Source: a bacterium
GTDB lineage: Bacteria; Zhuqueibacterota; Zhuqueibacteria; Oceanimicrobiales; Oceanimicrobiaceae
Direction of reading: 5' to 3'
DNA length: 64,000 nucleotides
Assembly (NCBI GenBank): GCA_046757025.1
Contig: JBHHXN010000005.1
Coordinates: forward strand, 25,989-89,988
Shown: one piece after another, positions 1-64,000 of the stretch
Layout of the letters: every line of letters begins with the position of its first letter
Position numbering within the stretch: position 1 is the stretch's first letter
Notes under the pieces: model-generated
Databases searched by the model: none
What the model was told of the DNA's origin: nothing
Seen by the model: only the letters and a program-made list of their open reading frames with translations
Translations under genes and position numbers: made by a program

Positions 1-2
1 CG

Positions 3-293
3 GACCGCACAATCGAGGTTGAGTGGGATGTGGAAAAGGACAAACATTTCATGGTTCGATTGAAGATGATCGGCGAAGACCGGCGAAATTTTTTGCGCGA
101 TGTGTCAGAATCGATTTCACAAACCGATACCAACATCGTCAAAATTGAAATGAAATCTCAGGATACCTTGGTTCAGAGCAGTATCATTTTAGAAGTCAGA
201 AATTTGCAGCATCTAACAAAAATAATCAAAAAACTAACACAGGTTAAAGGAGTGATGAGTGTCGAAAGGTTAAATGGAGCCATTGAAGGTTAA
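3..293 (+). CDS. relA: RelA/SpoT family (p)ppGpp synthetase/hydrolase, C-terminal ACT domain (5'-truncated by window edge)
   Basis: Frame open from the window start; RTIEVEWD followed by an ACT-type DR..L.DV...IS...LEV.NLQHL..I...L..V.GV..VER C-terminus typical of long RSH proteins. Confidence 0.85.
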   Translation, partial: DRTIEVEWDVEKDKHFMVRLKMIGEDRRNFLRDVSESISQTDTNIVKIEMKSQDTLVQSSIILEVRNLQHLTKIIKKLTQVKGVMSVERLNGAIEG

Positions 294-407
294 AATTTAT
301 CAAAGATAACCAGCGGTAAATAGTGGTGTAGTTAGTACCTTTTTTTCATCTAAAAATCGTAAATAAAATTATGAACCTCAATTCAAACACAGAGAGGAGT
401 GGAATAA

Positions 408-728
408 ATGAAAAAAACAATCACAAAAAAAGATGTCGCAAAAAGAACGGCAAAATTGGTTGGCGAAAAAATTTATTTAGCAGAAAAAATAGTGGATGGA
501 GTTTTTACATCCTTGCGAGAATTTATGGCTGAGGCGCAACCCGAGGTTCGCATCGAGATTCGTGATTTTGGCGTTTTTGAAGTTAAAACCACTAAACCGA
601 AACCCAAGGCTCGCAATCCGAAAACCGGTGAGATTATTTATGTACCAGCAAGGCGCAAAACGCATTTTAAAGCTGGCAAACTGTTAAAAGATGTGTTAAA
701 AACTCCTCTCGATGAAATTTCTTCATAG
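408..728 (+). CDS. HU/IHF family DNA-binding protein
   Basis: IEIRDFGVF and ARNPKTGE...VPARR..HFKAGK motifs; GAGAGGAG RBS upstream. Confidence 0.93.
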   Translation: MKKTITKKDVAKRTAKLVGEKIYLAEKIVDGVFTSLREFMAEAQPEVRIEIRDFGVFEVKTTKPKPKARNPKTGEIIYVPARRKTHFKAGKLLKDVLKTPLDEISS

Positions 729-762
729 TAATTTTTTCAAAATTAAAATGGAGCACTTTACT

Positions 763-793
763 AAAACCGTTAGGGAATTCCCTGGCGGTTTTT
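763..793 (+). terminator. Probable intrinsic terminator after HU gene
   Basis: AAAACCGTTAGGG-AATT-CCCTGGCGGTTTTT hairpin with T-tract. Confidence 0.6.
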
Positions 794-811
794 AATTTAT
801 TTCAACCGTTC

Positions 812-1249
812 ATGAAAGTAAACAGAATACTGGCCATAGATTATGGAACCAAAAGAATGGGTTTGGCCATGAGTGACCCACTGGGCATCCTTGCGCAAAG
901 ACTGCCGACCATCCACTACCGGCAGCTTTCGGAAGCTCTGGAAGAAATCGGAAAAATTGTGAGCGAAAATTCGGTTTCTCAGATAATCGTTGGCAACCCC
1001 ATTTCTTTGAACGGCGCCGCCAATCGCACCGCCCAAAAAGCGCACGAGTTTTCGCGGATTCTTCAGGAGAAAGTGAACTTACCTGTGAAGCTCTGGGATG
1101 AACGATTGACCAGCGTTCAATCCGAACGGGCGATGATTGAAATGGGGGAATCTCCGGGTCGAAACAAGGCTAAAATTGACCAGTTGGCTGCGCTATTTTT
1201 ACTGCAGAATTATTTGGATTCCAGGCAGCATTCAAAAAGTACACAATAA
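812..1249 (+). CDS. ruvX: Holliday junction resolvase-like / pre-16S rRNA nuclease RuvX (YqgF)
   Basis: LAIDYGTKRMGLAMSD, IIVGNP, WDERLTS and KIDQLAA..LLQ.YL motifs. Confidence 0.95.
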   Translation: MKVNRILAIDYGTKRMGLAMSDPLGILAQRLPTIHYRQLSEALEEIGKIVSENSVSQIIVGNPISLNGAANRTAQKAHEFSRILQEKVNLPVKLWDERLTSVQSERAMIEMGESPGRNKAKIDQLAALFLLQNYLDSRQHSKSTQ

Positions 1250-1259
1250 TATATTTGAC

Positions 1260-2276
1260 ATGGATGACAAAATAAAACTTGGCCTGATCGGAGCAGGTGC
1301 GGTAGCTCAAATAACACACATCCCAATCTGGCAAAAACTCGATGAGGTAGAGCTGGTGGCGGTCTGTGATACCCAGAAGAACAAGGCGAAATGGGTGGCT
1401 GAAAAATACAACATCCCAAACGTGTTCGACGATGGAGATGATTTTTTAAAATTGGAGGAAATGCATGCAGTCGATGTGTGCACCCCCACACAAAGTCACA
1501 TGCAAAACGTCATGGCGGCGCTGTCCAGCGACCGGCACGTGATCGTTGAAAAACCCATGGCCTTGAATTACTCTGAATCGAAGACAATGGTGGAAGCTGC
1601 TCAAAAGTACGAAAAGATGTTGATGGTTGCCATGAATGTACGCTTTCGCCAGGACGCCATTATTTTGAAGAGTTTCACAAAAAATAATGAATTGGGAGAA
1701 ATCTTTTATTGCAAAGCCGGCTGGCTGCAAAAAAAAGAAAAATATATTCAGCGTAACTGGTTTGCGCAAAAAGAGATTTCAGGCGGCGGTGTGATTATGG
1801 ATTTGGGGATTCAAATGCTGGATGTCGGCTTGTGGCTGATGGGCAATCCCAGGGCTGAGAATGTGAAAGCAGCAACTTTTAATCAGTCCGCGAAGTTAAA
1901 TGTCGAAGACGCAGCGGTGGCTTTTATCGGACTTCAAAATGGCGCCACCCTGACTGTCGAAGTGAGCTGGACATTATTATCCGACAAAGATTTATTTTAT
2001 GCGAACTTTTTTGGCACCGGCGGCGGGGCGCTCTTAAACCCCCTGAGGATCCACAAAGAATTGCACGGAAATTTAGTGAACGTTTCACCCTCGAGGTCGG
2101 AGTCCAGAGCTAATTTGTACAAAAAGTCTTATGAAAACGAAATGAAGCACTTTATCACGTGCATTAGAGAGAAAAGCGTACTGTCTTCCAGCGGTGCAGA
2201 AAATCTGGATCGAATGCGGATTGTGGATGCCATCTATGAATCCGCACGCAGCGGCCGGGAAGTTATCTTAAAATGA
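1260..2276 (+). CDS. Gfo/Idh/MocA family oxidoreductase
   Basis: Rossmann GLIGAG, VIVEKP and GGGVIMDLGIQMLD motifs; start moved to ATG 1260 after ruvX. Confidence 0.92.
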   Translation: MDDKIKLGLIGAGAVAQITHIPIWQKLDEVELVAVCDTQKNKAKWVAEKYNIPNVFDDGDDFLKLEEMHAVDVCTPTQSHMQNVMAALSSDRHVIVEKPMALNYSESKTMVEAAQKYEKMLMVAMNVRFRQDAIILKSFTKNNELGEIFYCKAGWLQKKEKYIQRNWFAQKEISGGGVIMDLGIQMLDVGLWLMGNPRAENVKAATFNQSAKLNVEDAAVAFIGLQNGATLTVEVSWTLLSDKDLFYANFFGTGGGALLNPLRIHKELHGNLVNVSPSRSESRANLYKKSYENEMKHFITCIREKSVLSSSGAENLDRMRIVDAIYESARSGREVILK

Positions 2277-2941
2277 AAAAGAACTATCTAATCTTTGTTC
2301 TGTCAACGGGCTTGCTGTTCACCTTAGCCTTTTCTGCGCTCAGGATTGGATTTTTTGCGTACTGGTGCCTGGTGCCTTTCTTTTACATGATAGAAAATTT
2401 AAAATTAAAGGACGCGTTGTACTGGAGTTATTTGACAGGTTTATTTGTCAGCATCGGGGCATTGGGCCAATTCCACTCCGCAACCATCATTGGTTCGTTG
2501 ATATTAGCCTTAATTCATCCGTTATATTTTTCTGTTTTCGCTTTAATACAGGTGTTTTTATTTCAGCGCTGGCAGCGACGCGCTTTTTGGGCAGCGCCAT
2601 TTCTCTGGGTAGGAATTGAATATTTGAAAGGTCTGAATGCGGTCGGTATGAACGGCTTATTTTTAGGATTAACGCACTCGCCTCAAATTTCCTTTGTGCG
2701 ATCGGATTTTTTCTTAAATATTTTGTTGATTTCATTCTGGCTGGTTTTATTAAATGTATTAATCTTCCGGATGCTGACAGAATTGATGCATAAAACTCGC
2801 GTGTTGACCTTTCTGGCCGTTACCATTGGACTTTTTGCCTTGCCCTGGTATTTTAAAAACACAGACAAACCGGATATCGATAAATTTAACGACAGCATTG
2901 AAGCGGAATCGGTACCAACTTATAAATATTCCTTTAATTAA
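2273..2941 (+). CDS. Membrane protein resembling only the N-terminal membrane domain of apolipoprotein N-acyltransferase (Lnt)
   Basis: LAF...GFFAYWCLVPF and APFLWVGIEYLK pattern of Lnt N-terminal helices; ends at 222 aa with no nitrilase domain. Confidence 0.6.
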   Translation: MKKNYLIFVLSTGLLFTLAFSALRIGFFAYWCLVPFFYMIENLKLKDALYWSYLTGLFVSIGALGQFHSATIIGSLILALIHPLYFSVFALIQVFLFQRWQRRAFWAAPFLWVGIEYLKGLNAVGMNGLFLGLTHSPQISFVRSDFFLNILLISFWLVLLNVLIFRMLTELMHKTRVLTFLAVTIGLFALPWYFKNTDKPDIDKFNDSIEAESVPTYKYSFN

Positions 2942-2952
2942 CCGACTGATTT

Positions 2953-4005
2953 ATGGTTAAACGAATGCCGATTAAAATAAATCACAAAATCTTCATTGCT
3001 TTCATTATTTTGATGGGTTTGGTGGTAGCAGCGCTGGCTCAGGAAGATCAGTATTTTACTTTAAATACCGTAAATGCTAGGCCGTTAGCCATGGGAGGGG
3101 CTTTTATGGCCGTGGGGGACGACTTACCTGCCATTAATTTTAACCCCGCTGGTTATATGTTGGATAAAGACGAAGATAGCCGGCGTTTTACCTTTTATGT
3201 AAATCCAATGGCGTCGTTTTTAGGCGTCATCGATCGCAAAGATCTTTTCAAGGGCAGCGGTTCTAAAATCGATGATATTTTGCTTTCCACCGGTTTGTTG
3301 CTTAAAGCGTTGTCTATGCGGGTGAAATCGTTTGAAGTGGGCTTGCTGTTGGGTGAACAAAATTTGAGATTGCCAGACGCTTTTACATCCGAGCGATTCG
3401 TGGAAGCGACAGGCTACCGTCAGAACCATTCGCATTCCATCGTCGGCAGGCTGCGGCTTGCTGAAAAAGTCTCTTTGGGAGGAACCGTGAGTATTGTGGT
3501 TGGCAGCCGGGAGAACGATCCGTTTGCGAGAATTAGCGACCTTGGCATCAGTTATGGCATTATTTTGAAACCGGCAAATAAATTAAAAGTGGGAGTTTCT
3601 TTTGTCAATTTGCCGGATTCCATTAAACATTATCGGGAAGATCTTGAGCGTATCGTTGATGAATCGGTGAATATAGGGCTTTCGTATCGATTGTTCGACG
3701 GTACGCTGCTGGCGTTTGATATGCGAAATTTAGGCGAGGATGACGAGGCGGCGGTGCGCGAATTCCATTTTGGTGCCGAACAGCAAATCATGTCGCAAGT
3801 GGCGCTGCGGGCGGGATATTACAAAAAAAGTACCGGTGAGCACGTCATCAGTGGCGGCATCGGACTTTTGAATTTACGTCAATTTATGGAATTCAAGTCT
3901 AACTCGATCATAAAAAATTATTGTTTAAATTATAGTTTTATTTATGAAAAGTCAGCGCTGGTTGAAAAAAGATGGCATTTGTTCACGGTTGTTTTCAAAA
4001 TATAA
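2953..4005 (+). CDS. FadL/PorV-like outer-membrane beta-barrel protein
   Basis: Signal peptide; ARPLAMGGAFMAVGDD..AINFNPAG hatch motif; ALRAGY; C-terminal alternating strand ending VFKI. Confidence 0.75.
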   Translation: MVKRMPIKINHKIFIAFIILMGLVVAALAQEDQYFTLNTVNARPLAMGGAFMAVGDDLPAINFNPAGYMLDKDEDSRRFTFYVNPMASFLGVIDRKDLFKGSGSKIDDILLSTGLLLKALSMRVKSFEVGLLLGEQNLRLPDAFTSERFVEATGYRQNHSHSIVGRLRLAEKVSLGGTVSIVVGSRENDPFARISDLGISYGIILKPANKLKVGVSFVNLPDSIKHYREDLERIVDESVNIGLSYRLFDGTLLAFDMRNLGEDDEAAVREFHFGAEQQIMSQVALRAGYYKKSTGEHVISGGIGLLNLRQFMEFKSNSIIKNYCLNYSFIYEKSALVEKRWHLFTVVFKI

Positions 4006-4099
4006 GTGGGAACAAAAAAACAAGTGATTCATGAATTTAGTCAAAGTTTGGCGCGAGAAAACATGTTTCAGGGAACTTTGAAATGCATTCAAAGTAAGA

Positions 4100-4747
4100 T
4101 TGATGTGGTTTTTTAAAAAGCTGAAAATCATTGAATTACTAACTGTTTTTACACTCATGCCCGTCTTTTTTGGGGCAGAAATAAATAATTATCAACTTCT
4201 TGCCAGGCTGGCCGACAGCCTGCTGGAAGAAGTCGCACAAAACCAATTGGGGGATACGACAAATGTTGTTGCGATTCGCAGCTTAAATTCGAACGATTCT
4301 CTCAACTGGTTTATTGAAGATCGATTAGCCGGCGTTTTACAAAAAAACAATGTACACAAGATCATTCTGCAGCAAGATGCAGATCTGCCTGATTCGGCAA
4401 AGATTATTTTTGAATTTATGCTCCTTTCCATTCAAATTAACTATGCCGAGTCAGATGAACAGGGTTTGACCAAAGAAGACGACCTCTATCGAACGGGTAA
4501 ATTAATTTTGTTCGTGCGCATGTTGCGTGCTGAAACCGGCGAAATTATGTGGAGCGGTAACCGGGAGAAAGCGATAAGCGACTGGATAAGCGCAAAGTCG
4601 GTGCCGACTCTTGAAAATCCGAATTTACCTTTCACAAAAGGAAAATTCACTCGGAGTGAAAGGGAAAACAGCTTGATAAAGCCGTTGTTGATAACAGGTG
4701 TTACTGGATTGATAGTATATTTATTTTATGCATTGCGAAGTCGATAA
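4100..4747 (+). CDS. Hypothetical exported/membrane-anchored protein upstream of bamD
   Basis: 215-aa ORF in operon; N-terminal hydrophobic stretch and C-terminal TM helix ending VYLFYALRSR; start uncertain. Confidence 0.7.
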   Translation: MMWFFKKLKIIELLTVFTLMPVFFGAEINNYQLLARLADSLLEEVAQNQLGDTTNVVAIRSLNSNDSLNWFIEDRLAGVLQKNNVHKIILQQDADLPDSAKIIFEFMLLSIQINYAESDEQGLTKEDDLYRTGKLILFVRMLRAETGEIMWSGNREKAISDWISAKSVPTLENPNLPFTKGKFTRSERENSLIKPLLITGVTGLIVYLFYALRSR

Positions 4748-4774
4748 CCAATTTAGAACTTACAAGGATATTGA

Positions 4775-5593
4775 ATGAAAGTAAAATCACTGTTAAAACT
4801 TTTCTATCTCTGTTTAATATTTTTATTCATCTTAACTTCTTGCCATTCTTATAAAATCAAAACAAACATTTCGGCCGATGAACGATTTGAACTGGCCAAG
4901 ACCATGTTTAAGAATAAAGATTATTTTGATGCGAAAACTCAATTTAAAATATTAACCTTAAATAACCCCGGTGCCAAATACATCGATGAGGCGCAATATT
5001 TTCTCGGTGAATGTCATTTCAATATGAAGGAATACATTTTAGCCGCGGATGAATATAACCGATTGCTGAGAAAATATCCTCGCAGCCAGTGGATTGACGA
5101 TGCGCAATTCAAAATTGCCTTTTGCGATTTTAAACTCTCTCCGAAGCCCTCGCTGGATCAAAAATATACATTGGAAGCGGTAGAGAATTTTCAACGGTTT
5201 TTGGAAGATTTCCCGGATAGCGAGCTGAGGCCGGAGGCGGAAAAGATGTTGAAAATGTGCCGTACAAAATTGGCTGAGAAAGACTTTAAAACAGGTGAAT
5301 TGTATCGGAAATTGAGCGATCATTATGCAGCCCTGGTCTATTTCAACAGCGTTCTGGAAAGTTATTATGATACCAAGTTTGCGCAAGCGGCTTTGTTCTG
5401 GAAAGGTGAATCGCTGTATAAACTGGATCGGAAAACTGAAGCCGCCGAAGTTTTCAAAGAGTTTATTCAGAAATATACCCGGAGCAAATATCGAATGAAA
5501 GCTATCGAGCGCTTTAAGGAGTTGAAAGTGGCTTTAAAAAGCGCGCACGAAACAGACGGGGATGCGTCCTCAAAAAATAAATTTAACAATTAA
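4775..5593 (+). CDS. bamD: Outer membrane protein assembly factor BamD
   Basis: Lipobox LTSC; TPR repeats; SP...LDQ.YT..A...FQ.F...FPDS and KLAEK motifs. Confidence 0.92.
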   Translation: MKVKSLLKLFYLCLIFLFILTSCHSYKIKTNISADERFELAKTMFKNKDYFDAKTQFKILTLNNPGAKYIDEAQYFLGECHFNMKEYILAADEYNRLLRKYPRSQWIDDAQFKIAFCDFKLSPKPSLDQKYTLEAVENFQRFLEDFPDSELRPEAEKMLKMCRTKLAEKDFKTGELYRKLSDHYAALVYFNSVLESYYDTKFAQAALFWKGESLYKLDRKTEAAEVFKEFIQKYTRSKYRMKAIERFKELKVALKSAHETDGDASSKNKFNN

Positions 5594-5604
5594 ATAGTAC
5601 TGTT

Positions 5605-6186
5605 TTGAAAATCGGTTTATTTGGTGGGACATTTGATCCCATCCATTGTGCGCATTTGATCATCGCACAATTTATTAAGGAAGAGCTCGACATCAATAAG
5701 TTGATTTTTATTCCTTCCGGAATCCCCCCACATAAAGAAGTCTATTTGCCAGCCGAACAGCGGCTGAAAATGGTGCAGCTCTCGATTGAAGCATCGTCGG
5801 AGTTTGAATGTTCTTTGATAGAGATAGAAGCGCGCCAAACAACCTACACCGTTGATACGGTAAAAAAAATAAAATCACAGCTCAATGTTGCTAAGGAAGA
5901 TTTGTACCTGATAATCGGCGCCGACAACTTTATTGAACTTTCCAAATGGAAAAGTCCAGAGGAGTTGTTCGAGCTCTGTCAGGTAGTGGTATTTCCGCGC
6001 CATAAAATCACATTTGAATCGGGACCGCCGGAGTTTCAAAAAAAGGCCATCTACCTGAAACAAGCCCCCATAATTGAAATATCTTCTACCCAAATTCGCT
6101 CTCTCATCATGCAAAGTCGTTCCATCAAATATTTTGTTCCACCTGCTGTTGAAGCCTACATTAAATCGTTTAAGCTCTACTCATAA
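5605..6186 (+). CDS. nadD: Nicotinate-nucleotide adenylyltransferase
   Basis: GLFGGTFDPIH..H, PPHK, YT.DT, IIGAD and ISSTQIR motifs. Confidence 0.96.
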   Translation: MKIGLFGGTFDPIHCAHLIIAQFIKEELDINKLIFIPSGIPPHKEVYLPAEQRLKMVQLSIEASSEFECSLIEIEARQTTYTVDTVKKIKSQLNVAKEDLYLIIGADNFIELSKWKSPEELFELCQVVVFPRHKITFESGPPEFQKKAIYLKQAPIIEISSTQIRSLIMQSRSIKYFVPPAVEAYIKSFKLYS

Positions 6187-6298
6187 GTGCTGAAATAACA
6201 GTATATTAATACTGTGAGATTGCCAGTTTTCGTGAAATAAAAAATGCTTGCATTTGAGTTGTGAAAATATTACTTTTGGGGCACTGAGGGAGGCGGAA

Positions 6299-6925
6299 AT
6301 GGTATACTGGATTTCCTGTTTTTTGTTTAGAATAATCGTCCAGATTTTTTTTCGTGGCAAATGTTACGGCCGCGATAATTTGCCCGAAAAAGGACCTTAT
6401 ATCGCCATCATCAATCACAGCAGCTTGTTTGACATTCCGGCGCTGGCAATGGTAGTGAGAGGAAAAGTTACCACCATGGTTAAGGATTCGCTGTTTCAGG
6501 TTCCCATACTAAACTGGTGGTTACGAGCGGTTCACATGTTTCCAGTAAAACGCGGCCAGTCAGACGAGCAAGCCTTCAACCACGCGGCGGAAATGCTCAA
6601 AAAAGGATTTATACTTTTTATGTCACCCGAAGGTACCAGAAAATACGATCCGGCAAATCCTCCCAGAGCTCACACCGGTTTTATTCGATTGGCGCAAATC
6701 GCGAATTGTCCTGTTGTCCCGATTGCCATTACCGGCACGCGCGATGTGTTACCCCCGGGGGCTAAGTTTCCCAAATTCGTGCAAATAAAAACCAAAGTTG
6801 GGAAGCAAATTCAATTTGAGAAAGTCGCGGCGTCCTTAAATAATCGGGAGAAACTGCAAAAGCAAGCAAACGAAGCCATGCAGAAAGTATATCAACTTAG
6901 AAAAGAGCTAAATAATTTGCATTAA
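6299..6925 (+). CDS. plsC: 1-acyl-sn-glycerol-3-phosphate acyltransferase (PlsC family)
   Basis: NHSSLFD (HX4D), FPVKRG, PEGTR motifs; GGGAGG RBS before ATG 6299. Confidence 0.88.
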   Translation: MVYWISCFLFRIIVQIFFRGKCYGRDNLPEKGPYIAIINHSSLFDIPALAMVVRGKVTTMVKDSLFQVPILNWWLRAVHMFPVKRGQSDEQAFNHAAEMLKKGFILFMSPEGTRKYDPANPPRAHTGFIRLAQIANCPVVPIAITGTRDVLPPGAKFPKFVQIKTKVGKQIQFEKVAASLNNREKLQKQANEAMQKVYQLRKELNNLH

Positions 6926-6969
6926 TTACATGAAGTGTAAAGATGTGGTTAAATTTAGTGGAGGAGTTG

Positions 6970-7251
6970 ATGAAAGGCTCAATGGATAAAAATCATCGCA
7001 TCATAAATCGTATCCTACTTAGCAATGACAATGGGGAACACTTGGTGAATGAGTTCGATGATGATGATGGGATTGAAGATTGGGAAGAAGAAGATTGGGA
7101 TGATGAAGTGGACGATCTGGAAGATGATTTCGATGACGACGATGATGACTTTGATGATGAAGACGATTTCGATGATTTCGAAGACGAAGAAGACTTATTT
7201 CATGATGAAGATTGGGAGGACGAGGACTGGGGTCAGGAAGATTGGAACTGA
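6970..7251 (+). CDS. Small, extremely acidic (Asp/Glu-rich) hypothetical protein
   Basis: GGAGGAG RBS before ATG 6970; C-terminal two thirds are almost only D/E with spaced W/F; fills the gap between plsC and the NUDIX gene. Confidence 0.65.
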   Translation: MKGSMDKNHRIINRILLSNDNGEHLVNEFDDDDGIEDWEEEDWDDEVDDLEDDFDDDDDDFDDEDDFDDFEDEEDLFHDEDWEDEDWGQEDWN

Positions 7252-7271
7252 GGTAGAGGCCTTCTCGAGTT

Positions 7272-7712
7272 TTGATTAAAAGAAAATATCCAAATCAACC
7301 GGTTGTGGCCGTTGGGGCAGTGATTATTTCAGATGGCCGTATTTTACTGGTACAAAGAAAAAACGAGCCCCAGGCAAAATATTGGACGCTGCCAGGTGGA
7401 GTTGTTGAAATAGGTGAACAAGTCAAATCAGCATTAGTGCGCGAAGTAAAAGAAGAGTGCGGAGTTTTAATCAGACCAGGAAAGTTGATTGAAGCCATCG
7501 ATTACATCGTGAAGGATCAAGATGATAAAATTCATTACCATTATATTATTTTGGATTTTGAAGCAGAAATACTACAGGGCGAGCTGACGCCGGGTTCGGA
7601 TTGCGAGGAGCTTAATTGGTTTAACAAAGAGCAGTTAGCAGAGTTAAACTTATCTGAAATTACCAAGATGTTTTTTAAGAGAAATTATCAAGTGGAATTT
7701 CAAAGCCAATAA
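7272..7712 (+). CDS. NUDIX hydrolase (ADP-ribose pyrophosphatase-like)
   Basis: Nudix box GGVVEIGEQVKSALVREVKEECG. Confidence 0.92.
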   Translation: MIKRKYPNQPVVAVGAVIISDGRILLVQRKNEPQAKYWTLPGGVVEIGEQVKSALVREVKEECGVLIRPGKLIEAIDYIVKDQDDKIHYHYIILDFEAEILQGELTPGSDCEELNWFNKEQLAELNLSEITKMFFKRNYQVEFQSQ

Positions 7713-7807
7713 ATCAATCCACCTATCTTCTTGATTTTTTCTATGGATGACTCGCTTGCCACGAATCACTCGATCAGGGACTCAAAGAAAATCAAACTCA
7801 GGAAACG

Positions 7808-8314
7808 ATGAAATATTTTGCAAAACTGGCGGGTCTGGAGCACGAGATTGAAATCAACGATTCCGATGAACAAATTTCCGTTTCGTTGAATGGCAAAACA
7901 ACTCCGGTAGAAATTCAACGCATCGACGGCAGCCATATTTATTCATTGATAATGGACGGCCATTCTTATCAATTGTACATTGAGCCTCAAGGAAATTCCT
8001 ATCTGGTCGCGCTGAATGGCAAAAAATATTCCATCGCTGTTGAGGATGAAAAAGCTCGTCGACTGAAAAGCCTCATAAAAAGTGAAGAAAAGCACCAGGG
8101 TGAGGTAAAAATAAAAGCTCCTATGCCGGGTTTGATTGTCAAGATCACCGTGCAGGAGGGGCAGGAGATAAAAAGCGGCGATCGGTTGTTGATCATCGAA
8201 GCCATGAAAATGGAAAATGAGATTCGATCACACGTGGATGGCCGGGTTAAAAAAATCTGCATAGCTGAAAATGATTCCGTGGAGAAGGATGTGCTGCTGA
8301 TGATTTTGGTTTGA
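7808..8314 (+). CDS. Biotin carboxyl carrier protein subunit (acyl-CoA carboxylase/decarboxylase)
   Basis: APMPG...EAMKMENEI biotinylation motif. Confidence 0.92.
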   Translation: MKYFAKLAGLEHEIEINDSDEQISVSLNGKTTPVEIQRIDGSHIYSLIMDGHSYQLYIEPQGNSYLVALNGKKYSIAVEDEKARRLKSLIKSEEKHQGEVKIKAPMPGLIVKITVQEGQEIKSGDRLLIIEAMKMENEIRSHVDGRVKKICIAENDSVEKDVLLMILV

Positions 8315-8385
8315 TTTTTTTTATTTTGTCGTTCTGCATTACAAAGAAAATTTTTGTGTTGTAAAATTTGAAGGAAATGCCTATA

Positions 8386-8535
8386 TAGTGTCTGAACGAA
8401 AATTCGAAAATTTGCCATAATAAATCTCTTATGCGAAGGCGTTCCTTCGACAAAGCTCAGGACAAACCCCGTCGAGTTTAACAGGGATTCGCTCTCGGCC
8501 AGGACGCCGCCGGCAAAGGACGAGGTCCAGACACT
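8386..8535. mobile_element. MITE-like element family A, copy 1 (AGTGTCTG...CAGACACT ends, REP-like core)
   Basis: 8-bp terminal inverted repeats; colinear similarity over its length with 25903-26061; internal CTTCGACAAAGCTCAGGAC REP-like half-site. Confidence 0.7.
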
Positions 8536-8623
8536 TGATAAGGAGGGGCAGCCTTTTCAAACCTTGAGTAGAATTTCGCACAACTCGCTCTGATTCTCAT
8601 CTATTATTTTATTACAGGATTTT

Positions 8624-9358
8624 ATGTCCAAAAAAACCATCGGTATTTTGGGAGGCATGGGGCCGGCAGCCACCGTTTACTTTATTCAAAAAGTGGTTGA
8701 ATTGACGCCGGCAACAATCGATCAGGAGCACATCCCCATGATCGTTTTCAACAATCCCGAAATCCCGGACCGTACCCAAGCCATTATCGGGGATGGCGAG
8801 AATCCCAGTAAAGCCCTGGAGCGAGGCATTGATTTGCTAGTGAACGCCGGCGCCGATTTTATTTGTGTACCTTGCAACACGGCTCATTATTTCTTGAAAG
8901 ATGTGATCAAAAGGAAAGATATCCTTTTTCTCGATTTGATCGATTGCGTGGTGGAAGATACGCTGAACACGGCGCCGGCTATTGCCAAAGCCGGCGTGCT
9001 GGCCACACGAGGCACCATCGCCAGCCGCTTGTATCAGGACGCTTTTCACGAGCACGGAGTCGCAACGGAAGTACCGAATGAACTTGAAATGCTTGACTTG
9101 CAGAAAGCGATTCGCGGATTGAAAAATAAAGAAAAAGAGAGTACCGTGATCAACAAAATGGCGGAACACCTGATGGCAAAAGGCAGCCAGGCCATCATAC
9201 TGGGCTGCACAGAACTCAGTCTCGTCGCCGATTCTTTGCGAGTGAAAGTACCGGTGATCGATTCAACCGAAGTGCTTGCGAAAAAAGTCATTGCAGCCGC
9301 GTTGCAAACACAAGCTTTACCGGTTGGGTCACGGCCATCACGATGGTTTTTACCTTAA
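8624..9358 (+). CDS. Aspartate/glutamate racemase family protein
   Basis: GILGGMGPAAT, PCNTAH and LGCTEL two-cysteine motifs. Confidence 0.93.
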   Translation: MSKKTIGILGGMGPAATVYFIQKVVELTPATIDQEHIPMIVFNNPEIPDRTQAIIGDGENPSKALERGIDLLVNAGADFICVPCNTAHYFLKDVIKRKDILFLDLIDCVVEDTLNTAPAIAKAGVLATRGTIASRLYQDAFHEHGVATEVPNELEMLDLQKAIRGLKNKEKESTVINKMAEHLMAKGSQAIILGCTELSLVADSLRVKVPVIDSTEVLAKKVIAAALQTQALPVGSRPSRWFLP

Positions 9359-9519
9359 TTTTGCACATATCATAGTCAAAACCCCGATTTTCCTAATTGT
9401 TAGTGGAATATAAGCTTAATCTATTTGGTCTGAACAACCATGGAATTATCTTCTAAATTTTCAAGAACTTCTGGATTCTATCGTGCGAAATCGGGGTATT
9501 TCCTGAAATCTGAATTAAG
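9353..9519. repeat. Nested inverted-repeat element family B (outer CTTAATT/AATTAAG, inner ACCCCGATTT/AAATCGGGGT at 9381-9497)
   Basis: Perfect 10-bp inner inverted repeat; the left ~60 bp recur at 38288-38345. Confidence 0.55.
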
Positions 9520-9533
9520 CGAAATGCACTAAT

Positions 9534-12533
9534 TTGATGAATAACAAAATTAAAATTCTGCCACAGTCACTGAGCATTTCTATTGTGATTTTCGCCGCTT
9601 TGATTTTATACTCTGCCGACGGTGAAAAAGTAAATCTGCCAAAGTCTTCGCAGTTTTTACAAGCAGTTGAGCAAGGTCGGGCTAAAAGCAGTGCGCAGTA
9701 TCAATCTCACTCGATCTGCGGCAGCGCTCTTCTACCACCGGATACCATCCTGCTCAAAGATCCCAAATCGGGCTATCCAACCATCAACATAAGGATACCG
9801 CAGGATGACGTGGGCGATATCAGAACCTTCAATGCGGTGGATTTCACCAATGAAAATCAGGAAGTAAAACAAATCGTCGCCAGGGCGGAGAGCAAGGGCA
9901 GACATGCCTATATTTATGTGGACACCACCGCCACTTATAAAGCCGAAGATCTGGAGGATATTCTTGCGTTTTTCGATGACCACATTTATGATCGAAATAT
10001 CCAGGTATTTGGTTCGGAGCCCCGTCCAGGCATTGATGGCGATTTTTTAATCACCATATTATTTTTAGAGATTGAAACCCCGGAAAATATAACGGGGGAT
10101 ATCGCGGGTTATTTCTGGCCGGTAAATCAATCTCCAAAGAGTGAGAACGCCAATAGCAACGAAAGAGAAATGCTGTATGTCGATATCGGGCGTTTAACGC
10201 GTTTTGGCGTGGAAGATGTGTTGGGAACCATCGCGCACGAGATGCAGCATTTGATTCACTGGAATCACGATAGAAACGAAGAAACCTGGATAAATGAAGG
10301 GTTGGCTGAGTATGCCATTTTTGTGAATGAGCTGCCGTTGAACAATCCCCCCAATTTATTTTTAGACGATACCGATAACAACCTGACCAACTGGACTGGC
10401 CAGCCACGCGATTATGCTCGTTCCTTTCTCTGGTTTTTGTATTTGGCGGATCACTATGGCGGCAATTCGCTAATTCGAAATATAGTGGCAAATTCCGGCA
10501 AAGGCATGACCGCGCTGCAGTCCGTTTTGATTTCTTCTGGCATGGAAACCACCACCGACGAGATTTTTTCCAATTGGATTGTGGCTAATTATTTGGATGG
10601 CATTTCCGCTGAAAATGAACTGTATGAATATAAATCCATGCGGCTTGGGCCGCTTCGTCCAACCCAAATTTTTGGATTTTTACCAGTTAGCACGCGAGCA
10701 GCGAATGTCAATGCTTACGCCGCAGATTATTACCTGTTCAACGGTGGGGAAAATTTAGTTCTGCACATCGACGGTCCTAACCTCAACCCAAATTTTCAAG
10801 TTAAAGGTATCAAAATTTTCGCTCACGCACCGGCGCAAGTAATCGATATCCCGTTAGACAACGTGGGTCGGGGCGATTGGCCGCTGCCCGAATTCGGAAT
10901 TAGTTTTAATAAATTTGTGCTCGTTCCTTATTATTTACAAAAACCAACTTTTGGCGCGCTTGCCGATTACAAATTTGATGCGGAAGGAACAGGCGGACCT
11001 TCTGCGTTTGTGGATACGTTACAGTATCACGACACGGATAGCAGGTTGATCATCTCATTGGGCTTGCCTTCACCTTTGATCAATTCCAATCATTTCGACT
11101 CGTATGCCGTCCGTTTTACGCCCCACTCTGATGGCAATTTGTTGAGCATGGAATTTGCTTTATGGAATCGCATCGGTTCGGATGGGGCGGTGAGAATTTT
11201 CGTTTACACGGACAGCGGCGACAGTGTGGCCGTACCGCTGTCAAAAGTGGATTCCGTGGATGTGTCGGATGCCACCGGTACGCCGAGTACCATCACCTGG
11301 AACCGTGTGGATTTTAGCGGTAAAAATGTATCTGTAAAAAAGGGCGAAGATTTTCATCTGGCCATGGAATTTGTTGATCACAGCCTGGGCGATACGGTTT
11401 TCGCCATTCTGGATACAGCAAAAGTCTCCACCAACCGTTCCTCGGTTTATGTGCGGGAAGAACAACGGTGGGCGCATTTTGTAGGGGGATTTAATTTCTT
11501 CATGCGGGCTATGGTTTCCATTCCCGCGGATCCAACCGTGCCACAAATCACTTCTGGCATCCTGCAAAATCCCGTGTTCAATAAAGAGCTGGACATTTTT
11601 GCCATCAGCGAAAAGAGTCTCAATCCTTCCAGCGTGGAAGGTACGTTCACGTTGAACGATTCCAGCACCGTGCTGCATTTTGTGGCGGTGGATGATTCCA
11701 ACAAGGTCTTTATTGAGGATGATTTCCATCTATTCGGTGACGGTCCTGCTACATTGGTGGTTTCGGGCCGGCACGCGTATGGCACCATTGCGGGTACCGA
11801 TACCCTCAGCCTCAACGTGGATTTTATCAACTATCAAACCGCCGGTACCGTCACCAGCTCCGATGAATATTTTCAATTGCATCTGATTGAAAACACGCTG
11901 GTGGGAAATACCTATTTCACCACTTTTGCCATGGACGATAATTTTCAGCTAAATGAAAATGAGAAACTGTTAGCCAGTGATCTCATCCCCACCGGCCTGG
12001 CTTATACGGTCGCTCCAGACGGGATGACTTTTGAGAAAATGGTTGAGCTGCAAATTTATTATGCTGACAATGAAACGGCCATGCTCTCGGAAAACGATTT
12101 GGAGGTGGCTTTTTGGGATGACGGCAGATGGGTACTTTTGGGCGGGGAGTTGTATCGGGAGAAAAAATATATTTCTGTGCTGGTGAATCGCACGGGTAAT
12201 TATCAGTTGGTGGCTAAAAAATACCAGCAGCCGGAAAGTGAAAATCCCGCTCCAATCCGTTTTTATTTGCAGCAAAATTATCCCAATCCGTTCAACCCCA
12301 AAACAACCATCAAATTTGGGCTGCCCAGAACGGTTCACACCATTATTCGCATAATCAATTTAAAAGGACAAATCATTTCTGTGTTGGTGGATGAGGTTCA
12401 AAATGCCGGCGAGCACATCATCGAATGGGATGGCACCGACGACAAAAACGTTCGCGTGGCCAGCGGCGTTTATCTCTATCAAATTCAAGCGGATGATTTT
12501 GTGGATACCCGCAAACTGGTCCTGGTGAAATAA
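9534..12533 (+). CDS. Secreted zinc metallopeptidase (HExxH, M30-like) with C-terminal T9SS-type/FlgD-Ig sorting domain
   Basis: AHEMQHLIH...WINEGLAEY zinc motif; C-terminal LQQNYPNPFNP...WDG...VASGVYLYQI...KLVLVK. Confidence 0.8.
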   Translation: MMNNKIKILPQSLSISIVIFAALILYSADGEKVNLPKSSQFLQAVEQGRAKSSAQYQSHSICGSALLPPDTILLKDPKSGYPTINIRIPQDDVGDIRTFNAVDFTNENQEVKQIVARAESKGRHAYIYVDTTATYKAEDLEDILAFFDDHIYDRNIQVFGSEPRPGIDGDFLITILFLEIETPENITGDIAGYFWPVNQSPKSENANSNEREMLYVDIGRLTRFGVEDVLGTIAHEMQHLIHWNHDRNEETWINEGLAEYAIFVNELPLNNPPNLFLDDTDNNLTNWTGQPRDYARSFLWFLYLADHYGGNSLIRNIVANSGKGMTALQSVLISSGMETTTDEIFSNWIVANYLDGISAENELYEYKSMRLGPLRPTQIFGFLPVSTRAANVNAYAADYYLFNGGENLVLHIDGPNLNPNFQVKGIKIFAHAPAQVIDIPLDNVGRGDWPLPEFGISFNKFVLVPYYLQKPTFGALADYKFDAEGTGGPSAFVDTLQYHDTDSRLIISLGLPSPLINSNHFDSYAVRFTPHSDGNLLSMEFALWNRIGSDGAVRIFVYTDSGDSVAVPLSKVDSVDVSDATGTPSTITWNRVDFSGKNVSVKKGEDFHLAMEFVDHSLGDTVFAILDTAKVSTNRSSVYVREEQRWAHFVGGFNFFMRAMVSIPADPTVPQITSGILQNPVFNKELDIFAISEKSLNPSSVEGTFTLNDSSTVLHFVAVDDSNKVFIEDDFHLFGDGPATLVVSGRHAYGTIAGTDTLSLNVDFINYQTAGTVTSSDEYFQLHLIENTLVGNTYFTTFAMDDNFQLNENEKLLASDLIPTGLAYTVAPDGMTFEKMVELQIYYADNETAMLSENDLEVAFWDDGRWVLLGGELYREKKYISVLVNRTGNYQLVAKKYQQPESENPAPIRFYLQQNYPNPFNPKTTIKFGLPRTVHTIIRIINLKGQIISVLVDEVQNAGEHIIEWDGTDDKNVRVASGVYLYQIQADDFVDTRKLVLVK

Positions 12534-12543
12534 ACTGAGGTTT

Positions 12544-13143
12544 ATGATGTCGATCAAGCTGTTCCGCCATTTTATCATCGGATTCGCCACACTATTTTTG
12601 CTTGCTCATTGCAGCGAGCAGGGGGTATCGCCAAATTTAAAGGAGGCCAGCGAATTGACCGCAGAAGGCTGGCAGGCGTTTGAGAATGGCGAATACGGGA
12701 TGGCAGCCGCCAAGTTTGATTCAGCCATCCAGTCCGATGCAAATTTTGTGGATGCCTACAACGGCGCCGGTTGGGCTTACAGCCGGCTTGAGGAATTTAA
12801 TCTGGCGCTGAATAAATTTGAAACCGCTTTGAGTAAGACCGCCGATTTGATCGAAGCGCAAGCAGGTACGGTTTTGCTGTTCCACGTTTTGAATCGATTT
12901 GAGGAAGCCATTGAGGCCGCTCTGGCGCTTTTAGAAGTGGCGCCCAACTTTATGTTTTCGCATGACCCCGCCATCGATTCGTTGGACATTCGAATCACCC
13001 TGGCCATCAGCTTTTATTCAGTGGGCGACTTTGCCCGTTCCGCTGGGCAGATGGATATCATCGATCCGGACAATAAACCGCACTCTACTGAGCCGGACGG
13101 CTTGATTAAAGAAATTATGCGCTTTTTCGGGTTGATTCGATAA
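12544..13143 (+). CDS. TPR-repeat lipoprotein
   Basis: Lipobox-like LAHC; AYNGAGWAY and further TPR repeats. Confidence 0.8.
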   Translation: MMSIKLFRHFIIGFATLFLLAHCSEQGVSPNLKEASELTAEGWQAFENGEYGMAAAKFDSAIQSDANFVDAYNGAGWAYSRLEEFNLALNKFETALSKTADLIEAQAGTVLLFHVLNRFEEAIEAALALLEVAPNFMFSHDPAIDSLDIRITLAISFYSVGDFARSAGQMDIIDPDNKPHSTEPDGLIKEIMRFFGLIR

Positions 13144-13271
13144 CGGCCCGCATAACCGGCGCTGCCATTCAGGTCACGTAACTTGCATAAAAGACATAAC
13201 TTGCGGCAATGCTCCAAACTTAAAAATTACGCCAGAATGGCAGCGTCCGAGTTATAATGCGGTTGTTAGGT
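13138..13271 (-). mobile_element. Integron attC recombination site
   Basis: Minus strand: R'' ACCTAAC, arm CGCAT..TAAC-T-CGG-A-CGCTGCCATTC pairing with GAATGGCAGCG-CCG-GTTATGCG (two extrahelical bases), R' GTTATCG; 134 bp; directly downstream of the 13290-14120 gene. Confidence 0.85.
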
Positions 13272-13289
13272 GTTAAATTCATGTTCCAC

Positions 13290-14120
13290 TTACAAAGGGA
13301 CATTCTGCTTTATCTCCTCATACCGCCGTGTAGCAAGCTCTGAAGGCTCGCCTTTCTTGCAAAAAGATAGTTGAGCAAGGCTTCTATGTGGCCGTTCGAC
13401 TACGATTCTGCCGCCCTCATCCAACTTGGAGTCCAATGCGCTCAATGCTTCTAAAAATCGTTTATCCTCTTTCGCATAATTATAAAAAGATAGTACATAA
13501 ACATAATAGAAGAGATTATACCGTAGGAATGGATACTCAACTTGCATGAACAGTGTACCGATTCCGAAGTGACAGGGTCCAATCGGTCGCTTCACCATCC
13601 AGTGGTCAAGCAGCGACTCTACTGCCCGGTCTAGAGCTGGATTCTTGTTGAGATGTTCCGTAAAGCGAAACGCATCCAAGACAAAAATTGTGACACCGGG
13701 ATTTGAGAATTCTGTTTCTGGTCCTCGTCCGCCTGAGAACTTTTTACAGCGCCAGCCACCGTCGTTGTGTTGAATTTCAAACAAATGATCGAATGTCCGT
13801 TGAAGTTTCCGGTCTTTAGACATGCCGAATCGACATAGAACTCTGATCGCATTTGCTGTATGGCACGGATAGATCGCTCCTCTTGGTGCAACTCGGAACC
13901 GGCCATCGTCTCGCCAAGTATCCAGAATCTGCTGGAGAGCGCCTTTAACTGCCTCGTGAGTACGAGCAACTTGTAGTTCATGGAGAATCAAGGGAGACTC
14001 AAGCGTGCTAAAGGGAGTACCAACTCCGATGCGGCCGTCTACACTGGCCCAATAATCACCACCATTTTGATGCCGTTTGGCAAGGATGGCTTCGATATCA
14101 GTGATGTGCTTCTTACTCAA
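13290..14120 (-). CDS. Prenyltransferase/squalene-oxidase repeat-like protein (gene cassette cargo)
   Basis: QHNDGGWRC QW-like motif, YPCHTA, QVEYPF..YNL..YVYVLS; followed by attC; short leader. Confidence 0.7.
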   Translation of the reverse strand: MSKKHITDIEAILAKRHQNGGDYWASVDGRIGVGTPFSTLESPLILHELQVARTHEAVKGALQQILDTWRDDGRFRVAPRGAIYPCHTANAIRVLCRFGMSKDRKLQRTFDHLFEIQHNDGGWRCKKFSGGRGPETEFSNPGVTIFVLDAFRFTEHLNKNPALDRAVESLLDHWMVKRPIGPCHFGIGTLFMQVEYPFLRYNLFYYVYVLSFYNYAKEDKRFLEALSALDSKLDEGGRIVVERPHRSLAQLSFCKKGEPSELATRRYEEIKQNVPL

Positions 14121-14367
14121 GATTTGATATCCTCACATCATTTTATCGTTTCGTTGCCACCTAGTACCGTTTCTGGAATTCATGCAATATGTAAGGATCT
14201 CCAGAAACTGGATAACACCAATATATTTAATGTACTATCAAAATTCAATAAAAATATGGCTTCATATAAAAAACGTGAGATTCCTGCACAGGAAACACCC
14301 CTTTATCTTGTACTATTTAATATTTTTCGCGAAGAGGTATCGATCAAAATCAGTTTCGCAATTCTTG

Positions 14368-14404
14368 AAAAAAAAAGGCGCCAATCCTGTTATGGCGCCT
14401 TTTT
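14368..14404. terminator. Bidirectional intrinsic terminator downstream of nrdJ
   Basis: A9-GGCGCCA-loop-TGGCGCC-T5. Confidence 0.75.
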
Positions 14405-14505
14405 GTACTTCACCCACCGTGCCTAAATAATCTTTACCGCTGTGTATTTAGAATATCTGACTTAGTCCTTTACAGATTTTTCACGATGGGAACGCCTTGC
14501 GCTCC

Positions 14506-16962
14506 TCAACATTTTGACCAGCCACAGTGGTAGCAGGTCATGCAGCCGGTTTCATGTGTCACCGGTGCACCGCAGTCCGGACAGGTCAATATTTCATATC
14601 CGCTCAGGCCTTGGTCCGGCGTTTTTTTTTGCAGGGTGGACGATTCGTCTTGCTTGGCCGCGGTCGTTTCTACTGACTTTTTAAGCTGGCCTTTGCGAAT
14701 TAAGTAGCGTTCGAGCGCCTTGCCGATGGCGTCCGGTGTGGACAAAATTTGTTCGCCGTTTTCCCAGATCGGCGCCGGCCCGGAAATCCCTTTTAACTGA
14801 CTGATGATTTCTTTGGGATCGATGGAGGCACGCAGGGCCAGCGAAATCAGCCGGCTGATGGCTTCAGTTTGGGCAGCGGCATTGCCGCCGGCTTTACCGA
14901 TGTTTGAAAAAACTTCGCACAGCCCATCCTCGTCCTCGTTGATAGTCACATAAAGGTTGCCTTCGCCGGTGCGGATGCGTTCGGTGATGCCGGTGGTGAT
15001 TTTCGATCGTGTGCGGGGGTGGAACCCGTTTTGATCGACATTTTTCAATTTGGGTTTGTCGGTTTTTAAAATCCCTTCCCGGCTACCTTCACGATACACG
15101 GTGATGCCTTTCAAGCCGGCTTTATAGGCGGTGATATAAATATCCGCCACGGCATTGACGTCGATGTCCTCCGGCAGGTTCACAGTGGAAGACACGCTGC
15201 TGTCCACGTATTTTTGAATGGCGCCCTGCATTTTGACGCGAAAATAGGGATCGATGTCGTGGGCGGTCACCACGTAGTCTGGCAGATTCTCGTCGCTTCC
15301 GAACAGCCTTTTGATCAGGGGATGGTAAACTTTGTATTCGCGGAAGGATTCGCCGTCGTCGTTTTTGACGCGGCGCGTGTAACTGGTGCAGAAAATCGGC
15401 TCGATGCCCGAGCTGGTTTCCGCCACGATGGAACCGGTGCCCACCGGCGGCACGGTCAACAGCGTGCTGTTGCGAATACCGTATTTTTTGATCTTATCTT
15501 TGAGATTTTTCGGCAGCGTCTTGATAAATTTGCTTTTACTGAATTCTTTCCAGTCAAACAATGGAAACGCGCCTTTTTCCGTTGCCAGCTCGATGGAGGT
15601 TTCATAGCAGGTATCGCGAATGGTTTTCATGATTTTTTCGGTCATTTTCAGCGCTTCTTTGGAGTCGTACTTGATCTTCATGAGCACGAGGGCATCTCCC
15701 AGTCCGGTGATGCCAACCCCAACCCGGCGGTCGGATGCCACAGCCCGGCTGATTTTGCTTGAGGCGTGGTTGTTCATATTGTAATCGATCACGTTGTCCA
15801 TAAAGCGCGTGGCGATGCGTGTGTACTCTCGTAATTCATCAAAGTCCAAAACGCCGTTTTCATCGATAAATTTTGCTAAATTGAGATTGCCCAGATTACA
15901 AGCCGTGAAAGCGGCCAGCGGCTGTTCGCCGCACGGATTGGTACTGGAAAGGGGATTCGCATATTCCACGTTGTGGTAATCTTTCATGGTATCCCAGAAG
16001 ATGATGCCTGGTTCCGCGGAAGCATGCGCGCTGGCGATGATTTTATCCCACAGTTCTTTCGCCCGTACGGTTTTGTACACTTTCACGGGTTGGTCGGCAT
16101 TTTGTCCCGGCACACACGGCCACTTCAGTTGGAATTCTTTGTCTTGCAGCATGGCGTTCATAAACTCGTGCGTCAGCAAAACACTGATGTTGGCATATTT
16201 TACTTTTTGCCGATTGGAATCGTTTTTGATGGCGATGAATTTTTCGACGTCGGGATGATCCACGCGAATGGTCAACATCAGTGCGCCGCGCCGGCCGGCC
16301 TGGGACACGGTGTTGGTGCTTTCGCTCAACAGGTTCATAAACGCTGTGGCGCCCGGTGAGTGGTCCACGGTGGCGTTCACAGAGGCGCCGCTGGGACGCA
16401 AAATCGACAGGTCGGTGCCCACACCGCCGCCGGTGCGATAAACCATGGCCGATTCTGTCAAGCAGGTGTAAATTCCTTCCAGGCTGTCTTCCTCGATGGG
16501 AATGACGTAACAGTTGGAAAGAGTGGGCCTTCGTCGGGCGTCATCCCGACCCGCACCGTGTAAAATACGGCCGCCGGGCAAAAATTTGAATTCGTAGAGT
16601 ATTTCAAAAAATTTTTTAAACCAATGGTCCTGGTCTTTTTCTATGGATGAAATAGCCCGGGCCACGCGGTACCAAAGGTGCAGCGGTCCGGTTTCTTTTG
16701 GCGCCAGATATTTGGCTTTCAGTACATCGGAAGCGAGCTGGTTTTCAGGATAGTAGGTTTTTGAATCTGTGGCTCTTTTTAGAGTCTTTTCTTTATATTT
16801 ACCTTTGAATTCCTGTTTGATCTTTTTGGCCAGTTCCGCCGCGCTCAAGAAATTAAATTTAGCAGATTCACCTGATTTTTCTACCAGACTGTTGTTATTT
16901 CCATTTGAATTCCCTGGATCGGTATTTAGAGCTTTAATATCAAACTGACTATTCGCATCCAT
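14506..16962 (-). CDS. nrdJ: Adenosylcobalamin-dependent class II ribonucleotide reductase with C-terminal TSCPD domain and Zn ribbon
   Basis: TLSNC, QAGRRGALM, TNPCGEQPL, ACNLG, PVGT, GIEP, KGITVYR; C-terminal CPDCG...CMTC.HCGWSKC. Confidence 0.95.
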   Translation of the reverse strand: MDANSQFDIKALNTDPGNSNGNNNSLVEKSGESAKFNFLSAAELAKKIKQEFKGKYKEKTLKRATDSKTYYPENQLASDVLKAKYLAPKETGPLHLWYRVARAISSIEKDQDHWFKKFFEILYEFKFLPGGRILHGAGRDDARRRPTLSNCYVIPIEEDSLEGIYTCLTESAMVYRTGGGVGTDLSILRPSGASVNATVDHSPGATAFMNLLSESTNTVSQAGRRGALMLTIRVDHPDVEKFIAIKNDSNRQKVKYANISVLLTHEFMNAMLQDKEFQLKWPCVPGQNADQPVKVYKTVRAKELWDKIIASAHASAEPGIIFWDTMKDYHNVEYANPLSSTNPCGEQPLAAFTACNLGNLNLAKFIDENGVLDFDELREYTRIATRFMDNVIDYNMNNHASSKISRAVASDRRVGVGITGLGDALVLMKIKYDSKEALKMTEKIMKTIRDTCYETSIELATEKGAFPLFDWKEFSKSKFIKTLPKNLKDKIKKYGIRNSTLLTVPPVGTGSIVAETSSGIEPIFCTSYTRRVKNDDGESFREYKVYHPLIKRLFGSDENLPDYVVTAHDIDPYFRVKMQGAIQKYVDSSVSSTVNLPEDIDVNAVADIYITAYKAGLKGITVYREGSREGILKTDKPKLKNVDQNGFHPRTRSKITTGITERIRTGEGNLYVTINEDEDGLCEVFSNIGKAGGNAAAQTEAISRLISLALRASIDPKEIISQLKGISGPAPIWENGEQILSTPDAIGKALERYLIRKGQLKKSVETTAAKQDESSTLQKKTPDQGLSGYEILTCPDCGAPVTHETGCMTCYHCGWSKC

Positions 16963-17144
16963 CGAGCTCTCCTGTTAAAATATGAATTTATGAAAACGAA
17001 TGAAATTGGTGAAAAAAAACGATATGTAAACCGTCGCTACCTCGTAGTCGGAAGGCGAAACGAATCGCAGGAAACATCACTTCAGCTGAGCACCAAATTC
17101 ACAGTTCTAATTGTTTGTTGATTTTACCCGAATGAAGTGTTATT

Positions 17145-17173
17145 AATATACAATAAATTGAGTCGGATGTCAA
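17145..17173 (-). promoter_or_regulatory. sigma-70 promoter of nrdJ
   Basis: Minus strand TTGACA-17 bp-TATATT. Confidence 0.8.
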
Positions 17174-17227
17174 GAAGAAAATACAAAATATAGTGCTTAA
17201 TATATTATTTAACACAATAAGTAGTGT
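17148..17227. promoter_or_regulatory. Three NrdR boxes (17148-17163, 17181-17196, 17212-17227)
   Basis: ATACAATAAATTGAGT, ATACAAAATATAGTGC, ACACAATAAGTAGTGT match acaCwAtATaTwGtgt at 13-14/16; spacing 33 and 31 bp; upstream of nrdJ. Confidence 0.85.
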
Positions 17228-17279
17228 ATTGAAAAGTTAAAATGAGGATGGTGACCTGCCTGGGCTTGCTAAAAATATC

Positions 17280-17308
17280 TTGACTTGCAGGCAAAATATA
17301 ATTATATT
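17280..17308 (+). promoter_or_regulatory. sigma-70 promoter of rib operon
   Basis: TTGACT-17 bp-TATATT. Confidence 0.7.
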
Positions 17309-17383
17309 AATTTCAATTTAAAATCGCTGGTAAGATTAAAATTTTTTGTTATTTAGATTATTTTTTATTGAGTAGAACGGTTT

Positions 17384-18481
17384 TTGACAGACGAACAGTT
17401 AATATCTCGCGCGGTTAAGTTGGCTGAAAAAGGCCGGGGCGCGGTGAGTCCCAATCCGTTGGTGGGAGCGGTGATCGTCAAAAAAGGTGTGATAATAGGC
17501 GAAGGTTTTCACAAAGAATTCGGAAAAGAACACGCAGAAGTAGTCGCCCTCAACTCGGTTTCGTGCGATGCAGCGGGTGCGACGCTGTACGTGAATCTGG
17601 AGCCGTGCAGCCACCAGGGTAAACAGCCGCCCTGCACCGAGCGAATAGTCGCTGCCGGAATCAAGAAGGTGGTCATCGGCATGCCCGATCCCAATGAACT
17701 GGTAAACGGAAAAGGAATTGCTTTCCTTAAAAAACAGGGGGTTGCCGTGGTTTCAGGCGTCAACCAGAGCGTGTGTGAAAAATTGAATGAAGGGTACACA
17801 AAATTCGTCTCCACCGGATTCCCTTTGACCACTTTGAAAATAGCGCAAACTCTGGACGGTAAAATTGCGGCCAGTAATGGTCGTTCGAAATGGATTACGG
17901 CGGAGCCGGCCAGGCGCTACGTCCACAAACTGCGAAGCCGGCATGACGCGATTTTGGTGGGTGTGGGCACGGTACTCGCGGACGATCCCCGGCTCACCGT
18001 ACGGCACGCACCCGGCGTTAATCCCGTACGCATCGTCGTGGATAGCCAATTGAGTATTCCACTGGATTCGAAATTGTTGCGTGACACGCGTATCGCCAGG
18101 ACCGTTATCGCCAGCACGACGTTTGCCTCGCCGGAAAAAGCGAAACGAATTGCGGACACGGGGGCTTCGGTCTGGCGAGTGAATGCGAACTCTGAAAAGC
18201 GCGTGGATTTAACCTCGCTGTGGACAAAGCTCGGTCAGGAAGGCATCACCTCGGTTTTTGTGGAAGGAGGGAGTGAAATTTTCACTTCGATGCTGAAATC
18301 CAATTTAGCGGACCGGATACACTTTTTTGTGGCGCCGAAAATTTTAGGTGACGGATTGAATCCCTTCGGCCATTTAGGCATTGAAAACCTGGATTACAGT
18401 CTGGCTCTGACCACTCTGCAAACCCGGCATCTGGGGCAAGATATTTTAATCACTGCAGATATTTTAACAACCTCAAATTGA
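17384..18481 (+). CDS. ribD: Bifunctional riboflavin biosynthesis deaminase/reductase
   Basis: PNPLVGAV, HAE, LEPCSH...PPC, AQTLDGKIA, VEGG motifs. Confidence 0.97.
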   Translation: MTDEQLISRAVKLAEKGRGAVSPNPLVGAVIVKKGVIIGEGFHKEFGKEHAEVVALNSVSCDAAGATLYVNLEPCSHQGKQPPCTERIVAAGIKKVVIGMPDPNELVNGKGIAFLKKQGVAVVSGVNQSVCEKLNEGYTKFVSTGFPLTTLKIAQTLDGKIAASNGRSKWITAEPARRYVHKLRSRHDAILVGVGTVLADDPRLTVRHAPGVNPVRIVVDSQLSIPLDSKLLRDTRIARTVIASTTFASPEKAKRIADTGASVWRVNANSEKRVDLTSLWTKLGQEGITSVFVEGGSEIFTSMLKSNLADRIHFFVAPKILGDGLNPFGHLGIENLDYSLALTTLQTRHLGQDILITADILTTSN

Positions 18482-18485
18482 AACT

Positions 18486-19124
18486 ATGTTTACTGGCTTA
18501 ATTGAAGAAATCGGCTTGGTCAAAGCGGTTCAAAGGGGAGCAAATGGGGTCCTGTTGGCGATAAACGCACAGGAAGTAGTACGTGATCTGACTGTGGATG
18601 CCAGCATCGCTGTCAACGGCGTCTGTCTGACGGTCATCGAGTACGCAGAAACCGAATTCAAAGTGCAAGCGGTGGAGGAGACTCTGAGCAAAACCACGGT
18701 GGGCACTTTAAAGGCCGGCTGTCGGATCAATTTAGAAAGGGCTTTGCGTTTCTCGGACCGGCTGGGCGGCCATTTGGTCCAGGGGCACGTGGATGGAGTA
18801 GGCAAAGTGGCCCAGGTTCAGGCGCAGAACGGCGGAAGCCTGCTGACCATCGCCATGCCAGAAAACCTGATGAAATATGTGATCAAGGCGGGCTCTATTG
18901 CCATCGATGGCGTCAGTTTGACCATCGCCCGAAAACAAGATGCCCTGATCTCCATCGCACTCATCCCGCATACACTGGCCAACACCACTTTATCTGATTT
19001 GAAGCCAGGCGACGCGGTGAACATCGAAGTCGATCTCATCGGAAAGTATGTTGAAAATTTGCTTTCAGACTCCGGCAAAAGCGAAATTACGGAACAATGG
19101 CTGCAACAAATGGGATATGAATAA
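18486..19124 (+). CDS. ribE: Riboflavin synthase
   Basis: MFTGLIEE N-terminus, GVCLTV, GGHLVQGHVDG, DGVSLT. Confidence 0.97.
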   Translation: MFTGLIEEIGLVKAVQRGANGVLLAINAQEVVRDLTVDASIAVNGVCLTVIEYAETEFKVQAVEETLSKTTVGTLKAGCRINLERALRFSDRLGGHLVQGHVDGVGKVAQVQAQNGGSLLTIAMPENLMKYVIKAGSIAIDGVSLTIARKQDALISIALIPHTLANTTLSDLKPGDAVNIEVDLIGKYVENLLSDSGKSEITEQWLQQMGYE

Positions 19125-19149
19125 TCATTAAAGGAATCGATGAATCGCA

Positions 19150-20382
19150 ATGTATGATAAAATAGAAGACGCCATAGAGGATTACCGTCAGGGGAAAATA
19201 CTGATCGTGGTGGATGACGAGGAACGGGAGAACGAAGGCGATTTCATTATGGCAGCAGAAAAAGTCACACCAGAAAAAATCAATTTCATGGCTAAATATG
19301 GCCGGGGTTTGATATGCGTTCCCATGACGGGCGAACGTCTGGATGAGCTGGACCTGCATCCCATGGTTAGTGAAAATACGGAGAAATTGCAAACTTACTT
19401 CACGGTTTCGGTGGATGCGAAAAAAAACACCACCACGGGTATTTCGGCCTTTGACCGTTGCGAAACCGTCAGAACGCTCATTGCTCCCAACACCCGTGCG
19501 CAGGATCTGGCGCGGCCGGGGCACATCTTTCCTTTACGCGCACGCAAGGGCGGGGTGCTGGTACGCACCGGCCACACCGAAGCCGCCGTGGATTTTGCGA
19601 AATTAGCCGGCTTGTATCCAGCGGGTGTTTTGTGCGAAATCATGGATGACGACGGCCGCATGGCGCGTAGTGATAAATTGCGGGAAATTGCTGACCGGTT
19701 TGAACTCAAGATCATTACCATACGCGACTTGATCGAATTTCGGCGCAAAAATGAAATTCTGATCAAGAGAGAAGTCACCACTCATTTTCCCACTAAAAAC
19801 GGGGAGTTTAAGCTGCATCTCTACAGCAGCAAATACGACGATCAACTTCATGTAGCCGTGGTTAAAGGAGATGTCAGCGATGGCGAACCCACTCTGGTGC
19901 GGGTGCATTCACAATGTCTCACCGGCGATATTTTTGGTTCTCTGCGTTGCGATTGCGGTGATCAGCTCAAACAAGCTCTGCGTATGATCGAAAAAGAAGG
20001 CAAAGGGGTGGTGCTCTACATGCGCCAGGAAGGCCGGGGCATCGGGCTTGAAAATAAGATCAAAGCTTATGAATTACAGGACCGCGGCAAAGACACGGTG
20101 GAAGCCAATGAAGCGCTGGGTTTCAAAGCCGATTTGCGGCACTATGGCATCGGAGCTCAGATTTTGCACGATCTGGGAATTCGTAAGATTCGCCTGCTGA
20201 CCAATAATCCCAAAAAGATTGTCGGCATCACCGGCTATGGCCTGGAAGTAGTCGAAAGGGTTAAAATTGAAGTCCAACCAAATAAAGCCAATGTTAAATA
20301 TCTCGAAACCAAACGGGACAAGTTAGGTCACCTGCTGAGTTTCGTGGACTGTGAACCAAACCAAGAGAACGAAGAAAAATGA
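19150..20382 (+). CDS. ribBA: Bifunctional DHBP synthase / GTP cyclohydrolase II
   Basis: [50 protein letters not shown]. Confidence 0.97.
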
Positions 20383-20864
20383 GCAAAACGATTGCAGGGC
20401 AATTAACTGCTAAAGACAAGAAGTTTGGAATCGTAGTGGCCCGTTTTAACAATTTTATTTCAAAGCAGCTTTTGGACGGGGCCATGGATTGTTTGCTGCG
20501 GCACGGCGCTTCGGAAGATGATATCGAAATCGTTTGGGTGCCCGGTTCATTTGAGCTGCCCCTGGCCGCCCAAAAATTAGCAAACTCAAAAAAGTACCAT
20601 TGTGTGATTTGTTTGGGCGCCATCATCCGAGGTCAAACCCCGCATTTTGATTATATCGCGGCCGAAGCCACTAAAGGCATTGCACAGGTCGCCCTATCTT
20701 CGGGAATCCCAACGGCCTACGGGCTTATCACTTCAGATTCGCTGGAGCAAGCCATAGAACGAGCCGGTACCAAAGCGGGAAACAAAGGCTGGGATGCGGC
20801 GCTGTCGGGATTGGAGATGGCAGATTTATTTGAGCAACTGGACGGCCAACAATTATCAAAGTAG
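20379..20864 (+). CDS. ribH: 6,7-dimethyl-8-ribityllumazine synthase
   Basis: [31 protein letters not shown]. Confidence 0.97.
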
Positions 20865-20880
20865 CCAGGTACCATATTAG

Positions 20881-23124
20881 ATGTTTTCATTTCATAAACT
20901 TAGATTGATTTTATTTTTCGGATTGATTTTTTTACATATATTTTGGGAGTCTGCTAACAGCCAGGATCTGGAATGGCAGAGCTTTACCAGCGTCGGCGTG
21001 ATTCAGGATATCGATGTAAAAAACGGCGTGGTGTGGAGCGGATCCAACGGCGGCGCGCTGCAAATGGACATCAGCCGTGGTGAGTTTACCAAATTCACCA
21101 ACACAGAAGGTCTTTCTGGAAACGAAATCGTGGCGGTGGAAATCGATGATCAAGCGACGGTCTGGTTTGCTTTGGCTGATGGCGTTTTGAATCGCTATTT
21201 CCCGGAGACCGATAGCTGGCACGTCATCAATGAGTACCCCAACGAGGTCATCACGGATCTGGTTTCGGTGGGCGATTCGCTCTACGTCGGGTTGGATACG
21301 GGTGTGAGTTTATTCATCATTTCGAAAAATGAAGTGAAAGAAACCTATTTGAATTTCGGTTTTTCCAGGGGCAAAATTGTCGAAAAAGTGCGCGCCAATT
21401 CGGTTTTTATCAGCTCGCGGGATATCTGGGTTGCCACGGACCGGGGCCTGGCACAAGCCTCGCTATCAAAAACGAATTTACAAGCGCCGGACAACTGGAC
21501 CAAGCACACCACCCAGAATGGTTTGTTAACCAATATAGTACACGAAGTAGTGGTTCGGGACACCATCCCGTTTGCAGCCACCAATGTGGGGGTCATGCAA
21601 TTCGTGGAGGGTCGATGGCAGAAGGTTGGCACGCTGAATGCAAATGTGCTGTCCATCGACGTGGCACAGCCAAATTCGTTGTTCAGCCAGGCAACCATCG
21701 TGATATTAACTTCAACGGGCGTCTTTTACCTGGACGCTTCCGGGCAATGGCTGCGACTGGGCGCCAGCTTAAACGACATTTCGGCGTTTAAAGCCGACGA
21801 TCTTGGCAATGTTTGGATAGGCCGAAAGGATAAAGGGTTGGCAAAAATCAATTTTGAGTTTAACCCTCCAGACTGGCAGTTGTTCGAAACCAACAGTCCC
21901 GCAAGCAATAATTTTAAAGGTCTAGCACTGGATGCTAAAAATCGGCTGTGGTGCGCTTCACAGGGCGGCGGCATTCACATGTGGGATGGCCAGAATTGGC
22001 GCAACTGGTCGCGCAATGACGACCTGAAAAGCGATGATCAAAGAACGGTTCTAGTGGACAGTAGTGGACGGATTTGGTTTGGAAGCTGGGGCGGAGGCAT
22101 CACCATTTTCGAGGAAGCCTCAGATAACTTCACCATTTCTAAAATCGACACCACCGACGGTATTTTGGCGGGGTCCGACACGCCGGCGTTTGTGCTCATA
22201 ACGAATCTAATTGCCGACCGGCATGGCAACATCTGGATTGTCAACCGACAGGCAAACAACGCACGGGTACTGGCCGTGAACACACCCGATAACCGGTATC
22301 AATATTTTTCATCCACTTTTCAGGAAATCGGCACCCCTTTTATCATGACAATGGAAATTGATAACGCCGATCGCGTCTGGATCGGCACCGAAGACCGCGG
22401 CATCAAAGTGATCGATTACGGCAGCACCCTGTTTGATAAAAACGACGATGATTACTCGCAGGGGTTAAATACCAGCGAAGGTCTTTTTTCAAACAAAATC
22501 ACCGCTTTGAAAGAGGACCGAGACGGCGTCATGTGGATCGGCTCGGAAGAGGGCGTCAACAAATGGTTTCAGGGTATGGTCAGAAATGAGTTCGGTTTGA
22601 TCAATGATTTTGTCAACACCATCGGAGTGGATGCCAGAAACAATAAATGGTTTGGCACAGCAAACGGCGTGAGTGTGCTCAGCAACGACGGTGTTTCCTG
22701 GACGCACTACACCACCGGCAACAGCCCCCTGGTGAGCGGCAACGTGCTTTCGTTTGCTTTTAACTTTGAAAGCGGCGAAGTCTGGATCGGGACCAGCAAC
22801 GGTCTGTCGCGTTTAAAAACCCCTTTTACCGCATCGAAGCAGAACCTGAGTTTGCTGTCAGGTTATCCAAACCCTTTTGTCATCGATCGCACGAACAAAG
22901 TTTTTACCATCACCAATCTGGCCGAAAACACCAAAGTTGTTATTTACAACGCAACGGGTTCCATTGTCAAAACATTCAAGCCGGAAGAAATTCCAGGGGC
23001 CCGGGTCGAGTGGGATGGCAAGAACGAAAAAAATCAGTTTGTCGCCAGCGGGATTTATGTTTATCTGGCTTTTACCGACACCGGCGTGTCTGCTGCCGGG
23101 AAAGTGGCGGTCATCCGAAAGTGA
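20881..23124 (+). CDS. PorZ-like beta-propeller protein with C-terminal T9SS-type sorting domain
   Basis: Repeated D..G.IW.GT..G regulator-propeller blades; C-terminal YPNPF...WDGKN....VASGIY...GKVAVIR. Confidence 0.75.
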   Translation: MFSFHKLRLILFFGLIFLHIFWESANSQDLEWQSFTSVGVIQDIDVKNGVVWSGSNGGALQMDISRGEFTKFTNTEGLSGNEIVAVEIDDQATVWFALADGVLNRYFPETDSWHVINEYPNEVITDLVSVGDSLYVGLDTGVSLFIISKNEVKETYLNFGFSRGKIVEKVRANSVFISSRDIWVATDRGLAQASLSKTNLQAPDNWTKHTTQNGLLTNIVHEVVVRDTIPFAATNVGVMQFVEGRWQKVGTLNANVLSIDVAQPNSLFSQATIVILTSTGVFYLDASGQWLRLGASLNDISAFKADDLGNVWIGRKDKGLAKINFEFNPPDWQLFETNSPASNNFKGLALDAKNRLWCASQGGGIHMWDGQNWRNWSRNDDLKSDDQRTVLVDSSGRIWFGSWGGGITIFEEASDNFTISKIDTTDGILAGSDTPAFVLITNLIADRHGNIWIVNRQANNARVLAVNTPDNRYQYFSSTFQEIGTPFIMTMEIDNADRVWIGTEDRGIKVIDYGSTLFDKNDDDYSQGLNTSEGLFSNKITALKEDRDGVMWIGSEEGVNKWFQGMVRNEFGLINDFVNTIGVDARNNKWFGTANGVSVLSNDGVSWTHYTTGNSPLVSGNVLSFAFNFESGEVWIGTSNGLSRLKTPFTASKQNLSLLSGYPNPFVIDRTNKVFTITNLAENTKVVIYNATGSIVKTFKPEEIPGARVEWDGKNEKNQFVASGIYVYLAFTDTGVSAAGKVAVIRK

Positions 23125-23219
23125 TGAGCTTGGTAACCATCGCTGTATAATTTTCATATACTGTTCAAAAATCGACCGATTTTTCAATTGAATTAAAAGG
23201 AATTAGATCAGAATTAGTC

Positions 23220-24935
23220 ATGTTGAAATCGCTGACCATAAAAAATTATGCGCTTTTAGCTGATGTCGAAATTCACTTCGGGGAAGGGCTAAATATCCTC
23301 ACCGGCGAGACCGGCGCTGGCAAGTCGATCCTCATCGGCGCGCTCGCTACCATTTTGGGCGATCGCGTGGATACCACGGTTCTGAGAGAAGGCTGTTCAA
23401 AGGCCGTAATTGAAGGCCTATTCGCACTCCAAGACAATGGTGGTCTCAGCGACTATTTAAAAGCACAAGACTTAGCTACCGATGATCAGGTTCTGATTCT
23501 GCGTCGTGAGATTTATGACAACGGTCGTTCCCGCGCCTTTGTCAACGACTCACCGGTACAACTGAGCATTTTGCAAGCGGTTGGCGATTTTTTGGTGGAT
23601 TTGCACGGCCAGCATGAACATCAATCGCTGCTGAAAACGCCAAATCATCTGCGGTTCATCGATAGTCTGGGAGATTATCAAGCTGATTTGGACGCCGTTT
23701 CCGTACAGTTCCATCAAATTCAGAAATTTAAAAAACACCTGAGCGAGCTTGAAAGTCAACAAAAAATCGTCAATGAAAAAAAAGATTTAATTCTTTTTCA
23801 ACTTGCTGAAATTAATAAAATTAACCCGTCTAAGGATGAAGAAGAAGAGCTTTTAAAAGAAGAGAAGATCGTTAAAAACGGTGAAAAGCTATTTAAGCTC
23901 ACCAATGAATTTTACCAGATTTTGTATGAAGGAGAACATTCTGTATTTGACAAATTGAGTGCTGTCGAACATGGCCTTGATGAGCTGAGAAGTATCGATG
24001 AGCAATTTGACCAGCATAAAAACGACTGCGCAAACGCCCGGTTAGCGGTTGAAGAAATCTCAAAAGCTTTTCAAAATTATCAGTCGAAAATTGTTTTCGA
24101 TCCGGACCGACTGGAGCAAATTCAAAGCCGCATCGCGGAGCTTTCGGGCTTGAAAAAGAAATACGGTCGTTCCATATCGGAAATATTGAAATTACGTGAT
24201 AATTTACAAAAGGAAATTCAGGATTTAGAAAATCTGGACAGCCAGATTAGTGCCTTTGAAGAAGAGCTGGATGTTCAAAAAAAGCGCTTTTCACAACAGT
24301 GCGTGAGTTTGAGCGAAAAACGGAAACAGGTTTGTCAACAGTTGGAAAGCGTCGTACCCGAAATTTTGAGCTATCTGGGAATGTATCATGTTCGTTTCAA
24401 AACGAATCTAAAGTATCAAAATGATCCAAAAGGTGAGGTGTTCCATCAAGGTCAAACCTACCTGGCTAAGGCAACTGGCATAGACTTTGCAGAGTTTTTA
24501 ATATCTGTAAATGAGGGTGAGGATTTGAAGCCGTTAGTGAAAGTCGCATCCGGCGGCGAAATCTCCCGAATCATGTTAACTTTAAAATCTGTTGCAGCCA
24601 GGAAAGGTCTCATACCGGTTTTGGTTTTTGATGAGATTGATATTGGTGTTTCAGGTCGCATTGCGCAAGCGGTAGGTCGAAAATTGAAAGACATTTCCGA
24701 AATTCATCAGGTAATTTGCATTACCCATCTGCCGCAAATAGCGAGCATGGCCGGCCACCACTACTCAGTTAATAAAATTGTAAAGGAAGGCAGAACCGAG
24801 ACCACCATAAAAAAACTATCGGATCCGGAACGAACGGAGGCCATTGCAAGATTGCTCGCGGGTGAAAAAGTGTCTGAAACCCATTTAAACAGCGCACGTG
24901 AATTGTTACATGATGCAGCAGTGAATTCAAATTGA
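23220..24935 (+). CDS. recN: DNA repair protein RecN
   Basis: LTGETGAGKS, DLHGQHEHQ, VASGGEISR, FDEID.GVSG, ITHLPQIA. Confidence 0.97.
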   Translation: MLKSLTIKNYALLADVEIHFGEGLNILTGETGAGKSILIGALATILGDRVDTTVLREGCSKAVIEGLFALQDNGGLSDYLKAQDLATDDQVLILRREIYDNGRSRAFVNDSPVQLSILQAVGDFLVDLHGQHEHQSLLKTPNHLRFIDSLGDYQADLDAVSVQFHQIQKFKKHLSELESQQKIVNEKKDLILFQLAEINKINPSKDEEEELLKEEKIVKNGEKLFKLTNEFYQILYEGEHSVFDKLSAVEHGLDELRSIDEQFDQHKNDCANARLAVEEISKAFQNYQSKIVFDPDRLEQIQSRIAELSGLKKKYGRSISEILKLRDNLQKEIQDLENLDSQISAFEEELDVQKKRFSQQCVSLSEKRKQVCQQLESVVPEILSYLGMYHVRFKTNLKYQNDPKGEVFHQGQTYLAKATGIDFAEFLISVNEGEDLKPLVKVASGGEISRIMLTLKSVAARKGLIPVLVFDEIDIGVSGRIAQAVGRKLKDISEIHQVICITHLPQIASMAGHHYSVNKIVKEGRTETTIKKLSDPERTEAIARLLAGEKVSETHLNSARELLHDAAVNSN

Positions 24936-25023
24936 AATATTCATTTCAAACCATGTTTGAAAATTAAACAGAGCTTTTTTTTCGTATAAGTTGGTATTCG
25001 TGACAACTTAAGGAGTAACCATC

Positions 25024-25905
25024 ATGTCGCAGATTAGAAAAATTTTGAGTACATCATTCATGTCACTTTTATTAGTGATTTGGGGGCTTTTTATGGTGTG
25101 TAGCGGACGCGTGCCAGATGTCAATATTGAAGACGACTTTTCGGATTTTGAAACAGACTCCAACGAAAGTGAAAAAGCGGATCTGATGAACCAACTGGCG
25201 CTTTTGGACGATGAGCCAACCAATTTGGAAGATGCGCAAAGAAGTGAAATTCTGGAAGCGCTTGGAATCGAAACCAATGGCAGCGGTTCGCGCAGCAAAC
25301 AAGAAGATGATTTTTTGACGGAAGAATTGTTCCTGGACCTGGAAGTGGAAATTGCGGAATTAGAGAAAATGTCCAAAAACAAAACCAAAGCCATCGACAG
25401 CTTGCGATTGGAGCTGCAGGAAGCAGACCATCAGATCAATGCCCTGACCAACCTGGTGGACTCACCGTCACCACAATTTGCATCGAAATCGATTTCGGCT
25501 CCGCAATATGCCCAGTCAAATGGCTTTAGCACGGAATATGGCTTGTTTTATCAGGACGCGCTGGACGATGTGTACAGCCACAAGTACACTTCGGCAATTG
25601 CTAAATTTAACGATATCCTGAAAATGGATGACAAGGAAAATCTGGCCGACAATTGTCAATACTGGATTGGTGAATGTTATTTTGCTATGGGCAATTATGA
25701 ATTGGCCATTGCGGAATTCGAAAAAGTTTTTGCCTTCGAAGTGAACAACAAAGCGGACGATGCCCAGTTTATGATCGGCATGGCTTATTTGAAAATTGGG
25801 GAAAAACAGTTAGCTGAAATCGAATTGACTAATTTGCTCACTTACTATGAAAGCAGCGAATACGCTTCCCGCGCTGAACAGCAGCTACTCGACTTAAATA
25901 TTTAG
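25024..25905 (+). CDS. TPR protein, CpoB/YbgF-like, probable lipoprotein
   Basis: Signal with Cys; coiled coil; LADNCQYWIGECY...KADDAQF TPRs typical of the YbgF C-terminus. Confidence 0.75.
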   Translation: MSQIRKILSTSFMSLLLVIWGLFMVCSGRVPDVNIEDDFSDFETDSNESEKADLMNQLALLDDEPTNLEDAQRSEILEALGIETNGSGSRSKQEDDFLTEELFLDLEVEIAELEKMSKNKTKAIDSLRLELQEADHQINALTNLVDSPSPQFASKSISAPQYAQSNGFSTEYGLFYQDALDDVYSHKYTSAIAKFNDILKMDDKENLADNCQYWIGECYFAMGNYELAIAEFEKVFAFEVNNKADDAQFMIGMAYLKIGEKQLAEIELTNLLTYYESSEYASRAEQQLLDLNI

Positions 25906-26061
25906 TGCCTGACCGAAAACTCGAAATGCGCGATATAAAAATCAAGTATGCGAAAGCGTCCCTTTGACAAAGTTCAGGACGGTGCCCGCCGAACTATGCT
26001 GGGATTCACCCTCAGCCACGAGGCCTTCAGCTAAGAGAGCGATCGTTTTCCGCCAGACACT
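25903..26061. mobile_element. MITE-like element family A, copy 2
   Basis: TAGTGCCTGACCGAAAAC ... GTTTTCCGCCAGACACT imperfect terminal IRs; homologous to 8386-8535; begins at the TAG stop of the upstream gene. Confidence 0.7.
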
Positions 26062-26130
26062 CTTTAACTGTTTTGCCATGAATCCGAAGTTCCAGAGAAC
26101 GCGCCAATCACCACCATGATAAAATAGGCT

Positions 26131-26154
26131 TCAGCCTGAGTGGAGTCGAAGGCT
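26131..26154. repeat. REP-like palindrome (TCAGCCTGAGTGGAGTCGAAGGCT)
   Basis: Near-identical to TCACCCTGAGCGGAGTCGAAGGGT at 33223-33246. Confidence 0.65.
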
Positions 26155-26859
26155 ATTTTTCAACTGGTCAATCATATTTGTAATCTGAGATTTTCCCGCG
26201 TAATTAACCTGAAACTACCTTGTAGCCCTGCAATTGAGGTAAAACCCGCCGCGCTTTTCCAGCGCACGCTTTTGATTCAACAATTCTTTTTAAACCTAAA
26301 TTGAGAGATTGAGCCTTGAATTTATTCCCAGCGCGGAGAAGCCGCAAATGTTTAAATGACTTGCTTTGTTGTGGTTCAAACCAAGGTGCGATTATCAGCA
26401 GTCATTAAGCTTCGCTGTCATTGACAGAGGGAGATTTTTGCCGCTGTCTAAAATAACGCCAAAGGCAAATGACCTGATGACTTTATGACGGGTCGTGTCA
26501 TTCGCTTCACATCATTTAGCCATTTTCTTGTAAAAAGTGCAAATGTTCAGAAGTAATACTAGAAATGGGTGAGACGTTTGCAGGAAATGTATTAATCTGG
26601 TTGTTCATACCTCCGGCAAAAGGAAGCTTGAACACAGAGCCTTCTCCCCTCAGAATCGTTCAATTTTGGTTAGCTACAAATTTTTTGCGCTAAACAGTTT
26701 GTTGTCAACTCGAAGTATTCACAGAGAATGGGGATTGGCGCTGCCAAAACTGGTTTGTGGAAAAGACAGGGAGCGCACTCCTTTTGAATTTCTATTTCAC
26801 TCTATTTGTGAAAAAATCGGCGGGTGAAAAAAAATATTGATATTTTTATTTTTCTGTTG

Positions 26860-26888
26860 TTGAAAATGCCAACGGAATTTATTATATT
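26860..26888 (+). promoter_or_regulatory. sigma-70 promoter immediately upstream of dnaE
   Basis: TTGAAA-17 bp-TATATT ending 5 nt before the ATG. Confidence 0.55.
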
Positions 26889-26893
26889 AGCTC

Positions 26894-29800
26894 ATGCCTC
26901 AATTTATTCATCTCCATAATCATTCTCACTACAGTTTGCTCGACGGGGCTTGCAAGATCGAAGACCTGATAAAAGCAGCACAGGAAACCGGCATGCCGGC
27001 GCTGGCGCTAACTGATCACGGCAATATGTTCGGGGCCATTGAATTCTACAAAAAGGCCCGCAGCAAAGGTCTCAAACCCATCATCGGGGTGGAAACGTAT
27101 GTGGCGCCGGGCAGCAGAAAGGAGAAAAAATCTACCAAAGGCATTTCCGATACGTCTTACCATCTTGTGCTTCTGGCGAAAAATAAAGAGGGCTATCAAA
27201 ATTTAATGCGCCTGGTGTCTATCGGCTATCTCGAAGGATTTTACTATCGACCCCGTATCGATAAAGAGGTGCTGCAGAAGTACAGTCAGGGTTTGATTGC
27301 CATGTCGGCCTGTTTGAAAGGCGAAGTGCCGTATAAATTGTTGAAATACGATTACGATACCGCCAAAAAAGCCGCCCTTGAATATCAGAACATATTTAAG
27401 GACGATTACTATCTGGAAATTCAGAATCACGGCATAAAAAAAGAAGACCTGGCGCGCGAGGGCATTTATGCTTTGAGCCAGGAATTGAGCATCCCCCTGG
27501 TTGCCACCAACGATATTCATTATTTGAAAAGAGAACACTGCTCTCCCCACGACGTACTCATCTGTTTGCAAACCGGCAAGGACCGTGACGATCCGAAACG
27601 CTTGCGTTACACGACGGATCAAATCTATTTCAAAACGCAGGAAGAAATGGCGCAAACCTTTGCGCAGTATTCCGAAGCCATCAGCATCACCGCGGACATC
27701 GCAGACAAATGCAATCTGGAATTTGACTTCAAAGTCACGCACTTGCCAAAATTTGAAATTCCGGCCGACGCTGAACAAACGACGTTAGAAGATTATTTAG
27801 AATACCTGACCTTTCAGGGCGCCCGGGAAAGATTTGATGAGATCACACCAGAAATTGAAGAGCGTTTACGACATGAGCTCGGCATTATCAACAAAATGGG
27901 TTACGCTGGCTATTTTCTCATCGTCATGGATTTCATCAAATATGCGGTGAGTAGGGGCATACCGGTGGGACCGGGCCGCGGATCGGCGGCCGGCAGCCTG
28001 GTTTCGTACTGTCTCGGCATCACCAACATTGAACCGTTAAAATATAATCTCATTTTCGAGCGGTTTTTAAATCCCGAAAGGGTGACCATGCCGGACATCG
28101 ACATCGATTTTTGTTATGAGCGGCGCGAAGAAATCATCGAATATGTCAAGAAAAAGTACGGTGAAAAAAACGTAACCCAGATCATCACTTTCGGCACCAT
28201 GGCGGCGCGTGCGGTCATTCGGGACGTGGGCCGGGTGTTGAAAATCAGCTTCGGCGATGTGGACCGCATCGCAAAAATGATTCCCGCATCTCCGAACATG
28301 ACGCTGGAGAAAGCGCGTAATTCCATCACGGAGTTCAAAAAAATCAGCGAACAGGATGAAATTCACAAACAACTAATCGAATATTCCAATGTTCTGGAAG
28401 GCCTGGCCCGGCACGCTTCCACGCACGCGGCGGGAGTGGTCATTACACCGGATGAGCTGACGAACTACACTCCGCTCTACAAATCCAGCCAAGGGGATGT
28501 GACCACGCAATACGACATGAAATGCCTGGAAAATATCGGTGTATTGAAAATGGATTTTCTGGGTTTGCGAACCCTCACCGTCATCGATAAAACCATCAAA
28601 TCCCTGGAAGCAAAAGGCATCCACGTCGATATCAACAAAATCGATCTGGAAGATCCAAATGTGTACGAGATATTTTCTCGTGGGGAAACAGTAGGAATCT
28701 TTCAGTTTGAAAGTTCCGGCATGCGGGAGTATTTGCGCAAACTGCGGCCGCAAGCGTTCGAAGATTTGATCGCCATGAACGCGCTTTATCGCCCTGGCCC
28801 CATGGATTGGATCGACGATTTTATTCAGCGCAGAAACGGACAGAAAAAAATCGAATATGTGCATCCCATGCTCGAGCCCATTTTGAAAGAAACGTACGGC
28901 ATCATTGTGTACCAGGAACAGGTGATGCGAATCGCCAGCGCACTAGCAGGCTTTAGCATGGGCAAAGCGGATTTGCTGCGCCGCGCCATGGGCAAAAAAG
29001 ATCCTGAGCTCATGGCCGAGCAGCGCTCTTTATTCCTCGAAGGGTGCGCAAAAAACAACATTTCCAAAAACCTGGCCAATCAGATATTTGATTTGATGGA
29101 CAAATTCGCGGGTTACGGGTTTGTGAAACCGCACTCCACTTGTTATGCCCTGGTTGCCTTTCAAACCGCCTACTTGAAGCGGTTTTATCCGGCTGAATTT
29201 ATGGCAGCCACGCTTTCCAGTGAAATGGGCACAACCAAACGCGTGGTGATTTTACTGGAAGAATGCAAGCGAATGGGATTAAGTGTGTTACCGCCTGATG
29301 TGAATCAAAGTCACGCGGATTTTATCGCCAGAGATAACGGCATTCATTTCGGTTTAGGGGCGGTTAAAAATGTGGGTAAAAATGCCATCGAATCCATTGT
29401 CAGCGCTCGGGAGGAAGGAGGTCCGTTTACAAAAATTTTCGAGCTGTGTGAACGCATCGATTCGCGACTGGTAAACAAGAAGGTGCTGGAAAGTCTAATT
29501 CAGGCCGGCGCCATGGATCAGCTCGAAGGCCACCGGGCACAAAAAATGCTCTGTGTTGAACAAGCCATCGGTTTCGCTCAAAGTACCCTGAAAAATAAAA
29601 TGAACGGCCAGACGGGTCTGTTTGATAACGATGACCCGTCCAATGCACAATATCCTCCCTTACCCACGGTGCCACAGTGGAGCAAATCCGAAGCACTTAC
29701 TCGTGAGAAAGAAATTTTAGGATTTTATCTTTCCGGGCATCCGCTAGATAAATTTCAGGACGAAGTCCAAATTTTTGCTACCGCACACCTCAACGAATTG

Positions 29801-30319
29801 GACGAATTGAAGGACGGGAAAGAGGTTAAAGTTTGCGGAATAGTGACCGAATGTAAAAATATCCTGGACAGGAAAAATAAACCCATGGCTTTTTTAACTT
29901 TGGAAGATTTTTATGGCGCCGCAGAAGTCATTGTATTTTCCAAAATATATGAAAAATATCGCGAACTTTTGGCGCCGGATTCCATGGTGGTGGTGTCGGG
30001 TCGCCTGAATACCAGAGAAGAAGGCGAAACCAAAATATTGTGCGACGAAGTGGTGGCCCTTCAAGATGTCTGGAATCATTATGCCAACAATTTACATCTT
30101 AACATGGAAGTGATGGGCGTGGACGATCCGATTTTAAATCAGGTCAATGAAATTCTGGTCGATAATCCGGGTAAATGCAATTTGTTCATAAATTTGAAAA
30201 CGTCAAAAGAACATCTCAAAATCATTAAATCCAAAAAAATAAAAGTCAATCCTGCCCCCGATGTTATCATGAAATTGCGTTCACTGTTGGGGCAGGAAAA
30301 CGTTTGGATGGAAGGTTAA
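26894..30319 (+). CDS. dnaE: DNA polymerase III subunit alpha
   Basis: HLHNHSHYSLLDG PHP domain, GPGRGSAAGS, PDIDID, KMDFLGL, GFYLSGHP. Confidence 0.98.
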   Translation: MPQFIHLHNHSHYSLLDGACKIEDLIKAAQETGMPALALTDHGNMFGAIEFYKKARSKGLKPIIGVETYVAPGSRKEKKSTKGISDTSYHLVLLAKNKEGYQNLMRLVSIGYLEGFYYRPRIDKEVLQKYSQGLIAMSACLKGEVPYKLLKYDYDTAKKAALEYQNIFKDDYYLEIQNHGIKKEDLAREGIYALSQELSIPLVATNDIHYLKREHCSPHDVLICLQTGKDRDDPKRLRYTTDQIYFKTQEEMAQTFAQYSEAISITADIADKCNLEFDFKVTHLPKFEIPADAEQTTLEDYLEYLTFQGARERFDEITPEIEERLRHELGIINKMGYAGYFLIVMDFIKYAVSRGIPVGPGRGSAAGSLVSYCLGITNIEPLKYNLIFERFLNPERVTMPDIDIDFCYERREEIIEYVKKKYGEKNVTQIITFGTMAARAVIRDVGRVLKISFGDVDRIAKMIPASPNMTLEKARNSITEFKKISEQDEIHKQLIEYSNVLEGLARHASTHAAGVVITPDELTNYTPLYKSSQGDVTTQYDMKCLENIGVLKMDFLGLRTLTVIDKTIKSLEAKGIHVDINKIDLEDPNVYEIFSRGETVGIFQFESSGMREYLRKLRPQAFEDLIAMNALYRPGPMDWIDDFIQRRNGQKKIEYVHPMLEPILKETYGIIVYQEQVMRIASALAGFSMGKADLLRRAMGKKDPELMAEQRSLFLEGCAKNNISKNLANQIFDLMDKFAGYGFVKPHSTCYALVAFQTAYLKRFYPAEFMAATLSSEMGTTKRVVILLEECKRMGLSVLPPDVNQSHADFIARDNGIHFGLGAVKNVGKNAIESIVSAREEGGPFTKIFELCERIDSRLVNKKVLESLIQAGAMDQLEGHRAQKMLCVEQAIGFAQSTLKNKMNGQTGLFDNDDPSNAQYPPLPTVPQWSKSEALTREKEILGFYLSGHPLDKFQDEVQIFATAHLNELDELKDGKEVKVCGIVTECKNILDRKNKPMAFLTLEDFYGAAEVIVFSKIYEKYRELLAPDSMVVVSGRLNTREEGETKILCDEVVALQDVWNHYANNLHLNMEVMGVDDPILNQVNEILVDNPGKCNLFINLKTSKEHLKIIKSKKIKVNPAPDVIMKLRSLLGQENVWMEG

Positions 30320-30367
30320 ATAAAATAATCAACACAATAATTGTCATTCATTGGAAAGGAGTGGGAC

Positions 30368-30958
30368 ATGGAGAAATTAATCGAACGCGTTAAGTCCATT
30401 TTGTTATCACCAAAGGATGCTTTAACTGCTGTCAAGTCTGAAGAAATGACGGTTGTAGAAACCATGAAGGAATATGTGGCGATTCTGGCTGCGATTCCGG
30501 CTGCGGCACAATTCATCGGATTTGCGCTTGTTGGGTTACCAATTGTCGGTCGTTATAACTTTGGCCGATCTTTGCTGTTTGCTATCATTTCTTATATATT
30601 GTCATTGGTTAGTGTGATTGTCGTTGGAAAAGTGATCAATGCATTAGCCCCCAGTTTTAAAGCGGTTAAAAATGATTCAAATGCCTTTAAATTAGCGGTA
30701 TATTCTCTAACCCCAGCCTTTGTTGCCGGTATTTTTAATGCCATTCCCAGCTTATCGGTGTTAGCCTTTTTAGGCTCTTTATACGGGATTTACATTTTGT
30801 ACATTGGTTTGCCCATTTTAATGGACGTGCCAGAAGAAAAGGCGATCGCTTATACGGTCGTCACTTTAATCGTCGTGATGCTGGTGATGATTTTTGTCTA
30901 TTTCATCGCTGGTGCCATTGCCTGGGGTGGCGGCGGCGGGCCGGGTAGAATGTTTTAA
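30368..30958 (+). CDS. Yip1 family membrane protein
   Basis: IERVKSILLSPK, ILAAIP, LAPSF, KLAVYS.TP, LYGIYILY.GLP.LM motifs; AGGAG RBS before ATG 30368. Confidence 0.85.
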   Translation: MEKLIERVKSILLSPKDALTAVKSEEMTVVETMKEYVAILAAIPAAAQFIGFALVGLPIVGRYNFGRSLLFAIISYILSLVSVIVVGKVINALAPSFKAVKNDSNAFKLAVYSLTPAFVAGIFNAIPSLSVLAFLGSLYGIYILYIGLPILMDVPEEKAIAYTVVTLIVVMLVMIFVYFIAGAIAWGGGGGPGRMF

Positions 30959-30999
30959 CCGCCTCGCAATTCATTAAAGACTTTTTGAGTGAATTGAAT

Positions 31000-31033
31000 A
31001 AAGGGCGCAAATGTGATTTTGTGCCCTTTTTTT
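31000..31033 (+). terminator. Intrinsic terminator after dnaE-yip1
   Basis: AAAGGGCGCAAA-loop-TTTGTGCCC-T7. Confidence 0.8.
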
Positions 31034-31161
31034 GTAAGCTCGCCGTTCTGCTTTACTCAAGTTTCGCGCTTAGAGAATTTTAACCTAAACAGAGCGATTT
31101 AGCGTTGAATTGGCCTGTTAACGGGATCTGGTGTTTAGAATCAAAGGTGTTCACGCTTCAG

Positions 31162-31336
31162 AGACTGTGTGAAAAAGTGATATCGCGGCTAAAAACCCAA
31201 TGCGCCATTATTGTCATCCAACAACCGCGGGATCTTTTTAATAAACAGCACTTACGTACAAACAAAATACATTCCGACAGCCAGTCCCGCAATGCGCGGA
31301 AGACAAACCTGGAGTTTGTGCGTTTTCACACAATCT
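31162..31336. mobile_element. MITE-like element with AGACTGTGTGAAAA / TTTTCACACAATCT ends (IS1182-like termini)
   Basis: 13/14 terminal inverted repeat; 175 bp; degenerate TGTCATCC..CGCGGGATC / CCCGC..GCGGAAGACA core; family assignment from recalled end sequences. Confidence 0.6.
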
Positions 31337-31512
31337 GTTCAGCGTGTTTCTCCCCACGCACTCCGGCACATTGAAATGCACCTCGATGATGAATCCCTCG
31401 GTTTGGCTTATAAACTTTTCTGCCAGATTACCGCTTTGTAATTTCTATCCAATCATCCGCAGCGTATTCTGTATTCCGTAATCCATATTCATTTCAAAGT
31501 TCCTATTCACAC

Positions 31513-31552
31513 GTTACATAAACGTAATACCATTTTGTTACCCTATGGTAAT
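31513..31552. promoter_or_regulatory. Tandem palindromic sites, candidate enhancer (UAS) for a sigma-54 activator
   Basis: GTTAC-N6-GTAAT twice, 24 bp apart, ~75-115 bp upstream of a -24/-12 site. Confidence 0.55.
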
Positions 31553-31625
31553 ATCGCATAGAATTAATTTCAATAAAACCTCATTAGCTTTTATTTATTA
31601 AACAGATAGCATAATTGGTTAAAAG

Positions 31626-31641
31626 TGGTACAAGCTTTGCT
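31626..31641 (+). promoter_or_regulatory. sigma-54 (-24/-12) promoter
   Basis: TGGTACAAGCTTTGCT, exact GG-N10-GC spacing. Confidence 0.7.
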
Positions 31642-31710
31642 TTGAAGCTCCACGGAGAAATCATAATGATCTTCATTGAAAAATCACCAAGACTCATGAG
31701 GGCTGAAATC

Positions 31711-32676
31711 ATGAAAACACGGATGCTTGCTTGCCTGATTTTAGGCGTAGTTATGGTTTCGCCGCTATTTAGCAGCGAAACGGCTGTCATCATCAAAGTG
31801 ACGGGTTTGTATGGAATCATCAACAAAGGTACCAACCAGGGACTGCAAGAAGGCCAAGTATTTTATGTCAAAAGAGCAGTGTCTTCGCAATGGCAGGATG
31901 TGGCTAAAGTGAAAGTGATTCGAACCACCGCCAACCGAGCCGCTGTGGAACAAATCACCCATTCCAGAAAATTTGTCATTCAGAAAGGGGACAAGTTGTT
32001 TGCCAACAAGGAGGTTGTTTTCACGCCGCCGGTTGTGCCGAAGAAAGCGGCGGCGCCACCGACGCCGGTGGTAAACAAGCGGCTAGGAAAAAGGCCTGCA
32101 GTCGAACCCATTACCGAACCAGTTAATAAACAGAATGATGTGTCCCTTCCGGAGCCGGCTTATACTTATCAACGCAAAAGCTATCTACGGGAACCGTGGG
32201 TGAGTCTCAATCTGGGTTCCATTTTTCCGAGTGGTGAATTAGGGAATGCCATTTCACCCAGCATAAAATTTGGCGCCAGCTACATGGTGTCTACCGGCAA
32301 CAACTTAAATCTGGGAATTGAAATCAATCGAACTTTTTTTAGCGGTAGCGAATTAGGTAACAGTAATTTGACCGGCAGCAGCATCGAGTCGTCCTCGATA
32401 TTGGAAGCCATCGTGGTGTTTCAAAAATACTTTGGAAATCACTTTTTTATCGAAACCGGCGGCGGCATTTACCGACCCAAAATCAAAACCATTTCGGTGG
32501 ATAAGATCGAATCTAGTTTTTCATCTTCCAATTTTGGCTTGTTTGGCGGAACCGGATTTTTTATCCCCACCAGTAAATATGCCGGATTTACTTTGAAAGG
32601 CAGAATGCACAACTACTTTGATGAAACCACCAAGCAGTATTTCGGTTTGAGTGGCGGTTTTCGTTTTAAAATGTAA
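31711..32676 (+). CDS. Exported protein: FlgT-C-like beta domain, Pro-rich linker, C-terminal outer-membrane beta-barrel
   Basis: Signal peptide; INKG..QGL..G..F.V...VA.VKV...IQKGD; PPVVPKKAAAPPTP linker; amphipathic strands ending GGFRFKM. Confidence 0.6.
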   Translation: MKTRMLACLILGVVMVSPLFSSETAVIIKVTGLYGIINKGTNQGLQEGQVFYVKRAVSSQWQDVAKVKVIRTTANRAAVEQITHSRKFVIQKGDKLFANKEVVFTPPVVPKKAAAPPTPVVNKRLGKRPAVEPITEPVNKQNDVSLPEPAYTYQRKSYLREPWVSLNLGSIFPSGELGNAISPSIKFGASYMVSTGNNLNLGIEINRTFFSGSELGNSNLTGSSIESSSILEAIVVFQKYFGNHFFIETGGGIYRPKIKTISVDKIESSFSSSNFGLFGGTGFFIPTSKYAGFTLKGRMHNYFDETTKQYFGLSGGFRFKM

Positions 32677-32824
32677 CAGATTGTGGTAAAAAAAATCTGG
32701 CCTCGGCAGTTGCTGGGGTCAGGCGAGATGCAGGATCAATAAAATACCGAGGCCAAAATTAATAAGGAGGAATTCTTTTACAAAAGTTATCGACGGCTAT
32801 TTGAAAACCTGAAGTTTTTTTTTG

Positions 32825-32944
32825 AGGGGCGGCCCAATAAAAACTCGCCACGGATCATCTCGGCATAATAGTAGTTTAGACGATTTGTTTAATCAGAGCT
32901 TATCCCTGATTAAAATAACGGAAATGGATTTTTGGGCTGCCCCT
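32825..32944. mobile_element. MITE-like element (AGGGGCGGCCCAA / TTGGGCTGCCCCT ends)
   Basis: 12/13 terminal IR, 120 bp, flanked by TTTTTG on both sides. Confidence 0.55.
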
Positions 32945-32961
32945 TTTTTGATTAAAAAAGG

Positions 32962-33143
32962 TAACTATTCTGCCGGGGTTGTCATTCTCAGCGCAAATTT
33001 CGGGTTCTTTGCTCATCTCCACGGATACGGATGTGCGAAGAATCTCTTAGCCGGTTCGCAGGATGCTTCGCGCAGATACTTCCGCTGTGATGCTGCACAT
33101 TTGTGAGTTTGCGCTCAGCATGACGGTTTAGGCTGAACAGTTA
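32962..33143. mobile_element. MITE-like element with TAACTATTC(T/A)GCC ends and internal REP doublet
   Basis: 11/13 terminal IR; inner IR GTCATTCTCAGCGCAAA (32981-32997) / TTTGCGCTCAGCATGAC (33108-33124). Confidence 0.65.
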
Positions 33144-33152
33144 TTAAAAAAT

Positions 33153-33357
33153 TAACATTTCTCACTTCGTGACGTGATTCATAAACCAACTGTTAATTAA
33201 GAGGTTACTGATTGTTCTACTTTCACCCTGAGCGGAGTCGAAGGGTGACTAGTTCTGGATGTAATTCATGCTTCGACTCCGCTCAGCATGAAGTGAACCT
33301 GTCGTATCTAATTATTTAATATGAACATAGTTTCATAACTTAAAGTGAGAAATGTTA
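33153..33357. mobile_element. MITE-like element with perfect 15-bp ends TAACATTTCTCACTT and internal REP doublet
   Basis: 15/15 terminal IR; inner inverted pair TCACCCTGAGCGGAGTCGAAG (33223) / CTTCGACTCCGCTCAGCATGA (33271). Confidence 0.75.
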
Positions 33358-33378
33358 GTAAAAAAGTTTAAATTATTT

Positions 33379-33817
33379 GTAACGATTCAGTTGTTAGCTA
33401 TCATTCCTGCGAATGCAGGAATCTCCTCCGACATCCATTGAAACAAGTTCAGCGTACAAGTCTTGCCATTCTGGATACATTTCTCGAGGGTCATTTATTC
33501 ATGATTTTTTCCCGAGTTGTCATGGCAGTACTATCGGATGTTTGTTGAAACCACACCAGCTTGTGGCAATGGTGGTTTTTATTAAATCCCTGGCTCAATC
33601 CCTTTTTGTGTTCATCTACACGTTAAAAAAGGTTGTTCGTAACCTGATGTCAAGTGCGTTGTTATGTTTGTTTGACAATATGTACAATTATTAGTTTTCC
33701 ATAATTCTTATACCTGAATTTGTTTCACTTGATTGAACCAGAAAGAATTCTTTTCTGACTTTTGTCCATTGAATCGGGAGACTCCTGCATTCGCAGGAGT
33801 GACACCTGAGTAGCTCC
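33379..33817. mobile_element. Composite element: GTAAC.ATTCAG-type ends, inverted REP pair, GIY-YIG remnant
   Basis: REPs TATCATTCCTGCGAATGCAGGAATCT (33399-33424) and AGACTCCTGCATTCGCAGGAGTGACA (33779-33804), 23/26 inverted match; degenerate outer ends. Confidence 0.7.
33445..33702 (-). pseudogene. Decayed GIY-YIG nuclease gene
   Basis: Manual translation across 2 frameshifts and 4 stops: MEN**LYILSNKHNNALDI / VTNNLF*RVDEHKKGLSQGFNKNHHCHKLVWFQ...REKIMNK* / MYPEWQDLYAEL, matching the small GIY-YIG family pattern YVYIL.N...LYIGVT..L.RRV.EHK...GFT.KY...KLV.....REK..K.W...NP.W.DL. Confidence 0.85.
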
Positions 33818-33857
33818 ATTTATTTTAATAAAGTTAAAAAAAACCTGTAATTTTCAC

Positions 33858-33886
33858 TTGACTAAATGTTAAAAATTCCTTATAAT
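33858..33886 (+). promoter_or_regulatory. sigma-70 promoter of nuo operon
   Basis: TTGACT-17 bp-TATAAT. Confidence 0.85.
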
Positions 33887-33944
33887 GTGCCTTGAAAATT
33901 AACCTGCTCGATTATGACATACCCACAGACACAAAAGGATTTTT

Positions 33945-34373
33945 ATGCTATTTAATTTTGCCGCGATCTTAGTGTTTTTGCTTTTTGGTGCATTGTTTGT
34001 CGGCATAAATTTTCTTTTGTCCAGATTACTACAAACACGAAATCCTTTTCCCAGTAAAATCAGTACTTACGAATGTGGAGAGATTCCCGTAGGTGGCGGC
34101 TGGCTGCAATTCAATATCCGTTTTTACGTCATTGCGCTGATCTTTTTGATATTTGAAGTTGAAATCGTGTTTCTTTTTCCTTGGGCCGTGGTGTTTAAAA
34201 AGCTGGGCGCCTTTGCTTTTGTCGAAATGATGATTTTCATTGTGATATTGCTGGTGGGCCTAGCTTATGCCTGGGTGAAAGGCGATCTGGAATGGGACAC
34301 GCCCACGAGCGTTCCCGCTGCTGAGCACCAAAATTTGATCACCAAATCCCTTACCAAAGAACTGGCTTCTTAA
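33945..34373 (+). CDS. nuoA: Complex I membrane subunit A
   Basis: [39 protein letters not shown]. Confidence 0.96.
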
Positions 34374-34405
34374 ATCATGACTGGAAAGGAATCGAAAAAA
34401 AATTA

Positions 34406-35461
34406 ATGAGTGAATTTATTTCGGAGTTAGCCAGCAGTCAATCCTTTGTAAGTAGTCTTCCTGAATTATTAGTAATTACTATTTTTTTGCTTTTATCCGC
34501 ACTTGTTTTTGCAGTGCTGGCGGCGCTGTTGGCGCTATTTGGCGTTTATTTAGAGCGCAAAATTTCAGCGCACATGCAGGATCGCCTTGGGCCCATGTAT
34601 GTGGGCAGCTGGCATGGTTGGGCGCAAACATTAGCGGATGCCGTAAAACTGCTCATCAAAGAAGATATCGTGCCCGAGCGTGCGGATAAAAAGCTGCATC
34701 TGCTGGCGCCTTTTCTGGTTTTCGCGGCAACCCTGGCAGCGTTTGCCGTACTTCCGTTTGGAAGAAGGCTTATCGTGAGCGATTTGAATATCGGCATTTT
34801 ATACGTCATCGCGATTTCGTCGTTCGTGGTGGTAGGCATCATTCTGGCGGGTTGGGCTTCCAACAACAAATGGTCTTTATTGGGCAGTATGCGCTCCGCC
34901 GCGCAGGTGGTGAGTTTTGAGATCCCAGCGGCGCTGTCAGTGCTGGTGGTGGTGATGGCCGTGGGTACTATGAACCTAGGCAGCATCGTAGTGTTTCAGG
35001 ATGGGGGGATTCACAAATGGCTGGTCTGGAAGTTTTTTCCTTTTAATTTCCTCGCTTTTTTAATTTATTTCGTAGCATCCCTGGCGGAAGTCAACCGAGC
35101 GCCTTTTGACATCCCGGAAGCCGAATCAGAAATTGTGGCGGGATTTCACACGGAATACAGCGGCATGAAATGGGCCATGTTTTTTCTGTCTGAATATGCC
35201 AACATGTTTTTAGTGGGCGTCATCGGTGCCACGCTTTTTCTCGGCGGCTGGTCCAGTCCGTTTGGCGATTTCATGAATGGCGGAGGATTTTCCGTTTTCT
35301 GGATTTGTCTAAAAGCCTTCGGGCTGATTTTTCTGCAGATGTGGCTGCGCTGGACCTTACCGCGTGTGCGGGTGGACCAGCTCATGTACACCTGCTGGAA
35401 AGTGTTGACCCCGTTTGCTTTTTTGGCTATGATCGGTGTGGGAATTTACATGATTATATGA
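34406..35461 (+). CDS. nuoH: Complex I membrane subunit H
   Basis: [59 protein letters not shown]. Confidence 0.97.
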
Positions 35462-35465
35462 GACT

Positions 35466-35963
35466 ATGAATCTATTTGATATACTTTTTTACGCATTTGC
35501 TGCACTGGCTGTGTCCTCGGCAGCGATTATGGTGTTTTCGAAAAACGTGGTCTATTCTGCGGTGGGCCTGCTGTTTACGTTTGCCGGCGTTGCGGGGATC
35601 TATGTACTGTTAGCCGCCGATTTTTTGGCCATCGTGCAGATACTGGTATATGTGGGCGGCATTTTAATGCTGATTTTGTTTGGCATCATGCTTTCCCAGA
35701 GAATCACCAATGTTGAATTTCGAACCGGTGCGTTGCAGCTTTTTCCAGCGGTGCTGGTGGTCGGCGGGGTGCTGGCCATTTTGATCAGAATGATCTACAA
35801 AACGCCCTGGAAAACCGTACAAAATATCGATTTTAATCCATCCACCGAGGCCATCGGATTTTTGCTGATGACCGATTATTTGATTCCGTTTGAAATCGTT
35901 TCCGTGCTGTTGTTGGCTGCTTTGATCGGCGCCGCTTTCATTGCCAGAAAGGAGCAAAGTTGA
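35466..35963 (+). CDS. nuoJ: Complex I membrane subunit J
   Basis: N.VYSA, ADFLAIVQILVYVGGI..L.LFGIML, YLIPFEIVSVLLL. Confidence 0.95.
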   Translation: MNLFDILFYAFAALAVSSAAIMVFSKNVVYSAVGLLFTFAGVAGIYVLLAADFLAIVQILVYVGGILMLILFGIMLSQRITNVEFRTGALQLFPAVLVVGGVLAILIRMIYKTPWKTVQNIDFNPSTEAIGFLLMTDYLIPFEIVSVLLLAALIGAAFIARKEQS

Positions 35964-36271
35964 TGACCATTACTTTAACTCATTATCTGACTTTAAGCGC
36001 CGTTCTCTTTTCGCTGGGTCTTTTGTGTGTCATCACGAAAAAGAATGCCATCGCCGTGCTCATGGGAGTGGAATTGATTTTAAATGCCGCCAATATCAAC
36101 TTCGTGGCCTTTGCGCGATTCGTGGACACCGACTTGGACGGACAGGTGTTTGCTATTTTCGTGATCGTCACCGCAGCGGCAGCGGCGGCGGTTGCTCTGG
36201 CCATCGTTTTGAATTTATATGAACGACTAAAATCCATCGATCTGGATGAAGCGGATTCGTTAGCCCGGTAG
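35963..36271 (+). CDS. nuoK: Complex I membrane subunit K
   Basis: KNAI..LMGVELILNAANINFVAF, GQVFAIFVI; TGATG overlap with nuoJ. Confidence 0.95.
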   Translation: MTITLTHYLTLSAVLFSLGLLCVITKKNAIAVLMGVELILNAANINFVAFARFVDTDLDGQVFAIFVIVTAAAAAAVALAIVLNLYERLKSIDLDEADSLAR

Positions 36272-36309
36272 GATACGGAGTTGAATTCACTGAAAGAGTA
36301 AAATAGTCT

Positions 36310-38298
36310 ATGATTACCAACGCCATTTTGATTTTACTTTTGCCGATATGTGCATTTACCATTCAAATTTTTCTTGGTAAAAGATTGCCGCGAAAAGGGG
36401 ACTGGCTGCCGACCGGCGCCATGTTTATCGCGTTCTTTTTAGCGGTTCCCATTTTTTGGCAAGCCCTTTCGCAGTATGATCCCGACTTCAAAATTACCCG
36501 GACCTGGAATTGGATCGATTTTGGCGCCGTGTCGGTTTCGTTCGGAATCCACATCGACAATTTGACCGCGATCATGTTGATCGTGGTGACTCTGATCAGC
36601 GCGCTCATTCATCTCTATTCCATCGGCTACATGCACGGCGATGCGCGCTACAGCCGGTATTTTGCTTATTTATCGCTGTTTTCTTTCTCCATGCTAGGCC
36701 TGATTTTAGTCGATAACTTTTTCGGCATTTACATTTTTTGGGAATTGGTGGGATTATCGTCCTACCTGCTCATCGGATTCTGGTTTGAAAAAGATTCGGC
36801 TGCCAACGCCGGCAAGAAGGCTTTTATCACCAATCGTATAGGGGATGTGGGGATGTTCGCCGGCATTCTGATTATATTTACCTCTCTGGGCGTGTTAAAT
36901 TTTGAAGAAGTTTTCAAAAACGTGGCCGACGGTCATCTCAGTGGCGGATTGTTGACCGCCGCCGGCATTTTGATCTTTTGCGGCGCCGTGGGCAAATCAG
37001 CGCAATTTCCACTGCACGTTTGGCTGCCCGACGCCATGGAAGGTCCGACGCCGGTCAGCGCGTTGATCCACGCCGCAACCATGGTTGCGGCCGGAGTGTA
37101 TCTGGTGGGCCGCGTTTTCGTATTTTTCACCGCCGATGCGCTGCTGGTGATCGCCTACATCGGCACCATCACCGCTTTTATGGCAGCTACTATTGCTATC
37201 GTTCAAAAAGATATCAAACGAGTTTTGGCTTATTCTACCATAAGCCAGCTGGGGTATATGATGGTCGGCCTGGGTACGGGAGGGTATACCGCAGGCCTTT
37301 TCCATCTCACCACACATGCATTTTTCAAAGCCCTGCTGTTTCTGGGCTCGGGCAGCGTCATTCATGCTGTGCACACCCAGGACATGAGTGAAATGGGTGG
37401 GTTGCGCAAAAAAATGCCCATCACGTTTGTGACATTTTTAATCGCAACTTTAGCGATTTCCGGGGTGCCTCCTTTGTCCGGTTTCTGGAGCAAAGACGCC
37501 ATTTTAGCGGCATCCCTTGAGTTTGGCATGACGCACCCGCAGCATTTAATCATTTTTATCGTTATGTTGTTATCTGCAGGCATTACCGCTTTTTACATGT
37601 TTCGATTGGTTTATCTAACTTTTACCGGCAGTGCAAGAGTAAAAGAAAAATTTGATCATGCCCACGAATCGCCGCTGGTGATGACCCTCCCGTTGTCGAT
37701 TCTGGCGCTCTTTTCAGTGGGTACCATCTGGTGGGGATGGTATGCGCATTTGATGCCTACACCCGAATTAACTTCGTATGCCAGTGTGGTCGGACACGCG
37801 GTGGAATCACACGCAGGCGCACACGAATCCTCCGCACATCTGGCCCACAACATCGCCCTGGTGCTTTCTGTGGTGGTAGCGGGGTTGGGAATCCTGATTG
37901 CCACTGCCACCTACTACTGGAAAAAAATCTCCGCAGAAGCCTGGGGCAGGCGATTGCAGCCAATTTACAAATTATTGTGGAATAAATATTATTTCGATGA
38001 GCTGTATGGCGCCACCGTCATCAAAGCCACCTTGCTTTTTAGTAAATTCTCAGCGCTGTTTGATCTGCGATTCATCGACGGCTTCGTCAACGGTACGGCT
38101 CGATGGACCGCGAAGTTATCTTTTGCTGAGGGCAAATTTGATTTGAAAATCATCGATGGCCTGGTCAATCTCGTGGGTAGAATCGTGCAATATTTTGGGG
38201 CGCAATTACGGGAAATTCAAACCGGCAAAGTCCAGAGTTATATTTTGATGGCGTTAGCTGGCATCGTTGCGCTTTATATCATTCAGCTTTTACCTTAA
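36310..38298 (+). CDS. nuoL: Complex I membrane subunit L with lengthened transverse helix
   Basis: YSIGYM, WELVG..SYLLIGFW, GKSAQFPLHVWLPDAMEGPTPVSALIHAATMV, THAFFKALLFL, QTG; duplicated FD..IDG.VN unit. Confidence 0.97.
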   Translation: MITNAILILLLPICAFTIQIFLGKRLPRKGDWLPTGAMFIAFFLAVPIFWQALSQYDPDFKITRTWNWIDFGAVSVSFGIHIDNLTAIMLIVVTLISALIHLYSIGYMHGDARYSRYFAYLSLFSFSMLGLILVDNFFGIYIFWELVGLSSYLLIGFWFEKDSAANAGKKAFITNRIGDVGMFAGILIIFTSLGVLNFEEVFKNVADGHLSGGLLTAAGILIFCGAVGKSAQFPLHVWLPDAMEGPTPVSALIHAATMVAAGVYLVGRVFVFFTADALLVIAYIGTITAFMAATIAIVQKDIKRVLAYSTISQLGYMMVGLGTGGYTAGLFHLTTHAFFKALLFLGSGSVIHAVHTQDMSEMGGLRKKMPITFVTFLIATLAISGVPPLSGFWSKDAILAASLEFGMTHPQHLIIFIVMLLSAGITAFYMFRLVYLTFTGSARVKEKFDHAHESPLVMTLPLSILALFSVGTIWWGWYAHLMPTPELTSYASVVGHAVESHAGAHESSAHLAHNIALVLSVVVAGLGILIATATYYWKKISAEAWGRRLQPIYKLLWNKYYFDELYGATVIKATLLFSKFSALFDLRFIDGFVNGTARWTAKLSFAEGKFDLKIIDGLVNLVGRIVQYFGAQLREIQTGKVQSYILMALAGIVALYIIQLLP

Positions 38299-38345
38299 TT
38301 TGAACGTACAAAGTCGAACCCCGATTTTTCCCAATTGTTTAGAGG
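38288..38345. repeat. Truncated left end of element family B overlapping the nuoL stop codon
   Basis: TTTTACCTTAATTTGAACGTACAAAGTCGAACCCCGATTTTTCCCAATTGTTTAG aligns with 9348-9406. Confidence 0.6.
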
Positions 38346-38382
38346 GGCCAAATAAATGGGAGGTAGAAAGGATAAATAAAAG

Positions 38383-39957
38383 ATGGAAAATATGATTTTA
38401 ACTCTGATAACATTTCTTCCAATTGTAGGCGTTCTGTTCATTCTATTTGTACCCAAAGATAATAAACAGGTTGTCCGGATCATTGCGGCGGTGTTTACCG
38501 GACTGCAGTTGGTGCTCGCTATCTGGATTTTCATGAACTTCGATCGCAGCACCGCAAATTTCCAGTTTACTGAACAGTACAAATGGATACCATCTTTTAA
38601 TATCGAATACTTTATGGGCATCGACGGGCTGAGCGTGCCCATGGTTTTGCTCACGGCTTTTTTGTCGTTCATTTGCATTTTTGCCTCCTGGGGCATTGAG
38701 AAAGGCGTCAAAGGCTATTTTGCCATGTTTTTGCTGCTGGATACCGGCATGATGGGGGTTTTCTGCGCTCTGGATTTCTTTTTGTTTTACATTTTCTGGG
38801 AAGTCATGCTGCTGCCCATGTACTTTCTCATCGGTATCTGGGGTAGCCCTTCCCGCAGGGATGAAGACGGTATGGTACGCGGCGGTCCGTATGCTGCGAT
38901 TAAATTCTTTCTTTACACCCTGTTCGGCAGCGTACTGATGTTGTTAGCCATGCTGGTGTTCTATTTCAACGTTAAGGACCCGGTATCCGGCGGCCACACT
39001 TTCAATATGCTGCACATCATGAATCAGGCCAACCACGGCGGCGTGCTTACAAATTTCGATATGAGATTGGTTCTGTATGTGGCCCTGTTCATCGGTTTTG
39101 CTATTAAGGTACCGGTTTTTCCCTTTCACACGTGGCTGCCGGACGCGCACGTGGAAGCGCCCACGGCCATCAGCGTAATATTAGCCGGGGTACTTTTAAA
39201 AATGGGTACGTACGGCATGCTGCGCATCAGTTTTCCCATGCTGCCAGATGCCATGAAATATGAATATTTTGCTTACGGTATGGCCATACTGGGGCTCATC
39301 AACATCCTCTACGGCGCATTTTGTGCCATGGCTCAAAAAGACCTGAAAAAGTTGGTGGCCTATTCGAGTATCAGTCACATGGGCATTGTGCTTTTAGGCA
39401 TGTCCGGTTTAACCTCGCTGGGCATGAACGGCGCCGTGATGCAGATGTTCAACCACGGTACCGGCACCGCCATGCTCTTTCTTCTGGTGGGCGTGATTTA
39501 CGACCGAGCACACCACCGACAGATCGATGGTTTTGGAGGGCTGGCTGTTCGTATGCCCATTTACGCAGCCGTGGTCAGTTTGGCCTTTTTTGCAGGGCTG
39601 GGTCTGCCGGGACTTTCAAGCTTTATCAGCGAAGTCTTTTCGTTTCTGGGTGCGTTTGGCTCCACCATGTTTAATTTGAAAGCCATCACGGTGATTTCCA
39701 CCATCGGAATTATATTGACCGCAGGCTACTTTCTGTGGACGTTTCAGCGCATGTTTTTAGGCGAATTGAATCCTAAATACGCAGACTTGCCAGAAATAAA
39801 CGGGCGGGAATTATTTACGCTTATTCCAATCGGAATCCTTATCATTATTTTGGGCGTGTATCCGGCGCCGTTGTTGAGTTTGATTAAAGTATCCTTGAAC
39901 AATTTAGTGGACATTGTGGTGACAACGGGAACGCCAACATTGTTGGGTTTACAATAA
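38383..39957 (+). CDS. nuoM: Complex I membrane subunit M
   Basis: GIDGLS, FWE.ML.PMYFLIG.WG, KVPVFPFHTWLPDAHVEAPT, AYSSISHMG. Confidence 0.97.
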   Translation: MENMILTLITFLPIVGVLFILFVPKDNKQVVRIIAAVFTGLQLVLAIWIFMNFDRSTANFQFTEQYKWIPSFNIEYFMGIDGLSVPMVLLTAFLSFICIFASWGIEKGVKGYFAMFLLLDTGMMGVFCALDFFLFYIFWEVMLLPMYFLIGIWGSPSRRDEDGMVRGGPYAAIKFFLYTLFGSVLMLLAMLVFYFNVKDPVSGGHTFNMLHIMNQANHGGVLTNFDMRLVLYVALFIGFAIKVPVFPFHTWLPDAHVEAPTAISVILAGVLLKMGTYGMLRISFPMLPDAMKYEYFAYGMAILGLINILYGAFCAMAQKDLKKLVAYSSISHMGIVLLGMSGLTSLGMNGAVMQMFNHGTGTAMLFLLVGVIYDRAHHRQIDGFGGLAVRMPIYAAVVSLAFFAGLGLPGLSSFISEVFSFLGAFGSTMFNLKAITVISTIGIILTAGYFLWTFQRMFLGELNPKYADLPEINGRELFTLIPIGILIIILGVYPAPLLSLIKVSLNNLVDIVVTTGTPTLLGLQ

Positions 39958-39968
39958 CGATAAAAAAA

Positions 39969-41486
39969 ATGGATTATTCAGCGACTCTACAAAATAACCT
40001 CAACAGCTTAAGTTATTTTATTCCGGAGCTTATTCTTACCGGAGTAATCATTACCATCATCATCGCAGATTTGGCTCTGCAAAAAAAATACAAGCCCTGG
40101 ACTTCCATCATCGCTCTGGCGGGACTGGTTATAGCTTTTATTGCGGTGCTTGGGCAGTATAAATTGGGAAGCCGAACGATTTTCAACGATATGATGGTGG
40201 TGGATCCGTTTGCGCTGTTTTTCAAGCTGCTGTTTCTAGGCTCAGCGCTGCTGGCGGTGTTTCTTTCCATCGGCTCCATTGAATTGTCCGGTCGCCCCAT
40301 CGGGGAATATTTCACCTTGCTGGTCGCCACAACTCTGGGGATGTTTTTTATGGCCTCCGCTACCAATCTGTTGACCATTTTTATATCAATTGAAATGGTC
40401 AGCGTCACCTCATTTATTCTGGCGAATTATTTGAAAACCCGCCGACGGTCCAGTGAAGCGGGATTAAAATACGCCATTTATGGTGCCTTCTCTTCTGGTT
40501 TGATGTTGTACGGTATCTCCTTGATTTACGGCATCACCGGCACGCTGAACATAAATGAAATCGCCAGTGTGCTGAACGCGACCAATCCGGATAAGTTGCT
40601 CCTATTCGTTTCCGTGCTGCTGATCATGGCCGGTTTTGGTTACAAAATTGCTTCGGTGCCTTTCCACTTCTGGGCGCCGGACGTGTATGAAGGCGCGCCC
40701 ACGCCCATTACCGCGTTTTTCTCAGTGGGGCCAAAAGCGGCTGGCTTTGCGTTGTTGATCCGGTTTTTTAACGTAGCATTGGTCTCGCATGGCACAAATG
40801 GCGAAACCTCAGTCTGGCATGCGCTCAATGGACTGGATTGGCCACAGCTTTTAGCGGTCATTGCAGCGGCAACCATGACTCTGGGAAATTTGACCGCCAT
40901 CGTTCAAAACAATATTAAACGATTATTAGCTTATTCCAGTATTGCCCATGCCGGCTACGCACTCATGGGCGTGGTGGTGCTTTCCGAGCAAGGCATCCAT
41001 GCCACCATGTTTTACCTGGTGGTATATTATGTGATGAACATCGGCGCCTTTTTAGTGGTCATCGTAAGCCAAGAAATCGTGGGCAGCGAACGTATTGATG
41101 ATTACAAAGGTCTGGTCTGGCGTGCACCCATTCCCGCCATCGCCATGGGTGTTTTCCTGTTTTCGCTAACCGGTTTGCCGCCAACGGCGGGATTCATCGG
41201 TAAGTTTTATTTGTTTGCCGCCTTGGTCAAAGGCGGCCCGGCGTTTTATTGGTTAGCGGTTGTGGGCATCCTCAATAGCGTGATTTCGCTCTATTATTAT
41301 GCTCGAATTTTGCGAGCCATGTTTATCGATAAAAAGGAAGAAAAAGCGGTGAAAACTTTAACCGTCTCTCCATATTATGTGGCCTTGCTTGCGGTATTAG
41401 TTATTCCAACCATTTTACTTGGTGTTTACTGGGCGCCGTTAGCGAATTTTGCAAATTATTCATTTGAGTTTTTCAAAGCGTTCTAA
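39969..41486 (+). CDS. nuoN: Complex I membrane subunit N
   Basis: PELIL, SSEAGLKY, KIASVPFHFWAPDVYEGAPTP, KRLLAYSSIAHAGY, GLPPTAGFIGKF. Confidence 0.97.
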   Translation: MDYSATLQNNLNSLSYFIPELILTGVIITIIIADLALQKKYKPWTSIIALAGLVIAFIAVLGQYKLGSRTIFNDMMVVDPFALFFKLLFLGSALLAVFLSIGSIELSGRPIGEYFTLLVATTLGMFFMASATNLLTIFISIEMVSVTSFILANYLKTRRRSSEAGLKYAIYGAFSSGLMLYGISLIYGITGTLNINEIASVLNATNPDKLLLFVSVLLIMAGFGYKIASVPFHFWAPDVYEGAPTPITAFFSVGPKAAGFALLIRFFNVALVSHGTNGETSVWHALNGLDWPQLLAVIAAATMTLGNLTAIVQNNIKRLLAYSSIAHAGYALMGVVVLSEQGIHATMFYLVVYYVMNIGAFLVVIVSQEIVGSERIDDYKGLVWRAPIPAIAMGVFLFSLTGLPPTAGFIGKFYLFAALVKGGPAFYWLAVVGILNSVISLYYYARILRAMFIDKKEEKAVKTLTVSPYYVALLAVLVIPTILLGVYWAPLANFANYSFEFFKAF

Positions 41487-41587
41487 CTTGCCGTTGGAAC
41501 ATTGCTTTATGTTTAGACGTTTTTTGCATAAAGAGGGTACCTGACTTTATCCCTTCAGTTGTCAATCATTAACCTGCCGTAGTCATT

Positions 41588-43075
41588 ATGAAGAATCACA
41601 TATTGCGTTCATATAGAAATGTCATTTTAAGCTTCCTGGCCATTACCTCGGGTCTCATATTATTGGCCGGTATTAGTTCCAAAAAAACCGCTCATCGAAT
41701 CGACGTACGTATTTTTACGCCCACCAAAAAGGATTCTGTTCGTTTAAAGGTGTTCAATATCAAAATCAAAGGTAAAACCACCGCCGGCTTTGTGGACGCG
41801 GAAGTTTCAGAATCGGAATTAGAGAAGATCAGAAGAAGCGGATTTCAGGTGGCGTTGATTTCGGAGCTAAAAAAGAATACCACTATTCCGCCCTCGTACC
41901 GACCTTTAGAAGAGATCGAGCGAAAATTGCGGTACTATCAGTCAAAATATTCTGAGATTTATTCTCTGGAGAAAATAGGAAAATCCACTGCACAGAAACG
42001 TCCAATATGGGGTGTGAAAATATCCGATAACGCCGAGGTACGCGAAGATGAGCCCCGGATTTTATTTGTAGGTGTGCACCACGCCAGAGAGCCCATCGGC
42101 GCCAACATTTGCCTTGAAATAATTCGCGCGTTATGCAGCAATTATGGTAGAGATAAAAGAATTACCAGCTGGGTTAATTCCCTGGAAATTTGGCTGGTAC
42201 CGGTGGTGAATCCAGACGGTTACCAGTACGTGATGAACAGCGACTTGTCGTTTCCCTGGTGGCGAAAAAATTTGCGCGATAATGATAGAAACGGTAAATT
42301 CAATCCCCTTTACGATGGTGTGGATCTCAATCGCAATTATGAATACAACTGGAACGAAGGCGGTGACGGCAAACCGAGCAGTTGGTTTTATCGCGGCTCC
42401 AGACCGTTTTCCGAATCGGAAACGCGGGCCATTCAAGAGCTGGCCATGCGAGAAAACTTTTTGTTCGGGGTTTCTTACCACAGTTACGGCGAATCTATTT
42501 TATTCCCCTGGGGCAATTACCATCGACCACCAGATATCGAGTTGATCGTGGAGGTTGCCAGTCAAATGGCATCCCGAATCAAAAAGGAATCCGGGCACGG
42601 ACATTATGCCATTTTGCCTTTAAATGGCCGGGTGGGACAAAGCTCCATCTGGATGTACGCAGAATTGAACATCATGGATTATATTGTGGAAGTGGGAACC
42701 GAGTATTTCCCAGCAGAAAAAAATATTCCAGATATTTTAAAAGAAAATTTAAAAGGGGCCTTTTATTTATTTGATCGGGCTTTCGGCTCCGGCATCACAG
42801 GGCATGTATTTGACATGAACACGTTACAGCCACTTCTGGCGGAAGTTGAAGTCAAACAATTTGCCGCCCGATACGTTAAACCCAGGAAATCGGATGCGCA
42901 TTTCGGCGGTTTTTACCGGCTTTTGAAACCTGGAACTTTTACGCTAGAAATAAATAGCAATGGTTACAAAACCAAAATTATCAAAAATGTTCGGGTTAAA
43001 AATGGTGAAATGACTCAAATCGAAATCGGAATGCATAAAATTAAAAAAAATATCACAAACGGTATTTCAAATTAA
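41588..43075 (+). CDS. M14 family zinc carboxypeptidase with C-terminal carboxypeptidase regulatory-like domain
   Basis: HHARE, NPDG, WRKN, GVDLNRN, SYHSY motifs. Confidence 0.92.
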   Translation: MKNHILRSYRNVILSFLAITSGLILLAGISSKKTAHRIDVRIFTPTKKDSVRLKVFNIKIKGKTTAGFVDAEVSESELEKIRRSGFQVALISELKKNTTIPPSYRPLEEIERKLRYYQSKYSEIYSLEKIGKSTAQKRPIWGVKISDNAEVREDEPRILFVGVHHAREPIGANICLEIIRALCSNYGRDKRITSWVNSLEIWLVPVVNPDGYQYVMNSDLSFPWWRKNLRDNDRNGKFNPLYDGVDLNRNYEYNWNEGGDGKPSSWFYRGSRPFSESETRAIQELAMRENFLFGVSYHSYGESILFPWGNYHRPPDIELIVEVASQMASRIKKESGHGHYAILPLNGRVGQSSIWMYAELNIMDYIVEVGTEYFPAEKNIPDILKENLKGAFYLFDRAFGSGITGHVFDMNTLQPLLAEVEVKQFAARYVKPRKSDAHFGGFYRLLKPGTFTLEINSNGYKTKIIKNVRVKNGEMTQIEIGMHKIKKNITNGISN

Positions 43076-43090
43076 TGTTCCATATTTAAC

Positions 43091-43636
43091 ATGAGAAAAA
43101 ATATTTTTGCTGGTATTGTTCTCGGTGTCGTAATCGTTTGTTTTTGTATCGCCTTTGCCATTGGGGATTTTTCAAGAGGTCAAATGATTTACGTCAAATC
43201 CACCATTGAAAATCTGCGGGATGCGCCCAACGGCGATAAATTGGGGACGCTGGACAAAGGGGCAGAAATGATTGTGCTGGAAGACGCATCCAAATGGGTA
43301 AAAGTCAGGGTAGAGGGTTGGATTTGGAAAGACTCGGTAACCGATAGCAAACTGGGATTAGCCGGCGATAAGTACCGCGCGATGCAAATTATCGTCAAAG
43401 AGCTTTCCACCGCAGAGGACATTCTCAAGAGATTGAAAGCAGGGGAGGATTTCAAAGAGCTTGCCACGGCCAAATCCATCGGACCAGCGGCCAAACGCGG
43501 AGGAGATTTAGGATTTTTCAGCAAAGGCGATTTTAAACCCGAAATAGAAAACGCTATTTTGAATTTGAAGCCCGGCGAAATCAGCGACATCATCAAAAGC
43601 AACATTGGCTATCACATTTTTAAACGAATTCAATAG
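43091..43636 (+). CDS. Exported SH3-like + PpiC (parvulin) domain protein
   Basis: ENLR.APNG...WVKV..EGWIW then GEDF.ELA..S......GGDLGFF...L.PGEISD....GYHI. Confidence 0.8.
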   Translation: MRKNIFAGIVLGVVIVCFCIAFAIGDFSRGQMIYVKSTIENLRDAPNGDKLGTLDKGAEMIVLEDASKWVKVRVEGWIWKDSVTDSKLGLAGDKYRAMQIIVKELSTAEDILKRLKAGEDFKELATAKSIGPAAKRGGDLGFFSKGDFKPEIENAILNLKPGEISDIIKSNIGYHIFKRIQ

Positions 43637-43645
43637 GTTCTTTGC

Positions 43646-44887
43646 TCAAGTTTGTAATTTTTTTATCAAGCGTTTTTGCCGGTAAAGCAAGTCTTGCCGG
43701 TACTCCTGCCAGGCATTTTGTGGGTTGAAGGAAAAGAGGATTTCCAATTCTTTTAAGGCGGAATCAACCAGACTTTTGGCCTTTAAATGATCTTTTTCTT
43801 TATGCTCATAATATTTCGCCAGTTCAATATACGGCACCGGATGAAAGTTTTGCGTTCCGATACATTCGAGCCAGATTTTTGTCGCTCGGGTCCAGTTCCT
43901 CACCTTTTTATAATTGAATGCCGTACGAATAAGCAATTCCTGCCGGTCCTTTTCAGCGGGCGTATCCGCTAAAAAGCCATCCATCAGCTCGATCGACTGC
44001 TCATAAAGCGACATCTCCTCGAAGATTTTACCCAGTGAAACCACATCCTGGCGGTTTTTGGTGGCGGCCAGGGGATTCTCAAAAGTTTGCATGGCGAGGG
44101 TAGTTAATCCAACCATCGACAGAATATCTTGCTGGTTGTGATAAAATATCGGTTTCAAAGGTAACGGATCTTTGTCGCGTAAAAAGTCAAAATACATTTG
44201 TGGGATCAAATAGCCCGGCACATCACCGTCCCTTTCCACCTGCAGAAGGCATTTTTCTGCACTGCCGAGAGAGCAATCTGGCAGCAGATGTTTCCACATC
44301 CTTCGCACTGCGTGCAACAGATCCAAATGCAAAACCGCCGTCAATTGGGATTTAATCCGGTTAACCGTGTTACGGGAATGCAGAAGCGGGATATCGTAAC
44401 TTTTGCCGTTGTAGCTCACTAAGAGATCATGTTGACTGGCTAAAGTGCTCACTTCGTTTAGAATCGCTGTTTCCTCATGCAGATCATTCATAAAAAATTG
44501 TGCCAGGTGAAAGCGGTCCTCTTTGAAATAGCCCACCCCAATTAAAAAAGCATAAGTCCCGCTGCCGCCAGCCAGACCGGTGGTTTCAGTGTCGATGAAA
44601 AGCAGTTTTTTTAAGTCAACATTTTGGATTTGGTCATTTTTTCCAACCAGTGCCAGAAAGGAAGCTGAAATGTTCAGCAAAGAAGACAGCCGCAGGGCGC
44701 CGTGTTTAAAATCAAGAGAATATTGTTTCTCACAGACAAAAAAACGACCGTGAACAGACTCCCTGGTTTTACCGTTTAATGCTTGCTCAATGGATATTTT
44801 AGCCTGTGACTGAGATTCATGCCTTGGGTTAACTTCCGTTATTATTTGCAGAGACTCGATTTGGCGTAATTTGTCGACGATGTTCAT
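43646..44887 (-). CDS. RNase H-like DEDD exonuclease with TPR C-terminus (YprB/MrfB family)
   Basis: FIDTETTGLAGGSGT, SYNGKSYDIPLL, HLDLLH..RR, HNQQDILS, IELAKYYEH. Confidence 0.85.
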   Translation of the reverse strand: MNIVDKLRQIESLQIITEVNPRHESQSQAKISIEQALNGKTRESVHGRFFVCEKQYSLDFKHGALRLSSLLNISASFLALVGKNDQIQNVDLKKLLFIDTETTGLAGGSGTYAFLIGVGYFKEDRFHLAQFFMNDLHEETAILNEVSTLASQHDLLVSYNGKSYDIPLLHSRNTVNRIKSQLTAVLHLDLLHAVRRMWKHLLPDCSLGSAEKCLLQVERDGDVPGYLIPQMYFDFLRDKDPLPLKPIFYHNQQDILSMVGLTTLAMQTFENPLAATKNRQDVVSLGKIFEEMSLYEQSIELMDGFLADTPAEKDRQELLIRTAFNYKKVRNWTRATKIWLECIGTQNFHPVPYIELAKYYEHKEKDHLKAKSLVDSALKELEILFSFNPQNAWQEYRQDLLYRQKRLIKKLQT

Positions 44888-45067
44888 GTAGCTACCTGGG
44901 AAAAAAGCAAATTATTTTTAGAAGTCAATCTCCCTTGCGTTGAAAAGACTTCACAATTCGAAACATCCCTCCTGAAATCAAATTGAAAACAGGCTTTGTT
45001 AAAAAAAACTGGCCGGATCTCAAATGAGCTTGGTCAATTTATTTTGTATGATACGGTGAAAAGTATT

Positions 45068-45817
45068 TTAGCTTTTCTTGTCGCCAGAAAAAAAGTGTTT
45101 TAACATATCGATGGGTAGTGGAAACACAATGGTTGAGTTGTTTTCAGCCGCGACTTCCGTCAATGTTTGCAGGAAGCGCAGTTGAAGTGCTTGTGGGAAT
45201 TCACTTATCACCTCAGCTGCGTCTCGTAATTTTTCTGAAGCCTGAAATTCACCTTCGGCATGAATGATTTTGGCTCTTCTTTCGCGTTCCGATTCGGCCT
45301 GTCGCGCAATGGCACGCTGCATTTCTTGCGGCAAATCTACGTGCTTCACTTCCACCAGCGAAACTTTGATACCCCAGGGATCGCTATGACTGTCAATGAT
45401 CTCCTGCAGACTGGTATTGATTTTATCTCTTTCGGAAAGCATTTCATCCAGTTCAGCTCCACCGAGTACACTTCGAAGTGTGGTTTGAGCTAATTGAGAG
45501 GTCGCATACAAATAATCTTCAACTTCAATTATGGCCCGGGATGGGTCCATTACCCTGAAATACAAAACCGCGTTGACTTTCACCGACACGTTGTCTTTCG
45601 TGATAACGTCCTGTGACGGGATATCCATCGCGACCGTTCGCAAACTCACTTTGACCATACGATCAATTATTGGGATTAATACGATGAGGCCCGGTCCTTT
45701 AGACCCCACCAATCTACCTAATCGAAAAATCACGCCTCTTTCATATTCTCTCAGCACGCGAATTGCACTGGCTAACAGCATAAATGCAAAAAAAATGATG
45801 AGTCCTGCATAAGGCAT
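45068..45817 (-). CDS. Slipin / SPFH (stomatin-like) protein
   Basis: [50 protein letters not shown]. Confidence 0.95.
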
Positions 45818-45876
45818 TTGAACACCTCCATTTGTTAATTTGAATAATGCAAAATCTTTTTGAATTAAATACCGCT

Positions 45877-47229
45877 TTATTGTATGACTTTCTCAACTTT
45901 GAGCACTAAACCATCCACCGAAACTACTCGCACCTTTTCACCCTTTTTGATGGTTTGATCGCTTATCGCTTTCCAAATTTCACCGTGAATACTGACGTTG
46001 CCTTCTGGTGCAATTTTGGAATGAGCCACGCCTTTTTCTCCCACAATTCCGGCCTTCCCCGTGGCCACTTTAGTGCGATGTGTTTTAACAGCCATACTAA
46101 AGGCAAAAATGAAGAATGCCGCGGTTAAAATGACAACGGTAATGATCAGGCTAAGAGAGATGGCCAGCACCGGTGCAAAATTATCAGGAGGTTGTTCTAT
46201 CAGCATTAATGACCCCAAAATCATTGAAATGATCCCTCCAATGGTCAATAAACCAAAACTTGTTATTTTGACTTCGAGAATAAAGAGTACAATTGCAAAA
46301 ATTATCAACAGCAATCCCGCGTAATTGATCGGTAAAGTCTGCAGGGCAAAGAACGCTAATATTAAAAAAATTACGCCGACCACGCCCGGAAAGATGGCGC
46401 CCGGGTTAGACAGTTCAAAGAAGATTCCATATATTCCGAGCATCATCAAAATATAAGCGATGTTTGGATTGGAAATTTTTTCGAGAATGCGGTAACGAAA
46501 ATTCATTTCGCGGTACAGCAGACGGGCGGCTTTCGTAGTCAGTGTCGCTTCGCCGTGGGCTACTTTCACCTTTGTGCCATCTATTTGCTGCAACAGGCTA
46601 TCGATGCTTGGGGAGATGTAGTTGATTACATTTAGTTCAAGCGCTTCCTTTTCGGTAATGGAAACACTCTCGCGAACGGCTTTTTCCGCCCACTCCACAT
46701 TGCGACCGCTCCGTTCAGCCAGGGTTTTGATCTGCGCCACCGCGTCGTTGGTGATTTTGTCGGTCATGACCGAAGAGCTGTCTGAACCGCCACCGAGGTT
46801 GACAGGATGCGCCGCGCCGATGTTGGTGCTGGGCGCCATGGCCGCGAGGTGTGCGGCGTACGCAATAAAAACCCCCGCCGAGGCGGCACGGGCGCCACTT
46901 GGTGATACATAAAGGATGATCGGGATATTGGACGCTAAAAAACTTTTGGTGATCTGCCGCGTGGATTCTAACAAACCGCCCGGCGTATCCAACTCGATGA
47001 TCAAACAAACGGCATTCTGATTTTCCGCTTTTTCAATGGACTTGACGATAAATTCGGCTGAGATGGGGGTGATGATACTTTCTACTTTTATGATGTGCAC
47101 CAGCACTCTATTTCCTTCGGCTTCTTGACCCGACAAGACTCTCAAATTGGGCGAAGCGAATACATAAAATAGACCTAGTAGGCCAAGTATTTGGCATACC
47201 AAACAAAATTTAGCCCTGCGCGTTTTCAT
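45877..47229 (-). CDS. nfeD: NfeD long form (serine protease + membrane + OB domain)
   Basis: [30 protein letters not shown]-terminal G.V.IHGEIW.A; adjacent to slipin. Confidence 0.92.
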
Positions 47230-47248
47230 CGTTTTGTTCCATAAATGA

Positions 47249-47473
47249 TTACTTTTTACTCAAGAAATAATATATCAAAGATAACAGAATACTTAAAAGT
47301 ATGGATGTTGAAATGGGAAAATAAAGTGTAAAATTCTTTTTTTGAATGATGATATCTCCAGGCAGCTTACTGCCAAAAGCCAAATACTTGCCAAAAGTCA
47401 ATATCAATCCAATAATCAAAAACAGGATGCCAGCGAGAATGAATATTTTGCCAATTGCCTCCATATTAAACAT
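47249..47473 (-). CDS. DUF2905 family small membrane protein
   Basis: KLPGDIII.KKNFTLYFPI.TSILLS. Confidence 0.85.
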   Translation of the reverse strand: MFNMEAIGKIFILAGILFLIIGLILTFGKYLAFGSKLPGDIIIQKKNFTLYFPISTSILLSILLSLIYYFLSKK

Positions 47474-47488
47474 CCTGTGCTACGATTT

Positions 47489-48679
47489 TTATTTATTGGT
47501 GAGTTTACTTTCCCAGTTTAATACGTTGTATTTTTGACAAATCTCCACCACTTTATCGATGGGAATGGCTTCCACCACGTGACCGTCTCGGCCTTGAATG
47601 GTGGTCGCGCGAAACAGCGAGTTGTAGATGGCTTCCTGGGTGGCTTCAACCACCGCTAGAAACAAAGGCGAAAGGTGCCTGTTGGTAAGTTGTTCCACTT
47701 GTTGAATTTTATTCGTGGATTGCTGATTTATCAGGTTGTGGGAATAATTGGAAAACGCGATCACATAATCCCCGCTGCCGTTGGAAGAAAAGGCGCCGGT
47801 TTTCGCCAACGCCAGGTAAGCGCGTTTGGCCATTCTTTTGAGATTTCGCGATGAAACGGGGGCGTCCGTGGCGACGACGATCATACACGAACCGTCGCCG
47901 TCAGCATAGTTGATTTTATTGACATAAGAATATTTTTGCAGTTCTCTGCCTACCGGGGCGCCGTTGATTTCAAGAATTCCGCCGTAATTGGTTTGAACCA
48001 AAACGCCAACGGTGTAGGCCCCCAAATCAGGAGGTAAAATCCGGGAAGCGGTGCCAATGCCGCCTTTGAAGCCCAGACAAATGGTGCCCGTGCCCGCACC
48101 TACCGAGCCTTCTTCCACCGGGCCTGACCTGGCCGATTCAATGGCGTGGAAGACATCTTTTCTGGTCACATGCCTTCCGCGGATGTCATTGAGCCAGCCG
48201 TCGTTAGTTTCCCCCACCACGGGATTAATGGAACGGACCTGTTCGTTGTCTTTTAGCGCCAGCATGTAATCGATCACCGCGTCAGCAACCCGCGGCACAT
48301 TCAAGGTGTTCGTTAAAAGAATGGGCGTTTCGATATTGCCAAGCTCATCGACTTGTGTGCTGCCAGCTAATTTGCCAAAGCCATTCCCCGTAAAAATAGC
48401 CGCCGGTACTTTTTGTTGAAAAAGATTTCCATCATGTGGCAAAATAGCCGTCACGCCGGTTCGGATATTTTCGTTTTGAATTTTGGTGAGGTGTCCCACT
48501 TTGACATCCTTCACATCCGTGATGGCATTCCATTTACCAGGCTTTAAAATTCCTACCTGGATGCCCAGATCGCGTGCACGAGGACGATTCTTAAAATACG
48601 CATTCGCTGTGGCGCTTAATAACACGATGAAAGTATAAAATAGCAGGGGGATTAGAATGGTTGTGTTATTTTTTTTCAT
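47489..48679 (-). CDS. dmpA: P1/S58 family aminopeptidase (DmpA-like), exported
   Basis: RARDLG, NAITDV..VKVGH, TGVTAILP, NGFGKLAG, GFKGGIGTASR, G|SC autoprocessing site, NGSGD. Confidence 0.88.
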   Translation of the reverse strand: MKKNNTTILIPLLFYTFIVLLSATANAYFKNRPRARDLGIQVGILKPGKWNAITDVKDVKVGHLTKIQNENIRTGVTAILPHDGNLFQQKVPAAIFTGNGFGKLAGSTQVDELGNIETPILLTNTLNVPRVADAVIDYMLALKDNEQVRSINPVVGETNDGWLNDIRGRHVTRKDVFHAIESARSGPVEEGSVGAGTGTICLGFKGGIGTASRILPPDLGAYTVGVLVQTNYGGILEINGAPVGRELQKYSYVNKINYADGDGSCMIVVATDAPVSSRNLKRMAKRAYLALAKTGAFSSNGSGDYVIAFSNYSHNLINQQSTNKIQQVEQLTNRHLSPLFLAVVEATQEAIYNSLFRATTIQGRDGHVVEAIPIDKVVEICQKYNVLNWESKLTNK

Positions 48680-48866
48680 GTTAAATAACTGAATAACCTT
48701 TTGTTAAGTGAAAATAACAATTTGCTTTATGAAAAGCAACTATTTTTTAACTGCAAGTTTAGGTGTCAATCAAAACACTTAAATAGTTTAAAAAATAATA
48801 GATTAGGAACGATCATTATCAGCAAAAAAAATACCTGAAATTCCCTTTTTATTTCTAATATAAAGC

Positions 48867-48895
48867 TTGACTTTTAAATTCAATTTTATTAATAT
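48867..48895 (+). promoter_or_regulatory. sigma-70 promoter of the putative 6S RNA
   Basis: TTGACT-17 bp-TAATAT just upstream of the rod-shaped RNA. Confidence 0.6.
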
Positions 48896-48907
48896 TCATC
48901 AGAAAAT

Positions 48908-49097
48908 AAATCCCTGCTTTAAGTGGTGTGGAATAAAATTAAAGAGCTAACACCTTTAATATGGGAGCTTAGCTCTGAGCGTGTATTGCATGCCTCATCC
49001 CGATTCATCGGGATAGTGGACGCAAAAAGCGTTCAGGCGGCGCCCACCGTGTCGTTCGAGTTCTTTCGATGACCCCATACTAACAAAGCAGGGATTT
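48908..49097 (+). ncRNA. ssrS: 6S RNA
   Basis: ~190-nt rod: AAATCCCTGCTTT/AAAGCAGGGATTT closing stem, AAAGAGCT/AGTTCTTT stem, central bubble, TGGGAGC/GCGCCCA and CTGAGCG/CGTTCAG stems, GCATGCC, apical ATCCCGAT hairpin. Confidence 0.78.
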
Positions 49098-49733
49098 TTA
49101 TTTGCCGACCTTTGCTATTATATCATTTCAAAAAAACCTTTTTCCGATATGACTTGACCTGCATCGGAATGGTCGCACCGACTGGATTCAGTTACCCGAG
49201 TTTATCTCATTTCCTATGATGGAATAAATTTATAAAAAAGCAGGACTGGCTAAAGATTTGTTGTTTTCTTTTGGCATGAAATTGCGAGGATAATTAAATT
49301 AGGGTGTCTCAATTCATGGCCGAAACAGAGGAGACCTTCGTGAGGGCGTTGCCACCATTTCCAAATAACTTCATTTGTTCTTAAAAATAGCTGTCTTACG
49401 AAATTGGAAGCATAAAAAAATCTTGACTTTTGAATTACAATTTAGTAATTTTATCTACCTAAAAAATATGAAATTATGAGATTAATCGAAGTTCTTTCAC
49501 CAAAATCCTGATTTCTTACTACGATTAAACCTGCCAGTTCTGATAATAGGGTTAGGATGGCTCCTGTTAATTCCATTGACAAATCTCATAGTATTAAAGA
49601 GCACGTGTAATAAGTTCATATTTTTTATTTCACGCTGGGATTGTGTTCTTTAAGAATCTCCTGATTTAATTCAAAGTAGGAACCGTTGAACAAATGCGTC
49701 ATATTTGGACGTGAAGCATTTGGGGAGAGTAAA

Positions 49734-51200
49734 ATGAGCAAAAATGGAAAAATACTGCTTATCGATGAGGATAAAGACGAGTTAAAACGACTAAAGCTGT
49801 ATATTAAAAAGTTTGGGTTTGATTGCTTTGCATCCAAATCCACCAAGAAAGCCCTGGAATTGGTTTCCTTAGAACGCCCGAACATCGTGATTGCGGATTT
49901 GAATTTGTTGGTTCATGCTGACAACTCGATTCTAAAGGAAATAATCAAATTTGATTCCAACATCCTCACCTTGCTCTACTCAACAGATAGAAACATCGAT
50001 TCGGCCACGCTGGCATTCCGCTCTGGCGCATTTGATTATCTGCACAAACCCATCTCACCAGACCAGCTCAAGGCAGCCATTCATCGCGCCATGAATCATA
50101 AACTTTTTATGATTCAAAAGAATTTATTGATTTATGAAAAACTCGAAGATGTGGTTCGCAATTATATGGGAAAAAAGCCGGTACCTTCACACAGGTTCAT
50201 TCAGTATGATAAGGAGATCAAAAAACATAAATTTGGCAACATGATCGGAAAGAGCCAGCTGATGCAAGAGTTGTTTCATAAGATCATAAAAATCTCGAAA
50301 TCCAATGCGAATGTTATGATTTATGGGGAAAGCGGTACGGGAAAGGAATTGATTGCCCGCAGCATCCATAATTGCAGCCGACTGAGAAAAAACGCCTTGA
50401 TTCCAGTAGACTGTGTCGCTTTGCCAGAGAATCTTTTGGAAAGCGAGCTATTCGGATTTGAAAAAGGCGCTTTCACAGGCGCTGAATCCATGCGCCGAGG
50501 ATTGTTAGAATACGCCGACAAAGGCACCCTTTTCCTCGATGAAATTATTGAGCTCAATCCTAATTTACAAGCAAAGCTGTTGCGAGTATTGCAGGAAGGT
50601 GAGTTTAGAAGAGTGGGCGGCAAGCAGTTGATTAAGGTTACGATGCGCGTGATTTCCGCATCCAATATTGTTCCATTGGAAGCGGTAAAATACGGCAAAT
50701 TGCGCGGGGATCTTTATTATCGGTTGAACGTCATTCCATTGGAAGTACCGCCTCTCAGGGAAAGAAAAGAAGACATTCCTTTGCTGGTGGATTATTTTCT
50801 GCACAAAAGCAGCCATTCAAACGGCGAGTCTCAAAAAGAATTCGATTCCACTGCAATCGATGCTTTGATGGAGTATTCCTGGCCAGGAAACGTCCGTGAA
50901 CTGCAAAACCTCATCGAAAGGTTGCTTTCTCTGGTTGAAACCGAGCGCATCACGGCGGCGGAGCTACCTGAATACATCACGTCGTCAAACCACCATGATG
51001 CTTTGAAAAGAGCCGAATATTTCGATGTGCCTTTATTAGAGGCCAAAAAGAATGTTGTTGAAAATTTCGAAAAAGAATATTTGAAACAATTGCTCAAAAA
51101 ATGCAATGGCAATATTTCGAAAGCCGCCAATAAAGCGGAAATCAGCCGGAGAACGCTCTATCGAATGATCAAATCATTTAATTTATATAAGCAATTTTAA
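49734..51200 (+). CDS. sigma-54-dependent response regulator (REC-AAA+-HTH, NtrC family)
   Basis: Receiver with IAD and KP; GESGTGKE, ESELFG.EKGAFTGA, FLDEI, WPGNVREL; Fis-type HTH; GGGGAG RBS. Confidence 0.93.
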   Translation: MSKNGKILLIDEDKDELKRLKLYIKKFGFDCFASKSTKKALELVSLERPNIVIADLNLLVHADNSILKEIIKFDSNILTLLYSTDRNIDSATLAFRSGAFDYLHKPISPDQLKAAIHRAMNHKLFMIQKNLLIYEKLEDVVRNYMGKKPVPSHRFIQYDKEIKKHKFGNMIGKSQLMQELFHKIIKISKSNANVMIYGESGTGKELIARSIHNCSRLRKNALIPVDCVALPENLLESELFGFEKGAFTGAESMRRGLLEYADKGTLFLDEIIELNPNLQAKLLRVLQEGEFRRVGGKQLIKVTMRVISASNIVPLEAVKYGKLRGDLYYRLNVIPLEVPPLRERKEDIPLLVDYFLHKSSHSNGESQKEFDSTAIDALMEYSWPGNVRELQNLIERLLSLVETERITAAELPEYITSSNHHDALKRAEYFDVPLLEAKKNVVENFEKEYLKQLLKKCNGNISKAANKAEISRRTLYRMIKSFNLYKQF

Positions 51201-51201
51201 A

Positions 51202-51354
51202 TAGTGTTCATACGTGATCGTCATGCCCAGCGGGCTCCCTGCTAACGGCTTGCCGGGATCGGCTTAAGGGGAAATTTCATGCCTAACTGACGAATGGATT
51301 CCCACTTAAAGCTCGCCGCAATGATAACATAAGGCGCTTTACGAATGGACACGA
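51202..51354. mobile_element. MITE-like element family C (TAGTGT.CAT ends, CGTCAT REP-like core)
   Basis: GTGTTCATACGT / ACGAATGGACAC 10/12 IR; left end matches 63946 onward at 22/27. Confidence 0.6.
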
Positions 51355-51497
51355 AATCGCCGACAATCGGAAAGGCGCTTTCTCGTCACTTGAATTTTGG
51401 TTTCATTTTCAAGCTGCCCAGATTTAATAATTACTGAACACGATCCGTATTTTGACGTTATTCTGGAGATTGCTCCAAGTCCTCTCCTCTAAACGTT

Positions 51498-51535
51498 TGT
51501 ATACCTTAATTCACAATTGTAAACTTTGTGTCACA
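51498..51535. promoter_or_regulatory. Tandem TGT-N12-ACA sites, candidate enhancer for sigma-54 activators
   Basis: TGTATACCTTAATTCACA and TGTAAACTTTGTGTCACA, 20-bp period, upstream of the -24/-12 site. Confidence 0.45.
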
Positions 51536-51753
51536 ACCTCTGTTTTTTAATTACTTGTGTAAGTAATTTGAAAATAATTTTAAGAGATTGTGTAGTTTGG
51601 GTTACAATTTAGGATTCATATTACACAGCGGGGAAGCGCTTTGATTCATCAATTTCACAAGTGTTGTGAACGGTATCTACCTATTGAAAATAATTAATTT
51701 ATCCTATTTTTAATTTCCTACTTTCCGTCCTAATTATATTTACAAGTAAATCA

Positions 51754-51769
51754 GGGCATACTATTTGCA
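51754..51769 (+). promoter_or_regulatory. sigma-54 (-24/-12) promoter
   Basis: GGGCATACTATTTGCA with GG-N10-GC spacing, between two activator genes. Confidence 0.65.
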
Positions 51770-52053
51770 CAAACCAAAAACATTCTCACCTTGCACTGCT
51801 TCCTTGATCACTCACCCAAATTTTTTGTGAGATTGTTGAAACATTTGAATTTAGAAAGCTATTTGAAATTCTAACTTCAATTGCGACAGCACTTTATCTG
51901 GCTCAACACAAGTAGAATAGCAGTCGAAAATTCTCAACCATTCTCCTCGCACAGCACCGGTGGTAAAAGCATTCATTTCAAACAGTCAATTAACGAAAAG
52001 TGGCGGGAAGGGTAGCGTGGATCATTGATAACAATCAATCCCGAAAAATCAAA

Positions 52054-52458
52054 ATGGTACAGAACCTTAAACAGAACGGAACCCTGAATGTTTTATTGGC
52101 TACAAAAGATTCCACTATTGAAGAGAGAATTAAAAAAATATTACGAGCCAATCAGTATTCGCTCTTTGTGGTGGGCAGTTGCAAAGAAGCCTTAGAAAAT
52201 ATTTTGGATTATAATTATGATGCGGTTATTTTTGACCCGGAATTGAACGAGCTTCACAGTTCCGATGCTGTGCAATTGATTAAGAAAATTAGACCAAAAT
52301 TAAATTTAATCGTTTTTTCAGATGACAGTTCTTATGAAACCGGGGTAAAGATTGCGGAAACCGGCGTGTATTTCAGACTGCTGAAACCCATCGACGACGA
52401 CATCACGACTCAACTACTTTCGAGCTTGGAAAAAAAAGCCAATTCTCCTCTTGAATGA
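52054..52458 (+). CDS. Stand-alone atypical receiver-domain protein
   Basis: CheY-fold pattern with VIFD and LLKP but ATKD in place of the acidic pair; start uncertain (52000 or 52054). Confidence 0.75.
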   Translation: MVQNLKQNGTLNVLLATKDSTIEERIKKILRANQYSLFVVGSCKEALENILDYNYDAVIFDPELNELHSSDAVQLIKKIRPKLNLIVFSDDSSYETGVKIAETGVYFRLLKPIDDDITTQLLSSLEKKANSPLE

Positions 52459-52571
52459 TCTTTCGATATTTGATTTGATATCTTCTTAGTTTGGGGTCAA
52501 TTACAGTTCTAAATTTTCAAAATCTGCACAATCTTTAATTAGTGTGCGCAAAAATTTAATGCAGGCAAACT

Positions 52572-54044
52572 ATGTCTGTTAATAAAAAATCTATATCAGC
52601 GCAAATTAATCTTTTGCTAACGCACATCATCTCCACATTCGGTGCCAAGTTGGGTATGCTCTGGATTGCCGGCTCAGACACCTTTTATATGAATTCATTG
52701 AATGGCGAACCGACGCTGATCGAAACGCATCATTTAAACAACTTTTTGGCCAGTTATTATTATCGATTTTTACGTTCAAGTTATCGCACTTATCCAATCA
52801 TTTTGGAAGATGTTTTCAAAGCTCCAAACATGCCAGAATTGTTGACCAACTTCGCTGAATCCGCGAACATTAAATCCGTGATGATTTCTCCTATTGTTAG
52901 GCACAGGCTCATAAAAGGCACTTTGTTGTTGGGGGCAAATTCCATCACCAAATTGAAAAGAATCAATAGTGATTTGTTGATGATGTTGTCTGACTTGGCG
53001 CTCTATTTAACCGACTGCGAAATGGATAACGATGCTGAAAAAAACGCTCCTTCATCCGTTGCAAACGCTTTCGGAATGCTCATCGGGAAAAATAAACAGA
53101 TGCAGATAATCAATGAAACCATCTCCAAAATTTCCGATTCCGACGCAAACGTATTCATTTATGGCGAAAGCGGCACCGGCAAGGAATTGGTGGCTCGCAC
53201 GCTGCATTCCATGAGCCGGCGCAAAAGTGAGACTTTCATCCCGGTCGATTGTGTGGCGCTGCCGAAAAACCTGCTCGAAAGTGAGTTATTCGGATTTGAG
53301 AAAGGCGCCTTTACAGGGGCTTATAAAATAAAGCGAGGATTGCTTGAATATGCTGACGGCGGATCTTTTTTTCTCGATGAGATCACCGAAATGAATTTTG
53401 ATTTGCAGGCCAAGTTGTTACGGGTGCTGCAGGAAAAACAATTCAGGCGGATTGGCGGCAAGGAACTTCTCGATGTCGATATCCGCATTATTTCAGCCAC
53501 AAATCGAAATCCGAAAGAGGCCATTGACAATAAGCAGCTAAGGCAGGATCTCTATTATCGTCTGAATGTGATTCCTATTTATGTGCCACCGCTGCGGGAG
53601 CGTGCAGAAGATATCCCTCTGTTTGTCATCCATTTCATCAAAGAGATTTCCAAATCCAATGAGCAGGCATCGCATGAAGTGACCGATGATGCGATGGAAA
53701 AGCTCATAAATTATCGGTGGCCCGGTAACATCCGAGAATTACGCAATGTGATAGAACGTTCGCTGGCGCTTGCACGTAACGACCTGATCTCAGTTGCGGA
53801 CCTGCCGGATGAGATCGTACATAATAAATCGACCCACAGGAAAATTGAAAAAAATGAATCGCTTATTTTACCATACAATCAGGCAAAGAAACAGAATCTT
53901 CTTTCATTTGAAAGGAGTTATTTCTCAAAATTGTTAGACAAAAATCTTGGCAACATTACGAAAGTAGCAAAAGAAGCCAAAGTAAGCCGCAAAACTATTT
54001 ACAATATTTTAAAAAAACACCGACTCAATATCGATTTAGTTTGA
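52572..54044 (+). CDS. sigma-54-dependent activator with N-terminal GAF-like domain
   Basis: IKSVMISPI.....GTLLL GAF-like segment; GESGTGKE, GAFTGA, FLDEI, WPGNIREL; HTH. Confidence 0.9.
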   Translation: MSVNKKSISAQINLLLTHIISTFGAKLGMLWIAGSDTFYMNSLNGEPTLIETHHLNNFLASYYYRFLRSSYRTYPIILEDVFKAPNMPELLTNFAESANIKSVMISPIVRHRLIKGTLLLGANSITKLKRINSDLLMMLSDLALYLTDCEMDNDAEKNAPSSVANAFGMLIGKNKQMQIINETISKISDSDANVFIYGESGTGKELVARTLHSMSRRKSETFIPVDCVALPKNLLESELFGFEKGAFTGAYKIKRGLLEYADGGSFFLDEITEMNFDLQAKLLRVLQEKQFRRIGGKELLDVDIRIISATNRNPKEAIDNKQLRQDLYYRLNVIPIYVPPLRERAEDIPLFVIHFIKEISKSNEQASHEVTDDAMEKLINYRWPGNIRELRNVIERSLALARNDLISVADLPDEIVHNKSTHRKIEKNESLILPYNQAKKQNLLSFERSYFSKLLDKNLGNITKVAKEAKVSRKTIYNILKKHRLNIDLV

Positions 54045-54228
54045 GATATTTGTGGAATTAACGGTGTCTATAGGGTAAGCACCATGTAACTTGCACAAAC
54101 CATGATCAAATATAATTGTAATTAAAACAATTGTTCAAATGACCTGAAATTGTTTTGCTATTGTCAATGTATGGGTATGGATGAATTGTAATTAATGACT
54201 TATATTAACTTTTCGAAGGCACAATACC

Positions 54229-56541
54229 ATGGATGTTCAGAGTAGCAATGCGATATCATTGCGCGATATATTTAACGTAATTCGCAGGAGAAAGTGGTTG
54301 ATCCTCATTTGTTTATCTGGGTTTTTAATTCCGGTGTTGGTTTATAACCATAAAGCCGTACCAATCTATCGCAGCTCCACCAAAGTGAAATTTGAGCAAA
54401 GCAAAGACATTATGGCTTTTAGTCCTTTTGGTGGCATGAATAATACAAGCGATATCCAGAATATTATCGAGGAAATGAAAACAAAAAGCTTTGCTGAGGA
54501 TGTCTATGCTGATCTTGATGGTGCAATTGTAGCACGATGTTCAAATCTTAGTCTGTACTCTCCTGAATATGATCTCGAGAAATTCGTAGTGAGTCATATC
54601 AAAGTTGGTTTATCGTCTTCGCCCATTCGTGGAACGGAAATAATCAATATTTATTATGATACTGAGGATCCAGAGCTTGCACAAATTGTTGCTCAGACTA
54701 CGGCTGATGTTTTGATAAAGCGCAATATTAGAGAGAAAACTGAAAAATTACGAAAGGTACTGAAATCAATCGACGCACAGTTAGGAAAAGTAGAAAAGCG
54801 GTTAGAGAATTCGGAGAATGAATTAAAAATATTTAAAGAGACGAATAAAATTACCTCAATAGAAGGTGAGACCCGTGAGATATTGAGAAAAAAAACCGAA
54901 ATTGAGAATTTATTGAATCAGGTAAAAATATCGCAGAAGGAATTGCATGAAAGGCAGGCAATCATAAAGATAAAGCTCGATTCAGCAAACACCGCTCTAA
55001 TTAAAGCCACCGGTATTTCATACCGTCAGAAAATCAACCAGTTGAGAAATAATCTGGGGGAAATTGAGAATAGAATATCATCTCTTCGGTTGCAAGGGGT
55101 TCCGGAAAACAATGCCAAAATGATTGAGTCGGTAAATGAACGTGAACAGATACTCGCTGAATTGAAGTTGATAGCTGAAATGCACAAAAATTTAGATGAC
55201 CCAATTAATAAGATTATTGAATACCAAAACAAATTGGATGCACTGGAAATTGATTTACAGGCCTTGAATGCAAAAAAAAATAAATTAGAAAGTCTTGAGA
55301 ATAATTACATAAACAAACTGAATAATTTACCATGGATTGAGAAAAAGCTAGTGCAATTAATTCGCGAGGTGGAAATCAATAACAATCTCTACATCAACCT
55401 TTTGGAAAAAAGAGATGAAGCCAGAATCAATCTGGAGTCGGTAAAAAGCAACATACGGGTAATTGAGCCTGCCAGGTATCCGGGGATTCCTATTCGTCCG
55501 CGTAAAATCTTAAATATTTTCATTGGCATTTTTTCAGGATTGTTTTTTGGGGTGTTCCTCATCTTTGTTTTTGAGTACTTCAATAATGAAATCAGAACTC
55601 AGGAAGACATTGAAAATGAACTTGGTATTCCAGTGATCGCAGTGATTCCCAAAAACAGAACCGGGCTAAATGGGATATTCAATTTGAACAGCAATGGTGA
55701 AATGTTTGCCGGTACAAAATACGACTCCATATTTTTTGACGCTTACAATCTCCTTTCATTTGCATTGGAAAATCAGCCGCACCAGGGCTCGACCATCATG
55801 GTGACCAGCTGCGTACCGGATGAGGGGAAATCCACTGTCGCCAGTATGTTGGCATTAACCAGCGCGCAGCGCGGTAAAAAAACGCTACTCATCGATGCGG
55901 ACCTAAGGCGGCCTTCACTGCACTCTTTTTTTCACGTACCCCGTGAACCCGGATTGACCAACATGGTGGTTGAAATGATGCAGTTACAAAACAGAATCAC
56001 GCATTCGAGTAACAACAACCACAACAACGTGCATTTTAATCCTCATCGGCATCACACACCGCCGGTGCGAATTGTGGACGATCATATCGCTGGCGCTACG
56101 TTGATTGAGGAATTATTACAGCGTCTGGATAAAAATTTGTATTTTCTGCCTTGCGGTTTCATCCCGAACAACCCGGTTAGAATTTGGTCATCACGGGTGT
56201 GGAATTCCATGTTTCAGCATTTATCCAGTTGTGTGGATCTTATCATAATCGATGCACCGCCGATAATCGGGGTGGCTGAAACCACCATGATGGCCATGTA
56301 TGTTGAGCACATTTTATTTTGTGTCGCCGCCGGCGGGGTGGACAAAAAAACCATTAAGCGCGCGTTTAAAACATTTCGGGAATCCATCCCGGATGCTGAA
56401 AACAAAATAATCGGAGCGGTTCTGAACAAGGCGGATTTAGCGAACACGTATGGCAGCTATAAATATTATCGTTATTATTCAAAAAGCGATAAGCTGCGCC
56501 TGACGCCGGAGCTGCCTAAAATAGATTTTACTCATAAATAA
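54229..56541 (+). CDS. wzc: Polysaccharide co-polymerase / tyrosine autokinase (Wzc/GumC family)
   Basis: Two TM segments flanking a coiled coil, PIRPR; Walker A PDEGKST, IDADLRRP, IIIDAPP; Tyr cluster YGSYKYYRYY. Confidence 0.92.
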   Translation: MDVQSSNAISLRDIFNVIRRRKWLILICLSGFLIPVLVYNHKAVPIYRSSTKVKFEQSKDIMAFSPFGGMNNTSDIQNIIEEMKTKSFAEDVYADLDGAIVARCSNLSLYSPEYDLEKFVVSHIKVGLSSSPIRGTEIINIYYDTEDPELAQIVAQTTADVLIKRNIREKTEKLRKVLKSIDAQLGKVEKRLENSENELKIFKETNKITSIEGETREILRKKTEIENLLNQVKISQKELHERQAIIKIKLDSANTALIKATGISYRQKINQLRNNLGEIENRISSLRLQGVPENNAKMIESVNEREQILAELKLIAEMHKNLDDPINKIIEYQNKLDALEIDLQALNAKKNKLESLENNYINKLNNLPWIEKKLVQLIREVEINNNLYINLLEKRDEARINLESVKSNIRVIEPARYPGIPIRPRKILNIFIGIFSGLFFGVFLIFVFEYFNNEIRTQEDIENELGIPVIAVIPKNRTGLNGIFNLNSNGEMFAGTKYDSIFFDAYNLLSFALENQPHQGSTIMVTSCVPDEGKSTVASMLALTSAQRGKKTLLIDADLRRPSLHSFFHVPREPGLTNMVVEMMQLQNRITHSSNNNHNNVHFNPHRHHTPPVRIVDDHIAGATLIEELLQRLDKNLYFLPCGFIPNNPVRIWSSRVWNSMFQHLSSCVDLIIIDAPPIIGVAETTMMAMYVEHILFCVAAGGVDKKTIKRAFKTFRESIPDAENKIIGAVLNKADLANTYGSYKYYRYYSKSDKLRLTPELPKIDFTHK

Positions 56542-56558
56542 ATTTTAATGGAAAAAAA

Positions 56559-57071
56559 ATGAAAAAATTAATTCTGTTAAATTTCATAATGACGGTTGCG
56601 CTTGCGGTTTCTGGGATAGAGACCCGGGCGCAGCAGGCCGAACCCAGAGAAAAAAGTACCCCATCACAATACATAATCGGGGAAGAAGGGCAGCTGCTTT
56701 TGCCGGTCAATATCCTGGGACTGGTGCAAAAACCAGGACAATATAAAGTGCCTTACGGAACAGATTTAATTTCGCTGATTGCTTACGCCGGCGGATTCAC
56801 CGAAGACGCCAAGATCAATGAGATAAAAATCGTTCGCAGTGTGCAAAGCAACGGCAGTAAACGCAAGCGTGCCCGGGTGTTTAAGGTAAATGTCAAGCGC
56901 TACTTTGACCATGGTGACAAATCACAAGTGCCAGAGTTGCAACCGGAAGATACCATTCTCGTCACAGGTACGGCCGCACGTACTTTTAACAAGATATTTT
57001 CATTTTTCCGAACCGTGCTGCCCGCCGCACAACTGGTGTTCATCGTGATAGTGAGTTTGGATCGCAGGTAG
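56559..57071 (+). CDS. SLBB-domain polysaccharide export protein (short Wza-like)
   Basis: VNILGLVQKPGQYKVP...LISLIAYAGGFT..A....I.IVR...LQPEDTILV; C-terminal amphipathic helix. Confidence 0.8.
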   Translation: MKKLILLNFIMTVALAVSGIETRAQQAEPREKSTPSQYIIGEEGQLLLPVNILGLVQKPGQYKVPYGTDLISLIAYAGGFTEDAKINEIKIVRSVQSNGSKRKRARVFKVNVKRYFDHGDKSQVPELQPEDTILVTGTAARTFNKIFSFFRTVLPAAQLVFIVIVSLDRR

Positions 57072-57136
57072 ATATGGTGGTGAGATTTCAAAAATGAAAA
57101 GTAAAGTGAGATTATTGCCAATCAAAGTATCTCTAT

Positions 57137-57985
57137 ATGAGAAATATGCACTCTAAAAATGTAATTGCCATGCTAAAAAAAATAATCTTTTCAGCTGTGT
57201 TTTGCTGCCTGATCTGGCAACCTATGGCAATGGCTCAAAAGAATGATATGTGGCTGATCAATTTAGCCACTCCATTTACCTTAGAAAAAGGGACCCTGTC
57301 TATAGATTTGCTGGGACACTATACGAATTACAGCTCACCCGATCCCCGCACCGAAGTAGCGGATTTTACCCTGGTGGGCAGTCTGGGTTTGACGGACAAA
57401 TTAAACTTGATTTTCAAAATACCATTTAGCTGGATAAGCGGGCGGCCGCACAATTTTGGAATGGACGATGTCGCTGTGAATTTTAAATATAAAATTTTGA
57501 CTTCTGAAATATTTCACCTGTCCATCGCACCGAGGGTCATTGTTCCCACAGGTGACGATGAGGCATTTCGAGGCGGCGGTAAGGTCAACTTCCAGATTGA
57601 TTTGAATTTTGCGCTGCAACAGTCCGTTTGGCGGTTCATAACAAATGTAGGGTACGGAGAAAATAAATATATTACTACGGTGAAAGAATACAGCCCAAGC
57701 GGGAGTCATTTTAAATTGATCAGCTCGGTGCAAAATCACAAACGTTTGCACCTTTCCAGCGGATTTGCTATCGATGCCAGTTCCGCAATGAGTTTTGTTT
57801 TTGAGGGCGTTTTGCAAATGATACCCGAGTTCTCTGACAAAGATTTTTATTTTCAGGTTGGGGGCGTTTTACGAATTCATAACTCCATGTTGCTCAAGGG
57901 AGGGGCTGGGTTTGGATGGCCTCGCGATGGACGTACGATTGTGGACACCAAAGCCACGCTGGGCTTGAGTTATTTTATCAATTAA
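57137..57985 (+). CDS. Putative outer-membrane beta-barrel protein
   Basis: Signal peptide, TPFTLEKG, VPTGD, alternating strands, C-terminal LGLSYF. Confidence 0.65.
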   Translation: MRNMHSKNVIAMLKKIIFSAVFCCLIWQPMAMAQKNDMWLINLATPFTLEKGTLSIDLLGHYTNYSSPDPRTEVADFTLVGSLGLTDKLNLIFKIPFSWISGRPHNFGMDDVAVNFKYKILTSEIFHLSIAPRVIVPTGDDEAFRGGGKVNFQIDLNFALQQSVWRFITNVGYGENKYITTVKEYSPSGSHFKLISSVQNHKRLHLSSGFAIDASSAMSFVFEGVLQMIPEFSDKDFYFQVGGVLRIHNSMLLKGGAGFGWPRDGRTIVDTKATLGLSYFIN

Positions 57986-58011
57986 TGCAATGAAATGTTC
58001 ATTTAAATTAG

Positions 58012-59985
58012 GTGCTGAAGATGTGGGCTTTTAAGCTGTTAAACAATTCTAAATCTTTCAATCAAGTCATGCTTCAATATCGGCAGATTGTCATTATCAT
58101 CGTGCAAATAATGCTTGTCTTATTGGGTTATGTTCTGGCGTTTTTACTGCGCTTCGATTTTTCCATCCCCCGGGAAGAACAGACGGTTCTGTTGCAAACG
58201 ATCTTATTTCTACTGGCCTGTCGATTGGCAACTTATTGTATATTCAAGTTGCACACCGGTTGGTGGCAGTTTGTAAGTATGTTGGACCTCGTGAATATCA
58301 CCAAAGCTATCATAGTGGGTTCGGTGATGTTTTTAGCGGGCTTGGTCTTTATTTTTGGATTGTCGGGATACCCGCGTTCGGTGATAATAATTGAAGCAAT
58401 TCTCAATTTTCTATTTCTTGGCGGCATTCGCTTTGCGGTTCGCTGGGTGCGTGAATCCACCAGTGAAGCGGCACCCAAACATCTCAAGTACATTTTGGTG
58501 GTTGGCGCCGGCAAATCCGGCTCGCAATTGTTGAGTGAAATCCGTACGAACTCACAACTGGGCATTCAGGTGGTGGGATTTGTGGATGACGATCCCTTAA
58601 AACAAAATGCATATATTCAGGGCGTGAAAGTGCTGGGAAATTGTGAACAAATTCCAGAACTGGTGAAGCAGTTCAATGTCGATGAAATCATCATCACGAT
58701 TCCTTGCGCGGGTGTCAAGAAGATCGCTGAAATCGATAAAAAGGGTAAGGAATGTGGCGTAAAAGTTCGCGTATTACCGAGCATTTCAGAACTCATTTTT
58801 AAAGATGGACTCTGGCAGCAACTGCGGGACGTGCCATGCGATGAGCTCATGGATCGTCCCTTACTGGAGTTTCGCAGAAAAAGCGACATCGATTTGTTGC
58901 GACATGAAATTGAAGCAAAAAATGTCATGGTTACCGGCGCCGGCGGCTCTATCGGTTCGGAGATCGCCCGGCAGTGCGCCAGCCGCAACCCCAATTTGCT
59001 GATTCTTTATGAACGTCATGAGACGACTCTGTATTATTTAGAACGCGAGCTGCGCGAGGATTACCCGGATTGCCGTATTTCGTTAGTGGTTGGCGATATT
59101 CTGAACAAGAGAAAATTCAACAATGTTGTAGCCAGCAACGACGTGGATTTGATTTATCATGCCGCGGCTTATAAACACGTTCCCATGATGGAGCGCGAAC
59201 CGTTAGAAGCGGTGCGTAATAACATCATCGCTACGAAATATGTGGTGGAAGCGGCTATCAAATTCAACGTGGAAAAATGTGTTTACATTTCGACGGACAA
59301 AGCGGTGAACCCCAGCAATATCATGGGCACCACCAAGAGAGTGGGTGAAATGATTTTGCAGGCTTTTTCTGGAAATGAAACAAAATTCATCACTGTGAGA
59401 TTTGGCAATGTGATCGGCAGCAACGGCAGTGTGATCCCGGTCTTTAAAAAACAGATTTGCAGAGGTGGTCCGGTTACCGTAACGCATCCGCAGGTCACGC
59501 GTTATTTTATGACCATTTCCGAGGCGGTACAGTTAGTGATGACGGCCGGAGCCATCGGTAAAGGTGGCGAGATCTTTTTGCTGGACATGGGCGAGCCGGT
59601 CAAAATCGTCGATATGGCAAAAAAATTGATCAGATCTTCTGGATTGATTCCTGGAAAAGACATCGAAATTAAATATACCGGTCTGCGGCTGGGTGAAAAA
59701 TTGCACGAAGACTTGTATTGGAAAGGTGAAAACATCATACCCACCGAGAACAAAAAAATCACCATGTTGCAGGCAAACGGATTAGATCGAGAATTGCTGC
59801 TGGTAAATGTAGCCAGATTGGCTAAGATCGATCCGGAATCAAGTAATGATTGCGTTCTGGAAATTTTGAAGAAACTGGTACCGGAATGTACTTTAAAAGG
59901 GCCAGTCAAAGTGGTTGATGATTATTTACCGGGACCGCCAGGGGTTGTTTATTCTTTGAAAAAAGATAAACTGGTATCCAAATGA
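58012..59985 (+). CDS. Nucleoside-diphosphate sugar 4,6-dehydratase, CapD/PglF/WbpM family
   Basis: 4 N-terminal TMs; VTGAGGSIGSE, HAAAYKHVP, ISTDKAVNP, VRFGNV.GS.GSV. Confidence 0.93.
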   Translation: MLKMWAFKLLNNSKSFNQVMLQYRQIVIIIVQIMLVLLGYVLAFLLRFDFSIPREEQTVLLQTILFLLACRLATYCIFKLHTGWWQFVSMLDLVNITKAIIVGSVMFLAGLVFIFGLSGYPRSVIIIEAILNFLFLGGIRFAVRWVRESTSEAAPKHLKYILVVGAGKSGSQLLSEIRTNSQLGIQVVGFVDDDPLKQNAYIQGVKVLGNCEQIPELVKQFNVDEIIITIPCAGVKKIAEIDKKGKECGVKVRVLPSISELIFKDGLWQQLRDVPCDELMDRPLLEFRRKSDIDLLRHEIEAKNVMVTGAGGSIGSEIARQCASRNPNLLILYERHETTLYYLERELREDYPDCRISLVVGDILNKRKFNNVVASNDVDLIYHAAAYKHVPMMEREPLEAVRNNIIATKYVVEAAIKFNVEKCVYISTDKAVNPSNIMGTTKRVGEMILQAFSGNETKFITVRFGNVIGSNGSVIPVFKKQICRGGPVTVTHPQVTRYFMTISEAVQLVMTAGAIGKGGEIFLLDMGEPVKIVDMAKKLIRSSGLIPGKDIEIKYTGLRLGEKLHEDLYWKGENIIPTENKKITMLQANGLDRELLLVNVARLAKIDPESSNDCVLEILKKLVPECTLKGPVKVVDDYLPGPPGVVYSLKKDKLVSK

Positions 59986-60920
59986 TGATTGAAATTATGA
60001 CAGGAAAACACATAATTATTTTACTAAGCGCTTATTTGTTAACCGTCACCAGCGTCCCCTGGTTGATTAAATTAGCCAGAAAAACAAACTTGCTGGATGA
60101 TCCATCGGGGGATGCGCTGAAAATTCATCGGAAGCCGATTCCGGTTCTGGGTGGCATGGCTATTTTTATCGCGGTCATCATCAGTTTAGGTGTCGGTTCG
60201 GTGATATGGAAATTGGATGGATTTTCGGTGCTGATGATTGCGGCCGCTTTGACCATGGTATTTGTCATCGGCCTCATAGACGATTCTGTGAACCTTCGTC
60301 CCGGCATTCGAGTAATCGTTCAGTTAATCGCCGGAGTTATGCTGTTTTGGGGCAACGACGCTTTTGCAAATATCAGCTCCCATTGGTGGTTGAGCGCTCT
60401 GGTCTCACTGCCATACATTATGTTGGCCATCAATGCCATGAATTTGATAGACGGCATCGATGGGCTGGCTACCGGCGTGGCCATGGTCGCTTCCGTTGGT
60501 TTTCTGGTGGGATTCGTCAGTGTCGGCCATGTGCTGGGAACGCTCTTGTCGTTGTCGCTGATAGGCGCCACAGCCGGCTTTCTGTTTTTCAATTTTAACC
60601 CTGCGCGAATTTTTTTAGGAGATAACGGTAGTACGATTTTGGGCTTGCTTTTGGGCCTCATGGCGTCCTTGTACACCACTGCGCCATCGCTGTCCAGCCA
60701 TTTTGTGTTTCCAATTTTGCTGTTATTGGTGCCTTTGTTTGAAACCTTGAGCACAATTCTAAGGCGGTTAAAAAACCACAAACCGATTTTTTCAGGAGAT
60801 CGCGATCATTTCTATGATTATTTAATAAATATGGGTTTTTCACCCAAACAAACTACGCTGCTTTTTTACGGAATCAGTATCGGCGGCGTGTGTGCAGGTG
60901 TTGGACTTATAAAAATGTAA
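59982..60920 (+). CDS. WecA/TagO-type undecaprenyl-phosphate GlcNAc-1-phosphate transferase (MraY family)
   Basis: KIH.KP.P.LGG, GLIDD, NAMNLIDGIDGL, FNFNPA.IFLGD.G, DRDHF. Confidence 0.92.
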   Translation: MMIEIMTGKHIIILLSAYLLTVTSVPWLIKLARKTNLLDDPSGDALKIHRKPIPVLGGMAIFIAVIISLGVGSVIWKLDGFSVLMIAAALTMVFVIGLIDDSVNLRPGIRVIVQLIAGVMLFWGNDAFANISSHWWLSALVSLPYIMLAINAMNLIDGIDGLATGVAMVASVGFLVGFVSVGHVLGTLLSLSLIGATAGFLFFNFNPARIFLGDNGSTILGLLLGLMASLYTTAPSLSSHFVFPILLLLVPLFETLSTILRRLKNHKPIFSGDRDHFYDYLINMGFSPKQTTLLFYGISIGGVCAGVGLIKM

Positions 60921-60940
60921 TTGACGTTTGTACCTTGAAA

Positions 60941-62194
60941 ATGAAGATCGAAAATATAAAACGCATACCGCTTTCACGGCCGGATATTTCACGTGTGGAA
61001 AAAGATCTGGTGAACGCGGTGCTGGATTCACCAAACCTGAGTCTGGGGCCCAGATTAACCGAATTCGAGTCTGATTTTGCTCGTTATCTGGGTGTGAATC
61101 ACGCCATTGCGGTGAGCAGCGGAACCGCAGGATTGCATTTAGCGATTAAGAGTCTGGGTATCGGCGAAAACGATGCAGTGATCACCACGCCGTTCAGTTT
61201 TGTCGCTTCGGCGAATTGCATGCTGTTTGAACGGGCTACACCGATTTTTGTGGACATCGAAGCGACTTCGCTCAATATCGATGCGGAGAAAATTCGAAAA
61301 TATCTCGAAACGGAATGTGAAACGGACCGCGTTTCTGGCAAAATAAAGGACAAGACCAGCGGTAAGTTCATCAAAGCCATTTTGCCGGTGCACGTTTTTG
61401 GTGTGCCCTGTGAAATGGAACCGATAATGAACCTGGCCGAAGAATTCCATCTGTACGTGATCGAAGACGCCTGTGAAGCCATCGGTGCAGAATATGACCA
61501 ACAAAAAGTGGGTACGATTGGTAATTTAGGTGTCTTTGCTTTTTATCCCAATAAGCAAATGACCACAGGCGAAGGGGGGATGATCGTAACACCAGACGAG
61601 AATTTGGCGGCATTATGTCGTAGTTATAGAAATCAGGGGCGGGACACGGGTAACGGTTGGCTGGCTCACAATCGATTAGGCTACAATTACCGATTGGGCG
61701 AGCTCAGCTGTGCATTGGGCATTGCCCAACTCAGCCGGATTGAAGAGATTTTGTACAAACGAAAAAAAGTGGCAGAACAATATTGTGCGAGGTTAGAAGA
61801 ATGGGTGAGGATTCCCGATGCCTCATCGCGGGCTAAACGCAGTTGGTTTGCTTTTGTGGTTTGTTTGCCGAAGGCTTACACGAAAAATGACCGCGATGCG
61901 ATTTTACATGCGCTTGCTGCAAACAACATCGAGTGCAATAATTATTTTCCTCCCATTCATTTGCAGCCGCTTTATCTGGAGAAATTCGGATACCAAAAAG
62001 GCGATTTCCCGGTAACAGAGTCGATTTCTGAACGGACCGTGGCACTGCCATTTTTTAACAACCTGCAAAATTGGGAAATCGATTTTGTGGTTAATATTTT
62101 TCAACAGCTTCTGGTGAAAAATCACTTTGAAAACGATAAACCCGTCGCGATTGAAAATGAAGAAAAAGAAAAATCCATGTTAGCGATGACTTAA
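60941..62194 (+). CDS. DegT/DnrJ/EryC1/StrS sugar aminotransferase
   Basis: AVSSGTAGLHLA, IEDACEAIG, FYPNKQMTTGEGG, GYNYR. Confidence 0.93.
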   Translation: MKIENIKRIPLSRPDISRVEKDLVNAVLDSPNLSLGPRLTEFESDFARYLGVNHAIAVSSGTAGLHLAIKSLGIGENDAVITTPFSFVASANCMLFERATPIFVDIEATSLNIDAEKIRKYLETECETDRVSGKIKDKTSGKFIKAILPVHVFGVPCEMEPIMNLAEEFHLYVIEDACEAIGAEYDQQKVGTIGNLGVFAFYPNKQMTTGEGGMIVTPDENLAALCRSYRNQGRDTGNGWLAHNRLGYNYRLGELSCALGIAQLSRIEEILYKRKKVAEQYCARLEEWVRIPDASSRAKRSWFAFVVCLPKAYTKNDRDAILHALAANNIECNNYFPPIHLQPLYLEKFGYQKGDFPVTESISERTVALPFFNNLQNWEIDFVVNIFQQLLVKNHFENDKPVAIENEEKEKSMLAMT

Positions 62195-63931
<1,737 letters not shown>

Positions 63932-63945
63932 ATTTGCTTGTTAAT

Positions 63946-64000
63946 TAGTGTCCATCGGTAATCGTCATTCCCGAGTGCCGTTATCGGGAATCTCGTGCCT
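63946..64000. mobile_element. Left end of MITE-like element family C with CGTC-type REP (truncated by window edge)
   Basis: TAGTGTCCATCGGTAATCGTCATTCCCGA...TCGGGAATCT; matches 51202 onward. Confidence 0.55.

Follow-up and report, generated by a model that had tools for sequence, protein, structure and literature searches.

A single integron cassette beside a probable attI relic in a Zhuqueibacterota genome

How does a lone gene cassette come to lie at the end of a host gene, with no integrase beside it? On the origin of integrase-less cassettes, the available parts of published surveys report no intI pseudogene near 95% of CALINs, and the published proposal for isolated cassettes is insertion at an attG site. 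SALINs, which by definition have no other att site nearby, are explained by such attC × attG insertion in the accessible portion of Loot et al. (10.1101/2022.09.11.507474).

Here, we analyze a single cassette in a 64,000-nucleotide stretch of DNA (the window) from a member of the Oceanimicrobiaceae (genome G000). The original prediction was of a cassette captured in the core chromosome by insertion at a non-att secondary site. We find it probable (roughly 0.85) that the locus is a decayed single-cassette integron, in which a genuine cassette is joined to a broken attI-type platform (Table 1).

Table 1. Features of the cassette locus and its host flanks (window positions).
Feature	Position	Strand	Remarks
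TPR-repeat gene (host)	12544-13143	+	Stop codon 13141-13143 is the TTA of the attC R' box
attC	13138-13271	-	R'' ACCTAAC 13265-13271; L'' region 13247-13259; L' 13151-13157; R' GTTATCG 13138-13144; G|TT crossover between 13144 and 13143
Cassette gene	13290-14120	-	276 aa, intact ORF; predicted prenyltransferase/squalene-cyclase-like helical protein
Cassette 5' end, TAGGTG	14158-14163	-	Crossover G|T missing
Platform 3' part	14164-14219	-	10-bp end deletion (spacer and G|T gone); 57-bp internal deletion between two 8-bp direct repeats
Platform 5' part	14220-14260	-	Pc-like promoter facing the cassette
Probable long-form intI 5' vestige	14258-14309	+	Covers about codons 14-30 and runs divergently from the cassette; a ~138-bp deletion separates it from the intact arrangement and joins it to the platform
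Inverted repeat, terminator-like	14372-14404		12-bp perfect repeat with A/T tails on the nrdJ side; absent from the terminator-scan output
nrdJ (host)	14506-16962	-	B12-dependent ribonucleotide reductase; other host flank

The cassette, its attC site and its cargo

The cassette comprises a single ORF and, behind it in the same orientation, an attC that has R'' (AAC) and R' (GTT) and forms a hairpin on its bottom strand. ORF calling and a check of the sequence placed the gene, the attC boxes, and the motif CTAGGTG where they had been predicted. For the attC bottom strand, the predicted structure is a single long hairpin (-27 kcal/mol, z = -3.58), which 1 of 200 shuffles equaled in stability. 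A hairpin heuristic gave the site a score of 25.1, against a best of 15.7 across three Markov-simulated windows. Furthermore, a covariance model, trained on 14 attC-like sites that the heuristic had picked in other genomes (none from G000), matched 13138-13267 with 40.8 bits (E = 5.7e-7). The fold and the model match both indicate a genuine attC, as originally proposed. This was the sole match in the 64-kb window; the cassette of ~1.02 kb is part of no array there. In a by-eye comparison with family members, L' is intact, while L'' departs from the regular form in a bulge of 3 nt and, beyond the usual T, one further bulge of 1 nt; these are the defects that had been suspected in L''. A search of Rfam with 12900-14600 returned five weak matches, none close to the gathering score.

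At its other end, the cassette begins with TAGGTG, which is complementary to R''. Homologous cassettes (L065, L205, and L173) open with G|TTAGGTGGC or close to it, and TAGGTG can thus be read as the cassette's own first bases.

The covariance model made 15 matches on 15 contigs of G000 (150 of 1265 candidates scored), a search that the original prediction had proposed. The sites besides the one in the window, at least 14 in number and of the same ~128-bp family, are mostly single, and some are within host gene clusters; the contigs that carry them include C51, C71, C93, C101, C58, C251, and C276. The hairpin heuristic was discarded as a genome-wide attC finder: its 40 matches were mostly unrelated palindromic repeats, and at a strict threshold it found few attCs near homologues of the cargo. 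In its place we used the covariance model along with a local scan. Palindromic dispersed repeats of two families mimic attC in the hairpin scan (G000 contigs C253, C186, C1, C122, C79, C8, C65, C110, and C273).

The cargo protein resembles the helical barrels of squalene-hopene cyclases and prenyltransferases in its weak profile matches around a QxxDGGW motif and in its confident, all-helical structure model (pLDDT 86). It differs from them in being a single 276-aa domain whose scores fall below all curated cut-offs. All three sequence variants of the gene seen in other sequencing runs are synonymous. Its GC content (47.1%, against 47.2% for the genome) carries no compositional signal.

Among 4677 candidates, 3663 were homologous to the cargo at E <= 0.001, and the best 120 of these share 68-86% identity with it across many phyla. 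We tallied attC-like sites directly 3' of the homologues at 160 fetched loci, which include duplicates. Such a site follows 8 of the 44 loci with room for one at identities of at least 68%, compared with 3 of 383 random control windows, and 4 of 102 loci at lower identity. By this tally, the cargo is a known passenger of integron cassettes, and the majority of its homologues evidently lie outside cassettes.

The platform upstream of the cassette

The ~110 bp upstream of the cassette form a promoter-like/attI platform. Its deletions (Table 1) were read from an alignment with the copies on contigs C18 and C145 of G000, with copies from genome G012, and with sites beside intact IntI genes. Because the 10-bp deletion took the attI spacer and the G|T, the cassette's first bases now form part of CTAGGTG (14158-14164), the C of which is 44 bp from the cassette start codon. 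This motif, first interpreted as a one-base variant of TTAGGTG, is in fact the joint of that deletion.

Promoter-like hexamers at 14248-14243 and 14225-14220, separated by a 17-bp spacer, face the cassette. By itself this promoter call is at chance level (one found in the scan versus 1.5 expected in shuffles); the -10 region is conserved in 19 aligned platform copies. Beyond the promoter, 14258-14309 is the window's best match to a DNA profile of intI 5' ends that was built without G000 (E = 0.0038; not significant genome-wide, E = 0.36). A protein-level search with these positions gave no significant match. With its expected place and direction, this segment is a probable intI vestige.

The platform recurs on contigs C18, C145, and C227 of G000, which also has the attI motif on C80, and is present in 6 of 20 genomes of the family. 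A third repeat, besides the two palindromic families, is inserted in the C145 copy. Nineteen full copies align over ~170-300 bp, close with a box, 5 bp, and G|TT, and then diverge into different genes; several have a gene and an attC behind them. Thus, conservation up to G|TT and a variable cassette thereafter, the pattern looked for in an attI, is found across the 19 aligned copies, with the G|T deleted in the window copy. Platforms sit at many unrelated loci, usually before a different gene each. With up to two mismatches, the 23-base end motif occurs in 20 of 167 genomes of the phylum, while a reversed control occurs in none. G012 has 15 copies, spread over 13 contigs; G128 has 5 and G000 has 3. 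Counts were restricted to two mismatches since at four mismatches the motif does no better than the reversed control in G000 (32 versus 28).

Within-genome identity of the platforms is 0.88 in G128 (six pairs) and 0.93 in G018 (one pair), compared with ~0.55 between genomes. Copies in these two genomes are far more alike than copies between genomes, which indicates that they have multiplied within lineages. Within- and between-genome identities are similar (0.73-0.84) for G000, G007, G012, and G013, and the copies within G097 and within G134 are divergent (0.65 and 0.59, respectively). All intI stubs observed at platforms end within ~45 codons, and those at the platforms on G012:C44 and G000:C18 lie at the same position as the window vestige.

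Some loci show platforms in other arrangements. In L275 (G012:C54:20500-32000), platforms at 2216, 3476, and 8042 each follow the same ~290-bp piece, in which the 3' end of a convergent ABC-permease-like gene is fused to intI at codon ~19. Each piece starts at the same G|TT junction behind an attC or an attC 3' half, and together they look like a platform unit bounded by crossover sites. Seven loci (L257, L258, L259, L263, L264, L269, and L260) retain the last ~65-95 bp of the platform only, several of them beginning at a G|TT inside it, which may be a further entry point for cassettes. In L045 (G012:C243), the 3' half of a platform points to a short-type intI ~430 bp downstream in the same direction.

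Long-form integrases and a putative attI

The probable intI vestige would belong to a long form of IntI. This ~450-aa protein scores above the TIGR02249 cut-off (346-366 bits versus 265) and has ~120 extra N-terminal residues that match nothing in Pfam. It was found in 11 of the 167 phylum genomes and in neither G000 nor G012. At 7 of the 11 long-form loci, the end motif is found 102-334 bp upstream of intI, on the strand opposite to that gene, which is the cassette strand; in the other orientation, it is upstream of none of the 11. The motif pattern was widened after these loci had been seen, and a split locus in G049 was excluded. Of the four loci that lack the motif, one is at a contig edge and two have no intI start or carry an insert. 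G122 shows the complete order of intI, attI motif, gene, and attC. Since the motif is divergently upstream of long-form intI genes and occurs in this order in G122, we read it as the putative attI of the long-form family.

In attI1-type sites, an L box and an R box are separated by a 5-bp spacer, with direct repeats (DR1/DR2) upstream. The platform motif is similar in having a 7-bp RYYYAAC-like box, a 5-bp spacer, G|TT, upstream GTT-containing repeats, and a divergent intI. Unlike attI1, it has an unrelated sequence and accompanies the ~450-aa IntI.

Alternatively, the platform might be no attI but a miniature mobile element or dispersed repeat that is often found in front of cassettes. It is multicopy and hairpin-rich and mostly has no integrase gene, all of which fit such an element. 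Its left ends, however, are ragged, with no terminal inverted repeats observed; it ends at G|TT exactly where the variable genes start, and it lies divergently upstream of intact IntI genes, with several copies retaining the first intI codons. We regard this explanation as very improbable and continue to read the motif as an attI.

In L279 (G018:C38:3474-7109), an intact long-form IntI has a shorter platform, with a gene of the phage-integrase family and an IS91-like transposase after the G|TT. A gene that looks IS91-like also follows the attI in L341. In L338 (G097:C1:496500-516400), a ~10-kb block of small genes separates the long-form IntI from two attI motifs, and a third motif is on another contig.

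The prediction of no integrase nearby extends to the whole assembly, which is 94.8% complete: no G000 sequence scored above the TIGR02249 cut-off. Recombinase-like sequences in G000 are XerD-like (C96), a recombinase fragment (C300), and a 5' remnant of a short-type intI (C47). This last (G000:C47:9718-9963, minus strand) contains a stop and is fused to the end of a small ORF of a 113-aa type. An intact intI beside an attI was found nowhere in G000, and at the window locus there is only the ~50-bp probable vestige.

Host flanks, arrival and decay of the locus

A search of 40 relatives gave orthologues of the TPR gene in 6, with 48-60% identity. No match to the cargo, platform, or attC follows the TPR stop in any of the five relatives with sequence there, a comparison that the original prediction had proposed. 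In G013 and G015, nrdJ comes after the TPR gene. The orthologues in G007 and G017 share the same last three codons; the TTA bases of R' are thus host-derived, which upholds the prediction that R' borrows them from the host stop codon.

The neighborhood of the TPR gene shows further features. After the TPR stop, G007 (L025) and G017 (L026) contain remains of another module, of the short-IntI type: directly behind the stop lies a small ORF of 113 aa, whole or as a remnant, and G017 also has an IntI fragment. This small ORF flanks short-type intI in at least eight loci of the family. It seems that integron debris has gathered more than once at the 3' end of the TPR gene. The ORF immediately preceding that gene (window 9534-12533, plus strand) encodes a protein of 999 aa that has a protease-like HExxH region and a secretion tail at its C terminus, and the pair is conserved in six relatives. 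A 102-aa, very acidic, D/E/F-rich ORF lies at 6943-7251 (plus strand).

The locus resembles a SALIN, and would be called one by a tool, in having a single attC, no intact integrase nearby, and a GWT at the crossover in host DNA. It differs in having an attI relic and a probable intI stub before the cassette and in lacking CRGM (SALINs as described in the available part of the literature). The attI relic adjoining the cassette means that the absence of any other att site, by which SALINs are defined, does not hold here. Nor is the left flank host DNA contiguous with the right flank. Insertion of a lone cassette by IntI at an attG at the stop codon, with host intergenic DNA upstream, would agree with the single attC, the lack of an intact intI in the assembly, and the G|TT at the host stop codon, and SALINs formed that way are documented in the accessible literature. 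It would also agree with the other 14 attC matches in G000, none of which has an intact attI motif upstream; many are near contig ends with little upstream sequence, and the same scan also misses the window's own relic. True attG insertions may thus coexist in this genome. At the window locus, however, attG insertion requires host post-stop DNA left of the cassette, where there is instead a multicopy attI platform that is absent from all five relatives. This makes insertion at a non-att site extremely improbable, and of the original proposal of a solitary cassette in the core chromosome, the single attC, the lack of an array, and the absence of an intact integrase stand, while the repeated attI-type platform and the probable intI vestige tell against ordinary host DNA upstream of a solitary cassette.

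An assembly chimera across the repeated platform is the least credible explanation. The contigs of all four sequencing runs break at 14214-14241, and none bridges this repeat by 31 nucleotides on both sides. The cassette-platform and attC-TPR joints nevertheless lie inside single contigs in all four runs (one study; one run is possibly the source), with similar depth on both sides. The TPR-nrdJ order is, moreover, conserved in G013 and G015, and the attI relic beside the cassette would hold even with a false join. No empty allele was seen in the contigs of these four runs, contigs being prone to drop rare variants, nor did any close relative turn up whose allele is empty or intact.

We therefore return to the decayed integron. 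A long-form IntI would have inserted the cassette at the attI through the standard attC × attI reaction, behind the Pc-like promoter. Alignment shows that three deletions then took out the start of intI, a segment inside the platform, and the crossover of the attI. The cassette is likely now fixed, as had been suggested, given an inactivated attI, an irregular L'', and an assembly that contains no intact intI, and it may be transcribed from the retained promoter.

The right junction, between the attC G and the host stop codon, is the only one that looks like a secondary-site event, and it is the weakest step of this reconstruction. IntI might have recombined an att site with the host GTT at the stop, when the unit arrived or when distal cassettes were deleted. 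Alternatively, the junction might come from a deletion across the TTA common to both sides, in line with the deletions elsewhere at the locus. The GTT at the crossover is present, and CRGM at +6 to +9 is absent, although CRGM was defined for IntI1 in Escherichia coli and may not apply here. About 16% of TAA triplets in G000 precede a C, so a GTT at a stop codon is not rare. At four loci (L277:12001-12030, L343:979-1001, L275, and window 13143), a convergent host gene stops 0-50 bp away from the final attC of a platform-led array, an anecdotal observation.

One variant of arrival, compatible with the decayed integron, is that the intI stub, promoter, attI, cassette, and attC were excised together as one IntI circle and integrated through the attC at the host GTT, which would also be the route by which platforms are copied. 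In keeping with this, the right junction is a G|TT within host DNA, the G128 and G018 copies are more alike than copies from different genomes, the intI stubs all stop short, and three G012:C54 units begin at one G|TT junction behind attC-type ends. For IntI1, secondary-site recombination and imprecise excision at nearby genomic sites have been shown experimentally in the part of that study available (10.1101/2022.09.11.507474). Against it, the left boundary in the window shows no G|TT clearly, the right junction departs from the CRGM hotspot motif at +6 to +9, and the left ends of the platforms are staggered. We compared 27 left-end rows, among them 2 intact genes, 2 rows that align with a sister copy along their whole length, and some that internal deletions have truncated. 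A[AT]C was in register in 4 of the 27, no enrichment over the background of 0.33. IntI-mediated copying thus cannot be claimed, and we consider arrival as a circle unlikely.

Whatever the route, the promoter-attI platform may itself have been copied around the chromosome, yielding up to 15 landing pads per genome that have no integrase of their own and receive different cassettes from one acting in trans. We propose this tentatively, at somewhat less than even odds. An attI is recognized by its cognate integrase only, according to the accessible text of PMC2095811, and such pads would thus depend on a long-form IntI acting in trans.

Integrase loss is itself well known. About 43% of intI genes are predicted to be inactive (PMC3108266, available part), and the accessible text of Cury et al. 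(2016, PMC4889954) gives cassettes remaining after integrase loss as one origin of CALINs (their origin iii) and reports pseudogenes matching the IntI C-terminal profile near 15 of 279 CALINs. The window locus would be similar in being a cassette that remained after integrase loss. The platform relics differ from those CALINs in keeping an attI and at most ~45 N-terminal codons, and in being many per genome; searches with the IntI C-terminal profile would thus miss them. Similarly, inactivated chromosomal integrons of Xanthomonas have a truncated or deleted intI and frozen arrays, as far as the available part of that report shows (10.1101/2025.06.18.660453). There, intI is at one ancestral locus beside ilvD, whereas the platforms described here are at many unrelated loci, as the dispersal of the motif in G012 illustrates. 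The mostly open-access literature that we searched contains no description of the long-form IntI or of multicopy, integrase-less attI platforms; it is their genome-wide multiplicity, and not integrase loss, that is without description there.

Taken singly, the locus would be an ordinary dead integron. It nevertheless looks like a textbook SALIN while containing a relic attI that is invisible to C-terminal IntI searches and to class 1-3 attI libraries, and it yields a concrete, putative attI motif for an uncharacterized ~450-aa IntI. If platforms do act as landing pads, then the window locus would be one such pad, later locked by deletion, and a hidden attI would mark many SALINs and small CALINs as relics of platforms rather than attG insertions.

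Follow-up and report, generated by a model that had tools for sequence, protein, structure and literature searches.

Four adjacent elements in the intergenic kilobase upstream of the nuo operon have ends of the insertion sequence (IS) kind, and three of them enclose inward-facing pairs of REP hairpins, an arrangement that recurs throughout the genome. We consider it roughly three-to-one probable that these units were pasted in by different IS transposases acting in trans, with the CGTC-type hairpin pairs travelling as passengers of the IS ends. Spread by IS transposase is, we infer from sequence comparison, likely, and it is well supported by target-site duplications, shared ends and genome-wide counts. 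The window analysed is a 64,000-nucleotide stretch of contig C5, in a 5.96-Mb assembly of 374 contigs that is 94.8% complete.

The earlier note had described four adjacent units here, and all are present where it placed them, with limits that shift slightly once flanks are compared. Its three types of terminal inverted repeat (TIR) also hold: GGGGC.. in unit 1, GTAAC.. in units 2 and 4, and (C/T)TAACATTTCTCAC in unit 3, as do the inward-facing pairs of (G/T)TCA-headed palindromes in three of the units, namely 2 to 4. Units 2 (32961-33144, 184 bp) and 3 (33152-33358, 207 bp) are MITEs with IS66-type GTAAC ends and IS4-type (NF049925) ends, respectively, and unit 4 (33379-33817, 439 bp) again has IS66-type ends. 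All three are copies of dispersed MITE families: blastn rows with coverage of at least 70% number 16 for unit 2, 8 for unit 3 and 6 for unit 4, counts that include the unit itself and, for units 2 and 4, one partial row each. The copies lie at unrelated sites, as expected of type II MITEs. The other hallmarks of that class are TIRs around a short non-coding core, which the units have (the core of unit 4 holds only a pseudogene); target-site duplications, which are seen for units 2 to 4 and in the family statistics and are weak for unit 1; and ends, with no common core, shared with autonomous IS, which here are those of other genomes only.

Unit 2 is flanked by TAAAAAAG on its left (32953-32960) and by TAAAAAA on its right (33145-33151), the eighth base having been displaced by unit 3. 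The same 7-bp TAAAAAA stands on both sides of unit 3 (33145-33151 and 33359-33365), with a G after the right copy, and therefore unit 3 likely entered the right duplication of unit 2, which would make it the later arrival. The flanks of unit 4, AATTATTT (33371-33378) and ATTTATTT (33818-33825), agree at 7 of 8 bases; its right end is decayed. Better-kept copies exist at C28:34307 and C129:9742, and the 8-bp duplication around the C129 copy is perfect. Unit 1 (32826-32943, 118 bp) has GGGGC..CCAAAA ends, no CGTC REP and no (G/T)TCA palindrome pair, and contains one unrelated 27-nt hairpin (32888-32914). It stands alone within a dispersed end type: its core is single-copy, matching only itself by blastn, and the genome holds 9 other pairs with such ends. 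An 8-bp direct repeat, TTTTTTGA, flanks it (left copy 32818-32825 on the plus strand, right copy 32944-32951), and this may be a chance match; the left copy falls within a T-run, and the GGGGC end type shows no consistent duplication in the genome-wide family statistics.

In the inner layer, the two REPs of unit 4 have the features of CGTC REPs (8-9 bp stem, 4-5 nt loop, inverted dimers): the left one (33399-33424, plus strand) has an 8-bp stem, a 4-nt loop and a head decayed to TATC, and the right one (33779-33803, minus strand) has a GTCACTCCTGCG head. Between them lies a decayed ssn-type GIY-YIG gene with its upstream leader (33430-33771, minus strand), interrupted by stops and frameshifts, which the first reading of this DNA had overlooked. 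A tblastn search from copy C129 gives 64% over 50 aa (E 2e-14) at 33494-33643, PF01541 scores above cut-off in sister copies of unit 4, and the remnant has the Ssn layout of a single-domain GIY-YIG protein of ~95 aa between inverted hairpins. On these matches, unit 4 is predicted to be a dead REP-ssn(GIY-YIG)-REP cassette in IS66 ends. Every unit-4 GIY-YIG copy in the genome is broken, and one in-frame stop is common to four of them, so that copying likely continued after the gene had died; in shorter derivatives of unit 4, the gene has been lost between the hairpins. An intact 98-aa GIY-YIG homolog, 52% to copy C129, is found at C173 (G000:C173:9606-9899), with arrays of GTCATTTCGA-headed hairpins on its flanks and no shell.

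The REPs of units 2 and 3 fit the CGTC type in head and dimer layout and depart from its sizes in having imperfect stems or long loops. In unit 2, the left REP (32981-33045, plus strand) has a GTCATTCT(G/C)AG head and the right REP (33060-33124, minus strand) a GTCATGCTGAG head, both with a long inserted loop. The doublet of unit 3 (33222-33292) consists of TTCACCCTGAG.. at 33222-33248 and TTCATGCTGAG.. at 33266-33292 on the minus strand. This REP type is not confined to IS4-type shells: several other shells have it as well, with spacers particular to each, and it is found in relatives too. GTAAC ends are also found around GxxExxY remnants, and some other shell cores are what we take to be RAYT-type. 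In several shell types, some copies have and others lack one and the same 23-bp insert in the REP loop (for example at G000:C151:5346, C170:1753 and C132:11657).

Recurrence of the two-layer design had also been claimed at 31162-31336, 51202-51354 and 63946. The first two are two-layer elements, now delimited at 31161-31337 and 51204-51352; the third starts at 63948 and has ends of the 51204 family, but is cut by the contig end. The 31161 element is a MITE with a REP doublet and the ends of an IS1182 element (L111), and the 51204 element is a decayed copy of a doublet-bearing MITE with the ends of a 2.0-kb ISNCY element (L305), from a family whose duplication is 6 bp, TANNTA. At 70% coverage or more, and with self included, blastn returns 17 rows for the first and 43 for the second. 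Sequence comparison identifies 63948-64000 (plus strand) as the left part of another ISNCY-ended MITE. The 4-bp duplication of the 31161 element, TTCA, lies in the loop of another hairpin repeat (31146-31160, resuming at 31338). Insertion of IS1182-ended MITEs into the loop of this other repeat is seen at 31146-31346 and genome-wide. The host repeat is in turn enclosed by further shells, which brings the nesting to three or four layers.

Across the genome, REPs and shells coincide far more often than chance allows. We scored 12 end types, six taken from the flagged elements and a list of k-mers and six supplied by an unbiased scan for inverted repeats; other repeat clusters, some of them without REP, were listed only. 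REPs were scored by head patterns; a regular expression for perfect hairpins missed many REP types. A REP head is present in 212 of the 362 TIR pairs, a few of which are chance pairs, against 29 expected from matched intergenic intervals, and an inward doublet in 116 of the 362 against about 4. These pairs make up 6% of intergenic DNA and contain 315 of the 908 heads, about 200 heads being chance occurrences. With each amplified subfamily (at least two copies) counted once, 19 of 28 have a REP by hand count (binomial P 5e-15 at a chance rate of 8%, 2e-6 at 25%), subfamilies that share REP sequence and may not be independent. The two outcomes that the earlier note held against its own proposal, TIR pairs mostly devoid of REP cores and co-occurrence at chance level, are thus not what the genome presents. 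Shells without such cores do exist, among them a 131-bp IS1182 type (10 copies) and a 426-bp CTCAAG type (8 copies). A 250-bp dispersed repeat ending in CTAG (G000:C114:16867-17119 and ~20 more copies) has neither a REP head nor an obvious terminal inverted repeat.

The target-site duplications indicate which layer moves. GTAAC ends have duplications of 8 bp (17 of 33 with no more than one mismatch), the CTAAC ends of the unit 3 type of 7 bp (11 of 15 pairs), GAG ends of 4 bp (27 of 46 exact) and GTGTCC ends of 6 bp (41 of 50). Directly outside 112 doublets, by comparison, sequence identity is 0.21-0.36 with no duplication. Since duplications flank the shell and never the doublet, the shell is likely the moving unit and the hairpins its cargo, and where the earlier note left it open whether doublets end up inside MITEs or hitch-hike on them, hitch-hiking is the better half of the choice.

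Full-length IS with the same ends were found in other genomes. IS66 elements with a single ORF, a length of 1.5-1.8 kb and GTAAC(T/G)A(C/T)TCA ends are present at 3 of the 30 IS66 loci from the phylum (L076, L078 and L082), none of the three with an 8-bp duplication; the L076 transposase scores as IS66 at 308.7 bits, above cut-off (NF033517). GTAAC ends are likewise present, here with a perfect 8-bp duplication, on an annotated IS66 from a Ca. Chlorohelix plasmid (L436). The ends of unit 3 bound elements of 1.57-1.65 kb, at least three (L162, L179 and L207) among the 116 loci listed, with transposases that match NF049925 (NCBIfam IS4_4) at 256-313 bits, above cut-off, and that Pfam places as DDE_5, IS701-like. 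L111 is IS1182 at 405 bits and L305 is ISNCY at 361 bits, both above cut-off. MITE spacers and full IS show no match beyond ~30 bp. The expectation that each TIR could be matched to an autonomous IS was therefore realised for the IS66, IS4-type, IS1182 and ISNCY ends, contrary to the third adverse outcome, that no IS would share them, and these owners together with the counts above bear out the placing of REP doublets inside MITEs of several transposase families. For unit 1, there is resemblance only: a GGGGC..CAAAA skeleton is common to it and the IS1182 elements L095 and L097, a sister shell agrees with L095 in 24 of 28 bases, and no full element with the exact ends of unit 1 occurs among 25 loci. 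IS1595/IS1016, suggested as the owner of unit 1 by its end motif, was rejected because the genome has no PF12762 and IS1182 ends fit better. GTG..GAAAA ends, the commonest type with 141 pairs, are absent among 60 IS66/IS1182 loci. No transposase cognate to the unit and element ends was found in this 94.8% complete, 374-contig assembly, where IS66, IS1182 and IS1595 transposases are all missing, and none of the unit or element ends stands in the printed flanks of the five PF01609 matches in the genome. Repeats are often left unassembled in draft assemblies.

How the hairpins came to be enclosed is a separate matter. They may derive from free Ssn (GIY-YIG) cassettes, a cassette or doublet having been enclosed by IS ends perhaps once per subfamily; most simply, a cassette would land in an IS or a small IS remnant, and a deletion would follow. 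Gene loss would then leave short doublet cores, which an IS transposase could copy around the genome. No empty unit-3 shell was found in the 7 relatives searched and very short shells have the look of subsequent deletions, which leaves the capture itself unobserved. A fold-back origin, in which end, spacer and REP were duplicated in inverted orientation, was rejected, since the two spacers resembled each other in 2 of 18 groups, compared with 4 of 46 cross-family controls. We regard as unlikely, if worth stating, a dedicated route in which single-strand, hairpin-bounded fragments cut by Ssn, RAYT or similar small nucleases were joined to IS ends and which would account for the main spread of CGTC REPs in genomes of this kind; were it true, almost every IS family would gain miniatures with the recognition hairpins of other elements as cores. 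The published SRM pattern has 0 matches in the window and 94 in the genome against 23-29 in shuffled sequence. No RAYT flanked by these REPs was found in the 2 of 3 Y1_Tnp matches whose flanks were compared, both of which show other palindromes.

Alternatively, the doublets could themselves be the active movers, REPIN-like and served by Ssn or RAYT in trans, with MITEs as neutral AT-rich landing sites, so that shells would have little weight in doublet spread. The genome does contain an intact ssn gene flanked by REP arrays, and the same REP types appear across shells with different spacers, as does the recurrent 23-bp loop insert, which means that something acts at the level of the REP. Outside this genome, too, the cassettes are mostly naked: of 110 ssn loci, 73 have hairpins on both sides and enough flank, and 7 of these have an outer inverted repeat, two being true shells by eye and ~71 of 73 cassettes having none. 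Against this, the copies of any one subfamily have shell, spacers and core in common and vary solely outside the ends, doublet edges lack duplications, and the few free doublets are grouped around the ssn gene. Complete shells account for 102 of the 159 doublets; 37 have a recognisable end on one side (a class with a 16% chance rate) and 2 are cut. The remaining 18 are free, 4 of them on the flanks of the intact ssn gene and 5 within a shell of a thirteenth type. Mobile doublets may explain the first entry of a core but not the copy numbers, and we consider them improbable as the main agents.

A less probable alternative still is that shells were swapped, nested insertion and recombination through shared REPs moving a core from one set of ends to another. 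Many elements are nested (at C11, C28, C107, C142, C167 and C273), IS1182 elements lie inside REP loops (L096), and a chimera at C149:107 joins the left arm of unit 3 to a GTG-type right arm; however, that chimera lies where its contig begins and could be a product of misassembly, and block transfer predicts like inner spacers where the same REP type is accompanied by different ones in each shell. Swapping is in any case compatible with hitch-hiking and alters the origin step only. Least probable is selection for cores with strong hairpins or bending sites that aid end pairing or make insertion harmless as terminators: IHF-like sites are central in several shells (14/14, 20/22 and 13/14 matches) and four relatives (L013, L014, L017 and L021) have a terminator-like hairpin at this site where a scan finds none in the present genome, but IHF-like sites are not enriched in IS66 (3/26) or ISNCY (0/50) shells, their counts are inflated by sister copies, and core-less shells have been amplified too. 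The shells with central IHF-like sites are of the IS1182-like and GTACGG types.

To return to IS ends with passengers, related shells in other genomes hold varied contents. On an unrelated metagenome contig (L393), an open ssn gene lies within IS66-type ends with a perfect 8-bp duplication, and true outer shells at about 2 of 73 ssn loci indicate that most cassettes have no shell and are captured now and then. Distinct CTAAC shells elsewhere number 23, of which 12 have a significant hairpin (flank control 3/39) and 4 a CGTC head, whereas 10 GTAAC shells include 3 with a CGTC head and show no excess of hairpins (2/10 versus 2/18 flanks). Cargo is thus broader than CGTC REPs and is not carried by every shell. 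In the present genome, L431 (G000:C51:10051-11747) is a 1.7-kb element with IS66-type ends, a perfect 8-bp duplication and no transposase, and its ORFs encode a T5orf172-domain protein and a four-helix-bundle (23S rRNA IVP) protein.

tIS and MIC231 are IS-ended elements with passenger genes. Unit 4, L393 and L431 are similar in having IS ends around non-transposase genes, while what they carry here is small cassettes between repeats (GIY-YIG, four-helix bundle, GxxExxY), mostly decayed to repeats. Isolated precedents for the REP-in-shell design are published, in the available portions of the papers concerned. QMITE2 of Coxiella burnetii, a MITE bounded by TIRs and direct repeats of 7-11 bp, has a REP within it, and REP dimers of H. 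neapolitanus (CGTC-1) and A. variabilis (GTAG-15) lie inside longer palindromes that were never seen empty (PMC5896051, PMC3733652). QMITE2 has a GTAG REP and is one family with no IS owner given in the accessible text (PMC5896051), whereas CGTC REPs occur here in at least 9 end types. In the survey that reported the dimers, CGTC REPs are described as having a TGTC/CGTC head, head-to-head dimers and no dedicated transposase (PMC3733652), and head and dimers are alike here, as are the 8-bp stem and 4-nt loop in unit 4; the outer palindromes of that survey are, in its available part, not tied to IS ends or duplications, and here they are tied to both, with four IS families. Ssn nucleases cleave single-stranded DNA at a point a few bases upstream of the hairpin, and unit 4 and C173 share the hairpin-GIY-YIG-hairpin layout of Ssn with NTS/SRM repeats (PMC11893778). 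That paper likens the layout to an IS, and its main text, as accessible, mentions neither MITE nor outer IS ends, whereas the present cassette has IS66 ends (PMC11893778). Type II MITEs are small and multicopy, with duplications and with IS similarity limited to the TIRs, as here; the accessible account states no origin for their cores and gives no REP or nuclease cassette as a source, whereas REPs form the cores here (PMC10969869). Our literature search, centred on papers outside subscription, found no description of a multi-family REP-in-MITE design.

This genome links CGTC REPs, catalogued without a transposase, to the cores of type II MITEs. Hairpins ride within IS66, IS4-type, IS1182 and ISNCY ends, and a whole nuclease cassette would be carriable likewise. 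The passenger reading offers a testable route of spread, one that would plant many candidate Ssn cut sites between genes. Repeat catalogues that separate REPs from MITEs would split one element in two. Of the two-tier parasite system proposed earlier, the two layers are real, and the word parasite is stronger than the evidence.

The flagged kilobase is bordered by a 353-aa ORF that ends at 32676 and by a nuoA-like ORF at 33945. The same upstream gene is present at 9 of 13 relative loci, the units are matched at none, and the gap measures 221-316 bp at the 6 orthologous loci with both anchors compared with ~1180 bp here; the four units and their duplications sum to 979 bp. These relatives belong to other genera, so the absence of the units is not a strain-level empty site. 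Contigs from four DNA runs of one study hold no joint that skips a unit, but they break at repeats and are thus uninformative on empty alleles. The units likely landed one after another in an AT-rich intergenic gap. Genome-wide, 53 of 350 elements lie inside or within 60 bp of another, against 12 in intergenic and 20 in AT-rich simulations, an excess overstated by a null that omits nesting. The nuo-upstream locus is the sole three-element cluster in the list, and it has four members once unit 4 is added, whose end was too decayed for the pattern to catch. Flanking AT content is 0.76 for IS66-type and 0.81 for IS4-type shells against 0.61, and preference for AT-rich targets suffices to account for the pile-up. 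What was called an insertion hotspot is therefore a clustering above simulation that is modest and fits shared AT-rich targets.

A sigma-70-like nuo promoter (33858-33886, plus strand, 11/12 consensus match) lies outside the elements, and similar boxes are present in L013, L014 and L017, on which grounds a promoter made by an element was rejected; no effect of the locus on the nuo operon is shown here. Structured RNA as the nature of the units was also rejected: at Rfam gathering thresholds, the flagged kilobase has no match, the sole one in the window being a 6S RNA gene at 48908-49098. Just downstream of the four units with respect to its own minus strand orientation, which puts the units upstream of it, a conserved non-coding motif at 32693-32795 is shared by 7 orthologous loci. 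It consists of a CCUCCU (anti-Shine-Dalgarno-like) stretch, a 12-bp stem with two-sided changes in 6 of 14 pairs, and a U-run; it has no Rfam match and is a candidate small RNA directed away from nuo. Two further arrangements were noted by eye: at L003/L433 (G000:C95:17364-17573), a small GIY-YIG gene seems to interrupt a GxxExxY-like gene, and at L002 (G000:C59:26963-27172), a small GIY-YIG ORF has a tRNA-like gene on one side and, on the other, a repeat of the 3' end of that gene.

Follow-up and report, generated by a model that had tools for sequence, protein, structure and literature searches.

Ssn proteins are single-domain GIY-YIG nucleases whose genes have GTCA-headed hairpins at both sides (Chenal et al. 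2025, PMC11893778). They cleave these hairpins as single-stranded DNA a few bases upstream, and the cut made by SsnA lies just outside the hairpin heads (PMC11893778). An analogy of the hairpin–ssn–hairpin unit with RAYTs and insertion sequences has been proposed as a hypothesis by the same authors, in whose main text the terms 'MITE', 'target site' and 'pseudogene' are absent; the SRM pattern that they published finds both flanks in just 42% of homologues (PMC11893778). For CGTC-tagged repeats a search of the literature's other side found no dedicated transposase, and a broad spectrum of transposases has been suggested as their movers (Di Nocera et al. 2013, PMC3733652). Non-autonomous elements with IS ends have been defined as MITEs and as mobile insertion cassettes, MICs (PMC3129680, PMC3281130), and IS66 elements that carry passenger genes are on record (PMC12888890). 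Within the ISBst12 group of IS66, ISDge4 has been observed transposing; it makes an 8-bp duplication and has nearly the same ends as the locus described here (PMC12898284).

This locus lies in a window of 64,000 nucleotides, by which we mean the whole stretch of DNA that was analysed, and it is located upstream of nuoA (PF00507), in a gap that is AT-rich. The element spans 33379-33817 (439 bp), its only content is a nuclease relic, and no transposase is found inside. Judged from its sequence and from that of its copies, it is most probably a dead Ssn-type cassette enclosed in IS66 (ISBst12-group) ends, likely inserted in trans by an IS66 DDE transposase and not by the nuclease.

Table 1. Features of the cassette and of the two elements beside it, in window positions.
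Feature	Position	Strand	Basis or remark
Gene-less MITE, same IS66-type ends, different hairpin pair	32961..33144	.	Duplication 7/8; 8/8 with the next element removed
Gene-less MITE, 16-bp ends YTAACATTTCTCACTT, third hairpin pair	33152..33358	.	7-bp duplication
Left copy of 8-bp target-site duplication (AATTATTT)	33371..33378	+	7/8 identical to 33818-33825
Outer terminal inverted repeat, IS66/ISBst12 type	33379..33390	+	11/12 to GTAACTATTCAG; motif also ends intact transposase elements
SRM/NTS-like hairpin downstream of gene	33399..33425	+	Head outward, decayed: TATCA instead of TGTCA
9-bp direct repeat	33434..33442, 33765..33773	+	Internal, chance product of point changes
ssn-type GIY-YIG pseudogene	33439..33702	-	Sister-copy and profile matches, alignment to sister copies
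SRM/NTS-like hairpin upstream of gene	33778..33804	-	TGTCA head, outward-facing
Outer terminal inverted repeat, decayed	33806..33817	-	9/12; sister copies 11-12/12 at the same place
Right copy of 8-bp target-site duplication (ATTTATTT)	33818..33825	+	7/8 identical to 33371-33378

The gene is a fossil of ~95 codons between two outward-facing GTCA-type hairpins, and what is left of it on the minus strand consists of three pieces spread over two frames. Its GIY-YIG reading starts at 33702, changes frame near codon 20, where 1 bp has been deleted, is in frame again past a 23-bp deletion and ends at 33439; the gene's own stop codon is gone, and there are four internal stops (codons 4 and 5, plus 33625-33623 and 33493-33491). 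The original prediction of a decayed GIY-YIG gene between inverted hairpins is borne out by a sister copy (E=1.3e-15), by a profile built from 26 intact relatives (E=1.4e-16, plus two more pieces in the second frame) and by the hairpin arms themselves (33396-33426 and 33777-33807), which are 87% complementary. Over the family profile of Ssn relatives the fossil aligns as three pieces. The Pfam model PF01541 misses the window copy and matches 11 other places instead, and no Pfam match was obtained for its longest stop-free piece; a PDB search for a solved Ssn structure returned none, only a weak match to UvrC. The sister copy encodes a protein of 95 aa with PF01541 alone (E=2.3e-13), which places it among the single-domain proteins of <150 aa that define Ssn. 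The likeness to Ssn (cd10448; SsnA of Neisseria meningitidis, PMC11893778) covers the single GIY-YIG domain of ~95 aa and, in the relatives, the Tyr/Tyr/Glu residues, 11 and 47 residues apart as in Y6/Y17/E64. Among the intact relatives the catalytic Tyr pair is present in all 26 and the Glu in 25, with the Tyr6/Tyr17/Glu64 spacing kept. The fossil retains the first catalytic Tyr and the Glu; the position of the second Tyr reads Asp, as expected for a pseudogene. Relative to the majority of the sister copies, 6 of its 31 changes are synonymous, where a fraction of 0.216 is expected, and its decay is neutral. In contrast to Ssn, the window gene is dead; it works like, and very probably is, an ssn relic.

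GTCA-headed hairpins are present on both flanks of the window gene. Both fold with an 8-bp stem, and the 64-kb window contains two hairpin matches against none in 100 shuffles. Counted by eye, 22 of 28 positions equal the NTS consensus of Ssn; at the stem position for which the published SRM pattern needs C:G, the window hairpins have T:A (PMC11893778). Neither hairpin matches that degenerate pattern at 0 or 1 mismatch: by inspection the upstream one departs from it at 2 positions, which form one compensated pair of the stem, and the downstream one at that pair and in its decayed head. The repeats had been likened to GTAG-type REPs; with their TGTCA heads they are of the GTCA/CGTC type instead. 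Better served was the expectation that intact homologues would be flanked by such hairpins, which 25 of 28 intact ssn relatives have on both sides, one on one side and two on no side (within 350 nt of the gene, by our own loose rule and without a shuffle control). With the REPtrons formed by REPs and RAYTs the locus has in common the geometry of a gene between hairpins; it differs from them in that the gene is GIY-YIG, with no HUH (Y1) transposase between the repeats, and in that the TGTCA-headed hairpins have no GTAG tag at their foot. CGTC-tagged REPs (Di Nocera et al. 2013, PMC3733652) resemble it in their CGTC/GTCA-kind hairpins arranged in doublets.

The hairpins are not the ends of the element, which is bounded by the outer 12-bp repeats. 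In this respect the window unit departs from the published Ssn units, being boxed in IS66 ends and a target duplication, on which the main text of PMC11893778 is silent. The ends of the window copy show four mismatches in total and are fixed by alignment to sister copies: blastn with the cassette matches related sequence on 19 other contigs of the genome, and the aligned copies continue beyond the hairpins as far as the 12-bp inverted repeat. The 12-mer GTAACTATTCAG has 35 exact copies in the genome against 0.9 expected, and the flanks of elements with these ends show a sharp peak of identity at 8 bp. A duplication of 7-8/8 accompanies 15 of 26 paired elements in the genome (mean 0.72 and maximum 5 in 10,000 shuffles), these being the ones, of 39 paired elements listed, that have <=2 mismatches in all; the window copy is not among them. 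In the relative G007, 16 of 17 exact-ended pairs, picked by hand, match at 7-8/8, the shuffle mean being 0.9. Empty paralogous sites were found for 4 of the 40 elements tested, two of them ssn cassettes. One of these, C129, is inserted in another repeat that has 21 uninterrupted copies, 20 of them gap-free at the junction; for the other, C28b, all five spanning copies are gap-free, and in both cases the target is present once. No empty site for the window copy was seen among paralogues or among the joints listed for four runs of one study, possibly including the source sample. A 471-bp joint over the C129 copy, recovered in three of the four runs, was considered as a trace of an insertion-free strain and set aside, as a paralogous empty repeat on C8 explains it best. 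The 9-bp direct repeat said to bracket the gene is indeed present and is nevertheless no boundary, as it lies inside the element. It was also rejected as a target duplication, being internal and doubled only in the window copy among 11 aligned rows (two partial); one of the two copies falls on the gene's mutated stop codon.

The owner of the outer repeats can be named from relatives. In G013, a genome of the same family, a single-ORF transposase of 505 aa, IS66 by both NCBIfam and Pfam, lies between these ends. Each of the six transposase matches across the phylum shows such an end on one side or on both, four of them on both, and in related loci from many phyla both ends (<=2 mismatches) enclose intact transposases in 46 of 80 cases. 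Where these related loci have flanks, a perfect 8-bp duplication is seen in 22 of 42, of which a single genome contributes 14 and seven others 8. The near-identical 12-bp ends and the 8-bp duplication agree with the ISBst12 group as represented by ISDge4 of Deinococcus geothermalis (PMC12898284), and so do the elements of relatives in which these ends enclose an intact single-ORF transposase; the window element differs from the group in holding a nuclease cassette in place of a transposase. IS66-type repeats together with 8-bp duplications point to a DDE transposase as the mover, and not to the nuclease. A cognate IS66 transposase was not found in this assembly (374 contigs, 94.8% complete) by Pfam, tblastn or a 50-sequence profile, the nearest being a 30%-identical N-terminal transposase fragment, which lies where a contig stops and lacks the 12-bp repeats. 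The gene may have been lost after an old burst or may have collapsed in the assembly, and the same-family relative does carry such a transposase. The 12-mer appears in no searchable paper, and IS66 ends (<=2 mismatches) occur near none of the 28 intact ssn relatives.

The same ends box other small cargo in this genome (C51:10051-11747, C123:13539-14320 and C13:53531-54187), the first two with 7-8/8 duplications. By eye this cargo comprises GxxExxY-like relics and one relic that resembles a four-helix bundle and has heptamer repeats. Since the ends enclose other cargo, they are not a property of the nuclease. Two further IS66-ended elements, C111:10139-10323 and C28:26101-26785, lie inside hairpins of other doublets, too few to speak of a target preference. 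Like MITEs and MICs (PMC3129680, PMC3281130), the window element is non-autonomous, with IS ends, a passenger gene and, probably, trans-activation by a cognate transposase; unlike theirs, its passenger is a candidate selfish unit with recognition hairpins of its own. No ISBst12-derived MIC was found in the literature searched.

The junctions of end, hairpin and ssn are shared with G137 and G129, from two other families of the class, and with one metagenome contig; a scan of metagenomes gave two loci only. No intact cassette with both IS66 ends was seen whole: G129 has an open ssn frame and the right IS66 end, the metagenome locus L105 has the left IS66 end and an open 5' part, and both are cut by contig ends. 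Between the open-frame copy of G129 and the majority sequence of this genome's copies dN/dS is 0.10, so that ssn was likely functional while it was cargo. Within this genome an in-frame TAA is common to five of the seven aligned copies that cover the codon, and its carriers include C129 and C28b, both precisely inserted. In G137, at C15 (L169) and in 11 more fragments, the ssn cassette is split at one codon by another hairpin MITE, whose ends are its own and whose target is duplicated; the split form later multiplied. The shared TAA and the shared interruption in G137 fit a spread without a working gene in cis. Five sister copies that share the TAA (C129, C28a, C28b, C34 and C109) show 40 synonymous changes out of 114 against 0.216 under neutrality (p=7e-4), an unexplained excess that weakens a simple account in which the gene broke once and then spread. 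The copies form a star-like tree whose support is low, and deletion derivatives of the cassette occur elsewhere in the genome (C90 and C259). Just one ssn-type gene without interruption was found in the assembly, an open frame at C173:9618-9836 (L001); its hairpins are of another type, and no IS66 end was seen close to it.

A stretch of 860 bp upstream of nuoA contains three MITEs. The empty doublets near the cassette had been regarded as its derivatives, a view that does not hold: neither has blastn similarity to the cassette, one having only the IS66 ends in common with it and the other having unrelated ends and a 7-bp duplication. The latter sits in the right target duplication of the former, and its removal restores a perfect 8-bp duplication, from which the order of insertion can be read. 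The family with YTAACATTTCTCACTT ends, unrelated to IS66 ends, shows a perfect 7-bp duplication in 9 of 14 paired copies, counts 48 ends (<=1 mismatch) in this genome and is present in 19 of 167 genomes of the phylum; its parent transposase was not found in 30 loci. A young, near-identical MITE family of ~220 bp has ends starting with TACGG and a canonical NTS-like hairpin pair (C10:28167, C13, C19, C46, C65, C73, C86, C107, C124, C180, C243, C259 and C265). Its 9-bp duplications, read by eye, are perfect in 11 of 13, and one copy lies, by appearance, inside a coding region. The IS-like ends that enclose hairpin pairs in this genome are of three unrelated kinds or more. For the hairpin type of the window, 26 of 37 genome copies have an IS66 end just upstream. 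Such end–hairpin junctions occur in 20 of the 167 phylum genomes, in 8 families, against a total of 3 matches in the controls; among 50 other genomes that bear the transposase, 2 have them. Also in the window, the ORF 31615-32676 (353 aa) has no Pfam family and by eye looks like a secreted outer-membrane protein.

The part of the original prediction that concerned mechanism cast the GIY-YIG nuclease in the role of a RAYT, as a mobiliser that itself cut out and inserted the cassette and the nearby doublets. The geometry on which this was built stands, being conserved in the 25 of 28 relatives, and the analogy has been raised in print by Chenal et al., whose SsnA cleaves just outside the heads (PMC11893778); the genome also has the open-frame ssn at C173. 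What is poorly supported is the nuclease as mover, since the ends are of IS66 type. Boundaries and duplications fall at those ends and not at the hairpins, precisely inserted copies have a premature stop, and the intact C173 gene is flanked by hairpins of a different type. Around intact ssn units in relatives, 21 paired loci of the 27 examined, C129 aside, no convincing outer repeat or duplication was apparent, and no strand-transfer activity of SsnA is reported in the main text of PMC11893778. This reading is accordingly very improbable and, for this locus, largely refuted; the nuclease is likely a passenger rather than the mover of the repeats. Poorer still is the idea that the outer repeats arose by chance or belong to the host, their likeness to IS66 ends being incidental. 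They are only 12 bp long, and one window end matches at just 9/12, yet the 40-fold excess in the genome, the pairing, the 8-bp duplications and the empty sites speak against it, as does the fact that intact transposase elements end in the same repeats; we regard it as scarcely tenable for this copy and as already refuted for the family of elements.

A more serious competitor assigns the nuclease a share in building the cassette: cuts by Ssn beside the heads would drop hairpin units into tiny MITEs made of IS ends, which DDE transposases then spread. It differs from the explanation that we prefer solely in letting the nuclease contribute actively to cassette formation. IS66 ends abut GTCA heads in a fixed orientation, through many different short spacers, in the 20 of 167 genomes; G007 has 110 such junctions against 138 exact ends, and minimal elements of 54-61 bp exist. 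Against this, the spacers from end to head range from ~1 to 14 nt and do not keep to the 3 nt of the published cut, other cargo has the same ends, and capture by transposase-driven gap repair gives the same picture without Ssn. We hold a role of the nuclease in cassette formation to be rather unlikely.

The preferred reading, a dead Ssn-type cassette moved by an IS66 transposase, can be put as a sequence of steps. The intact ancestor would have bound its own hairpins as single-stranded DNA and, going by the literature, cut ~3 nt upstream of the GTCA head. The enclosure of the hairpin–ssn–hairpin unit by IS66 ends would date from an ancestor that these copies have in common with those of two further families in the class, and purifying selection probably acted on ssn along the path from that ancestor. 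Copying by the transposase would then have brought the cassette to about ten sites, in part when the gene was already broken, and the window copy, the most diverged, would have decayed neutrally since.

The component parts of the locus are all known, and the locus itself is a dead relic. For the spread of CGTC/SRM repeats, the boundaries, duplications and empty sites described here name an ISBst12-group transposase as a mover; in the open literature searched, no paper on Ssn/SRM units inside IS ends was found. As far as sequence evidence goes, the nesting in IS ends supports the suggestion of Di Nocera et al. (PMC3733652), and it carries the caution that hairpins should not be taken for the ends of an element. 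Tentatively, and with more doubt than confidence, the observations can be extended to CGTC/SRM hairpins of the dRS3/NTS kind at large, which may multiply mainly as hitch-hikers, fused repeatedly to unrelated IS ends, at times with a working ssn and possibly via Ssn's own cut beside the head, and spread by DDE transposases. Such hitch-hiking, if true, would explain why CGTC/SRM repeats have never yielded a dedicated transposase.

Follow-up and report, generated by a model that had tools for sequence, protein, structure and literature searches.

A seven-gene membrane-arm operon, nuoAHJKLMN, and its likely nuoB-C-I-D partner: a split 11-subunit complex I without the NuoK E72 glutamate

Complexes of the NDH-1 type with 11 subunits have been described in Ignavibacterium album, Melioribacter roseus and Caldithrix abyssi (IALB_1622-1632, Mros2379-2369 and Cabys_1521-1531; PMC3362086, PMC3534657, PMC5317091). 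In these descriptions the 11 genes form one operon without a dedicated nuoEFG, a 14-subunit complex is encoded in the same genome, and ferredoxin is put forward as electron donor, as a suggestion only. The NDH-1 of cyanobacteria and plastids (PDB 6HUM, 7EU3), a ferredoxin:plastoquinone oxidoreductase, is also built on 11 core subunits, lacks an N module and carries extra ferredoxin-binding subunits according to PMC4758237. Split complex I operons are already known: one is named in PMC4758237, and for Bdellovibrionota an identical seven-gene order nuoAHJKLMN, with the peripheral genes elsewhere, is reported in PMC13147790. Gene layout by itself is therefore of little weight. The first-pass annotation of the DNA analysed here had taken co-encoding of B, C, D and I as the norm, which is true of the nearest relatives outside the split lineage but not of these published layouts.

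The window, a stretch of 64,000 nucleotides, contains seven open reading frames on the + strand at 33945-41486 that correspond to nuoA, H, J, K, L, M and N. Residues given below as equivalents follow E. coli numbering.

33858..33886, + strand: predicted sigma70-type promoter, TTGACT-17-TATAAT, 11/12 consensus
33945..34373, + strand: nuoA, 142 aa; Glu at the E. coli D79 position (codon 34155-34157)
34406..35461, + strand: nuoH, 351 aa; acidic TM5-6 loop intact; Phe at the E. coli Y156 position (codon 34916-34918)
35466..35963, + strand: nuoJ, 165 aa; Y59 equivalent retained
35960..36271, + strand: nuoK, 103 aa; E36 equivalent retained, E72 equivalent replaced by Ala
36182..36184, + strand: NuoK codon 75 (Ala), the E. 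coli E72 position; non-acidic in 42/42 split-lineage genomes
36310..38298, + strand: nuoL, 662 aa; 7/7 tested axis residues retained
38383..39957, + strand: nuoM, 524 aa; E144, K234, K265 and E407 equivalents retained
39969..41486, + strand: nuoN, 505 aa; E133, K217, K247 and K395 equivalents retained

In profile searches NuoH, K, L, M and N scored over the curated NCBIfam cut-offs, and NuoA and NuoJ matched below theirs. Most of what the first-pass annotation had read from this operon stood up. The content of membrane subunits only, in the order A-H-J-K-L-M-N, agreed with the reading frames and NCBIfam names, as did the gaps of 32 bp (A-H) and 4 bp (H-J); the remaining gaps are -4 (J-K), 38 (K-L), 84 (L-M) and 11 bp (M-N). 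The retained YECG of NuoA and PEAESE of NuoH were located at residues 42-45 and 237-242. The peripheral genes had been called cleanly absent and undecayed, and tblastn of the whole window with 10 queries (B, C, D, I, E, F and G of both complex I sets of the genome, E<=1) gave 0 peripheral-subunit matches in the operon or its surroundings, so no relic of them lies there. Identity as an Mrp Na+/H+ antiporter was rejected: NuoL, M and N pass the Nuo cut-offs and score far below those for Mrp, and NuoA, H and J are present. Compared with the 14-subunit NuoA-N of E. coli, each of the seven membrane subunits can be aligned, as can nearly all of the axis residues tested, but NuoEFG is not linked and three residues differ (NuoK E72 to Ala, NuoH Y156 to Phe, NuoA D79 to Glu).

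Profile searches of the genome revealed two complete complex I sets, one of 14 subunits in three pieces and one of 11 subunits in two operons. The latter consists of the window nuoAHJKLMN and one nuoB-C-I-D operon (BCID) on contig C106. With 2 nuoA, 2 nuoH, 2 nuoD and 6 antiporter-like genes in the genome, and 2 complex I nuoB and 2 nuoI genes all within those same clusters, both sets pair off without spare parts. The single nuoEFG is located within the 14-subunit operon, between nuoCD and nuoH, and no dedicated NuoEFG genes were found for the 11-subunit set. PF01512 had two matches: the nuoF of the 14-subunit operon and a weakly aligning 441-aa protein, which has no nuoE or nuoG neighbours in the ORF list. 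In the C106 set, NuoB carries the CCAIE N2 motif with its tandem Cys and NuoI two 4Fe-4S Cys motifs; the NuoD quinone-site residues H56, H60, Y109 and D162 are invariant in 32/32. Judged from sequence, the C106 operon is the likely partner of the window arm. A search for a junction joining C39 to C106 showed no overlap of contig ends with any other contig, and PF11867 matched only a C108 fragment.

That the peripheral module would be encoded elsewhere had been foreseen in the first-pass annotation, which went on to propose a free pumping arm docking several alternative or non-canonical modules. The separate, conserved promoter of the arm fits this proposal, as does the concept of the Q module as a platform for several donors (Moparthi and Hagerhall; PMC3144371). 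However, the genome search that the annotation had suggested (nuoBCDI, nuoEFG and group 4 modules) yielded exactly two Q modules, each with a membrane arm to match, one nuoEFG and no group 4 module. No third Q module was found in the genome profile searches. The two PF00346 matches, candidates for a group 4 [NiFe] hydrogenase of the Ech or Mbh type, are both NuoD, each without the two CxxC nickel motifs; in the regions of those motifs, C106 NuoD carries just one Cys each, at 104 and 413. Tree distances to 36 other taxa correlated at 0.90 (Spearman) when the window arm was matched with BCID and at 0.01 when the modules were swapped, and both halves are found in 32/36 genomes having either. We consider docking of alternative modules highly improbable, and an ordinary BCID cluster as the arm's one partner the better account. 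The concept in PMC3144371, as set out there, concerns donors onto the Q module and not Q-module swapping.

Trees were built for 50 taxa from concatenated B+C+D+I (839 columns) and A+H+J+K+L+M+N (2320 columns) by quick searches without bootstrap, with L069 left out. In both trees the window arm and BCID fell within one 26-row group, which also holds unsplit 11-gene operons from Ignavibacteria, Melioribacter, Caldithrix and Marinimicrobia. The outgroup loci had been gathered by likeness to the window NuoH, a choice that biases the sample towards unsplit operons of that clade. The SH-aLRT of this group was 100 for the Q module and 90 for the membrane arm; branching within it was unresolved, and the 14-subunit set fell in a separate group in both trees. 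Agreement among single-gene FastTree trees was seen for B, D, H and L, with lower resolution in the A, C, I, M and N trees; support was taken only from the concatenated trees, the single-gene labels being possibly shifted by re-rooting. The two phylogenies are thus congruent and, with an ordinary partner cluster, describe a simple split operon, the outcome that the first-pass annotation had named as contrary to its own proposal.

Close orthologues of the window NuoH were found in 34, of the C106 NuoD in 34 and of both in 32 of 133 genomes of the phylum, all incomplete assemblies. The two genes are on different contigs in 30 genomes and side by side in 2, which belong to another class and retain an intact 11-gene operon. 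A survey of relatives for the AHJKLMN order, also suggested in the first-pass annotation, showed that the split layout is kept in 33/33, with subunits 57-92% identical across orders. Whereas the 11 genes of I. album, M. roseus and C. abyssi are described as one operon, here B-C-I-D have left that operon, changed their order and come to lie behind the 14-subunit one. The split presumably arose independently of that in Bdellovibrionota, a different phylum outside the tree sampling; the partner here is a four-gene BCID without EFG. A split kept in 33/33 relatives, with BCID under its own predicted promoter behind the operon of another complex, had no counterpart in the literature searched.

The promoter ahead of nuoA, described as near-consensus in the first-pass annotation, is the joint best of 23 promoter-like sites, a total not above chance (17.7 +/- 4.2 in shuffles). 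A matching site precedes nuoA in 22/28 split-lineage loci vs 0.9 expected, by a pattern composed after viewing the sequences, in agreement with the earlier view of a separately regulated arm. The membrane-arm and BCID operons would be transcribed from separate promoters, and their products would assemble.

The location of BCID raises the question of its electron input. In 25/29 loci, from f1, f2, f8 and f10 genomes, it lies <=2 kb downstream of the nuoEFG-containing operon nuoA-B-CD-E-F-G-H-I, and nearly all genomes having this 11-subunit set carry nuoF too. The split enzyme could thus borrow the single NuoEFG of the other complex, giving two NADH:quinone isoenzymes with one NADH input; Syntrophobacter has a single nuoEFG and the remaining genes in duplicate, as reported by Spero et al. 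(PMC4453560). Several observations make such sharing unlikely. BCID has its own promoter-like site before nuoB in 24/28 loci vs 1.3 expected, and a hairpin with T tract follows nuoD in 15/19 loci, judged by eye. The DNA before nuoB is unrelated in 4 genomes, and in one of them it lies on the opposite strand. The C106 NuoI lacks 5 extra residues of nuoG-linked NuoI, and most green sulfur bacteria are described as having the 11-subunit set only (PMC3362086). In genome G011 (96% complete) the 11-subunit set is present at normal identity, and a close nuoF, a second nuoH and NuoCD were not found. A G011 contig ends within nuoI and nuoB was also not found there, so an assembly gap is possible.

We assign a probability of about 70% to the reading that the operon is the membrane arm of an 11-subunit complex I without NuoEFG genes of its own, with BCID as likely partner, predicted to oxidize ferredoxin, reduce menaquinone and pump protons. 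In this likely ferredoxin:menaquinone proton pump, ferredoxin reduced by 2-oxoacid:ferredoxin oxidoreductases (6 POR_N matches in the genome) would deliver electrons at NuoI; from there they would reach the N2 cluster of NuoB and then menaquinone, which would be reduced at NuoB/D/H, with NuoL, M and N pumping and NADH being handled in parallel by the 14-subunit set. Genome profile searches also found a classical menB above cut-off and haem-copper oxidases; the futalosine pathway (PF02621) was not found in the window genome, 1 of 7 searched.

The C106 NuoI shares two indels with the NuoI of the 11-gene operons of Ignavibacteria (I. album and M. roseus included) and Caldithrix: a 22-residue segment before the first cluster and a 39-residue loop. 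The short segment also matches the ferredoxin-fed NdhI of NDH-1, whereas nuoG-adjacent NuoI has 27-28 residues there. Among PDB entries, NuoI matched NdhI best and NuoK matched NdhE best, both narrowly. NuoI showed no clear patch for binding ferredoxin. A Lys-rich tail serving as ferredoxin dock, a lead that came from FpoI, was rejected: the C-terminal extension starts Glu-rich, turns Lys/Ala-rich and is no more than mildly basic, its net charge ranging from -1 to +4 across split-lineage loci, and the loop is near neutral. A 14+11 pairing of complexes with ferredoxin as suggested donor is what the papers on I. album, M. roseus and C. abyssi describe.

Another conceivable input is the EtfD/FadF-like membrane iron-sulfur protein encoded after nuoD in the examined f1 and f2 loci (68-81% identity), which would channel electrons from ETF and acyl-CoA oxidation into this complex. 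Among proteins of solved structure, mycobacterial EtfD is the closest to it (9OJN, E 1e-125), ETF genes are present in the genome, and the gap from nuoD to the gene had no promoter match in 19/19 loci. The same gap holds the terminator-like hairpin, however, and close orthologues occur in 18 genomes only, all of one order, a distribution that rules the protein out as an obligate partner. In f8 and f10 genomes, which carry this split complex too, homologues reach no more than 36% identity, and homologues of ~40% are found in many genomes without the complex. EtfD is moreover described as having its own haem and menaquinone site, so that it need not touch complex I (PMC13083937). A dedicated role here is scarcely probable, and ferredoxin remains our preferred donor.

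In 42/42 split-lineage genomes, NuoK is without the glutamate found at E72 in E. coli. This residue is retained in 24/24 intact 11-gene near relatives, in NdhE of NDH-1 and in 120/121 background clusters, counted after 29 of 150 representatives not aligning through TM3 (19 E, 1 G, 1 S, 8 unaligned) were left out. One NuoK comparison omits L189, L196, L198 and L069; L189 is the diverged NuoK of G011, with Gln at E72. The family of the window genome also has NuoH Y156F and often NuoA D79E, and the genome's own 14-subunit set retains all three residues. Each change was probably one ancestral event. Neither the E72 loss in 42/42 genomes nor Y156F with frequent D79E in this family had a counterpart in the literature searched.

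These residues lie on a proposed path, E157-D79-E36/E72-NuoN (PMC13324432), and the E72 loss may alter the coupling of electron flow to pumping. Taken to the extreme, the arm could be decaying or uncoupled, transferring electrons without pumping. This is very unlikely: the other axis residues checked in L, M, N, J and H show no variation across the lineage, a strict scan showed only 6 such changes over 11 subunits, and the subunits keep their identity across orders. NuoN E133 is retained and reported to be redundant with E72 (PMC13073174), and Y156 is reported as non-essential for pumping (bioRxiv 10.64898/2026.04.14.716442). In the preferred pumping enzyme, the quinone site would be connected to NuoN without E72, probably through NuoK E36 and NuoN E133; E36 and the tested central-axis residues of NuoL, M and N are retained. 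NuoK E72 mutants reportedly keep partial activity. More tentatively, and doubtful as it is, the lineage may have re-tuned its complex I by dropping E72, followed in one family by Y156F and often D79E, to pump fewer H+ per electron pair or to favour reverse flow from menaquinol to ferredoxin beside the canonical 14-subunit enzyme.

It is debated how quinone reduction is coupled to pumping through the E-channel and the two NuoK glutamates, a question that the papers concerned address with E. coli point mutants. In this lineage a strongly conserved enzyme is without one glutamate of the pair in all 42 genomes, and one family naturally has the Y156F change engineered in the 2026 preprint. Normal pumping by the enzyme would mean that NuoK E72 can be dispensed with in vivo; a lower proton yield or a preference for reverse flow would reveal how an 11-subunit complex I is adapted to its donor. 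Should the re-tuned reading be true, the lineage would offer a test case from nature for the disputed fourth proton channel. For annotation, BCID genes behind a 14-subunit operon call for caution, as they belong to the other enzyme.

The genome from which the window comes (94.8% complete, 374 contigs) holds two complete complex I sets. Family searches returned two nuoA, two nuoH, two nuoD and six antiporter-like genes; of four PF01058 matches, two were nuoB and two adjoined [NiFe] hydrogenase large subunits, as judged from the ORF list. The search for nuoBCDI and nuoEFG that the first-pass annotation had proposed yielded two sets and a single copy of nuoEFG, within set 1, the 14-subunit complex. 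The other eleven subunits form set 2.

Set 2, window 33858-33886: promoter, 11 of 12 consensus bases
Set 2, window 33945-41486, forward strand: nuoAHJKLMN
Set 2, contig C106: nuoB-C-I-D (BCID)
Set 1, contig C39: nuoA-B-CD-E-F-G-H-I
Set 1, contig C44: nuoJ-K-L-M
Set 1, contig C61: nuoN

The first-pass annotation had described seven membrane-subunit genes behind a near-consensus promoter, with the peripheral genes cleanly absent. NCBIfam naming identified the seven as NuoA, H, J, K, L, M and N, tblastn with ten peripheral subunits as queries found no relics in or near the operon, and the spacings were as described (A-H 32 bp, H-J 4 bp). Promoter-like sites in the region (n = 23) were not above chance (17.7 ± 4.2); the match 5' of nuoA recurred in 22 of 28 loci of the split lineage, in which the membrane arm is parted from BCID, vs. 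0.9 expected for a pattern composed after the sequences were viewed.

The arm had been proposed to dock a peripheral module encoded elsewhere, possibly several alternatives or a non-canonical one. The module is indeed encoded elsewhere, on C106, and it is the counterpart of the window arm. The named records closest to the window NuoH carried the titles Calditrichaceae, Ignavibacteria, Melioribacter, Caldithrix, Marinimicrobia and Acidobacteria. In most of them the eleven genes form an intact operon (A-B-C-D-H-I-J-K-L-M-N), and the B, C, D and I of these operons match the C106 copies best. In concatenated trees (quick IQ-TREE searches, 50 taxa, no bootstrap, outgroups gathered by NuoH), the Q module (NuoB, C, D, I) and the membrane arm of set 2 both fell in one 26-row group with intact operons (SH-aLRT 100 and 90, respectively), the branching inside it being left open, and set 1 lay outside. 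Tree distances over 36 other taxa correlated at 0.90 when each arm was compared with the Q module of its own set and at 0.01 when the modules were exchanged. Among 133 genomes of the phylum, 34 had a close orthologue of the window NuoH, 34 of the C106 NuoD, and 32 both. In two of the four mismatches (G018, G032) the remainder of the arm lies at contig breaks; the other two (G017, G022) gave no NuoD match. Of the 32 genomes with both genes, 30 carry them on separate contigs; in the other two (G041, G042) they are neighbours. These two belong to another class, keep the 11 genes in one operon and cluster with Caldithrix. Judged from these trees, the source is probably a bacterium of KSB1/Calditrichota type. 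The window operon encodes the membrane arm of an 11-subunit complex I that is split and has a single, ordinary partner module, and the idea of alternative or exotic partners therefore fails.

The split is old and conserved. The survey of relatives for the AHJKLMN order found nuoA adjoining nuoH, with the peripheral genes absent from the locus, in 33/33 relatives from five families (f1, f2, f3, f8, f10); seven genomes of families f11 and f6 have a more distant intact 11-gene operon in place of the split set. BCID lies at most 2 kb behind set-1 nuoI in 25 of 29 loci, and the remaining four, the source genome among them, have other DNA upstream of nuoB. A promoter-like site precedes nuoB in 24/28 loci vs. 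1.3 expected (internal controls 0/20, 2/30 and 0/27), and 15/19 loci, scored by eye, show a GC-rich hairpin plus T tract behind nuoD. BCID looks like a separate transcription unit, a prediction from these signals. Other partial layouts were seen in an Ignavibacteria record (L116, A-H-J-K-L-M-N), in Acidobacteria and Acidimicrobiia records (L071, L075, L098, L109; A-B-C-D-H-I-J-K-N, without L and M) and in NC10 records (L082, L083; A-C-D-H-J-K-L-M-N, without B and I).

In set 2 the N2 ligands, the quinone-site residues and the tested axis residues of L, M and N are all retained. In the C106 NuoI, 22 residues precede the first cluster and a loop spans 39 residues, both features shared with Ignavibacteria and Caldithrix NuoI. 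Ferredoxin-fed NdhI has the same short segment, whereas nuoG-linked NuoI have 27-28 residues there; 27-31 are likewise found in NuoI of Bacteroidota 11-gene operons, so the short segment is not required. Given these features, six POR_N matches, menB and haem-copper oxidases in the genome, we predict that set 2 is a proton pump passing electrons from ferredoxin, the inferred donor, to menaquinone, alongside the NADH enzyme. A point against a ferredoxin dock is that the C106 NuoI is not strongly basic in either its tail or its loop. For the 11-subunit enzymes of I. album, M. roseus and C. abyssi, ferredoxin as donor was likewise a deduction (PMC3362086, PMC3534657, PMC5317091), and for the Desulfitobacterium enzyme a route of cytoplasmic electrons to menaquinone has been proposed, donor undecided (PMC11238625). 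Possibly set 2 instead shares the NuoEFG of set 1, which would fit the gene position of BCID. An EtfD-like protein, encoded 3' of nuoD, was rejected as an obligate partner because its gene is restricted to one order.

The unusual part of set 2 is its proteins, not its layout. A nuoAHJKLMN cluster has been reported in Bdellovibrionota (PMC13147790), scattered nuo clusters are said to be common (PMC3144371), and in 86% of genomes with complex I its genes are co-located (PMC4453560). When all 11 subunits were screened for conserved charged residues that the split lineage has lost, one such loss lay inside a membrane helix, at NuoK position 75, aligned to E. coli E72. The 42 split-lineage genomes have Gly (16), Ala (14), Ser (9) or Asn (3) there, and all 42 keep E36. 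Glu occupies the position in 24/24 intact near relatives, 51/51 other NuoK (leaving out the diverged set-1 NuoK of genome G011), 7/7 distant intact operons in the class and 120/121 representatives of 50%-identity clusters (29 of 150 left out, their alignment not spanning the helix). Phe replaces NuoH Y156 in 19/28 split-lineage sequences, all of f1 and f3, vs. 3/109 others, and NuoA D79 is Glu in 14/29. In the source genome set 2 has all three changes and set 1 none. The three residues lie on a proposed E157-D79-E36/E72-NuoN path (PMC13324432). Two further reports describe E72 as redundant with NuoN E133 (PMC13073174), which set 2 retains, and Y156 as a latch for direction, not essential (bioRxiv 10.64898/2026.04.14.716442). 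Split and E72 loss fall on the same branch, so their agreement counts as one observation, not a correlation. A literature search of main texts outside subscription found no account of this lineage's split or of natural E72 loss, nor did the accessible part of the Zhuqueibacterota paper (PMC11683472). The lineage-wide NuoK E72 loss sets this complex apart and merits biochemical study.

The C106 NuoD (L149:14723-15973) has Cys at 104 and 413 in place of conserved Thr and Glu. Both occur in 19/19 f1 loci and 0/13 other split-lineage loci, a single origin; the pair might form a disulfide or bind a metal close to the former nickel pocket.

G011 (96% complete) retains set 2; searches there gave no close nuoF, no second nuoH and no NuoCD, nor the set-1 ABCDEFGHI genes. 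Its set-1 nuoJKLMN (L189:4726-10453) is intact and fast-diverged (42-57% identity vs. 52-81% in three other genomes), with Gln at the E72 position. It is a possible orphan arm after partner loss; the assembly also lacks nuoB, so an assembly gap is possible too.

Set 1 of the source genome is in three pieces (L151:4920-11259, L152:3605-5101), with nuoN parted from JKLM; JKLMN was unbroken in four relatives checked. Both in the source genome and in three relatives from f1, the gene before set-1 nuoJ encodes a 533-aa PF16980 transporter. Genes resembling 2-oxoacid dehydrogenase E1 alpha/beta, named by eye, lie just 5' of set-1 nuoA (L150:6935-8952), and E2-like and lipA-like genes 3' of the EtfD-like gene (L149:9243-11492; also noted for L053 and L157), so that the nuo genes seem to be embedded in a dehydrogenase cluster. 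Behind set-1 nuoI come an hsdM-like gene and a small pair of genes (L150:17162-19734), and C106 starts with a peptide end resembling the HsdR C-terminus (L149:18237-18296; compared by eye with a C108 fragment), which suggests a putative restriction-modification island between C39 and C106.

In most f1 relatives the window operon is likewise flanked by a 353-aa ORF without Pfam or NCBIfam match (upstream, window 31615-32676) and an M14 carboxypeptidase (downstream, 41588-43075). Palindromic REP-like inverted repeats, seen by eye, occur in the long intergenic region upstream of the promoter (33220-33300, 33405-33805), and C106 apparently has a similar element that separates nuoB from its promoter. 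In f10 genomes (L047, L056, L182, L183) small unrelated ORFs (Uma2, DUF2887, YhgA-like, methyltransferase) stand between nuo genes, the order unbroken.

Follow-up and report, generated by a model that had tools for sequence, protein, structure and literature searches.

The window analysed here is a 64,000-nucleotide stretch of bacterial DNA (GCA_046757025.1 JBHHXN010000005.1:25989-89988). It encodes membrane subunits of a complex I in the order A-H-J-K-L-M-N (33945-41486). The features of the operon are these.

33858..33886, plus strand: sigma-70-like promoter candidate upstream of nuoA, TTGACT-17-TATAAT, with 11/12 consensus matches (pattern only)
33945..34373, plus strand: nuoA (gene call)
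34406..35461, plus strand: nuoH (gene call)
35466..35963, plus strand: nuoJ (gene call)
35960..36271, plus strand: nuoK (gene call)
36310..38298, plus strand: nuoL, 662 aa, of the long-helix clade (gene call, tree)
37987..38223, plus strand: lateral helix HL, residues 560-638, predicted unbroken (AlphaFold2)
38059..38136, plus strand: HL repeat 1 (F-D585-x4-D590-G-x-V-N), putative NuoM docking site
38137..38214, plus strand: HL repeat 2 (F-D611-x4-D616-G-x-V-N), putative docking site of a second NuoM copy
38218..38289, plus strand: QTG motif and the last transmembrane helix, TM16 (residues 641-660)
38299..38382, plus strand: nuoL-nuoM spacer, 84 nt, with Shine-Dalgarno-like AAGGA at 38368-38372
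38383..39957, plus strand: nuoM, the only copy, 524 aa (gene call)
39969..41486, plus strand: nuoN (gene call)
41480..41500, plus strand: terminator-like hairpin at the nuoN end (pattern only; the count of such hairpins is not above that in shuffles)

NuoM has E140 (GluTM5), K174 (the TM6 lysine), K242 (LysTM7) and E417 (GluTM12), all invariant in the alignment, which is the charged-residue set of a canonical NuoM. In its cytoplasmic loop after TM5 there is a 9-residue charged insertion (38833-38890, residues about 151-170) that is also found in the relative L033 but not in the clade at large, and in Nitrospirota M2 the equivalent place holds a longer one. The nuoL-nuoM spacer contains a 7-codon ORF (38356-38379) that has a Shine-Dalgarno-like site of its own, shares nuoM's reading frame and encloses nuoM's ribosome site; this ORF may be there by chance, as most relatives' spacers are too short for it. 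Upstream of the operon is a 353-residue ORF (31615-32676) with a signal-like start, a C-terminal barrel-like pattern and no match in NCBIfam or Pfam, and 3' of nuoN on the same strand are an M14 zinc carboxypeptidase (41588-43075) and an SH3-plus-parvulin protein (43091-43636).

The feature of interest is HL, which joins the cytoplasmic sides of the pumps and is followed by the last NuoL helix, located at NuoN in solved complexes (PMC7419157, PMC3046159). An earlier note on this DNA had proposed that a tandem duplication lengthens it by 26 residues, and the measurements bear this out. The first copy, FDLRFIDGFVN, begins at 38059 (residue 584) and the second, FDLKIIDGLVN, at 38137 (residue 610), an offset of 78 nt or 26 residues; counted inclusively, 75 residues run from D563 (in YFD) to Q637 (in QTG). 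The same D-to-Q span is 51 in the genome's second NuoL and in 20/20 short paralogues fetched from relatives, 49 in cyanobacterial NdhF, and 50-51 in proteobacterial NuoL, with one of 46. Set against these shorter forms, the window NuoL carries a net gain, and its alignment to one true 2M NuoL of Nitrospirota is gap-free over HL. Canonical complex I chains (NuoL/ND5/NdhF, e.g., 6hum_F, 8qby_L, 3rko) share the fold and the NuoM charged residues with the window, but the solved chains that were matched have one repeat where the window NuoL has two: the long-tail profile matched 7 PDB chains, each with one repeat, and 0/7 cover both. The two 78-nt units are identical at only 36/78 bases, most of them within the first third, which indicates that the duplication is old. 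The duplicated unit is thus real and old, and it is also widespread.

Only one nuoM accompanies this helix, sitting between nuoL and nuoN, and here the gene calls agree with the earlier note. Genome-wide there are 6 PF00361 genes, all of them L, M or N, making up two L-M-N sets. The other set belongs to a second complex I, encoded as A-B-CD-E-F-G-H-I on contig C39, J-K-L-M on C44 and N on C61. A search for an orphan nuoM or mrpD as the source of a fourth pump found none by PF00361 in this assembly of 5.96 Mb (374 contigs, 94.8% complete), and MrpA/MrpD-like genes of an Mrp antiporter or of the five-pump Complex_I_3 type are absent from it, the six PF00361 genes being L, M and N. The second complex's J-K-L-M (C44:4920-9642) has no nuoN after M and its nuoN stands alone at C61:3605-5101; most relatives fetched keep L-M-N of that complex together. 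Just upstream of its nuoJ is a 533-residue gene, presumably a sodium/proton antiporter.

The operon had been described as having no B, C, D or I and as missing its Q-module. The first part is true within the window; the second does not stand, as nuoB-C-I-D forms a separate cluster on contig C106 (17763-14723) and its NuoD groups with the NuoD of intact long-helix operons (FastTree, support 93), so that the operon is split. Close orthologues of this NuoD occur in families f1, f2 and f10, which are the families having a long NuoL, and in 7/12 relatives fetched nuoB-C-I-D comes immediately after H-I of the second complex. The C106 cluster likely completes this membrane arm. The genome holds the whole 11-subunit gene set, with A, H and J-N in the window and B, C, I and D on C106. 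There is one set of E-F-G in the genome, clustered in relatives with B-C-I-D, and it could be shared by both complexes. After nuoB-C-I-D (C106:12626-14629, minus strand) comes a membrane protein of 667 residues that combines a NarI-like part with 4Fe-4S domains, also present there in 10/12 relatives fetched and partly in L032. We take it to resemble FadF or ETF:quinone oxidoreductases, and it could be tied to the quinone pool of the complex.

One of the nearest described systems is the 11-subunit complex I (nuoABCDHIJKLMN) of Chlorobiaceae, Ignavibacteria and related groups, whose NuoL, NuoM and NuoD lie in the window's clade and which has the 75-residue helix with one nuoM. The window differs from it by the split operon with B-C-I-D beside the second complex's soluble genes, by the iron-sulfur membrane oxidoreductase gene after B-C-I-D, and by the 9-residue loop insertion in NuoM. 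Among named relatives, the NuoL closest to that of the window (77% identity over the core) belongs to L033, a candidate division KSB1 bacterium. Among 18 long operons from relatives, D-to-Q is 75 in 17 and masked by N in one, and a second nuoM between L and N, as expected from a recent loss here, is found in 0/18. Their widest L-M or M-N gaps (G037) hold soluble-looking genes and no pumps. Unrelated genes lie between nuoL, nuoM and nuoN at L194:2928-3797, L194:5629-6321 and L045:6894-8954; we take these to be nuclease-like or defence-like.

Surveyed more widely, a long NuoL with a single nuoM turns up across many bacterial groups. A named-genome scan gave 80 loci, 47 of them with a long helix, from KSB1, Ignavibacteria (including Melioribacter roseus), Bacteroidota, Chlorobiaceae, Poribacteria, Planctomycetes, Deferrimicrobiaceae, Eiseniibacteriota, Zixiibacteriota and Marinimicrobia. 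There is one nuoM in 38/38 long-helix loci showing L to N (in one locus as two pieces), and the usual order is A-B-C-D-H-I-J-K-L-M-N. Chlorobiaceae have the long helix in 41/41 genomes searched, and 18/41 have just three PF00361 genes, which means that a homologous fourth subunit supplied in trans, one of the options the earlier note had put forward, is not the general answer; with two L-M-N sets in the present genome it is not needed here either. Unrooted FastTree trees place the window NuoL and NuoM in a multi-phylum clade that is made up of 36 single-M rows and free of 2M proteins. The window complex is an ordinary member of a large 11-subunit complex I clade, with a split operon.

It is accordingly not the undescribed system that had been proposed, and the mismatch between helix and gene count is itself in print. 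Complex_I_1 and Complex_I_2 of 'Ca. Manganitrophaceae' (Yu et al. 2022, PMC9040806) have canonical genes and a 26-residue HL insertion, as here. Its authors describe the mismatch in one family, leave the choice between complexes prepared to take on extra subunits and complexes in transition, and do not propose reuse of NuoM. Two copies of one NuoM per complex were not found in the literature searched, Chadwick et al. 2018 lying outside its scope. What is known in print thus appears to be the mismatch, in the one family Manganitrophaceae, with reuse of NuoM not found there. Two Nitrospirota loci in our set, L143 and L144, may be of the Manganitrophaceae kind: their NuoL core groups with short-helix NuoL, while their long helix and NuoM belong to the clade of the window, as though the two had been transferred as a unit.

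The other point of comparison is 2M complex I (Chadwick, Hemp, Fischer and Orphan 2018, ISME J 12:2668, as relayed in PMC9040806, PMC7419157, PMC8004040 and PMC7117926). Its HL insertion is equal in place and length (75) to that of the window NuoL, nuoE/F is absent beside the membrane genes in both, and several Chloroflexota 2M operons are A-H-J-K-L-M-M-N with B, C, D and I apart, like the window (see also PMC7117926). It differs in having two nuoM against the window's one, and in that one repeat drifts where both are alike here. Of the marks of a 2M enzyme, then, the window has the ~26-residue HL insertion and lacks the two nuoM between nuoL and nuoN. Descent from a described 2M clade is not borne out by the unrooted FastTree trees, which put the NuoL core and NuoM in a separate single-M clade, apart from the 2M subunits of Nitrospira and Chloroflexota.

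True 2M operons were collected as a reference. In Nitrospirota a full-length match was found in 15/81 genomes, 13 of them L-M-M-N and 2 L-M-N, with D-to-Q of 75 in 13/13 of the L-M-M-N loci. A sample of 20 loci from the Chloroflexota full-length matches gave 10 L-M-M-N, 8 L-M-N and 2 cut off, the L-M-M-N loci having D-to-Q of 75-79 where measurable. A metagenome set of 80 loci was picked mostly on the core pattern and not on the helix; 37 were scorable, and 43/80 were left out for incomplete L-to-N context or an unparsable tail. Long helices in this set come with two nuoM in 19 loci and with one in 7, three-repeat helices with one nuoM in 3, and short helices with one nuoM in 8 and with two in 0. 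Two nuoM always came with a long helix in the cases seen, and a long helix without a second nuoM occurs. The second M subunits of Nitrospirota and Chloroflexota cluster in a clade of their own (support 100). GluTM5 and GluTM12 are present in either M subunit of a true 2M pair, which means that such arms tolerate an M-M charge pair. In the unrooted FastTree trees, single-M proteins with a long helix are found next to each 2M group, a placement that would fit a history in which the long helix came first.

The question is then what the second HL unit holds in a single-M enzyme. Judged by its spacing, F-D-x4-D-G is the putative NuoM contact. Both aspartates of both repeats are invariant in 38/38 single-M proteins of length 75 from many phyla; a 114/114 invariance among representatives is left out of account, since selection by profile biases it. 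In the same 38 proteins the two docking windows have mean pairwise identities of 0.59 and 0.60, against 0.29 and 0.35 for the linkers, and proline occurs in the HL repeat region of 0/38, the window HL itself having none from the first repeat to QTG. Scored on a short-helix profile, single-M repeats 1 and 2 reach 20.0 and 22.0, while true 2M proteins of length 75 (n = 16) score 18.5 and 3.4. With lenient anchoring, both repeats are intact in 41/44 and 7/7 single-M proteins (48/51 in total), as against 3/22 and 0/19 true 2M proteins (3/41 in total). The repeat lost varies, being repeat 1 instead of repeat 2 in some 2M groups. Identical partners should keep identical sites and different partners should let the sites diverge, and the pattern across these proteins looks as expected from that. 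Counted by phylogeny, there are 4 independent pairs for this contrast, of which 1-3 go in the expected direction and none in the opposite one (median p 0.5, not significant). Concerted change of the two repeats within a protein was not detected, identity being 0.55 within proteins and 0.53 across taxa, with 203/2000 permutations as high as observed.

The register of the two repeats is also regular. The amphipathic period peaks at 96-98 degrees, at which 26 residues make 7 whole turns, about 39 angstroms, and the repeats face one way. A first AlphaFold2 model had pLDDT under 50 over HL and was set aside. The model from a diverse alignment has a single unbroken helix over 560-638, with pLDDT of about 65-79 for the most part and near 51 at the end; single-chain AlphaFold2 without partners tends to over-extend helices.

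A separate indication comes from ribosome sites, since bacterial subunits are made in proportion to stoichiometry according to PMC7195860. In this lineage nuoM has the strongest Shine-Dalgarno site of L, M and N in 18/19 long operons, with medians of -2.4 (L), -5.8 (M) and -0.2 (N) kcal/mol. In the short-helix paralogous operons of largely the same genomes it is strongest in 4/17, with medians of -0.4, -0.2 and -2.8 kcal/mol. The window values are -2.4 for nuoL, -4.7 for nuoM, 0 for nuoN and -7.2 kcal/mol for nuoK, scored like the others against an assumed anti-SD motif. Outside this lineage the signal is weaker: in other phyla nuoM is strongest in 23/43 single-M long, 4/10 short and 7/23 2M operons, and in the metagenome set in 5/7 single-M long, 2/6 short, 2/19 2M and 1/3 three-repeat operons. 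The sets may overlap by a KSB1 row, kin in them are non-independent, and the heuristic start codons include a few that are visibly wrong. Many of these groups make little use of Shine-Dalgarno sites. Within this lineage nuoM ribosome-site strength is one inherited trait, a hint that points to doubled NuoM. The L-M spacer was tried as a further sign of doubling and discarded as non-discriminating, a spacer of <=5 nt occurring in 0/43 single-M and 0/23 true 2M operons.

The reading that these sequence comparisons favour, at slightly better than even, is that one NuoM is built in twice, giving an arm L-M-M-N in which each copy is held by one HL repeat. It was among the possibilities that the earlier note raised, and repeat conservation, helical register and the ribosome site make it the best supported of them. 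Each F-D-x4-D-G-x-V-N unit would dock on the cytoplasmic face of one NuoM, and one 26-residue unit of about 39 angstroms and 7 turns would span one subunit. With QTG and TM16 still ending at NuoN, a straight HL would leave one slot between M and N, which a second copy of the same NuoM would fill. On this reading three pump genes would yield a four-pump ('2M-type') complex, HL serving as the ruler, and its arm would move about five protons per two electrons. Such a stoichiometry would suit a low-potential donor such as ferredoxin or reverse electron flow from menaquinol. The literature searched holds no structure, cross-link or subunit count for such a complex, and the proteomics listings searched for Chlorobiaceae and Dehalococcoides contain no usable data set.

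The main rival to L-M-M-N, which we consider unlikely while giving it real weight, is an arm of three pumps, L-M-N, in which NuoM is held by one repeat while the other is spare and either doubles back or bulges out along the surface of the membrane. The spare would be a tolerated or bracing extra on an ordinary four-proton, 11-subunit complex I. The case for it comes chiefly from longer and altered helices. In the best 150 representatives D-to-Q rises in steps of ~26, with 75-76 in 123, 101-104 in 8 parsed and one more by eye, and then 127, 133 and 153 (2); the tail-parsing regular expression failed on about 12/150. The NuoL proteins with 3, 4 and 5 repeats have D-to-Q of 101-104, 127 and 153 (L228, L229, L236; P0142, P0161, P0171). 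In P0142 and P0171 there are near-identical recent copies, and the three-repeat operons L228, L229 and L236 have one nuoM each. If extra repeats are tolerated in those proteins, a tolerated spare unit is possible in the window NuoL as well, and the phylogenetic contrast above, not being significant, leaves room for it. The linker between repeats also accepts large changes: the Bacteroidota NuoL proteins L077 (6753-9008), L079 (3-1391) and P0244 have about 65 extra residues there with two hydrophobic segments (D-to-Q = 140), and L081 has a proline-rich linker instead. The flanking aspartates are kept in all four, so these variants fit either the four-pump or the spare-unit view. Against a spare unit, it should decay, yet the four aspartates are invariant in 38/38 and the two windows are equally conserved; its length is fixed at the 2M value, and the repeats are in register with no proline or break.

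An improbable alternative is that the slot is real and is filled by something else, such as the second complex's NuoM, a second NuoN or an unrelated membrane protein. A second nuoM is indeed available in this genome and in most of its family, and the soluble modules of both complexes are clustered in relatives. But the Chlorobiaceae with L, M and N only must do without one, the duplicated unit copies the segment over NuoM with QTG retained, and the genes in the wide L-M or M-N gaps of relatives include no pumps. The nuoN ribosome site is the weakest of the three in this lineage.

Slightly more doubtful still is an arm of three pumps in which repeat 2 lies on the NuoN surface and TM16 reaches one subunit on, to NuoK/J/A or to a neighbouring complex in a dimer. 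L, M and N have equivalent lysine and histidine positions (PMC3046159), so the NuoN surface is related; the QTG-x-x-Q-x-Y end is identical to that of short forms, though, suggesting the same partner, and the same length serves the added M in true 2M enzymes. The least probable account is a relic of a lost second nuoM in a lineage leaving a 2M state: the single-M L163 nests among Chloroflexota 2M NuoL with one repeat drifted, so that such losses may occur, but for this lineage recent loss is largely refuted by a single-M clade without 2M members, by the lack of any relative with two nuoM at this place, and by the drift of one repeat in true 2M proteins and of none here.

Returning to L-M-M-N, it can be extended to the proposal that HL acts as a molecular ruler, its count of 26-residue repeats deciding how many NuoM copies stand between NuoL and NuoN. 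We put this forward tentatively, as somewhat more apt to be wrong than right. At one pump per repeat the forms with 3-5 repeats would have 5-7 pumps, and the longest is hard to accept; either HL is a ruler and arms of five or more pumps exist, or NuoL can accommodate surplus repeats. For Manganitrophaceae, PMC9040806 describes a five-pump cluster. If the ruler holds, green sulfur bacteria, Ignavibacteria, KSB1, Poribacteria and some Planctomycetes and Chloroflexota would have a four-pump complex I, a three-repeat helix would mean five pumps, and the two-gene 2M complexes would go back to a homo-pair, one slot of which a second nuoM later took.

Genome-based models read the proton stoichiometry of complex I off gene counts. 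If NuoM is not doubled, what is described here is a common and harmless helix duplication. If it is, the pump of many anaerobes and phototrophs runs in a higher gear than its annotation implies, and this would bear on how such organisms reach ferredoxin-level potentials. An alternation has been proposed for NuoM's glutamate (PMC7419157, PMC9271201), and an even arm L-M-M-N would break it. A doubled NuoM would also offer a natural way to ask whether the effects of antiporter modules are additive in coupling, and the doubling can be looked for in cultured Chlorobiaceae, where the long helix is universal among the genomes searched.
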